Positions 1 through 32,000 are shown, counted from the stretch's first letter. The stretch: 32,000 bases of DNA from Terriglobia bacterium (GCA_035539075.1 DATLJB010000078.1:1-32000); one strand, 5' to 3'. A program made the numbers and translations. Notes: generated by a model not told the origin, from the sequence alone.

Positions 1-1
1 G

Positions 2-430
2 CGCGGCATTCCGGTGATGGGCCATGTCGGCCTGATGCCGCAATCGGTGAATACGCAAGGCGGCTATCGCGCGCGTGGCCGGGCCACCGATGAGGGCGCC
101 GGCATCATGGCCGACGCCATCGCCATCGCCGAAGCTGGCGCCTTCGCCATCGTGGTTGAAGGCGTCATGGAGCAACTGGCCGTGGCCATTACCGGCCGGG
201 TGGCGGCACCCACCATCGGCATCGGCGCCTCGGCCGGTTGCGATGGCCAGGTTCTCGTGGTCGACGATATGCTGGGCCTGTTCAGCAGCTTCAAGCCGCG
301 TTTCGTCAAGCGCTATGCCGATCTCGGCAAGACCATCGACGAGGCGGCGGCGGCCTATGCTGCCGATGTACGCGGCCGCACCTTCCCGGGACCGGAACAT
401 ATTTTCGGTGCCATGAAGAAGTCGAGCTGA
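2..430 (+). CDS. panB: 3-methyl-2-oxobutanoate hydroxymethyltransferase, C-terminal part (5' end outside window)
   Basis: Frame is open from base 2 ([15 protein letters not shown]...). PanB-like GHxGLxPQ and GIGAS..CDGQVLV segments. panC follows 40 nt downstream on the same strand. Confidence 0.9.
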
Positions 431-470
431 CCCACGCCTCATCAAGACGCAGAGTAAAGGGAAAACCGCG

Positions 471-1316
471 ATGTCGACGCCGGTTGTTCGCAGCATTGCC
501 GCCTTGCGCGTGACGGTTCGCAACTTCCGGCAGGCAGGCGACAAGATCGGCCTCATCCCGACCATGGGGGCGCTGCATGACGGCCATCTGGCGCTGGTTG
601 CCGCTGCCAAAGCGCGCGGCTGCAAGGCGGTTGCCACTATTTTCGTCAATCCGAAGCAATTCAGCCCGAGCGAGGATCTCGCTACCTATCCCCGCGATGA
701 AGCCGGCGATCTTGCCAGGCTGACGGCGGCGGGAACCGATCTGCTGTTTGCGCCGCTGCCGGAAGAAGTCTATCCGACGGGTTTCGCGACTGCCGTCGAT
801 GTTGCCGGCGTCAGCGATCATCTCTGCGGCGCGACCCGGCCGCATTTCTTCGGCGGTGTCGCAACCGTGGTCACCAAACTGCTGCTGCAGGCGCTGCCGG
901 ATATGGCTTTTTTCGGCGAGAAGGACTTCCAGCAGTTGCAGGTGATCCGCCGGCTGGTCCGTGATCTCGACATTCCGGTCGAGATCGTCGGCGTACCGAC
1001 CGTGCGCGAGGCCGACGATCTCGCCATGTCGTCGCGCAATCGCTATCTGTCAGCCGACCAGCGCCTGACGGCCGGGCATTTGCCGTTGATCATGCGCAAT
1101 CTCGCCGAAACCCTGCGCGACGGGAAGCCGGCGGAGGACCGCATCCTTGCCGCCAAGGATCGTCTGCTGGCGGCTGGTTTCGACAAGGTCGATTATCTGG
1201 AACTCTGTGACGCGGAACTGGTTCAACCGATTGCAGCGGCAAGGCCGCCATGCCGGCTTTTCGTCGCCGCCTTCGTCGGCCGCACCAGGCTGATCGACAA
1301 CTGGCCGGTCCTGTAA
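471..1316 (+). CDS. panC: pantoate--beta-alanine ligase
   Basis: ATG at 471, 281 aa. PTMGALHDGHLALV (HIGH-type motif) and a PanC-like overall pattern. Classic panB-panC order. Confidence 0.93.
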   Translation: MSTPVVRSIAALRVTVRNFRQAGDKIGLIPTMGALHDGHLALVAAAKARGCKAVATIFVNPKQFSPSEDLATYPRDEAGDLARLTAAGTDLLFAPLPEEVYPTGFATAVDVAGVSDHLCGATRPHFFGGVATVVTKLLLQALPDMAFFGEKDFQQLQVIRRLVRDLDIPVEIVGVPTVREADDLAMSSRNRYLSADQRLTAGHLPLIMRNLAETLRDGKPAEDRILAAKDRLLAAGFDKVDYLELCDAELVQPIAAARPPCRLFVAAFVGRTRLIDNWPVL

Positions 1317-1361
1317 CCGCCGCCGCCCTCATCGGCGCCGCGAACCGATCGGGAGGAGCCC

Positions 1362-1658
1362 ATGGATATCGCCGGCTTTCGCGCCTCGCTGTCTCAGGCC
1401 GCGCCGCCGCAAGGCCTGTCCTGCGCGCTGCAGGCCTTGTGGTGGGATGCCAAGGGCGATTGGCACAAGGCGCATGAGCAGGCCCAGGCCAAGGAAGATG
1501 CGGCCGGCAACTGGGTCCACGGCTATCTGCATCGCAAGGAAGGCGATCTCGGCAATGCCGGCTACTGGTATCGCCGCGCCGATCGCCCCGTCGCCCGGGT
1601 CGGGCTCGATCAGGAATGGCAGGCGATTGTCACCGCCCTGATTGCGGATCGCGGATGA
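1362..1658 (+). CDS. small conserved hypothetical protein (98 aa)
   Basis: ATG preceded by GGGAGGAG. GC-rich third codon positions. The WWDAKGDW...WVHGYLHRKEGD..NAGYWYRRA pattern looks like a conserved proteobacterial small-protein family. Function unknown. Confidence 0.65.
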   Translation: MDIAGFRASLSQAAPPQGLSCALQALWWDAKGDWHKAHEQAQAKEDAAGNWVHGYLHRKEGDLGNAGYWYRRADRPVARVGLDQEWQAIVTALIADRG

Positions 1659-1696
1659 TCAGCGCCAGCACCGGGTGACAGCGAGCCGGTCGACCG

Positions 1697-2179
1697 TCAC
1701 GCCTTCCGCTGCTTGACGATCGGCTGCACGAATTGCGGTTCGATATCCCAGGGGAAATAGATCCAGGTATCCTGGCTGACTTCGGTGACGAAGGTATCGA
1801 CCAGCGGCCGGCCGGCCGGCTTGGCATAGATGGTGGCGAAATGCGCCTTCGGCAGCATCTCGCGGACGAACTTCGCGGTGCGCCCGGTATCAACCAGGTC
1901 GTCGATGATCAGCCAGCCCTCGCCGTCGCCGCCGATGCCTTTCAGGAGATTGATCTCGCCCGGCCGATGCTCATCGCTATAGCTCGCCATGCAGACGGTA
2001 TCGATCAGGCGGATGTCGAGTTCGCGGGCGATGATCGCCGCCGGCACCAGCCCGCCGCGGGTGATGGCGACAATGCCCTTCCATTCCGTGGTGCCGAGCA
2101 GGCGCCAGGCCAGGGCCTTGGCGGTGCGGTGCAATTCTTCCCAGGAAACCGGGAAATGCTTCTGCTGGCTGACGGACAT
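1697..2179 (-). CDS. gpt: xanthine-guanine phosphoribosyltransferase
   Basis: Near-collinear with the Gpt pattern ([58 protein letters not shown]). The ORF-track start at 2182 is TTG. The ATG at 2179 follows a GGGGG Shine-Dalgarno-like run. Confidence 0.92.
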
Positions 2180-2282
2180 CAAAGCCCCCTGCTATGAGCG
2201 CGGCCGGTCGCCGCAAACGGCGGGATCAATAGCGGATCGCCCCGCTCTCGGCAAGCCGCCGCCTGGCCAGCGGCCGAGCGGA

Positions 2283-2328
2283 TCCCCAAAACGAAACCGG
2301 CACTCAAGCTATGCGCCTGGGTGCCGGT
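2283..2328 (-). terminator. candidate intrinsic terminator downstream of the lipoprotein gene
   Basis: ACCGGCAC (2296-2303) pairs with GTGCCGGT (2321-2328). On the minus strand it is followed by TTCGTTTTGGGG. The 17-nt loop makes it a weak candidate. Confidence 0.3.
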
Positions 2329-2439
2329 CCGGTTTGAGGTTACGTCCGGCCGGGGCCGGGAGCGTAGAGGGTGAACTGCCTGACGCCGATATTAGCCTAA
2401 AAGCCGGTCCGGCGCAAAATCCGTTGAGCGCAGGTAAAG

Positions 2440-3543
2440 TTAGCGCACGTAGAGATGGACCTCGTTGGTCTGGACATTGGGGTCGGTCACCTGGGTGACG
2501 CTGAGCCGGTCCTGCGGCAGGCCCATATTGAGCAGTGAGCGCATGACCTTGTTGGCATTGGTCCGGGCGATGTCGCTGTTGAGGGCGACTTCGGCCGGCG
2601 TGCCATTGGCCGGCGCCACCGCGACCAGGTCGAAACCGGCATTGGGGCGCCGCTCCAGCGCCTTGCTGGTCGCCTGATAGAGCGCCTGCTCATAATCCAC
2701 ATTGGCCTTGTCGAAGCGGATGATGACCAGCGGCCGGCCGGTTGCCATGCCGGTACCCGGCTGGGCCATCGGCTGCGGCTGCGGCGTCGTGCGGTTCGCC
2801 AGCGTCGTCCCGTAGAACTCGCCGTTATTCACCGCCATGGCCAATTCCGTCAGGTTGCTGCGCTCGATGCCGAGGAAGCGGTTCTGCCGGTTGATGTCAT
2901 CGCTGAGCTGGTTGAGCAGCCGGTCGATCGAAACCGAGGTCTGCTGGGTCGAATCTTCCAGGATGCGCAGCTGCCGGTGATCCTCGTCGACCGCGCCCGA
3001 AACTGTATAGGAGGCGCGGATCGAATCCAGCAGATAGGAGGCGAAGGCGGCGTTATTGGCCACGTCATTGGCCAGCTGGTTCATCTGGTTGAGGTCGCTG
3101 TCGACCCCGCCCAGCTCGTTCTGCGCCTGCTTCCAGGCGGAGACGACGCCGGGATTGCCCGGCGTGGTGCCGATCTGCAGCTTGGCATTGATGGCGCCGA
3201 CGGTAGTCTGATAGGTCGAGGCGTTCTGCTCGGCATCCTCGTGCAGCTGCTGATGGCGAGTCGCCTGCTGCTGCACGCCCTGCTGCAGCTTGGTCAGGTC
3301 GGCGCGGAAATCGACCACGCGCTGGCCGACCAGCGTACCGGTCGGCTTGCCGGGCTGCGAATTATCAAGCTGCGCGACTGTGATCGGCTTGGCCGGCGCC
3401 GGTGCCGCTGCTGCGGTATTGGCCCCCATCGGCGCGCCGGAAGTGCCGGAATTGACCGGCGATACGCCGTTCTGGGTTGTTTGGCAGGCGCCCAACGCCA
3501 TCCCCGCGGTGATCAGGACCGCGATTTGCCTCAGCTTTTTCAT
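2440..3543 (-). CDS. lipoprotein of unknown function: Gln-rich helical middle, weakly OmpA-C-like C-terminus
   Basis: The internal ATG at 3543 gives MKKLRQIAVLITAGMALGAC, a signal peptide with lipobox LGAC. An Ala/Pro linker is followed by a Q-rich region. The C-terminal pattern ...ARTNANKVMRSLLNMGLPQDRLSV... resembles OmpA-like domains only loosely. Confidence 0.75.
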   Translation of the reverse strand: MKKLRQIAVLITAGMALGACQTTQNGVSPVNSGTSGAPMGANTAAAAPAPAKPITVAQLDNSQPGKPTGTLVGQRVVDFRADLTKLQQGVQQQATRHQQLHEDAEQNASTYQTTVGAINAKLQIGTTPGNPGVVSAWKQAQNELGGVDSDLNQMNQLANDVANNAAFASYLLDSIRASYTVSGAVDEDHRQLRILEDSTQQTSVSIDRLLNQLSDDINRQNRFLGIERSNLTELAMAVNNGEFYGTTLANRTTPQPQPMAQPGTGMATGRPLVIIRFDKANVDYEQALYQATSKALERRPNAGFDLVAVAPANGTPAEVALNSDIARTNANKVMRSLLNMGLPQDRLSVTQVTDPNVQTNEVHLYVR

Positions 3544-3754
3544 TGATGCCCGAACCCCACCAAGCGGCATGATGATGTGCCGATTAATCCCTGAATTGTT
3601 TGGCAGCTTTTGCGTAAATAATCAACCGCCTTGCCCAAATCGTGGCAGCTCTAGGCTTTCCACGGGCGGGGCCGCGAGGGGCGCCGCGGCGACATATGGC
3701 AATCTTCCGAAGGCACCGTCCGGGCGGCGTTTTTTACCGTGATAATCCAGCTGA

Positions 3755-3768
3755 CTCAGCGGTTTAAG
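3755..3768 (+). repeat. 14-bp direct repeat CTCAGCGGTTTAAG, copy 1 (upstream of tRNA-Arg)
   Basis: Exact match to 3978-3991. Followed by T-CTTTAT, which precedes copy 2. Confidence 0.8.
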
Positions 3769-3894
3769 TCTTTATGACGAGATTTTTGCAATGATCCGCA
3801 TTCGGGACTTGCCAGCCCAGGTTCCGCCGTGTAGGTTCCGCCACCGCAAGCGACCGCTGCCCCTTGCGGGCATTCGTAACGCGGTTCTGCGAGT

Positions 3895-3971
3895 GCGCCC
3901 GTAGCTCAATTGGATAGAGCATCTGACTACGAATCAGAAGGCTGGAGGTTCGAGTCCTTCCGGGCGCGCCA
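3895..3971 (+). tRNA. tRNA-Arg (anticodon ACG)
   Basis: 77 nt cloverleaf read by hand. Acceptor GCGCCCG/CGGGCGC, D stem GCTC/GAGC, anticodon stem TCTGA/TCAGA with loop CT-ACG-AA, T arm GGAGG-TTCGAGT-CCTTC, discriminator G and encoded CCA. Confidence 0.95.
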
Positions 3972-3977
3972 CTTTAT

Positions 3978-3991
3978 CTCAGCGGTTTAAG
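3978..3991 (+). repeat. 14-bp direct repeat CTCAGCGGTTTAAG, copy 2 (6 nt after the tRNA CCA end)
   Basis: Exact match to 3755-3768. Preceded by CTTTAT. Confidence 0.8.
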
Positions 3992-4090
3992 AAAGCCGCC
4001 CGGTTCCTTAAATCTTCTCGGGCCGGTTTGCCTGGCTCTGTCCTAGGTCGAGGCTTGAACCTCGCCGATCTCTTCTGTCACTTTCGCTGT

Positions 4091-4450
4091 CTAGGTCGCC
4101 AGTGACTTCACCTCGCCGGCAACCACGGCGAAGCCACCCCCGGCCTGGCCGATCATTGCGTCACGCTTGCCCGCCAGCTGCGCCAGAACCTCTTATGCAG
4201 CCGCTATGTCAGCCGTCATGACCGCGAAACCCGCCTTGCGGGAAGCGCTTCGGCGCTTCTGCATAGGCAGCTGCCATGGTATCGACGGCTTGATGTTGTC
4301 TGGCGAGGTCTTCGCCGAATTGCTGACCCTTGCTGACAAATTCCTCATATGCGCGGCGCCGCCGAGACCATGCTTCAGTCGCGTACCGGAAGGCTTTTCC
4401 GATACCGATACTCCGCCCGAAGAAAATACCCAGGCACTAAGGGGCGACAT
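4091..4450 (-). pseudogene. relic of a methyl-accepting chemotaxis protein signalling domain (in-frame stop, 3' half missing)
   Basis: The minus-strand frame reads ...VMTADIAAA*EVLAQLAGKRDAMIGQAGGGFAVVAGEVKSLAT*. Spacing matches the MCP hairpin-tip signature (..DIA.QTNLLALNA.IEAARAGE.G.GFAVVA.EV..LA). The invariant core is degraded, there is an internal TAA at 4193-4195, and the frame ends at 4091. Confidence 0.5.
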
Positions 4451-4600
4451 CGCCGATGGCAGATTTCGGGGAATATTGCGCGACTTGAGTGACCTAGATC
4501 AGCGAGAGCATGGAAAGGCTTCCGGCCCAGGCCGCGTCGGTCATGTTCCGGCTACCTCAGCGCGGCAGCGGCAGGAAGAAGCCGAGTTTGAGCGCCAGGC

Positions 4601-5257
4601 TCAGCGATGGTCGAAGAACCGGGCGACCCGGTCGCCGATCGCCTGGATGAGCGAGACGAGGGCGATCAGCACGACAATGACCGCGATCATCACGCCGGTC
4701 TCGAAACGCTGGTAGCCATAGCGGATCGCAAGATCGCCCAGGCCCCCGGCGCCGACGGCGCCAGCCATTGCCGAAGCGCCGATCAGCAGAACCAGGGTCA
4801 CGGTGAAACCGGCGACAAGGCTTGGCAGAGCTTCCGGCACCAGGACCTCGCGCACGATGGTCCAGCGATTGCCGCCCATGGCGCGCACTGCGTCGATCAG
4901 ATTGCCGTCGACCTCGCGCAGGGCCACTTCGGCGACACGGCCGAAATAGGGAATGGCGGAGACCGTCAGCGGCACGATCGCCGCCGCGGTGCCGATCGAG
5001 GTCCCGATGATCAGGCGCGTGAGGGGAATCAGCGCCACCAGCAGGATGATGAAAGGGAGCGACCGGAAGGCATTGACGATCGCGCCCAGCACACGGTTCA
5101 GCCAAGGGTACGGCCAGATGCCGTCTGCGGCGGTAGCCACCAGAATGAGCCCCAGGGGTAAACCGAAGATGAACCCCAGGGCACCGGAAGCGAAGGTCAT
5201 GGCAAGCGTTTGCCAAAGTGCATTGAGCAGAGCGCCGTAAGGCAGGTCGAATGTCAT
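4601..5257 (-). CDS. metI: D-methionine ABC transporter permease
   Basis: MetI-like polytopic protein (..NAFRSLPFIILLVALIPLTR.., GGLGDLAIRYGYQRF). The ATG at 5257 shares one base with the metN stop (TGATG). The track start at 5260 is TTG. Confidence 0.9.
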   Translation of the reverse strand: MTFDLPYGALLNALWQTLAMTFASGALGFIFGLPLGLILVATAADGIWPYPWLNRVLGAIVNAFRSLPFIILLVALIPLTRLIIGTSIGTAAAIVPLTVSAIPYFGRVAEVALREVDGNLIDAVRAMGGNRWTIVREVLVPEALPSLVAGFTVTLVLLIGASAMAGAVGAGGLGDLAIRYGYQRFETGVMIAVIVVLIALVSLIQAIGDRVARFFDHR

Positions 5258-6015
5258 CAAAAGGTCTCCAATCCGAGCTGGGCGGCGGCGAGCAGGCGCT
5301 TGGCGATGTCGGATTGTGGATCGGCAAAGACACGGTCCGTGGCGCCCTGTTCGACGATGCGGCCCTGATCGAGTACGACGACGCGGTCGCTGATGGACCG
5401 GATGACCGCCATCTCATGGGTGATCAGCAGGATGGTGACGCCAAGCTTGCGGTTGATATCTTTCAGCAGGCCAAGGATCGAGGTGGTGGTTTCCGGGTCG
5501 AGGGCGGATGTTGCCTCGTCGGAGAGCAGCAGCGCCGGCTGGGCTGCTAAAGCCCGCGCGATGCCGACACGCTGCTTCTGCCCGCCGGACAATTGCGCCG
5601 GATAGGTATCCGCCTTGGCTTCCAGGCCGACGAGCGACAGCAATTCGGCAACGCGCGCCTTGCGCTCGGCACGGGCGCGTCCGGCGATCTTCAGCGGCAA
5701 GGCAATGTTGTCGGCAACGGTCTTCGAAGAAAGCAGGTTGAAATGCTGGAAAACCATGCCGATGCGGCCGCGAATCTTCTGCAAGGCGCGTTCGCCGAGC
5801 GGCACGATGTCCTGCAGCTGCTCGTCCGGGTCGAGGATCTCGATCCGTCCCGAATCGGGCTTCTCGAGGCCGTTGATGCAGCGGATCAGCGTCGATTTCC
5901 CGGCGCCGCTGCGGCCGATGATGCCAAGAATCTCGCCGCGATTGATATCGAGCGAGATGTCCGTCACGGCAGCATGCGTGCCGAAGCGCTTGGTGACGCC
6001 GGTTAGGCGCAGCAT
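5257..6015 (-). CDS. metN: methionine ABC transporter ATP-binding protein (no C-terminal NIL/C2 domain)
   Basis: [12 protein letters not shown] aligns with the MetN N-terminus. Walker [10 protein letters not shown], signature LSGGQKQRV, Walker [13 protein letters not shown]. Ends about 30 aa after the ABC core. The start was chosen by N-terminal alignment; ATGs at 6045 and 6051 are alternatives. Confidence 0.85.
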
Positions 6016-6061
6016 CGGAAGGGCGACGGGATTGAGCGAGTTCATGGCCATACAATTCAAA

Positions 6062-6091
6062 GGACCATGCGCCGATCTGGGCGCATGGTCC
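6062..6091 (-). terminator. strong intercistronic stem-loop between metQ and metN (partial terminator or mRNA stabiliser)
   Basis: GGACCATGCGCC (6062-6073) pairs perfectly with GGCGCATGGTCC (6080-6091), giving a 12-bp stem and 6-nt loop. On the minus strand it is followed by TTTGAATTGT. Confidence 0.55.
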
Positions 6092-6114
6092 GGTAGGTGA
6101 AGATTGCGAAGGGC

Positions 6115-6918
6115 TTACCAGGCCGGCAGGGCGGTGCCCTTATAGACCTTGGCCAGCGTCTCCTTCACGGTATCGTTCTGATATGCCGCAACCAGGGTCT
6201 TGACCCAAGGCTTATTTTCGTCGCCTTGCTTCACGGCGATGAAGTTGCGGTATGGGTTGTTGTCGACCGCCTCGGTCGCGATACGGTCCTGCTGGGTCAG
6301 GTTGGACTTGATGGCCCAGTCGGTGTTGACGACGGCGGCGCTGAGATCGTCGATCGAACGGCCGACGATGCCGGCATCAAGCTCTTTGACCTCCAGCTTC
6401 TTCGGGTTGTCGACGATATCGGCAGTGGTCGCGAGAATGCCGGCATCCGGCTTCAGCTTGATGAGGCCCTCGGCCTCAAGCAGCCTCAGCGCCCGGCCTT
6501 CGTTGCTGGGATCGTTGGGCACGCCGATCACGGCGCCTTCCGGCAATCCGGCGACCGAATGCACCTTCTTCGAATAGAGGCCGATCGGCCAGACCGCGGT
6601 ATAGCCGACGGGCACGATGTGATAGCCGCGGGTCTTGATCTGGTTGTCGAGATAGGGCTTGTGCTGAAATGCGTTGGCGTCGAGCTCGCCATTTTCCAGC
6701 GCTTCGTTCGGCTGCGTGTAATCGTTGAAGGCAGTCAGCTTGATGGTGAGGCCATGCTCCGCAGCGACCTTCGAAACCACCGCCCAGACGTCCTCGTCTT
6801 CGGCGCTCATGATGCCGACGCGGATCGTTTGGTCGGCAGAGGCATGATTGGCGGCCAAGGCCGGCAGCAAAGCGAGACCGGCTGCAAGCAGCAAGCGGCG
6901 GGTGAATTGGATGGACAA
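6115..6918 (-). CDS. metQ: methionine ABC transporter substrate-binding protein (NlpA/MetQ family)
   Basis: MetQ-like mature sequence (IRVGIMSAEDEDVW.., NAFQHKPYLDNQ, PNDPSNEGRALRLLE). The TTG at 6918 lies 6 nt after GGAGA and gives MSIQFTRRLLLAAGLALLPALAANHASA, a signal peptide. In-frame ATGs at 6960 and 7041 are alternatives. Confidence 0.85.
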   Translation of the reverse strand: MSIQFTRRLLLAAGLALLPALAANHASADQTIRVGIMSAEDEDVWAVVSKVAAEHGLTIKLTAFNDYTQPNEALENGELDANAFQHKPYLDNQIKTRGYHIVPVGYTAVWPIGLYSKKVHSVAGLPEGAVIGVPNDPSNEGRALRLLEAEGLIKLKPDAGILATTADIVDNPKKLEVKELDAGIVGRSIDDLSAAVVNTDWAIKSNLTQQDRIATEAVDNNPYRNFIAVKQGDENKPWVKTLVAAYQNDTVKETLAKVYKGTALPAW

Positions 6919-7150
6919 GATCAATCTCCGATTTGGGATGGAACACGATGCCGCCCGCATATGGGCGAGGCGGCGATAAATCAGGCCCTGGCCTGGTTTG
7001 AGCGCAGATGCTTTTTTCGAGAACAAGCGATCGCGCTTCATGTGAAAGAAATATCAATCCTGGGACGCAACGACGAACGAGACTTTCTCACGTGATTGGG
7101 AGAATTTCTTGATAATCTGCGAGTCGCGGCCGAGCCGGACGACGTCGCCG

Positions 7151-8032
7151 TCAAACAGCCCTGAGCACCTGCCTTTCCAGATGCGCAAGTTCCATGTCTT
7201 CGAGGGCGCGGGGCCGCTTCTGTGACACCATTTCGTCGAAGACGATGCCGCCATCACGCAGCACCAGCACACGATCTGCGAGGGTGATCGCCTCATGCAC
7301 GTCATGGGTGATCAGGATCGGTGTGAAGCGATGCTGCTGCCAGATCTGGGTGAGGAGCTGATGCATCTCGATCCGGGTCAGGGCATCGAGCGCGCCGAAA
7401 GGTTCGTCGAGCAGCAGGACACCCGGGTGATTGACGAGGGCGCGGGCCAGGGCGACGCGTTGGCGCTGGCCGCCGGACAGTACCGCCGGCCAGTCCTGGG
7501 CGCGATCGGCGAGGCCGACATCGCGCAAGGCGGCAAGGGCGGTCTCGCGCCAGTCGGGGCCGCGGGCGATGCCGACATTGGAAAGCACCCGTTGCCAGGG
7601 CAGCAGCCGCGCTTCCTGGAACAGCAGGCACACGGCGGACTGCAGGCCGTCGACTTCCTGGCCGGCGATGGCGATGCGTCCGCTGCTGGGGCTGTCAAGG
7701 CCGGTCAGCAGGCGCAGCAAGGTGGACTTGCCGCCGCCGGAGCGACCGACAATGGCAACGAACTGCCCCGCCGGTATCTCGAGATCGATGCCTTTCAGGA
7801 TATCCCGCCGGCCGAAGGAGTTGGTGACGCCCTGCAGGCTGATCGCCAAGCCCTTGCCATGGGAAGCGGCGGAAGCATGCCCGTCGAGGCGCGGGGGCGA
7901 CACGTCTTCGCCGCTCTGAAGCGAAGGCTGTGGCGGAAATGAAGCCGGGTTGGCATCCGGCCGGTAGATCTGCTGGCGCCGGTCGCCGACGGTGGTCTTG
8001 GCATGTCCGAATTCCGCGGTATTGGCCGTCAT
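7151..8032 (-). CDS. ssuB: aliphatic sulfonate ABC transporter ATP-binding protein
   Basis: The ATG at 8032 overlaps the ssuC stop (ATGA). Walker A GRSGGGKST, LSGGQRQRVALARAL, LLLDEPFGALD. About 60 aa of Pro/Ser-rich N-terminal extension precede the ABC core. The 561-aa track ORF is an upstream read-through artefact. Confidence 0.85.
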   Translation of the reverse strand: MTANTAEFGHAKTTVGDRRQQIYRPDANPASFPPQPSLQSGEDVSPPRLDGHASAASHGKGLAISLQGVTNSFGRRDILKGIDLEIPAGQFVAIVGRSGGGKSTLLRLLTGLDSPSSGRIAIAGQEVDGLQSAVCLLFQEARLLPWQRVLSNVGIARGPDWRETALAALRDVGLADRAQDWPAVLSGGQRQRVALARALVNHPGVLLLDEPFGALDALTRIEMHQLLTQIWQQHRFTPILITHDVHEAITLADRVLVLRDGGIVFDEMVSQKRPRALEDMELAHLERQVLRAV

Positions 8033-9009
8033 GCTGGCACCTCCGCCGTTTTGCTGCTGCGGGAGAATTGATAGGCGGGATGCCAGGACAGGGCCTTGCG
8101 TTCCAGCCAGCGCGTGGCGAGATCGGCGAGCTTGCCGAGCAGGGCGTAAGCGAGGATGCCGAGCAGGACGATGTCGGTCTGCAGGAACTCGCGCGCATTC
8201 ATCGTCATGTAGCCCAGTCCCGACGAGGCGGAGATCGTCTCGGCGACGATCAGCGTCAGCCACATGATGCCGAGCGCATACCGCAAGCCGACCAGGATCG
8301 ACGGCAAGGCGCCCGGCAACAGAACGCGCCAGTAGAGTGCGCGCCCCGACAGGCCGTAGACCTGGGCCATCTCCACCAATGTCGCATCGACCGTGCGGAT
8401 GCCATGGAACGTGTTGAGATAGATCGGGAACAGGACCCCGATCGCGACCAGGAAAATCTTCGCTTCCTCGCCGATGCCGAACCAAAGAATGACGAGCGGG
8501 ATGATGGCGAGATGCGGGATCGTGCGCAGCATTTGCATGGAACTGTCGAGCAACCGTTCCGCAAGCGGCAGCGTGCCCGTCACCAGGCCGAGCACGAATC
8601 CGAGACTGCCGCCGATGAGCAGGCCGTAGAAAGCCCGCAGCGTACTGATTGCCACGTGATGCGCCAGCGAGCCGTCGCGCAGGCCGGTCCAGCCGGCGAG
8701 GGCAACGGCGCTCGGCGCCGGCAGGACACGTGCGGAAAGCAGGCCGGATCGGGCGGCAATCTCCCAGACCATAACGAGAAGCACCGGCAGCAGCCAGGGC
8801 AGGAGGCCATCGACGGCAGGACGGATCTGCGCCCATTGTTCGAGACAGCGTCGCCGCGGCTGGCGCAGCCGACCGGCTTGCGCCGTCCCGGTGTGTCTCG
8901 CCTCGCCGCGGTCCGCGCCGGATAGGCGATGCCGCGCGGCCCGGTAGGCAGACCAGCGGCTTTTCGGCTGCCGATGCACACTTTCGTTAAAGCGAATCCT
9001 GCTCATCAT
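8029..9009 (-). CDS. ssuC: aliphatic sulfonate ABC transporter permease
   Basis: SsuC/TauC-type permease pattern from ..LLPWLLPVLLVMVWEIAARSGLLSARVLPAPS.. onward. Sits between ssuA and ssuB. The basic ~60-aa N-terminal extension makes the exact start uncertain. Confidence 0.85.
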   Translation of the reverse strand: MMSRIRFNESVHRQPKSRWSAYRAARHRLSGADRGEARHTGTAQAGRLRQPRRRCLEQWAQIRPAVDGLLPWLLPVLLVMVWEIAARSGLLSARVLPAPSAVALAGWTGLRDGSLAHHVAISTLRAFYGLLIGGSLGFVLGLVTGTLPLAERLLDSSMQMLRTIPHLAIIPLVILWFGIGEEAKIFLVAIGVLFPIYLNTFHGIRTVDATLVEMAQVYGLSGRALYWRVLLPGALPSILVGLRYALGIMWLTLIVAETISASSGLGYMTMNAREFLQTDIVLLGILAYALLGKLADLATRWLERKALSWHPAYQFSRSSKTAEVPA

Positions 9010-9094
9010 GTCGGCCCCGGTCTGGCTGGTGGGAGAGGAGCCGCGCGCCGCGATCGGTCAAGGAACCGCGGCACGCGGCGGCGATCGCTCCGGC

Positions 9095-10066
9095 TCAGGC
9101 GCCGGGCTTGCGCACCACATCCGCCACCGCGATCGGCTTTGGAATGAGGCCCAGTTGCAGGAAGGTGTCGGCGATCTTCTGCTGCTCGGCGACGACCTTG
9201 TCGTCGATCGGGTGCAGGCCGAATCCGAGGCGGCCGATGGCTGTCTTCAAGACGTCGACCGGAATGCCGGTCTTCGGGCTGAGGTCTTGCGCGACTTCAT
9301 CCGGATGCTTGGCTGCCCAGGCATCGATTTCATTCAGCGCGGCCAGCGTCGCATCGATCACCTGCGGATTGGCACCGGTGAACTTCTGCTCGGCGAGGAA
9401 GAACTGATGGTTGGAGACGAGGCCCTTGCCGTCGCTGCCGGTGCCGTCGACCAGTGTTCGGGCGCCAGTTGCCGCCTGGCCCGCCGCGTAGAACGGATCC
9501 CAGATCGCCCAGGCGTCCACCGAGCCGCTTTCGAAGGCGGCACGTGCATCGGCGGGCGCCAGGAATACCGGCTGGATATCCTTATAGGTGACGCCGCCGG
9601 CTTCCAGCGCCTTGACGAGGAAGTAGTGGACGTTGGAGCCCTTGTTGAGCGCGACCTTCTTGCCTTTGAGATCGGCAATCGACTTGATCGCACTATCCTT
9701 CGGCACCAGGATCGCCTCGCCGGTCGGCGCCGGCGGTTCATAACCGACATAGAGCAACGGCGCGCCGGCCGCCTGGGCGAAAATCGGTGGCGCTTCCCCG
9801 GTGGTGCCGAAATCAATGGCGCCGACATTCAGGGCTTCGAGCAGCTGGGGGCCGCCGGGGAACTCCGTCCAGGTGACGGTGTAGCCGAGCGGCTTCAGCT
9901 TCTCTTCCAGCAATCCCTTTTCCTTGAGGATCACCAGGGTCCCGTATTTCTGATAGCCGATGCGCAGCTCGGCCGCTTCCGCGCTCTTCACCCCGGACAA
10001 ACCGGCAATCGTTGCTATGTTGATGCCGGCGAGGGCCATCGCCGTCAGCATGATCTTGCGAACCAT
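9095..10066 (-). CDS. ssuA: aliphatic sulfonate ABC transporter periplasmic binding protein
   Basis: ATG preceded by GGAAGGAAG. Signal peptide ...GVKSAEA. SsuA-like pattern (LRIGYQKYGT.., GAIDFGTTGEAPPIFA, VDAWAIWDPF). Confidence 0.88.
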   Translation of the reverse strand: MVRKIMLTAMALAGINIATIAGLSGVKSAEAAELRIGYQKYGTLVILKEKGLLEEKLKPLGYTVTWTEFPGGPQLLEALNVGAIDFGTTGEAPPIFAQAAGAPLLYVGYEPPAPTGEAILVPKDSAIKSIADLKGKKVALNKGSNVHYFLVKALEAGGVTYKDIQPVFLAPADARAAFESGSVDAWAIWDPFYAAGQAATGARTLVDGTGSDGKGLVSNHQFFLAEQKFTGANPQVIDATLAALNEIDAWAAKHPDEVAQDLSPKTGIPVDVLKTAIGRLGFGLHPIDDKVVAEQQKIADTFLQLGLIPKPIAVADVVRKPGA

Positions 10067-10140
10067 GGTGCTTCCTTCCCGTCTATCAGGTTCCTGTCGT
10101 CCGTCGCGGCCGCCCTTCGGCTAAGCCAACCATGCCCCAT

Positions 10141-10202
10141 AATCTCTAGTCATCTGATAGAGTAAACCGAGCAAAATTTAATGCGACCCAAGAAAAACTC
10201 GC
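10141..10202 (-). promoter_or_regulatory. conserved upstream module, copy B (ssuA side)
   Basis: Read on the minus strand: GCGAGTTTTTCTTG at offset 0, GTTTAC at offset 35, TAGAGA at offset 54. The blocks and offsets are the same as at 13085-13146. It ends 77 nt before the ssuA ATG. Confidence 0.55.
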
Positions 10203-10225
10203 GCGAGGAAAGCAAGCGGTACGGC

Positions 10226-10975
10226 TCAGCCGGCGATTCGGACCGGTCCCGTCGCCGCCGCGAGGGCATCGAGCACGGCGCCCTTTGCCTGTGTGAAGGC
10301 GGCGGACAGCAGGTCCCGGGGCCGCGGCAGGTCGATGACGAACGCGGTAAAAAGGCGGCCGGGGCGCGGCTGGAGGACGATCACGCGGTCGGCGAGTTTC
10401 ACTGCTTCCTCGACATCATGCGTGACCAGCAGCAAGGTCGGGCGATAGGCCTGCCACAGCAGCAACAGATGCTCGTGCAGGTTCGCGCGGGTCAAGGCAT
10501 CGAGAGCGGAGAAAGGCTCATCGAGGAGCAGCACTTTCGGCTCCGCCGCCAAGGCGCGCGACAGGGCGACGCGCTGCGCCTGGCCGCCGGAAAGCTCACG
10601 TGGCCAGCGGTCGTGATAGGCATCAAGCGCGACGCGCGCCAAGGCCGTCTCGACGATCTTTCGGCGCTGGGCCGCGGGCAGATGGGCGAGGCCGAAGCCG
10701 ACATTCTCCGCGACTGTCAGCCAGGGAAACAGGCGCGGTTCCTGAAAGACGAAGCCGATTGCGGGATGCGGCGCGCGGATCGCCTCGCCGTCCAGCGTGA
10801 TGCTGCCAGACGACGCGTGTTCAAGGCCGGCGACCAGGCGCAGCAATGTGGTCTTGCCGCAGCCGGAACCGCCGATCACGGCGACAATTTCGCCGGCATC
10901 GATGCGGAGTGATACCTCGCCCAGTGCCGCAACGCCGCCGTCATAGGTCTTCGCAAGTCTGTCGAGGATGAGCAT
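10226..10975 (-). CDS. NitT/TauT-family (sulfonate/taurine-type) ABC transporter ATP-binding protein
   Basis: ATG at 10975, 3 nt after the permease stop. Walker A GGSGCGKTT, LSGGQAQRVALSRAL, LLLDEPFSALD. Confidence 0.85.
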   Translation of the reverse strand: MLILDRLAKTYDGGVAALGEVSLRIDAGEIVAVIGGSGCGKTTLLRLVAGLEHASSGSITLDGEAIRAPHPAIGFVFQEPRLFPWLTVAENVGFGLAHLPAAQRRKIVETALARVALDAYHDRWPRELSGGQAQRVALSRALAAEPKVLLLDEPFSALDALTRANLHEHLLLLWQAYRPTLLLVTHDVEEAVKLADRVIVLQPRPGRLFTAFVIDLPRPRDLLSAAFTQAKGAVLDALAAATGPVRIAG

Positions 10976-10978
10976 GGC

Positions 10979-11872
10979 TCAGCGATCCCGGCCACGGCGC
11001 TGTGCGACGCGCGCAGATTCCCGGGCGCGGCCATATGAATCCTGCCAGCGCAGCAGCGGCGCAAAGACGGCAATCAGGAGATAATCGGCGGCCTTGCCGA
11101 TCAAGGCGAAGGCGACGATGGCGGCCAGAATCTGGTCCGGCTTGCCAAGCTGCTGGCCGTCGACCAGCAGGAAGCCGAGACCTTCCGAGGCGCCCATGAT
11201 CTCCGCCGCCACCACGAACATGAAACCGAGGCCGAGGCCGGAGCGCAGGGCGCCGACATAATCCGGCAGGATGGCCGGCAGCAGGATGCGCCGCATCAAC
11301 GCGGCGTGGGAGAGGCGAAACATCTGCCCGACCTCGACCAGGCGGCGGTCGACATTGGCAAAGGAGGTCATCACGCCGAGATAGACCGGAAAGAAGACGC
11401 CGGTGGCGATCAAGGCGATCTTGGAAGCTTCGAAAATGCCGAGCCAGAGGATGAAGAGCGGCACCCAGGCAAGAGAGGGAATGGCCCGCAGCGCCTGCAC
11501 CGTCGGGTCGAGGAGACGCCGCAGCAAAGGCAGGCTGCCGGTCAAGGCACCGTGCGCGGTGCCGGTGGCTGCGCCGATGGCAAAGCCGGCGAGAACACGC
11601 AGGCTGGTCGCCATGACATGGGTGGCGAGGTCGCCGGCGCGGGCCAGGTCGTACAGCGTCGCGAGGATATGACTGGGCGCCGGCAACAGGCGCGCTTCCA
11701 CCAGGCCGAGTCGGAAGGCCAGCTCATAGGCGGAAGCGGCAAGTACCGGCAAGGCGAGGCCAAGCGCGAGCGGATGCGCGGCGAGGCGATGCAAAAAGGC
11801 AGGGTGCGTCCGGACCCGTGATGGCGCCGCGGCCAGCCGCCGGTTCTCTACCGCCGATCCCAGTTCCAGCAT
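10979..11872 (-). CDS. NitT/TauT-family ABC transporter permease
   Basis: Paralogous to ssuC (..LLPAPSHILATLYDLARAGDL.., SLAWVPLFILWLGIFEASKI..). The ATG at 11872 lies 19 nt after the binding-protein stop. The track start at 11935 is TTG and overlaps the upstream gene. Confidence 0.8.
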   Translation of the reverse strand: MLELGSAVENRRLAAAPSRVRTHPAFLHRLAAHPLALGLALPVLAASAYELAFRLGLVEARLLPAPSHILATLYDLARAGDLATHVMATSLRVLAGFAIGAATGTAHGALTGSLPLLRRLLDPTVQALRAIPSLAWVPLFILWLGIFEASKIALIATGVFFPVYLGVMTSFANVDRRLVEVGQMFRLSHAALMRRILLPAILPDYVGALRSGLGLGFMFVVAAEIMGASEGLGFLLVDGQQLGKPDQILAAIVAFALIGKAADYLLIAVFAPLLRWQDSYGRARESARVAQRRGRDR

Positions 11873-11891
11873 CTCGGCAGACCGTATCGCG

Positions 11892-12893
11892 CTAATTCGC
11901 CGCCACGGCGTATTGCGTGTCGATGAGCTGATCAACCGTGGCCTTCACATCGACATCGGGCTTGATGACGCTCGCCTTCTGAAGTGCCTCGCCGGCAAGG
12001 GTGATGGTCTGGCGCGTTTCGTTCGTCACGCTGCGATTGGAGAAATCGGTGCGCTCCAGCTGCTTCGTCACCACCGCATCCGGCAGCTTCGTCACCTTGG
12101 CGAGCAAGGCCTTGAGCTCCGCCGGATGGGCGCGTGCCCATTGCCGTGCTTGTTCGTAGACCGCGAGAACGCGCTTCACGGTTTCCGGGTTCTCCTTGGC
12201 AAAGGCTTCGCGCACATTGATGACGCCCCAGGAATTGGCCGCGGCATTGCGATAGAAGAGACGCGCGCCGCTTTCGACCTCGGCCTGAGCCATCAGCGGA
12301 TCGAGCCCCGCCCAGGCATCGACATCGCCGCGCAACAGGGCGGCCTTGCCGTCTGGATGCTGCAGCAGGACGATGCCGAGATCGCTCTCGGCGAGGCCGG
12401 CTTCGTTGAGTGCGCGGATCAGAAAGATATGAGGATCGGTGCCGCGGGTGACGGCGACCTTCTTGCCCTTGAGATCGGCAACCGAGGCGAAGGTGGAATC
12501 GGAACGGCCGACCAGGGCGGTCCATTCGGGGCGCGAATAGACACCGACGACCTTCACCGGATTGCCGTTGATGCGGCCGATCAGTGCCGCGGCGCCGGCG
12601 GTCGAACCGAAATCGATCGAGCCGGCATTGAGGAATTCCAGCGCCTTGTTGGAGCCGAGCGATTGCACCCAGCGGATCGTCGTGCCGTCCTGGGCAAATT
12701 CCTGCTCGAGGAGGCCCTGGTCCTTAAGCACCAGTGAGAGCGGATTGTAGGTGGCGAAGTCGATATTGATCTCCTTGGCCGCCGCCCGCGCCTTACCGGC
12801 GATGAAGGGCAGGGGTCCCACGCCAAGGAGCGCGGTAGCCAAAGCCGACTTCAGGATGGAGCGGCGGGACGGACGAAGAGTTGTCGATGGCAT
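11892..12893 (-). CDS. sulfonate/sulfate-ester-type periplasmic binding protein with twin-arginine signal
   Basis: ATG preceded by GAGGGAA. N-terminus [18 protein letters not shown]...ARAAAKE fits the S-R-R-x-F-L-K Tat motif. SsuA-like body ([13 protein letters not shown].., VDAWAGLDP). Confidence 0.82.
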
Positions 12894-13084
12894 GGTTCCC
12901 TCGCGGCAAGAGATCAGCAGGAAGAAGTTGCTTACCGGCTACCCCGCGCATCCCGCCAACGAGAAAAACTCCGTGACGGCGCGAGGATTCATGCGGGGGG
13001 TCCTTCTGCACCCTTGCCGGGTCTGTCAGACAGGTCCGTCAGACAACGGCGTGTTCCGGCGACCTCGGCCTGCGCTGCTGCTAG

Positions 13085-13146
13085 GCGAGTTTTTCTTGTG
13101 GGTCGGCGAGGATTCCTCCGTTTACACTACTGATTTGATAGAGAAT
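13085..13146 (+). promoter_or_regulatory. conserved upstream module, copy A (ssuD side)
   Basis: GCGAGTTTTTCTTG at 13085, GTTTAC at 13120 (offset 35), TAGAGA at 13139 (offset 54). Same layout as 10141-10202. It ends 60-75 nt before the ssuD start candidates. Confidence 0.55.
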
Positions 13147-13203
13147 TCTGATCTCGCTCATACACAGCGCGCGCCTTCCTGCGCATGTCTTTTCGACTTC
13201 GAG

Positions 13204-14421
13204 ATGGACCGCACCATCATGACCTCTACTGTGACGCAGATTAATCAAGCTGCCCCGACGGAAAAAACCGCAGACGTCTTGTGGTTCTTGCCGACCCATG
13301 GCGATGGCCGGTATCTCGGTTCCGATGTTGGCGCCCGGCACGTCTCGCTCGGCTATCTCAGCCAGATTGCCCGGGCCGCCGATGAACTCGGCTATTACGG
13401 CGTGTTGCTGCCGACCGGCCGTTCCTGTGAGGATTCGTGGATCGTCGCCTCGGCCATGGTCCCTGTGACCCAGCGCTTGCGATTCCTGGTGGCGGTGCGT
13501 CCGGGGTTGAGCGAACCGTCAATGGCGGCGCGTATGGCGGCGACCCTTGACCGCATCTCGAACGGCCGCCTGTTGATCAATGTCGTTACGGGCGGCGACC
13601 CGGCTGAATTGAGAGGCGACGGCGTCTTCCTCGACCACAAGGAACGCTACGACGTCACCAGCGAATATCTGGCGATCTGGCGCGAGTTGATGACCGGGAA
13701 ATCGGTCGACTACAAGGGTAAGCATCTCTCGATCGAGGGAGGCAAGCTGCTTTATCCGCCGGTCCAGCAGCCCTATCCGCCGCTCTATTTCGGCGGCTCA
13801 TCGGCCGCCGGGCTGGAAGTCGCCGGCGATCACGTCGACGTCTATCTGACCTGGGGCGAGCCGCCGGCCGATGTCGCGGCGAAGATCGCCGATATGCGGC
13901 GCGTCGCCGAAGCAAGGGGTCGCAAGCTGAAATTCGGCATTCGCCTGCATGTGATCGTCCGCGAAACCGCCAAGGAGGCCTGGGCGGCGGCCGATGACCT
14001 GATCAAGCACCTTGATGACGACGCCATTGCGACGGCGCAGCGTGCTTTTGCCAAATTCGATTCGGTCGGCCAACAGCGCATGTCGCAACTGCATGGCGGG
14101 CGGCGCGATAAGCTGGAAGTCAGTCCCAATCTCTGGGCCGGCATCGGCCTGGTGCGCGGCGGTGCCGGCACGGCCCTGGTCGGCGATCCGGACCAGGTCG
14201 CCGCACGCATGAAGGAATATATCGATCTCGGCATCGAGAGCTTCATCCTTTCCGGCTATCCGCATCTCGAGGAATGCTATCGTTTCGCCGAGCTGGTCTT
14301 CCCGAAGCTGCCGCTGAAGGCGACGACCGGCAACAATCTTGGCCCGGCGCGCAATGCCGGACCCTTTGGCGAAATGATCGCCAATGTGGTGGCGCCGTCG
14401 CTTCGCCAGTCGCAATCCTGA
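13204..14421 (+). CDS. ssuD: FMNH2-dependent alkanesulfonate monooxygenase
   Basis: Strong SsuD pattern ([37 protein letters not shown]). In-frame ATGs at 13204 and 13219 are both possible. The 556-aa track ORF extends upstream artefactually. Confidence 0.9.
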
Positions 14422-14446
14422 TCGGCAGCGTCTCGTCGTGCCGGGA

Positions 14447-15883
14447 ATGCCGCATATCGTCATCGTCGGTGGCGGCTTTGCCGGCGCGACCGTGGCGCTG
14501 CATCTGCTGAAGGCGCAGCAATCCGCCGATCTTGCCCTGACGGTGTTGGAGCCGCGTGCCGTGATCGGCGCCGGGCTCGCTTATTCGGCGGAAGATCCCG
14601 AGCATCGCATCAATGTGGCGGCGGCGCGCATGATGCTGTTCCCCGATGACCCGGAGCATTTTGATCGCTGGTTCCGGCAATCGGCTGAAGCGGCAACCGA
14701 TCCCGCTGCCATCATCGCCGATGGCCGCGCCTATCCGCGCCGTCAGATCTTCGGCCGCTATGTCGACGGCTTGGTGCGCGCCGCCGCTGCGCAGGCGCCG
14801 CATATCCGTTTCCAGCATCTGCGCAGCCCCGCCACCGCCATCGTGCCCAACGGCGAGAACTATCGTGTTACCCTGGCCGATGGGGCCGGCCTGGATGCAG
14901 ATCTCATCATTCTGGCGACCGGCCATAACCGCCCCGGCATTCCCGGCGCCTTTGCCGGCGTTGCCGATCATCCGCGCTTCATCGCCAATCCCTGGGAAAA
15001 GAACGCATTGAAGCCGATCCGGGCCGGGGACTGGGTGCTGCTGATCGGCACCGGCCTCACCATGGTCGATACGGTCGCGTCGCTGCGCGCCAAGGGCCAT
15101 ACCGGGCAGATCACGGCGATTTCGCGCCGCGGGCAATTGCCGCAGCCGCGCACCTCGCTGCCGGTACAGGCATTCGGCGATTTTTCCACTGACCCGGCGG
15201 TCTCAGTTTCGGCACTGCTGCATCGGATACGCACGGCGACGCGTGACCTGCAGCGTCAAGGTCGACCCTGGGAAGATGTGATCGACGCCATTCGCCAACA
15301 GGCCTACGCTATCTGGAACAGCCTGCCGCTGGTGGAGAAGCAGCGCTTTCTGCGGCATCTGCGCCCCTACTGGGATTCTCATCGCTATCAGGTCGCGCCG
15401 CAGGTCGATGATGTGCTGCGCAGTGAAATCCACCGGCGCGGTCTGCAGGTCATTGCCGGACACTTCACGCGAGTCACGTTCGAACAGGAAGTATTCCGCG
15501 TCAAAATGCATCCCCGTGGCGCTAAGGCAGGCGCATTGCAGGAACGGCATTTCCACGCCGTGGTCAACTGCACCGGTCCAGATCATTCGGCGCAGATTGC
15601 CGGCAATGATGTTCTGAGGTCGCTGCAGGAACAGGGGTTGCTCGTGCCGGATCCGCTCAAACTCGGGGTTTATGTCGACCGCGACAGCCAGCTGCTGGAC
15701 GCGGCGGGCCGCAGCCAGCCCGGCTTGCTGTTTGCCGGCCCGGCGGCCCGCTACACATTTGGCGAGCTGATGGGGCTGCCGCAGGTCACGCTGCAGGCGA
15801 AGACCGTGGCCGACCAGGCCGGAGTCTGGCTTGCGCAGCGGGCCGGTCAAGCGCCCGGCCGCTACCGCGCCGTCTATGCCTAG
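14447..15883 (+). CDS. FAD/NAD(P)-binding oxidoreductase of unknown specificity
   Basis: MPHIVIVGGGFAGATVA (a GxGxxG Rossmann motif at the N-terminus) and a second dinucleotide-type motif LLIGTGLTMVD. The ATG at 14447 is 25 nt after the ssuD stop. The earlier ATG at 14384 would overlap ssuD. Confidence 0.75.
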   Translation: MPHIVIVGGGFAGATVALHLLKAQQSADLALTVLEPRAVIGAGLAYSAEDPEHRINVAAARMMLFPDDPEHFDRWFRQSAEAATDPAAIIADGRAYPRRQIFGRYVDGLVRAAAAQAPHIRFQHLRSPATAIVPNGENYRVTLADGAGLDADLIILATGHNRPGIPGAFAGVADHPRFIANPWEKNALKPIRAGDWVLLIGTGLTMVDTVASLRAKGHTGQITAISRRGQLPQPRTSLPVQAFGDFSTDPAVSVSALLHRIRTATRDLQRQGRPWEDVIDAIRQQAYAIWNSLPLVEKQRFLRHLRPYWDSHRYQVAPQVDDVLRSEIHRRGLQVIAGHFTRVTFEQEVFRVKMHPRGAKAGALQERHFHAVVNCTGPDHSAQIAGNDVLRSLQEQGLLVPDPLKLGVYVDRDSQLLDAAGRSQPGLLFAGPAARYTFGELMGLPQVTLQAKTVADQAGVWLAQRAGQAPGRYRAVYA

Positions 15884-15923
15884 CGGCGGTTCTTCCATAT
15901 TTGTTCCTGACAGAGAGGATATC

Positions 15924-16490
15924 ATGACCAAGCTGCGGATCGTCGACTTCAGCGGCAATTTTTCCCGCCCCTCCCGCACGCGCGGATTGGTGAAAGCGGT
16001 GCTCGGTGAAATCTCCCTGCGCGGCCTCGGCGAAACGCAGCTCTTTGACTTGGTCGATGTGGGACCCGAATTCTCCGGCGCCTATCGCCGGGCCGACCTG
16101 TCGGCCCAGGCGAAGACGGTTGCCACAGCGATCGAAGAGGCCGATGCCATCGTTGTCGGCTCGGCAATCTACAAGGGCGCCTATAGCGGCCTCTTCAAGC
16201 ACTTCTTCGATCTCTTCGAGCCGGTGGCATTGACCGGCAAGCCGGTCATCCTGACCGCGACGGGCGGTTCTTCGCGCCATGCCCTGGTGATCGAGACGCA
16301 TCTGCGTCCGCTTTTCTCCTTCTTCAATGTCGTCTCGGCGCCCGCCGGCATTTTCGCGACCGAGACGGATTTCAACGGCTATGATGAGATCAAGGAGAAT
16401 TTGTTCGCACGCATTGACGAGGCGATCGGCCAGTTTGCCCGTCTTCTGCCGGCCGCCAATCCCGCGCTGCCCCTGAGCCGGATTGCTTGA
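15924..16490 (+). CDS. ssuE: NAD(P)H-dependent FMN reductase (SsuE/MsuE family)
   Basis: ATG at 15924 after AGAGAGGA. Collinear with the SsuE pattern (..SRPSRTR.., AIYKGAYSGLFKHFFDL, GKPVILTATGGSSRHAL). Confidence 0.82.
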   Translation: MTKLRIVDFSGNFSRPSRTRGLVKAVLGEISLRGLGETQLFDLVDVGPEFSGAYRRADLSAQAKTVATAIEEADAIVVGSAIYKGAYSGLFKHFFDLFEPVALTGKPVILTATGGSSRHALVIETHLRPLFSFFNVVSAPAGIFATETDFNGYDEIKENLFARIDEAIGQFARLLPAANPALPLSRIA

Positions 16491-16495
16491 GCGGC

Positions 16496-16526
16496 TCGCT
16501 GCGCGACGATCAGCGAACCTTTTATT
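16496..16526 (+). terminator. weak candidate terminator after ssuE
   Basis: TCGCTG (16496-16501) pairs with CAGCGA (16511-16516), 9-nt loop, followed by ACCTTTTATT. Confidence 0.3.
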
Positions 16527-16849
16527 GCGGTAGGTGGAGAAGGCTGCCGGCAGGCGCGCCGGGCTAAATCCTTTATTAAATCAATCCATTGGCAAATTAT
16601 GCATCCGGCCGACTTCCATCGATAGGTTCTTTGCCGGAAGACCTGCGCCGCGTCGAGAGGCGGTGTGAGGCGGCAAAAAAACGCGTGACGACGTAACGGA
16701 TCTGTTCTGACCAGCGAATGCTGCTGAGACGCGCGACCGGAGAACAAGCCGGCTATGCGACAAGACAAGGTGGCAAGGTAGCGGACAGGATCGGCGACCC
16801 TCCCAGGGACCTATGCCGACGTTCTGCTCAAGATTAGGTCGGAGCTCGC

Positions 16850-18001
16850 ATGATTGATTTGCCGACGACTGTGCTCAGCCCGCGCACCCTCATGGCGAGC
16901 GCGCTGAGCGAGGGGGAGCCGTTTACGCGCGCTTTGACGCCGGCCATCCACGTCGCCACGACCTATATACGCGACGCCGATAACGGCTACAGTTCGGGCA
17001 ATGTCTATGGACGGGCGGACAACACCTCGGTTCGGCAGGCCGAATCGCTGATTTCCGACTTGGAAGGCGCTGCGGAATCGCTGCTGTTCGGCTCCGGCAC
17101 CGCGGCGGCCACGGCACTCTTCCTCTCCTTGGAGCCGACGCATATCCTTGCCCCTCAGCTCATGTATTGGGGGTTGCGTACCTGGCTGCAGCAGCTGCCG
17201 CGCTTCGGCCATCAAGTCACCTTCGTCGACATGTCGGATGTCGCTGCGGTACAGGCGGCGATCCGGCCCGGCGAGACTGGGCTTGTCTGGATCGAGACGC
17301 CCAGCAATCCGCTCTGGACCATTACCGATATCGCCGCCGTCGCTGCCTGCGCCCGCGCTGCCGGCGCGCTTGTCGCGGCGGATTCGACGGCCGCCACGCC
17401 TATCCTGACGCAGCCGCTGGCCTACGGCGCCGATCTCGTCATGCATTCGGCCACGAAATACCTCAACGGCCATTCCGATGTCAGTGCCGGCGTCCTGGCG
17501 ATCGCCCGCCCGGGTGAATTGTGGAGCCGGATCCGCAAGATGCGCGAGCAGCATGGCGCAGTTCTCGGCCCCTTCGAGGCCTGGCTGTTGACGCGCGGCC
17601 TGCGGACACTCGACATTCGGGTGAAGGCGCAAAGCAAGAGCGCCGAGATACTGGCTCGGCGGCTGGCGAAGCATCCGGCGGTGGCCTCCGTGCTTTATCC
17701 CGGCCTCGCCGATAGCCCCGGCCATCGCATCGCCGCCAGCCAGATGACGGGCGGCTTCGGCGGCATGCTGTCGATCCGCTTGAAAGGCGGGCCGCGGACG
17801 GCCATCGCCACTGCCGCCCATGTCAGCATCTGGCGCCGGGCGACGTCCTTCGGCGGCATCGAGAGCCTGATCGAGCACCGCTCCTCCATGGAAGGCGAAG
17901 GCTCGCCCTGTCCCACCGATCTCCTGCGTCTCTCCGTCGGACTGGAAGACCCGGATGATCTGTTCAGCGATCTCGATCGGGCCATCGCGCGCTCGGCGTG
18001 A
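16850..18001 (+). CDS. Cys/Met-metabolism PLP-dependent enzyme (cystathionine gamma-synthase/beta-lyase family)
   Basis: ATG 5 nt after GGAG. Family hallmarks: SATKYLNGHSD (PLP-lysine motif), ETPSNP, and the C-terminal LLRLSVGLEDPDDL. Confidence 0.85.
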   Translation: MIDLPTTVLSPRTLMASALSEGEPFTRALTPAIHVATTYIRDADNGYSSGNVYGRADNTSVRQAESLISDLEGAAESLLFGSGTAAATALFLSLEPTHILAPQLMYWGLRTWLQQLPRFGHQVTFVDMSDVAAVQAAIRPGETGLVWIETPSNPLWTITDIAAVAACARAAGALVAADSTAATPILTQPLAYGADLVMHSATKYLNGHSDVSAGVLAIARPGELWSRIRKMREQHGAVLGPFEAWLLTRGLRTLDIRVKAQSKSAEILARRLAKHPAVASVLYPGLADSPGHRIAASQMTGGFGGMLSIRLKGGPRTAIATAAHVSIWRRATSFGGIESLIEHRSSMEGEGSPCPTDLLRLSVGLEDPDDLFSDLDRAIARSA

Positions 18002-18027
18002 TATCGGCGCATCTAAGGAGTAACCAT

Positions 18028-18747
18028 ATGCTGCCTACCGTCGCTGTGGCGATCATGTGCAAAACCCCCCGGCCCGGTCTCTCGAAGACGCGGCTTTCGC
18101 CGCCTTTGCGACCGGACGAATGCGCCGAGATTTCCGGCTGCTTCATTCGCGACCTGGCGGGCACGATCTCGCATCTGACCGCCGAAGGGCAGTCGAAAGG
18201 TTATGCGGTCTATACGCCGCTCGGCTCGGAGCGTGAACTGACGCGCTTCCTGCCATCCGGCTTCGGCATGGTACCGCAATGTGAGGGCGATTTCGGTGTG
18301 CGGCTCTATCGGGGCATCGTCGACCTGCTGGCGATCGGTCATGCTGGTGCGATCCTCGTCAATTCGGACAGTCCGACCCTGCCGCGCGCGATCCTCCGCG
18401 CGGCGGTGCAGGCAGTACGGGAGGGCGACAAACTGGTTCTCGGCCCGGCGCTCGACGGCGGCTATACGCTGATCGGCCTCTCGCGGCCACATCGCCATCT
18501 GTTCGATGACATTCCCTGGAGTACCGGGGAGGTCTACCGGCTGACCTTGCAACGGGCGCAGGAGATCGACCTGCCGGTCGCCATCGTCGACGGCTGGTAT
18601 GATATCGACGACGCGGCCTCATACGCGGTCCTGGAAGCGGAGATCGACGGCAAGCGCCCGGGCTTCGCTGCCGATCAGCCGCTGGAACTGGCCCCGGCTA
18701 CCCGGCGTTTCCTGACCAAGCGCCGCACCATGCCGCATGTAGCGTGA
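18028..18747 (+). CDS. DUF2064-type nucleotide-diphospho-sugar-transferase-fold protein
   Basis: ATG after AAGGAG. N-terminal VAIMCKTPRPGLSKTRLSPPL fits the K.P.PG..KTRL motif I associate with DUF2064, and ..SDSPTLP..GPALDGGYTLIG.. follows. Confidence 0.7.
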   Translation: MLPTVAVAIMCKTPRPGLSKTRLSPPLRPDECAEISGCFIRDLAGTISHLTAEGQSKGYAVYTPLGSERELTRFLPSGFGMVPQCEGDFGVRLYRGIVDLLAIGHAGAILVNSDSPTLPRAILRAAVQAVREGDKLVLGPALDGGYTLIGLSRPHRHLFDDIPWSTGEVYRLTLQRAQEIDLPVAIVDGWYDIDDAASYAVLEAEIDGKRPGFAADQPLELAPATRRFLTKRRTMPHVA

Positions 18748-19484
18748 GGATCATGCAAATACCGGTCATTGCCGTCGTCATCCCCTGTCTCAATGAAGAG
18801 GCACCGATCGGCGTCGTCATCCGCGAAGTGCTGGCGCAGCCGGTCGCCGAGGTGATCGTCGTCGATAACGGTTCGACGGATGGCACCGCCGAAGTTGCGG
18901 CTGCCGCCGGTGCGCGGGTCGTGCGCGAGCCGGTGCGCGGATATGGCCGCGCCTGTGCCGCCGGAATCGCCGCGTTGCGTCCGGAGACGGATATCGTCTG
19001 CTTTCTCGATGGCGATGGCAGCGACGTTCCCGCCTTCATTCCCGCCCTGGTTGCGCCGCTGACGGAAGATCGGGCCGACTTCGTGATGGGATCGCGCCTG
19101 CGCGGGCGGCGCGAACGCGGCAGCCTGGCGCCGCAACAGGTCGTTGCCGGCTGGCTTGCCGGTCTGCTCTTGCGCATGACCTATGGCGTGCGGTTCACCG
19201 ACATGTCGCCGCTGCGGGCGATGCGCGCCGATCGCCTGCAGGCCCTGGGCATGCAGGAGGCGACCTATGGCTGGAACCTGGAAATGCAAATGCGCGTGGC
19301 GGCCGCCGGCCTGCGGAGCATGGAGATTCCCGTCGATCACCGTTGCCGCCGCGGCGGCAGGTCCAAGGTGTCCGGCAATCTCGCGGCCGGCCTCATGGCC
19401 GCATGCAAGATCGCCTCGACCTTCTTTCGCCTGGCGCGAGAGCTGCCCGCCCGGCGCCGCGATATTCCGCGCGGTGTCTATTGA
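18744..19484 (+). CDS. family 2 glycosyltransferase (polyprenyl-phosphate sugar synthase-like)
   Basis: VVIPCLNEE...VIVVDNGSTDGT...FLDGDGSD (GT-A fold, DxD). The GTG at 18744 overlaps the upstream stop (GTGA). The ATG at 18753 is an alternative. Confidence 0.82.
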   Translation: MRIMQIPVIAVVIPCLNEEAPIGVVIREVLAQPVAEVIVVDNGSTDGTAEVAAAAGARVVREPVRGYGRACAAGIAALRPETDIVCFLDGDGSDVPAFIPALVAPLTEDRADFVMGSRLRGRRERGSLAPQQVVAGWLAGLLLRMTYGVRFTDMSPLRAMRADRLQALGMQEATYGWNLEMQMRVAAAGLRSMEIPVDHRCRRGGRSKVSGNLAAGLMAACKIASTFFRLARELPARRRDIPRGVY

Positions 19485-19506
19485 TTCGGCAGACATGGAG
19501 AGAAGC

Positions 19507-20583
19507 ATGCGTGTTCTGCTGACGGGTGGTGCCGGTTTCATCGGTGACCATGTGCTTCGGATCCTGCTCGCCAACGGTCACGAGGTCCGCGTAATGGACT
19601 CGTTGCGTCCGGATGTTCACCGCGGAGCGCGTTGGATGCCGCCCGAGGAGGTCGAGTTCCAGGTCGCTGACCTGTGCGATCCCACCGCAATTGATCGCGC
19701 GCTCGGCGGAATGGACGCCGTCGTTCATCTCGCCGCCAAGGTGGGCCTCGGCGTCGCTATCGGCGATATGCCGGATTATGCCGCGTCGAACGATCTCGGT
19801 ACCGCCGAATTGCTGGCCGGTATGGCGCGGGCCAATGTGGGCCGCCTCACCTTGGCGAGTTCCATGGTGGTCTATGGCGAGGGTCTCGGCCTCTGCCCGG
19901 ATCATGGCGAGGTGACACCGGCGCCGCGTCAGCCGGCAGCATTGGAGGCCGGCGATTTCGAACCGCCCTGCCCGGTCTGCGAGCGCCCGCTCGCGCCGCT
20001 CCTGGTGCGGGAGACGGCGAGACCCGATCCCCGCAACGCCTATGCGACCAGCAAGCTGGCGCAGGAATTCTATGCCGCAAACTGGGCGCGGGCGACCGGC
20101 GGCAGTGTCGCCATGATGCGCTACCATAACGTCTACGGGCCCGGCATGCCGAAGGACACGCCCTATGCCGGCGTAGCGGCGATTTTCACCTCGATGCTGC
20201 GGGCGGGCAAGGCGCCGCAAGTCTTCGAGGATGGCGGGCAGCGGCGGGATTTCATCCATGTGAGCGACGTCGCGGCCGCGACGGTGCGAGCCTGCGAGGC
20301 CCACGGTGCGGGTGTCACAGCATTCAATGTAGGCTCCGGCATGCCGCGCACGGTCGGCGAGATGGCGCAGGCCCTGTCGCTGGCGCTCGGCGGCCCCGAA
20401 CCGGTGGTGACCGGCCGCTACCGATTGGGCGATGTTCGCCATATCACCGCCGATTCCCGCCGTCTGCGCGACCAATTGGCTTGGCACCCAGAGGTCGATT
20501 TCAACGCCGGCATGGCGGAGCTTGCCGGTGCATCCGACCCCAAGTCGGCAACGGCGAGCAGGCGGCGCGCGGTGGGGCGATGA
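19507..20583 (+). CDS. NAD-dependent epimerase/dehydratase (extended SDR) with a Cys/His-containing insertion
   Basis: MRVLLTGGAGFIGDHV at the ATG at 19507, which follows GGAGAG. Catalytic YATSK. About 35 extra residues with CPDH...CPVC lie between the SS..VYG and Y..SK segments. The 466-aa track ORF is an upstream extension. Confidence 0.85.
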   Translation: MRVLLTGGAGFIGDHVLRILLANGHEVRVMDSLRPDVHRGARWMPPEEVEFQVADLCDPTAIDRALGGMDAVVHLAAKVGLGVAIGDMPDYAASNDLGTAELLAGMARANVGRLTLASSMVVYGEGLGLCPDHGEVTPAPRQPAALEAGDFEPPCPVCERPLAPLLVRETARPDPRNAYATSKLAQEFYAANWARATGGSVAMMRYHNVYGPGMPKDTPYAGVAAIFTSMLRAGKAPQVFEDGGQRRDFIHVSDVAAATVRACEAHGAGVTAFNVGSGMPRTVGEMAQALSLALGGPEPVVTGRYRLGDVRHITADSRRLRDQLAWHPEVDFNAGMAELAGASDPKSATASRRRAVGR

Positions 20584-20948
20584 ATCGTTTCGGCCTTATC
20601 GCGCTGATCCTGGTGAGCGTTGCGGCCAACGCTTCGGCGCAGATTCTGCTGCGCTGGGCAGCGAAAGGCGGCCTGGTGCCGGCGGGCGGCTGGACGACCG
20701 CCTCGTTCTTTGCGCTGCTGTTCCGGCCGGGGATCATCGGCGGTCTTGCCTGCTATGCCCTCAGTCTCGTCGTCTGGGTGATTGTGCTGAGCCGCACCGA
20801 GGTCTCGTTCGCCTATCCATTCCTTGGCGTCGGCTTCGTGCTCGTCACCTTTGTCTCGGCTATTCTATTGAACGAGGACGTTACCGCGCAGCGCATGGCC
20901 GGCACCGCTCTTATCGCGCTCGGCGTCGCTGTCCTTGCTCGCAGCTGA
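20580..20948 (+). CDS. small 4-TM membrane protein, EamA/ArnE/ArnF-like (candidate lipid-linked sugar flippase subunit)
   Basis: The ATG at 20580 overlaps the epimerase stop (ATGA). 122 aa with four hydrophobic segments. The pattern resembles ArnE/ArnF-type SMR/DMT half-transporters. Confidence 0.7.
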   Translation: MNRFGLIALILVSVAANASAQILLRWAAKGGLVPAGGWTTASFFALLFRPGIIGGLACYALSLVVWVIVLSRTEVSFAYPFLGVGFVLVTFVSAILLNEDVTAQRMAGTALIALGVAVLARS

Positions 20949-20974
20949 CACCCGCAGCGGACAGTGGCAGCGCG

Positions 20975-23011
20975 CTATTTCCGTGCTTGTGGCACAGCAG
21001 GGTCATCGCCGTCAGCCGCGACATAGATGCGCCATTTTCCGTCGGCGGCCTCGGCCAGGCGGAACAGCCTGCTGGCGGCAAACAGGTCACGCGCCCAGGC
21101 GCCGTCCTGCGGCGTCACCACGGCGGCGCGGCATCCGTAATCGTGATAAAGACGGTCGACATCCTCCGGCGCACCGCTGCCATCGAAGACCCGCAGGAAC
21201 AGCGCCGATATTTGCAGCCGCTGCTCGGGCGCCAGCGAGGCGAAGGCGATGGCCAGCTCGTTGCCGGCAAAGCAGGAACGGCGGTCGGAGAGAAGTGCCC
21301 AGGATATATTGACTGGCCAGGGGGTCATTTCCTGAAGATAGGCGGGGTTGTTGGCGATCCGGGTCTGTGCGGTGGTATATTTTCGCAGCGCTGCCCAGAG
21401 AGCCGGCGACCGGGCGAAGGCTGCGGCCGAAGGTGTCATGTGACCGAAAAGATTGCCGGAGATGTTATGGGCAGTGTCGGGCAATGCGGCCATGAAAACC
21501 GCCAGCAATGCCGCCGCCGGGGGCAGGATGCGTCGCGCGGGATACGCGGCAAGCCAATGTGTGACAGCGATCGCCGCTGCAATTGTCAGGATGAAGAGTC
21601 CCGGCAGTACCGCGCGCCAGCCGAGATCGTTATTGTCCCCGACGGTACTCAACAGCAGCCAGCTGCAACAGAGCGAGCCGAGGCACAATGCCGTGAAAGC
21701 CTGGATCGTCAGCCGCCGTTGCCCGCTGTCAACGGAAGCAGCGGCGAGCTGACGCAGGCCGATCAGGCCCGGCACGAAGATCAAGGGAAATTCGATGGGG
21801 AGCAGGACGAGCCAATAGGCAGGTATGTCGAGGATCCGCCGCAGGCCGGGCGGAACCAGCGTGCCGAGCACGGGAGTCGGATGGATTGTGATCGGCAGGC
21901 CGCCGCGTGCTCCCTGTTCCTGCAACTGGCTGGCGATCAGCGGGTAGGAGAGAAGGAAGGCGCCGGCAGCACCCGCCAGGCTTGCGGTCAATAGAAGCCG
22001 GCGTTGCGGCGGATTGATTCTGGCCAGCAAGAGCGGACCGATCACGGCGCCGCACAGGGCCAGCGTGATGCCGCCGACCCAGATCGAGCTTTGAAACCCG
22101 GCCGCCAGAATCAGCGCCAGGATCACCGTGCCGAAGAACGTCGGGCGAAGGGCCAGTTCGACCAGAAGCAGGACCGTGACCAGGACGCAGGCCGCCGCCA
22201 TGACGTGATGCGGGCTCCAGCTGCTCTGGAACAGCCAGCCTGCGAGGCCGCTGCCGTGCTTCAGCGCGGCATGGAGCGGCTCTTCCCCGAAGAGGCCGAC
22301 CAGCGCCGGCCGCAAAGAACCCATCACGCTGAGGATCAGCACCAGCAGCGCGGGCCTGCGGCGCCCCGATAGACGGAGGGTAAGCCCGGCCATGGTCATA
22401 AGCGAGCCGAAGGCCGAGAACCAGCTGAGGCCGATATCGGCTTCCCAGCCACTGGCGCCGGTCAGCCTCGCCAGCTGCGCCGCGCTGAAGTGCCAGAGAT
22501 AGTAATAAGAGACGCGGCCCTCGCCGCCACCGGCTGCAAAGAAAGGATTGGCGGGCGGAACGCCGCCGCGCAGCATCTCATCGATTAGGGCGATTTTGGA
22601 ATGGTCAAAGATCGGGCCGGCGAGAATCACGCCGTCGGCGACGGCTTTCGGCATGACCGCGGCAGCGGGCAGAAGGGCGACGATGGCAGCCACGATGTAA
22701 AGGGCGAAAGGCAGGGCCGGCGCCCGCGATGCAGCTTGGCTACTGGCATCCGGCGTGCTGTAACGGTGCCGCTTGGCGAGCGCTAGGCCGGCGATGATGA
22801 TTGCCGCGGCAAGCACGGCCACGACGGAAAAGGCCGCAGCCGTACTTAAGGCGAGCGAGACCACGCTCTGCGTGGCCCAACCGGTGATCGGTGCCAGGGG
22901 CAAGGCGAGGTCGCGCCCCAGCGCCAGCCGCCGGTTGACGAGCCAGCCGAGGCTCATCCACAGCACCAGGGCGGCGACACCGCATAGAATTGAACCTGAA
23001 AGTGAAGCCAT
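20975..23011 (-). CDS. large polytopic membrane protein, putative GT-C-type glycosyltransferase
   Basis: 678 aa, ATG at 23011. Many hydrophobic segments. An early loop carries acidic residues (PIFDHSKIALIDEM). Soluble C-terminal domain of about 130 aa. Convergent with the GT2/flippase-like operon, 26 nt between stops. The function is inferred from context only. Confidence 0.6.
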   Translation of the reverse strand: MASLSGSILCGVAALVLWMSLGWLVNRRLALGRDLALPLAPITGWATQSVVSLALSTAAAFSVVAVLAAAIIIAGLALAKRHRYSTPDASSQAASRAPALPFALYIVAAIVALLPAAAVMPKAVADGVILAGPIFDHSKIALIDEMLRGGVPPANPFFAAGGGEGRVSYYYLWHFSAAQLARLTGASGWEADIGLSWFSAFGSLMTMAGLTLRLSGRRRPALLVLILSVMGSLRPALVGLFGEEPLHAALKHGSGLAGWLFQSSWSPHHVMAAACVLVTVLLLVELALRPTFFGTVILALILAAGFQSSIWVGGITLALCGAVIGPLLLARINPPQRRLLLTASLAGAAGAFLLSYPLIASQLQEQGARGGLPITIHPTPVLGTLVPPGLRRILDIPAYWLVLLPIEFPLIFVPGLIGLRQLAAASVDSGQRRLTIQAFTALCLGSLCCSWLLLSTVGDNNDLGWRAVLPGLFILTIAAAIAVTHWLAAYPARRILPPAAALLAVFMAALPDTAHNISGNLFGHMTPSAAAFARSPALWAALRKYTTAQTRIANNPAYLQEMTPWPVNISWALLSDRRSCFAGNELAIAFASLAPEQRLQISALFLRVFDGSGAPEDVDRLYHDYGCRAAVVTPQDGAWARDLFAASRLFRLAEAADGKWRIYVAADGDDPAVPQARK

Positions 23012-23123
23012 CAGTAACCGGCAGCTCCGCGGCTATTTTTCATAGCGTCAATCCCCCCGCGAGCATTCTACCCCAGGCCAGCGGCTTTTGCCTTTACGGA
23101 TCGCGGTTTGATCAGTCCCGGTG

Positions 23124-23918
23124 TCATATCCCGCTGAACCAGTTGAAGCCCTGCTTTTCCCAAAAGCCCTCGACATAGGTGTTGGTTACCTCGATCGCAC
23201 GGATCCATTTCGCGTTCTTGAAGCCGATCTTGACCGCGGTGCGTAAACGCAGGGGAAAGCCGAAGGGATCGGTGATCGGCTCGCCGGCATATTTCGTCGC
23301 CAGGATCGTTTGCGGATGCAGCGCCGAGGGCATGTCCAGGCATTCGGTGTAATTGTCATTGCAATGGAAGACGACATATTTGGCGGTAAGATCCGCACCG
23401 ATCTGGGTCAGAAACTGCTTCAGGTTCGGTCCCGACCATTGGCCGATATAGTCCCAGCCTTCGACGCAGATATGCTTGATGATCTCTTCCTGTTCAGGGA
23501 AGGCGTAGATCTGTTCCAGCGGCCAGGGTCGCTTGTCCTGAACCAAGCCCGCCAGCTCGAGCTTCCAGTCCTTGCGATCGATCGGTTTCACCCGCTCGAT
23601 CTCATAATAGGCATTGAACCGCGGCGGCTTCACCACTTGCGAGGCCGGGTAGGTGGGGGCGAGCCGGTTCGGGTCGAAAAGCAGGCTCTGGACCCGGTCG
23701 TTGAATCCGGAAATAGTTCGCAGGAAGGATTGCACGGCGTCCCGGTCGGAGATGTTGCAACCGGTCAGGAATGTCAGCGCGCCTAGCGACAACGTCCCCT
23801 TCAGGACGCGGCGGCGCTCGATGCTTTCGATGAGTCTGGCATTCTCGGCAAGGATACTTCGGTCGGGCACGACCTTCGGGCGGAAGAGCGATCGCACGGG
23901 CAATCGGACGGACATCAT
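23124..23918 (-). CDS. small molybdopterin-dependent oxidoreductase (sulfite-oxidase/YedY-fold), Tat signal with lipobox
   Basis: ATG at 23918 after AAGGA. RRRVLKGTLSLGALTFLTGC is a twin-arginine motif followed by L-T-G-C. Mo-domain pattern (HICVEGW..., GFPLRL..., KWIRAIEV). Confidence 0.8.
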   Translation of the reverse strand: MMSVRLPVRSLFRPKVVPDRSILAENARLIESIERRRVLKGTLSLGALTFLTGCNISDRDAVQSFLRTISGFNDRVQSLLFDPNRLAPTYPASQVVKPPRFNAYYEIERVKPIDRKDWKLELAGLVQDKRPWPLEQIYAFPEQEEIIKHICVEGWDYIGQWSGPNLKQFLTQIGADLTAKYVVFHCNDNYTECLDMPSALHPQTILATKYAGEPITDPFGFPLRLRTAVKIGFKNAKWIRAIEVTNTYVEGFWEKQGFNWFSGI

Positions 23919-23927
23919 CGATTCCTT

Positions 23928-24599
23928 TCAGCGGTGCGTGTCGGCGTTGGCGTCGGCGGCGGATGCCGAGAGGCGCGGGCCGCCGGTCAGCATGGCAAGG
24001 ATTGTCTTCGGCACCAGCAGTGCCAAGGTTACATGGACGATGGCGAACAGCACGATCGCCGTCATGCCGAGGAAATGCACCAGACGTGCGCCCTGGAAAC
24101 TGCCGAAGAGCGAAACGAGGCCCGAGAATTGCACCGGCTTCCAGATCGCAATGCCGGAAACGACCTGTAGGACGACGATAAGGATTACGCCGACATAGAG
24201 CACTTTCTGTACGGCATTGTAATGGGTGAGGTCGGCATGTTTCAGGCGGAGGGTAAGCGCGGCAACCACCTCCCGGATCACCTCCGAGACCCGGATCGGC
24301 AGCAGCATGCGGCGGAATCTGCCCGTGAAGACGCCATAGCCAAGGTAGCAGAGGCCGTTCAGCACCAGGATCCACATGACGAAGAAATGCCATTGCAGCG
24401 CGTGCTGCGCCCAGATGCCGAGGGTGATCTGGTCGGGGAAATGCAGAAAGCCGAAGATCACCTCGTCGTTGTAGATTTTCCAGCCGCTCATCACCATGAG
24501 GATCATCGAGATTGCGTTAACCCAGTGCATGATGCGCAGCGGAAGCGGGTGCATGCGCCGCGAATCCTTTCCTCCGTGCATCTCTCGATTGGGGGTCAT
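23928..24599 (-). CDS. membrane b-type cytochrome (cytochrome b561 / Ni-hydrogenase CYTB-like family)
   Basis: Four hydrophobic helices with conserved His (RIMHWVNA.., ..LQWHFF.., ..LVHFLGM..IVH). Stop is 9 nt before the Mo-enzyme ATG. In-frame ATGs at 24581 and 24554 are alternative starts. Confidence 0.78.
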   Translation of the reverse strand: MTPNREMHGGKDSRRMHPLPLRIMHWVNAISMILMVMSGWKIYNDEVIFGFLHFPDQITLGIWAQHALQWHFFVMWILVLNGLCYLGYGVFTGRFRRMLLPIRVSEVIREVVAALTLRLKHADLTHYNAVQKVLYVGVILIVVLQVVSGIAIWKPVQFSGLVSLFGSFQGARLVHFLGMTAIVLFAIVHVTLALLVPKTILAMLTGGPRLSASAADANADTHR

Positions 24600-24666
24600 G
24601 CGCGTTACCTTTCATCAAACGTCCCGTGAGAGACGGCGGGTTGCGGAAAATCAAGTGGTCGAAGGC

Positions 24667-25140
24667 TCAGCGCCGGCTGATGGCGATGCGGATCGTTTCA
24701 TCGGGACCGAGCGGTGTCCCCTCAGCCCCGCTCCAACTCGCCAGCTTGAAGAAGTCCGCGCGGGAGATGTCGAGCACATCGATCTGGCGCGCGAGAATGG
24801 CGACGGTTTCGATCGGGACCGCGACCTGGTGGCGGTTCCAATCGAAATAGCCGCAGCACGTCGAGATCAGCTGGATCTTGCCGTCACCGCTGCGTATGAC
24901 GTCGGTTACGCGGCCCATTGTTCGGTCGTCGTAGTCGAGCAGTGGCAGGCCAATCAGGTCGCCGACCCGCACCTTCTGCGGGAAGCGGCGGCTCATCTTT
25001 TCCTCCGGCGTCAGGTTGCCGCTCGCGTCGGGAGCGGCTTCAGTATGGGCGCCGCCGGGCACCCCACCCGCCCAACTCGCCGGGGCGGCGCAGGTGAGGA
25101 ACAGGAGGCCGCAAGCGAGAATGGATGCGGTCTTTTTCAT
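24667..25140 (-). CDS. secreted PRC-barrel domain protein
   Basis: ATG 9 nt after GAGG. Signal peptide MKKTASILACGLLFLTCAAPASWA. The PRC-barrel-like core (VRVGDLIGLPLLDYDDRTMGRVTDVI...) is a pattern-level call. Confidence 0.65.
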   Translation of the reverse strand: MKKTASILACGLLFLTCAAPASWAGGVPGGAHTEAAPDASGNLTPEEKMSRRFPQKVRVGDLIGLPLLDYDDRTMGRVTDVIRSGDGKIQLISTCCGYFDWNRHQVAVPIETVAILARQIDVLDISRADFFKLASWSGAEGTPLGPDETIRIAISRR

Positions 25141-25184
25141 GACGATAACCTCGAAGAGCGATGGGTTGAGTTCCGGGAAGTCGC

Positions 25185-26447
25185 CTATTGATCGTTGATG
25201 CTCATGGCGAAGCGATTGACGGCGCTGATTGTCGGAAAAGCGGCGGGGTGAACCGCCAATGCCCGCCCCATTTCAAGAGCGCGGCGCTCACAGGCGGCGC
25301 GCCGAGGCTCATCCGAAATGGCTTCCAGTTCGGCCGCATGAGCGAGACCGAGGATACGCCTGTGCATCTCAATTCCTGCAAAGCCGAGGGAATCCCGCCA
25401 GATATCGGTCAGCTGCTGCTGCAAGGCGATTTCACTGCCGACGGCATCATTCGACTCTTCGAAAAATTCGCGTCCCCCCAGAATGCCTGTACGCTCGCGC
25501 CGCCAGAGGTCGGAGAATTCGGCGGTAAAGACCCGCCATATGGTGCGCGCAACTTCGAGGATCCAGGCGCCGTGCTTCTGCGCGGCTTCGCCCGTCTGGT
25601 GACCCTGCTGCGCGAAATAAGCGAGCCAGAAATTTCCCAGCAGCGAACCGATATCAAAGCCCATCGGGCCATAGACGGCAAACTCGGCATCGATCACCCG
25701 GCTATCCGTTTCGGTGACCATGACCGATCCGGTATGGAGGTCGCCATGCAGGAGCGTCTCGGCGCGACTGCAGAATTTCGCCTTCAGCATGCGTGCGGCG
25801 AGCTTGAGGTCCATGTCCTGCCGTGCGGCGCGTGCGCTGCTCTCCAGGCCTGGGGTGTGGCGATTGCGGGAATGAATGATGAATGGATCGGTGAAGAAAA
25901 GATCCTCCGTGATCCCTGTCAGCTCGACGTTCCGGGCAAAGAGCGCGAGATCCGCCTTCCGATCTGCTGTATTCAGGCACAGGTCCGAGCCGCGAAACAG
26001 GGTGCGGGCGAGATAGCGCCCGAGATGCTTGCCAAGATCCGGCAACCGCAGACCGTCGATAAGCGCCTTGCGAAGGATCACATGCGGATGCAGATGCTCC
26101 ATGACGATGAGCGCCTGCTTCTCATCGAAATAGTGAAGCTTCGGTAACCGGCCTGGATCCCGCGCATCGAGGCGCATCAGGGCGTTGTACTCGAAGAAGG
26201 TGCGGTCGAGCGACATCGGCCAGCTGTCGCCGACAACGCGCGCATAAGGCAGCGCCTGCTTGACGACGAGTGAACCCCGGGGGCTTTCGACGATAAAGAT
26301 CAGGTTGAGATTGCCGTCGCCTACTTCCCTGACCCGCCAGTGGGTCGCCGGGCCGAGGAGCTCCTTCAACGCGTGAACAGGGGCAAGCCGTTGAGGCAGG
26401 CTCGCTGCCGTTAACGGTTCGTATCGGGTTTTCTCCAGCACTTTCAT
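25185..26447 (-). CDS. mtnK: 5-methylthioribose kinase
   Basis: EVGDGNLNLIF, LHGDLHTGSVMV and DAEFAVYGPMGFDIG match MtnK/APH-fold hallmarks. The ATG at 26447 (MKVLEK...) puts the GDGNLN motif at the usual distance from the N-terminus. The track ORF starts 16 codons earlier. Confidence 0.88.
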   Translation of the reverse strand: MKVLEKTRYEPLTAASLPQRLAPVHALKELLGPATHWRVREVGDGNLNLIFIVESPRGSLVVKQALPYARVVGDSWPMSLDRTFFEYNALMRLDARDPGRLPKLHYFDEKQALIVMEHLHPHVILRKALIDGLRLPDLGKHLGRYLARTLFRGSDLCLNTADRKADLALFARNVELTGITEDLFFTDPFIIHSRNRHTPGLESSARAARQDMDLKLAARMLKAKFCSRAETLLHGDLHTGSVMVTETDSRVIDAEFAVYGPMGFDIGSLLGNFWLAYFAQQGHQTGEAAQKHGAWILEVARTIWRVFTAEFSDLWRRERTGILGGREFFEESNDAVGSEIALQQQLTDIWRDSLGFAGIEMHRRILGLAHAAELEAISDEPRRAACERRALEMGRALAVHPAAFPTISAVNRFAMSINDQ

Positions 26448-26884
26448 GCGCTTCCGGCCCTGATGATATGTGGCATGACTGCGACCACGGTTCACAGCGA
26501 TCGCGTTGATCGGCAGCTGTTGCTAAGCCAATTCGGTTGCTGCCATCGCCCGGTTACGCCCGGGGACATTTATTTATGTCGTTCGGAGCCGGCCTGAGGA
26601 CGGTATGGCAGGAAGGCCGGTGGCGCAGATATGCGGCGGCAGGGGTCGGCAAGCGTTATAAGAACACCGCCAGGGCACCAAGTCCTTCTTGGCTCTCAGC
26701 CCGCCTAGGGCGGCGCCACACCCGATGCTGTTTGCATTTGCCGCCTTGAATTGCCCGGGCGGGCCGTTCGGTTCCGCGCCTTCGCTCACCGCTTGAGGGC
26801 GGCTGTCGCGCGGGGGCGAGGCAGCTCCGATTTAAGGCGGCAGCTTAAGGTCGCGGCGAAGCGCAAAACGCAGACTGTCATCAA

Positions 26885-26931
26885 ATCGCTGGAAGAGAAT
26901 TTCGCTGTGCTTTAAGCTCCGTTCCAGCGAT
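26885..26931 (+). other. perfect 10-bp inverted repeat (stem-loop) in a long non-coding gap
   Basis: ATCGCTGGAA (26885-26894) and TTCCAGCGAT (26922-26931) with a 27-nt loop. No coding gene overlaps it. Confidence 0.6.
26901..26924 (+). repeat. direct repeat unit TTCGCT-N6-TAAGCTCCGTTC, copy 1
   Basis: The 12-mer TAAGCTCCGTTC (26913-26924) is identical to 27078-27089. TTCGCT precedes both copies. Confidence 0.7.
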
Positions 26932-26953
26932 CTGATCCAGACAGCGATCATCG

Positions 26954-26974
26954 CATCGCCGACCGATGTTTTTT
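26954..26974 (+). terminator. orphan hairpin plus T6 tract (candidate terminator with no upstream plus-strand gene)
   Basis: CATCG (26954-58) pairs with CGATG (26964-68), 5-nt loop, then TTTTTT (26969-74). The stem is short, so the call is weak. Confidence 0.3.
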
Positions 26975-27068
26975 ATTGCCGAGCGCATTCCGCTCCGTCG
27001 TCGGTTATTTCCTTCGCGTCGTCGAATCTGCCGATAAGACAGCGGGGTTGAGCAATGGATTCTTTACA

Positions 27069-27089
27069 TTCGCTCGATAAGCTCCGTTC
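27069..27089 (+). repeat. direct repeat unit TTCGCT-N3-TAAGCTCCGTTC, copy 2 (30 nt upstream of the hydrolase ATG)
   Basis: Exact 12-mer match to 26913-26924. Confidence 0.7.
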
Positions 27090-27118
27090 ATTCAGGCTTT
27101 GAAGATCGGGATCGGATC

Positions 27119-28048
27119 ATGGACAAGACGAAATCGACTTTAGGAAAATGGGCTTGCGCAATCCTTGCCTTGCTGATGTTACCGGCAACAGCTTCCGCGC
27201 AGGAGGTGGTGAAGTTTCCCGCGAACCGGCCGGATATTTCCGAACCCGTTCTTTTGCGCGCCGAACTCTTCAAGCCGGAAGGTGCCGGACCCTTTCCCGC
27301 GGTGGTCTTGATGCATGGCTGCGGCGGCTGGCAGCCGGCCGTCCATTTCGGTCTCGATAATCACGCGCGCTATCTGCGCGACCACGGTTTCGTCGTGCTG
27401 AACTTAGACAGCTTCGGGCCGCGTCATACCGCCGGGGGCAAGCTTTGCAGCAGCGATCCCGCGCTCTACCACGCCCTGGATTACCGGACGCAGGATGCCT
27501 TCGATGGTCTTCATTACCTGCAATCGCTGAAATACGTCGCAGCCGATAAGATATTTCTCATGGGGCAGAGCAATGGTGGCGCCGTGGCGATCCGCGCAGC
27601 CAAGGCCTCGTCGCCCCGCTCGTATAATTCCACGACGGCATTCCGCGGCGTGGTCGCCTACTATCCCTGGTGCGGCGAATTCGGCGGATCGCAGGTTGCT
27701 CTCGCCTCGCCGCTGCTGATCTTCGCCGGCGGCCGGGACAACTGGGTCCCCGCCAGCGAATGCCAAGGCGTGCACGCGACCGGCGCCGATCTCACCTTGA
27801 AGGTCTATCCCACGGCGGTTCATTCCTTCGATCTCGATATCATTCCGCAAAGCTATGGCGGCAAACTGATCGGCGGCGATCCTCAGGCCACGGCAGATAG
27901 TCGCGAAAGGATGCTGGCCTTTTTCGAGCAGAACCTCTCGGCGCCGCGCAAGCCGGTGCCGACGCAGATCGCGCAGACTTCGCTCAGCACGGAGGCAAGC
28001 AATACGCCGCTCGCCAACATGCCCGTGAGCAATGGGAATCGGAAATAG
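27119..28048 (+). CDS. secreted dienelactone-hydrolase-family alpha/beta hydrolase
   Basis: Signal peptide ...LPATASA/QEV. PAVVLMHGCGG, nucleophile elbow GQSNGG, a late Asp (GGRDNWV) and His (AVHSF), as in dienelactone-hydrolase-like enzymes. Confidence 0.78.
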   Translation: MDKTKSTLGKWACAILALLMLPATASAQEVVKFPANRPDISEPVLLRAELFKPEGAGPFPAVVLMHGCGGWQPAVHFGLDNHARYLRDHGFVVLNLDSFGPRHTAGGKLCSSDPALYHALDYRTQDAFDGLHYLQSLKYVAADKIFLMGQSNGGAVAIRAAKASSPRSYNSTTAFRGVVAYYPWCGEFGGSQVALASPLLIFAGGRDNWVPASECQGVHATGADLTLKVYPTAVHSFDLDIIPQSYGGKLIGGDPQATADSRERMLAFFEQNLSAPRKPVPTQIAQTSLSTEASNTPLANMPVSNGNRK

Positions 28049-28087
28049 CCGGACCGCGAGGCGGTACACCTGACTGTCCGAAGGATT

Positions 28088-30283
28088 TCATTTCGGATCG
28101 TGCTCGAATGGTAGTCCGGGCTCGAAGGATAACTGCGTATAAGTCAGCGTGCCGTGATCGAAAACCGCCTCCAGCCGGATCGGGCCCCTGAGACGCTCGA
28201 AGACGCAGATCAGTTTCGACGGGAGCCAGCTTGAGGAGGTCTCGAGATGAGTTTCGATCGTGAGCGTCTCCTTCTCGCCATTGGGGGCGCTTACGCATTG
28301 GCAGCGCATATAGGCGAAGGGTTCCTTGAGATAAGGTGAGAGCGAGAGGCCGAGCCACCGCGCCACAGGATGAGGGACAATCGGTGCGGGCTCTGCCCAT
28401 GTCATCCCCGGTGTCGCCGCGTAAGGGATCGAAGGAATGACCAGGGCTAATAAAGTCAGCAGCGGCGTAGCCGCGCCCTTCACTTCGACGATCCGCCATG
28501 CGTCGGCACCAAGGCTGGCGGTCAATGCGCCGGTGCCGGCGCGATAGATATGCTGCCCGGCCTCATCGAGCAGAACGGTGGTCCGCTGTGTTGAAGTGGA
28601 TTTCGTGCGCCAATGCTTCCGCGGTATTCTGCCGGTGATTTCGGCGGTCCATATAACTGTGCCCGGGGACAGGCTGCCCAAGAGCGCCCGGATGCGTGGA
28701 TCAATCCGGGCTGGCGCGATGATTGTGCCCTGTTCCGGCAACGATGCCGAGTTCCACCGGGACAATGGCCGTTCAGGATCGTTGGAGGACAGGTAGTTCG
28801 CCAGACGGAAAGGAATGGTCGGCGAGCCCAACTGCGACGTCCCTTGCACCTGCACATGCAGATGCGGCACCGGCGAGCGGCCTGAATTGCCGACCTTGCC
28901 GATATAGGTCCCGATATCGACACGCATGCCGGAGGGAACGGCGATCGAATGCTGCTGCAAATGCGCCAGCATGGCCCACCCACCTTGTTCGAGCCGGATG
29001 GTGACGTAGTTGCCCCAGTTGTTTGCATAGTTGCAGATGCCGAGTGGATTGTCGGGCACCGAGGTCTCCAGGTGCTCGATGCGCCCCGCCGCGGGAGCGG
29101 TCACGGCTGCGCCCCATATCGACGTGCCTTCCACCGTCCCGTCGCTCGCGCCGCCGGGCAGAAACTGCAGATCCAGGGCATGGCGCCAAGGACCGACATG
29201 GCTGAGCTGCCCGTCATCACCCTGGGTGATTTGCACCGGGCCCTGCACCGGAACGGTGAGAAATGGCTCCCCGTGACCAGCGCGGCGGGCCCAATAGGCG
29301 TCGCTCCACCAGACTTCCTCGGGCGGCAGGTTGGTGACTCTGTTACGGCGAAAGAGCTTCTGCTCGCTTGCCTGCTGCAGCGCGTAGATGCCGATCCAGA
29401 CGATGAGTATCGACGATACCGGCAGATATCCGTAAGCCGCGTATGGAAAGAGATGCTGGAGCGCCACGGCGATGACCGCGGCACCGCAGCCGCCGATCGC
29501 CGCGATCACCAGGCTGGCCCGCCCGGGCAGCAGAAAGGCGGCGCCCAGACCCATGCCGGCAAGGAAGAAATTGTAGGCTGTCGGCATCCAGTAATAGACG
29601 ACGCCGAGCTTCACGAGGCCAATCGCGGTGGCGACACCGGCGATCCATCCGATGATACCGGCGAGCAAGGCCGATCTTGACCACAGCATGATTGCAAATA
29701 CGAGGATGACGCCGACCTCGGGGGTCGGCTTGAAAAGCAGCGCTCCCAAGCTGCTGAAGAAATGCCTCACCCAGCCCAGCATGTCTGTCGGGACGGGACC
29801 CCATGTCATCACCGCCGATGCTTGATATGTCCAATCCGGAAAAATCGCGAAAAGCATGGCGGCAATGATGCAATAGCCGAAGGTCATGGTGGGCAAGGCT
29901 CTCGGCGTCAGGGCCTTTATAATGGCGGCGGTCACCATCGCCGCCATCACCGCACAGGTCGCGGCAATGGCGATCTGCACTTCCACCGGCACGAAGGAAT
30001 GGGTGAGCCAGGCCGCGGCGATTGCCGACAGCACCGCATTCGCCTTGATGCTGCCATCGACCGGCGAGGAATCAGTGATCTGGCAGCTCCTGGCGATCAT
30101 TTCGGCCAGGGCGATGCCGAGCAGGGCGAAGGCGGCGTGATTCAGATCCTGGAAAACTGCCAGCCAGAGAATGGTGCCGATCCAGGGATCGGCGATCAGG
30201 AAGGCGCCGCCCAACGCCGGTCCGAGAATTGAAACCAGCGGCGTTGGGAACTTCTGCGCGGCTTTGACCGATTGCGACCACAT
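28088..30283 (-). CDS. fusion protein: urea-transporter-like polytopic membrane domain + M23 metallopeptidase domain + ~230-aa C-terminal domain of unknown function
   Basis: ATG at 30283; the track start at 30394 is TTG and would overlap the upstream gene by 74 nt. The N-terminal ~350 aa are hydrophobic with a UT-like G..F....G.L.L.A......A..ALLG pattern. M23 motifs are intact: WRHALD (H-x3-D, codons at 29171-29182) and GNSGRSPVPHLHVQV (HLH at 28855-28863). Confidence 0.75.
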   Translation of the reverse strand: MWSQSVKAAQKFPTPLVSILGPALGGAFLIADPWIGTILWLAVFQDLNHAAFALLGIALAEMIARSCQITDSSPVDGSIKANAVLSAIAAAWLTHSFVPVEVQIAIAATCAVMAAMVTAAIIKALTPRALPTMTFGYCIIAAMLFAIFPDWTYQASAVMTWGPVPTDMLGWVRHFFSSLGALLFKPTPEVGVILVFAIMLWSRSALLAGIIGWIAGVATAIGLVKLGVVYYWMPTAYNFFLAGMGLGAAFLLPGRASLVIAAIGGCGAAVIAVALQHLFPYAAYGYLPVSSILIVWIGIYALQQASEQKLFRRNRVTNLPPEEVWWSDAYWARRAGHGEPFLTVPVQGPVQITQGDDGQLSHVGPWRHALDLQFLPGGASDGTVEGTSIWGAAVTAPAAGRIEHLETSVPDNPLGICNYANNWGNYVTIRLEQGGWAMLAHLQQHSIAVPSGMRVDIGTYIGKVGNSGRSPVPHLHVQVQGTSQLGSPTIPFRLANYLSSNDPERPLSRWNSASLPEQGTIIAPARIDPRIRALLGSLSPGTVIWTAEITGRIPRKHWRTKSTSTQRTTVLLDEAGQHIYRAGTGALTASLGADAWRIVEVKGAATPLLTLLALVIPSIPYAATPGMTWAEPAPIVPHPVARWLGLSLSPYLKEPFAYMRCQCVSAPNGEKETLTIETHLETSSSWLPSKLICVFERLRGPIRLEAVFDHGTLTYTQLSFEPGLPFEHDPK

Positions 30284-30320
30284 TTCGAAGCGCGGACCTT
30301 CCTGGTTATCCTGGCCCCGC

Positions 30321-31751
30321 CTATTTCGGGGCGAGGTGGGCGGGAATCCGTTCCAGATGTTCGATATCTTCCAGCCTTTCCCGCTTGCGGACAATCTCCG
30401 GCTTGCCTTCGGGATCGATCAAAACCACGGCCGGCCGGTAGGAGATGAACTGCATCGATTGGGAAAGGTTGTAGGCCCCCACCGGATGCATGGTCACGGC
30501 ATCGCCCACCTGAAGCGGCGGCAGATCTACATTGTCGCGGATGACGTCGATGGCCATGCATAGCGGGCCATAGATCCGTGACGGTGCGGGCGGCGCGTCG
30601 GCCGACGCCGTCGGCCGCATCGATAGCTGATACCAGGCCGCCGTGAAAAGCAGGTTGATGCCGGCATCGAGGACGTAGCCGATCTTCGGGTCCTCTCCGA
30701 GCACCAACTGCTCCTTGTAGTCCCGCGCGGACAGATCCGAATCGGTCGTCGCCGGCCGGTTCATTCCCTTGACCGCGACGACCGTGCTCAGCAGATAGCC
30801 GGCCTCGTCGATCAGATGCCGGCCGGTTTCCAGGCGCAGCAGCGGCCGCTTCTTTTCCGGCAGGGCGTTCAGGACGTTGGAGATAGCGTCGGCATAGGCT
30901 TCGATGGGCGGAATCACGGCTTCTGCCGGACCGACCATGCCATGCAGCAAGCTAAGGGACGGGAAGCCGCCGCCGAGATTGATGCATTCGACCAGGTGGT
31001 GATGCGCGTCGTGGATGCGCTCACGCAGCGCGACAAGCTTTTGCGCGGCAACACCATAGGCGGATGGCGCCAGGATATAGGTGCCGATATGCGTGTGCAG
31101 CGTATGAAGCCGGAGGTTCGGGTTCTTGACCACACGCACCGCCGCGCGCTCCGCTTCGCCATTTGCCAAGGCAAAGCCGAATTTTGACCAGACCGGCCTT
31201 ATCCCCGCATCGAGCCAGATTCGGAGCCCGACATCGACCGGCTTGTCCGCGTCCTTCACCAGCTCCTCGACGATATTGAGCTCATCCCAGTTATCGATCT
31301 GGACAAGCGCACCTTCCTTGATGGCGCGCGCCAGTATCTCACGGGGCTTGTATGGGCCGTTGAACACGATGTCCTTGCCGGCAAAGCCCAGCTTGCGCGC
31401 TTTCTCGTATTCGAAATCGGAAACGACCTCGGCGATCCAGCCTTCCTGCCGCAAGACCTGGCAGACCACATCGAGATAATTGGTCTTGAAGGACCAGGCG
31501 AAGCTGGTTTTCGGATAACGGCTTTTGAAGGCGCCACGTTCTCGCCTCGCCTTGTCGCGCAGCGTCCGCTCCGAAAAGACGAAGAGCGGCGAGCCGAATT
31601 CGGCGAGAAGCGCCGACACGGGCACGCCGTCGATCTGGGAGATCGTCGGGGCGTGCAAGCCGCGCGCGTAGAAGTTGCGGTCGGAGGCTGCTTGCGGGCT
31701 CGATCGGCCCAGTTCGCCGCTGATGAGGGGCTGGGTATAGGTCTGTGTCAT
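30321..31751 (-). CDS. fold-type III PLP-dependent decarboxylase (Orn/DAP/Arg decarboxylase family)
   Basis: 476 aa. Pattern of the family: ..SPLFVFSE..., FAWSFKTNY (PLP-Lys region), HTHIGT, INLGGGF, ETGRHL..., YGPLCM. Its ATG overlaps the upstream gene's stop (ATGA at 31748-31751). Confidence 0.82.
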   Translation of the reverse strand: MTQTYTQPLISGELGRSSPQAASDRNFYARGLHAPTISQIDGVPVSALLAEFGSPLFVFSERTLRDKARRERGAFKSRYPKTSFAWSFKTNYLDVVCQVLRQEGWIAEVVSDFEYEKARKLGFAGKDIVFNGPYKPREILARAIKEGALVQIDNWDELNIVEELVKDADKPVDVGLRIWLDAGIRPVWSKFGFALANGEAERAAVRVVKNPNLRLHTLHTHIGTYILAPSAYGVAAQKLVALRERIHDAHHHLVECINLGGGFPSLSLLHGMVGPAEAVIPPIEAYADAISNVLNALPEKKRPLLRLETGRHLIDEAGYLLSTVVAVKGMNRPATTDSDLSARDYKEQLVLGEDPKIGYVLDAGINLLFTAAWYQLSMRPTASADAPPAPSRIYGPLCMAIDVIRDNVDLPPLQVGDAVTMHPVGAYNLSQSMQFISYRPAVVLIDPEGKPEIVRKRERLEDIEHLERIPAHLAPK

Positions 31752-32000
31752 GTCGCGAGTTCGCTTTCTAGAGGTGCGCTGTCGGCGGAGCGGCCCAGGT
31801 CTTCAATGCGCTGACCGGTGGTGACGAAACGGGCGACATCGCCGATATCGGCCACCAGATCGATGCTGTGCCGGATGAACATCTGCCCCGGCGTGCTATG
31901 CCGCAGGGGCTCTGGCTTGTGATGGAGCAAGCCCTCCAGCAGGCGCACCGGCAGGTTGCAATCGATCTGCGAGGGAAAGTCGACCCATGCGGGGAAGCGT
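31748..32000 (-). CDS. C-terminal 83 codons of an ATP-grasp-like ligase (5' part outside window)
   Basis: The frame is open to the window edge: RFPAWVDFPSQIDCNLPVRLLEGLL.... This resembles the (N)PR(F/L)...G.N.P..L...L.G tail of ATP-grasp enzymes. Only a fragment is visible. Confidence 0.45.
   Translation of the reverse strand, partial: RFPAWVDFPSQIDCNLPVRLLEGLLHHKPEPLRHSTPGQMFIRHSIDLVADIGDVARFVTTGQRIEDLGRSADSAPLESELAT

Follow-up and report, generated by a model that had tools for sequence, protein, structure and literature searches.

A conserved operon pairing an ATP-grasp ligase and a FigC-like decarboxylase with a urea-transporter-fold/M23-like fusion protein

What would a membrane domain of the urea-transporter (UT) fold, joined to an M23 peptidase-like domain, do beside an amide-forming ligase and a PLP-dependent decarboxylase? 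The question is raised by the DNA of a Terriglobia bacterium analysed here (the window, 32,000 nucleotides), where three co-directional minus-strand genes encode the end of an ATP-grasp protein, a PLP decarboxylase and a 731-aa fusion (Table 1). The preliminary description of this DNA had reported tight packing of the three genes, an ATGA in which the ATP-grasp stop overlaps the decarboxylase start, and a gap of 37 nt between the decarboxylase and the fusion, and our reading of the ORFs bore out all three. As described below, the trio makes up the downstream part of a conserved operon that runs from a PqqD-like gene through the ATP-grasp ligase and the FigC-like decarboxylase to the fusion of UT, M23-like and beta domains.

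Table 1. Features of the window, with the evidence on which each was assigned
Feature	Position	Strand	Evidence
Secreted dienelactone-hydrolase-family alpha/beta hydrolase (DLH)	27119..28048	+	Pfam DLH 2.3e-15
Three-domain fusion (UT-fold channel, M23-like, family-specific beta domain), 731 aa from ATG	28088..30283	-	ORF
C-terminal all-beta domain, residues 486-731	28091..28828	-	AF2; no Pfam family, weak LolA-like fold
M23/LytM-fold domain, residues ~346-485, first metal motif non-canonical	28829..29248	-	Pfam, hhalign
HLH, M23 H-x-H motif	28856..28864	-	Translation; invariant 30/30 sequences
RHALD, altered counterpart of M23 H-x3-D zinc motif	29171..29185	-	Translation; aligned to MepM HRGVD
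UT-fold membrane domain, residues 15-304	29372..30241	-	Pfam, Foldseek, AF2 helix boundaries
Fold-type III (alanine-racemase-fold) PLP decarboxylase, FigC/FslC-like subfamily, 476 aa	30321..31751	-	Pfam and structure relatives
ATP-grasp ligase gene 3' end, 83 codons and stop	31748..32000	-	Gene cut by window edge; read through to stop

The operon and its cytoplasmic enzymes

Profile searches matched the UT, M23 and both decarboxylase domains directly, and the 83-aa ATP-grasp fragment only by way of an orthologue. The fragment alone had no family match in Pfam or NCBIfam; a full-length Ferrovibrio orthologue of 360 aa has 66% identity to it at the C-terminus and scores as ATP-grasp against the NCBIfam CPS-like model PRK12767 (1.5e-20, below the curated cut-offs) and PDB 2PN1 (1.5e-15). 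Through this orthologue the partial ORF is a probable member of the ATP-grasp family.

The decarboxylase carries Pfam Orn_Arg_deC_N (1.8e-25) and Orn_DAP_Arg_deC (2.8e-12), both above their cut-offs, and its best solved relative is 7KH2, the N-citrylornithine decarboxylase FigC (2.7e-50), with DAP decarboxylases far weaker at about 1e-26. The catalytic set is aligned and conserved with FigC, namely, in FigC numbering, the PLP lysine K63, the stacking histidine H198, the Gly loop G237-239, E287 and C354. The cysteine loop reads GPLCMAID in the window, GPSCMQHD in FigC (C354-M355) and LCESSD in DAP decarboxylase, so that the window enzyme and FigC have the C-M loop in common, whereas ODC, ADC and DAPDC have an acidic residue that binds the free side-chain amine. 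FigC binds citrate through His357 and Arg387, and its His357 aligns with Ile in the window decarboxylase. The NCBIfam FslC model scores the enzyme at 195.8 where its cut-off is 500, and the enzyme is therefore a relative and not an equivalog. The suggestion that these genes concern a small amino-acid-derived amide fits, the nearest enzyme being one that acts on an amide conjugate.

Synteny was sampled in three proteobacterial classes (alpha, beta and gamma) at 58 genome loci. Between 52 and 55 of these have the PqqD-like, ATP-grasp, decarboxylase and fusion genes in that order, mostly overlapping or adjacent; the gene set is common to more than 50 species of the three classes, and the trio is syntenic across genera. 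The PqqD-like gene, which lies beyond the window, is also found in divergent Rhodobacterales loci; its Ferrovibrio orthologue scores 30.6 bits against Pfam PqqD (cut-off 23.4; 4.4e-07), and the lasso PqqD model matches the orthologue at 1.4e-05.

The unit is also larger than could be seen from the window, with the PqqD-like gene at its head and three envelope genes in addition. An orphan family-5 solute-binding protein, periplasmic and in some loci a lipoprotein, is encoded near the operon in 48 of the 58 loci, and its nearest relatives are GsiB, NikA, AgaA and peptide binders. A DLH hydrolase homologue is found near 46 of the 58, and a BcsS-like outer-membrane protein near at least 17; the position and orientation of all three genes vary among loci. 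The window's own DLH gene is convergent with the fusion gene, its product is 73% identical to the neighbour at locus L004, and its N-terminus reads as a signal peptide; signal peptides are found on both the DLH hydrolase and the BcsS-like barrel. No conserved ABC permease or ATPase was found around the 58 loci. Searches for riboswitch, Fur, Zur and sigma-54 sites found none and gave no physiological clue, and our literature search, in agreement with the earlier statement that no characterised pathway has this composition, found no report of such an operon.

Three domains of the fusion protein

Residues 26-301 of the fusion match Pfam UT PF03253 (6.9e-19; 68.6 bits, cut-off 25) over profile positions 10-290 of 292. 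The UT fold, taken as two inverted repeats each of a half-helix and five transmembrane helices, is found in the AF2 model (pLDDT 86.5, pTM 0.84), where twelve helices over residues 15-304 comprise 10 transmembrane and 2 half-helices, and Foldseek comparison with dvUT, UT-B and UT-A gave target-normalised TM scores of 0.70-0.78. The UT-like hydrophobic pattern noticed earlier is thus a UT fold by both Pfam and Foldseek. The same two Pfam domains are carried by 375 full-length fusion homologues of 720-790 aa. Urea is recognised through Q(Pa)-V-Y(3a)-T(5a) and Q(Pb)-V/I-F/Y(3b)-T(5b) (PMC11589576). At the aligned positions the fusion family has S/N/G, A, V/L, A/S/M and A/S, and the 3b aromatic (Y/H) alone is retained; the Q-T-T-Q ladder and Y(3a) are replaced by small or hydrophobic residues in 30 of 30 aligned members.

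The termini of UT-B are intracellular (PMC5700210). For the same N-in/C-in topology in the fusion, the cytoplasmic side has a K+R count of 8.8 and the periplasmic side one of 1.5, and the AF2 model has no transmembrane helix after residue 304 and no signal peptide. The UT topology and this charge bias predict a cytoplasmic location for the M23 and C-terminal domains, in agreement with the placement first suggested for the M23 domain.

Residues 391-482 match Pfam Peptidase_M23 (1.6e-11; 44.7 bits, cut-off 28.7), hhalign against E. coli MepM gives 95% probability, and Foldseek finds M23 structures, the nearest including the degenerate LytM factors DipM and EnvC. The metal and catalytic motifs had been described as intact, and this was wrong for the first of them. 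The supposed H-x3-D at 29171-29182 comprises four codons only, H-A-L-D, and no canonical motif is present, since in the profile alignment with E. coli MepM Arg367 occupies the zinc-binding His position. Among 56 orthologues that position was R in 48 (two of them read by eye from printed motifs), S in 5, C in 3 and P in 1, and never H. The neighbouring H368 would give H-x2-D, and 7 of 30 sequences have Y or Q there. The H-x-H motif is present, as HLH, one base away from its earlier coordinates of 28855-28863. D371, H474 and H476 are invariant, and the catalytic H441 is found in 29 of 30 sequences. Because these four residues are conserved, a working rather than a decayed site can be argued, with hydrolysis as its putative activity; because the first zinc ligand is missing, the domain may only bind. 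Scores with the NCBIfam peptidoglycan-hydrolase models were far below the cut-offs.

Residues ~490-731 are without a Pfam match, as had been said of the last ~230 aa. The AF2 model of this C-terminal domain (pLDDT 87.7, pTM 0.85) was compared with the LolA-like fold, defined by an open beta-barrel with an internal helix and similarity to LolA/LolB; LolA proteins were the top Foldseek matches at E 3e-5, but with TM scores of only 0.3-0.42. A profile search of 1.84 billion representatives gave 104 matches, all of them members of the fusion family or fragments. The domain is confined to this family, and its likeness to LolA is weak.

A possible role for the operon

Considering the above results, we propose tentatively, and at somewhat less than even probability, that the joint product of ligase and decarboxylase is an amide of the N-acyl-diamine type, for which the fusion is both conduit and processing site. 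In the cytoplasm, the ATP-grasp enzyme with its PqqD-like peptide-binding partner would couple a carboxylate to a diamino acid through an amide bond, these being the types of substrate that we infer, and the decarboxylase would strip the alpha-carboxylate of the conjugate, following the logic of rhizoferrin FigA/FigC. The fusion, probably a trimer like other UT channels, would serve as a dedicated membrane conduit, with the M23-like and beta domains binding or cleaving the compound at the cytoplasmic mouth, and the family-5 binding protein, secreted DLH hydrolase and BcsS-like barrel may handle it in the envelope. Known UT channels have a narrow pore, which counts against a conduit for compounds larger than urea. 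Export is slightly favoured over uptake as the presumed direction; the orphan binding protein and the outer-membrane barrel fit uptake no less well. A more elaborate version, which we consider speculative and unlikely to hold in full, is that of a peptidase-containing channel within a novel envelope-spanning route for small molecules: a UT fold turned from urea conduction to service as the conduit of a biosynthetic operon, with a re-tooled cytoplasmic M23 domain and a family-specific binding domain that load or free an amide product, itself formed on a substrate bound to PqqD, the route being completed by the binding protein, hydrolase and barrel.

The reverse direction, somewhat unlikely in our judgement, is that of uptake or salvage, in which an exogenous ester or peptide-like compound would pass the BcsS-like barrel, be trimmed by the DLH hydrolase and captured by the binding protein, enter through the UT channel, be cleaved by the M23-like domain at the cytoplasmic mouth and be trapped by ATP-dependent ligation and decarboxylation. 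Family-5 binding proteins are parts of import or sensing, and this one has peptide binders among its nearest relatives, the hydrolase and the barrel both carry signal peptides, a passive channel with irreversible cytoplasmic chemistry could drive net entry, and at one locus (L007) the fusion retains its DLH neighbour where the biosynthetic trio is absent. However, biosynthesis, and not catabolism, is the usual setting of ATP-grasp ligases, PqqD-like chaperones and FigC-like decarboxylases, the four cytoplasmic genes form a tight operon with the channel whereas the envelope genes are loosely placed, and we know of no binding-protein-dependent channel of the UT family, which also counts against uptake. 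The PqqD family, the recognition element of ribosomal-peptide pathways, suggests instead a RiPP-like pathway, where a ribosomal peptide from elsewhere would be bound by the PqqD-like protein, extended or modified by the ATP-grasp enzyme, acted on by the decarboxylase and clipped by the M23-like domain at the membrane, a small product leaving through the channel. M23 enzymes do cleave peptide bonds, and a peptidase-like domain joined to a conduit on its cytoplasmic side parallels the peptidase-containing ABC exporters. We regard this as distinctly unlikely: a search of 52 loci out to 1.5 kb from the conserved genes gave no conserved short ORF as a candidate precursor peptide (a result that counts against our main reading too), the decarboxylase family works on free alpha-amino-acid heads and not on peptide termini, a peptide cannot fit through a UT pore, and the M23 zinc site is altered.

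Two further readings take the family names at face value. Databases call the homologues urea transporters, and the UT fold is clear, so the membrane domain might move urea or a small amide under the gating of cytoplasmic domains that sense a metabolite of the neighbouring enzymes; the replacement of the hydrogen-bond ladder and Y(3a) (PMC11589576) in every aligned member, and the finding of no conserved urease, urea carboxylase or agmatinase near the loci, make this improbable. Databases also annotate homologues as MepM/NlpD, M23 and LolA-like folds are typically periplasmic, and degenerate LytM factors are among the structural neighbours, all of which would suit a membrane-anchored peptidoglycan endopeptidase or LytM-type activator in the periplasm with incidental neighbours. 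This we judge very improbable, since a complete UT fold puts both termini inside (PMC5700210), the charge bias agrees, neither a signal peptide nor an extra transmembrane helix was found in the model, the peptidoglycan-hydrolase scores are low, and synteny with cytoplasmic enzymes extends over more than 50 species.

If our proposal is true, two well-studied families gain a new role, a UT channel conducting a compound other than urea and an M23 domain with an altered metal site working in the cytoplasm. The operon points to an amide or polyamine-like metabolite, so far undescribed, of common soil and water bacteria, and its carriers include many strains of the genetically tractable Stutzerimonas stutzeri. 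It would also be unusual for an orphan binding protein to have a channel and not an ABC transporter as its partner.

Comparison with known systems

The biosynthetic half resembles the rhizoferrin system FigA/FigC (FslA/FslC) of Francisella and staphyloferrin B SbnH, where an amide-forming ligase is likewise accompanied by a PLP decarboxylase of the alanine-racemase fold whose substrate is the conjugate and not the free amino acid; vibrioferrin has a similar pairing in PvsA (ATP-grasp) and PvsE (decarboxylase). In contrast to rhizoferrin, the present operon has an ATP-grasp enzyme with a PqqD-like partner in place of an NIS synthetase, a UT-fold fusion in place of an MFS exporter as the membrane partner, and no Fur box that we could find.

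The fusion is like the urea transporters (dvUT, UT-B, UT-A) in fold, in being built of two repeats, in its paired Asn motifs and in the N-in/C-in topology expected of it, but it differs in its 430-residue cytoplasmic extension, the loss of the urea-recognition residues and a genomic context unrelated to urea. With M23/LytM peptidases and LytM factors (MepM, LytM, ShyA; DipM, EnvC, SpoIIQ) it shares the fold, the Asp, the catalytic His and H-x-H, but it has Arg, Ser or Cys for the first zinc His and about 15 residues inserted after the Asp, and its domain is predicted to be cytoplasmic and joined to a channel instead of lying at the peptidoglycan in the periplasm.

Glutathionylspermidine synthetase/amidase combines an ATP-grasp amide ligase with a CHAP domain and acts on a small amide in the cytoplasm. 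Its proteins and domain families differ from those described here and it has no membrane component, but in both cases an ATP-grasp ligase is accompanied by a domain from a family of cell-wall hydrolases, CHAP in the one and M23 in the other. In peptidase-containing ABC transporters a C39 domain is fused to the exporter. These differ from the fusion in their peptidase and transporter families, in having an ABC exporter where the fusion has a passive channel, and in their precursor peptide, which was not found here; like the fusion, they place a cytoplasmic peptidase-type domain on the membrane conduit of a biosynthetic operon, and a peptidase-containing channel, if true, would be their passive-channel counterpart.

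The fusion operon and its neighbourhood

The coordinates of the features discussed here are collected in the table, in which L-numbers denote individual loci. The start of the decarboxylase gene and the stop of the third minus-strand reading frame overlap in ATGA. In the fusion protein, Pfam placed a urea-transporter (UT) domain at residues 26-301 (6.9e-19) and Peptidase_M23 at residues 391-482 (1.6e-11), and the 476-aa protein carried both Orn/DAP/Arg decarboxylase family domains. Family searches with the 83-aa fragment alone gave no match; the fragment shares 66% identity with the C-terminal end of a Ferrovibrio protein of 360 aa, which matches the NCBIfam "carbamoyl-phosphate-synthase-like" ATP-grasp models (1.5e-20) and the ATP-grasp structure 2PN1 (1.5e-15). 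The gene and domain calls of the preliminary description were correct, since the reading frames, Pfam and the Ferrovibrio orthologue agree. The fusion frame extends upstream without a stop as far as a TTG at 30394 (30284-30394, minus strand), and this longer version would overlap the decarboxylase gene at its 3' end; N-termini are variable among the homologues, and the ATG is the likelier start.

Features of the window and of other loci carrying the fusion gene
Feature	Sequence	Position	Strand	Remark
tRNA gene	window	3895-3968	+	Rfam, 71.5 bits
678-aa ORF	window	20975-23011	-	no Pfam match at E <= 0.001
Molybdopterin-oxidoreductase-domain gene	window	23124-23918	-	
Cytochrome b561 gene	window	23928-24599	-	adjoins the preceding gene
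APH-family phosphotransferase gene	window	25185-26495	-	436 aa
Dienelactone-hydrolase-family gene	window	27119-28048		convergent
Three minus-strand genes	window	28088-32000	-	ORF reading
Fusion gene	window	28088-30283	-	731 aa from ATG at 30283
HLH (M23 H-x-H)	window	28856-28864	-	translation
Decarboxylase gene	window	30321-31751	-	476 aa; 37-nt gap to fusion gene
Third ORF, partial ATP-grasp gene	window	runs off at 32000	-	83 codons left
Orphan binding-protein gene	L004	5101-6714	-	
Fusion gene without the trio	L007	2994-4997	-	
Fusion gene without the trio	L033	3843-5276	-	
rsmX small RNA	L005	4320-4431	-	Stutzerimonas sp. S1

A total of 375 fusion homologues were detectable, and the best 120 of these were full length, mostly 720-790 aa, with both Pfam domains in each. 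Taking one genome per species yielded 58 loci from Alpha-, Beta- and Gammaproteobacteria, with genera including Ferrovibrio, Acidocella, Reyranella, Pseudolabrys, Ramlibacter, Rhodoferax, Polaromonas, Hydrogenophaga, Methylotenera, Thiomicrorhabdus, Stutzerimonas, Marimonas and others. The decarboxylase gene lies directly upstream of the fusion gene in 55 of the 58 loci, and the ATP-grasp gene precedes it in 52. The first gene of the operon encodes a PqqD-family protein of about 100 aa, which was also found in one Rhodobacterales locus where the first search had missed it, and overlaps between the operon genes are frequent. The operon is therefore larger than could be seen in the window, and it is conserved; synteny across genera, proposed earlier as a test, was borne out in all three classes. 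The window's own fusion protein, sought in public assemblies to reach past base 32000, was not on record.

Clustering of all open reading frames of the loci revealed further neighbours, variable in position and orientation: an orphan family-5 solute-binding protein (48 loci), a dienelactone-hydrolase-family (DLH) hydrolase with a signal peptide (46 loci) and, in at least 17 loci, a BcsS-like protein that has a signal peptide and ends in the Phe characteristic of outer-membrane barrels. No ABC permease or ATPase was found among these conserved neighbours. The window hydrolase and its L004 counterpart share 73% identity; L004 is the locus closest to the window, and by analogy with that locus the window's binding-protein gene probably lies past base 32000. 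In L004 the N-terminus of the binding protein ends in PLALGAC, with the look of a lipoprotein signal. PDB entry 8VDX (E 1e-103) is the structure of a close homologue; a literature search for this entry returned no describing paper and one unrelated paper only.

One of the two fusion copies without the trio adjoins an eCIS-core-domain protein and the other a patatin-like phospholipase; L007 retains the DLH neighbour despite the missing trio. As functional leads, the neighbours of these copies (eCIS core, patatin, GGDEF-EAL and others) were discarded as unrelated genes. Elsewhere in the window, the APH-family protein resembles methylthioribose kinase by eye, and its gene is not conserved beside the operon in other genomes; the adjoining molybdopterin-oxidoreductase and cytochrome b561 genes form a pair resembling MsrP/MsrQ (YedY/YedZ). 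No sigma-54, Fur or Zur sites were found upstream of the operon and no riboswitch in the window and five loci, so these searches yield no physiological hint. The rsmX small RNA of L005 lies about 3 kb upstream of the operon, a nearness that is probably coincidental.

Domains of the fusion protein

The full-length AlphaFold model of the fusion was confident (pLDDT 86.5, pTM 0.84), with twelve helices within residues 15-304 and no membrane helix thereafter. Foldseek matched the membrane domain to dvUT, UT-B and UT-A with target-normalised TM scores of 0.70-0.78, which together with Pfam upheld its assignment to the UT family. Recent structures define a urea recognition motif of Q(Pa), Y(3a), T(5a), Q(Pb) and T(5b) (PMC11589576); in 30 aligned members these positions are S/N/G, A, V/L, A/S/M and A/S, respectively. 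The fusion thus has a UT fold, but in view of these replacements there is no reason to name it a urea channel.

Both termini of UT-B are intracellular (PMC5700210). When loops were assigned to sides from this topology and the AlphaFold helix boundaries, Lys and Arg averaged 8.8 per sequence in the cytoplasmic-side loops and flanks vs 1.5 on the opposite side, and in the models the hydrophobic residues 601-625, instead of crossing the membrane, form a short helix and a strand within the C-terminal beta domain. The M23-like and C-terminal domains are thus predicted to be cytoplasmic because of the UT topology, the charge bias and the lack of a later membrane span, in agreement with the placement first suggested for the M23 domain.

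Profile-profile alignment of the M23-like domain to E. coli MepM (95% probability) paired Arg367 with the zinc-binding His of the MepM motif HRGVD and D371 with its Asp. The metal and catalytic motifs had been described as intact; this holds for H-x-H (HLH), but not for the H-x3-D reported at 29171-29182, which covers HALD, four codons only; with the fifth codon (29171-29185) the stretch reads RHALD. In contrast to the canonical M23 site, the zinc-His position among 56 orthologues is Arg (48; two of these, L002 and L036, read by eye from printed motifs), Ser (5), Cys (3) or Pro (1), and never His. Ser or Cys occurs in L022, L025, L026, L030, L037, L042 and L052 (YSHALD, FCHALD and similar), from some Burkholderiales and a few others, so a basic residue is not essential there. 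The neighbouring H368 would give H-x2-D and is Tyr or Gln in 7/30 members. Among the 30 members, D371, H474 and H476 never vary and H441 is kept in 29, whereas decayed LytM factors have lost most of these metal and catalytic residues. We conclude from this conservation pattern that the site is apparently under selection but re-tooled.

Nothing from Pfam matched after residue ~490, as had been noted for the last ~230 aa. Residues 486-731 modelled alone gave an almost entirely beta structure (pLDDT 87.7, pTM 0.85), whose best solved matches were LolA proteins (E 3e-5) with TM scores of only 0.30-0.42, a modelled likeness to be regarded as no more than a lead. When 1.84 billion representative proteins were searched with a profile, 104 matches were returned, and by this profile the domain is specific to the fusion architecture, because all of them are members or fragments of the fusion family. 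Candidate stand-alone domains among the shorter matches turned out to be fragments, including P0193, which had seemed complete but has a reading frame open to the contig end. Another match, P0215 (357 aa), joins an ATP-grasp-like N-terminus to the second half of M23 and the C-terminal domain, and may have arisen by deletion, frameshift or chimeric assembly.

The decarboxylase and the proposed pathway

The best solved relative of the decarboxylase was FigC/FslC (2.7e-50), the N-citrylornithine decarboxylase of rhizoferrin synthesis; DAP decarboxylases followed at about 1e-26, and the catalytic residues all align with FigC. In ODC, ADC and DAPDC, an acidic residue beside the catalytic Cys binds the free side-chain amine, and in FigC this residue is Met (PMC7857480). 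The window enzyme has the same C-M pair (GPLCMAID), whereas the citrate-binding His357 of FigC is replaced by Ile. The C-M loop and this Ile point to a FigC-like relative, the substrate of which is probably an amino acid with its side chain already conjugated, the conjugate presumably being other than citrate.

Considering these results, we tentatively propose as the most economical reading that the ATP-grasp ligase would couple a carboxylate and a diamino acid by an amide bond, the decarboxylase would turn the conjugate into an N-acyl-diamine-type product, and the fusion would serve as a conduit and processing station dedicated to this pathway, while the binding protein, the hydrolase and the outer-membrane barrel would operate in the envelope. 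The donor may be a peptide because of the PqqD-like partner. A RiPP-like route is weakened, as no conserved precursor was found: short ORFs listed upstream of the PqqD gene held no candidate, and clustering of 2918 short ORFs from 52 loci gave shadow ORFs and low-complexity matches only.

Transport of the compound might run in either direction. Export would suit cytoplasmic enzymes of a biosynthetic kind, whereas the binding protein and the outer-membrane barrel favour uptake, a reading that we regard as the less likely one. A plain cell-wall role is unlikely, and an ordinary periplasmic M23 hydrolase was rejected, with both the predicted topology and the synteny arguing against it.

No relevant paper emerged from full-text literature searches on the domain combinations, consistent with the view in the preliminary description that no characterised pathway has this composition. 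That the fusion operon represents a new type of channel-coupled system seems improbable to us. All of the domains come from known families, while neither the architecture nor the altered sites nor the operon has been characterised.
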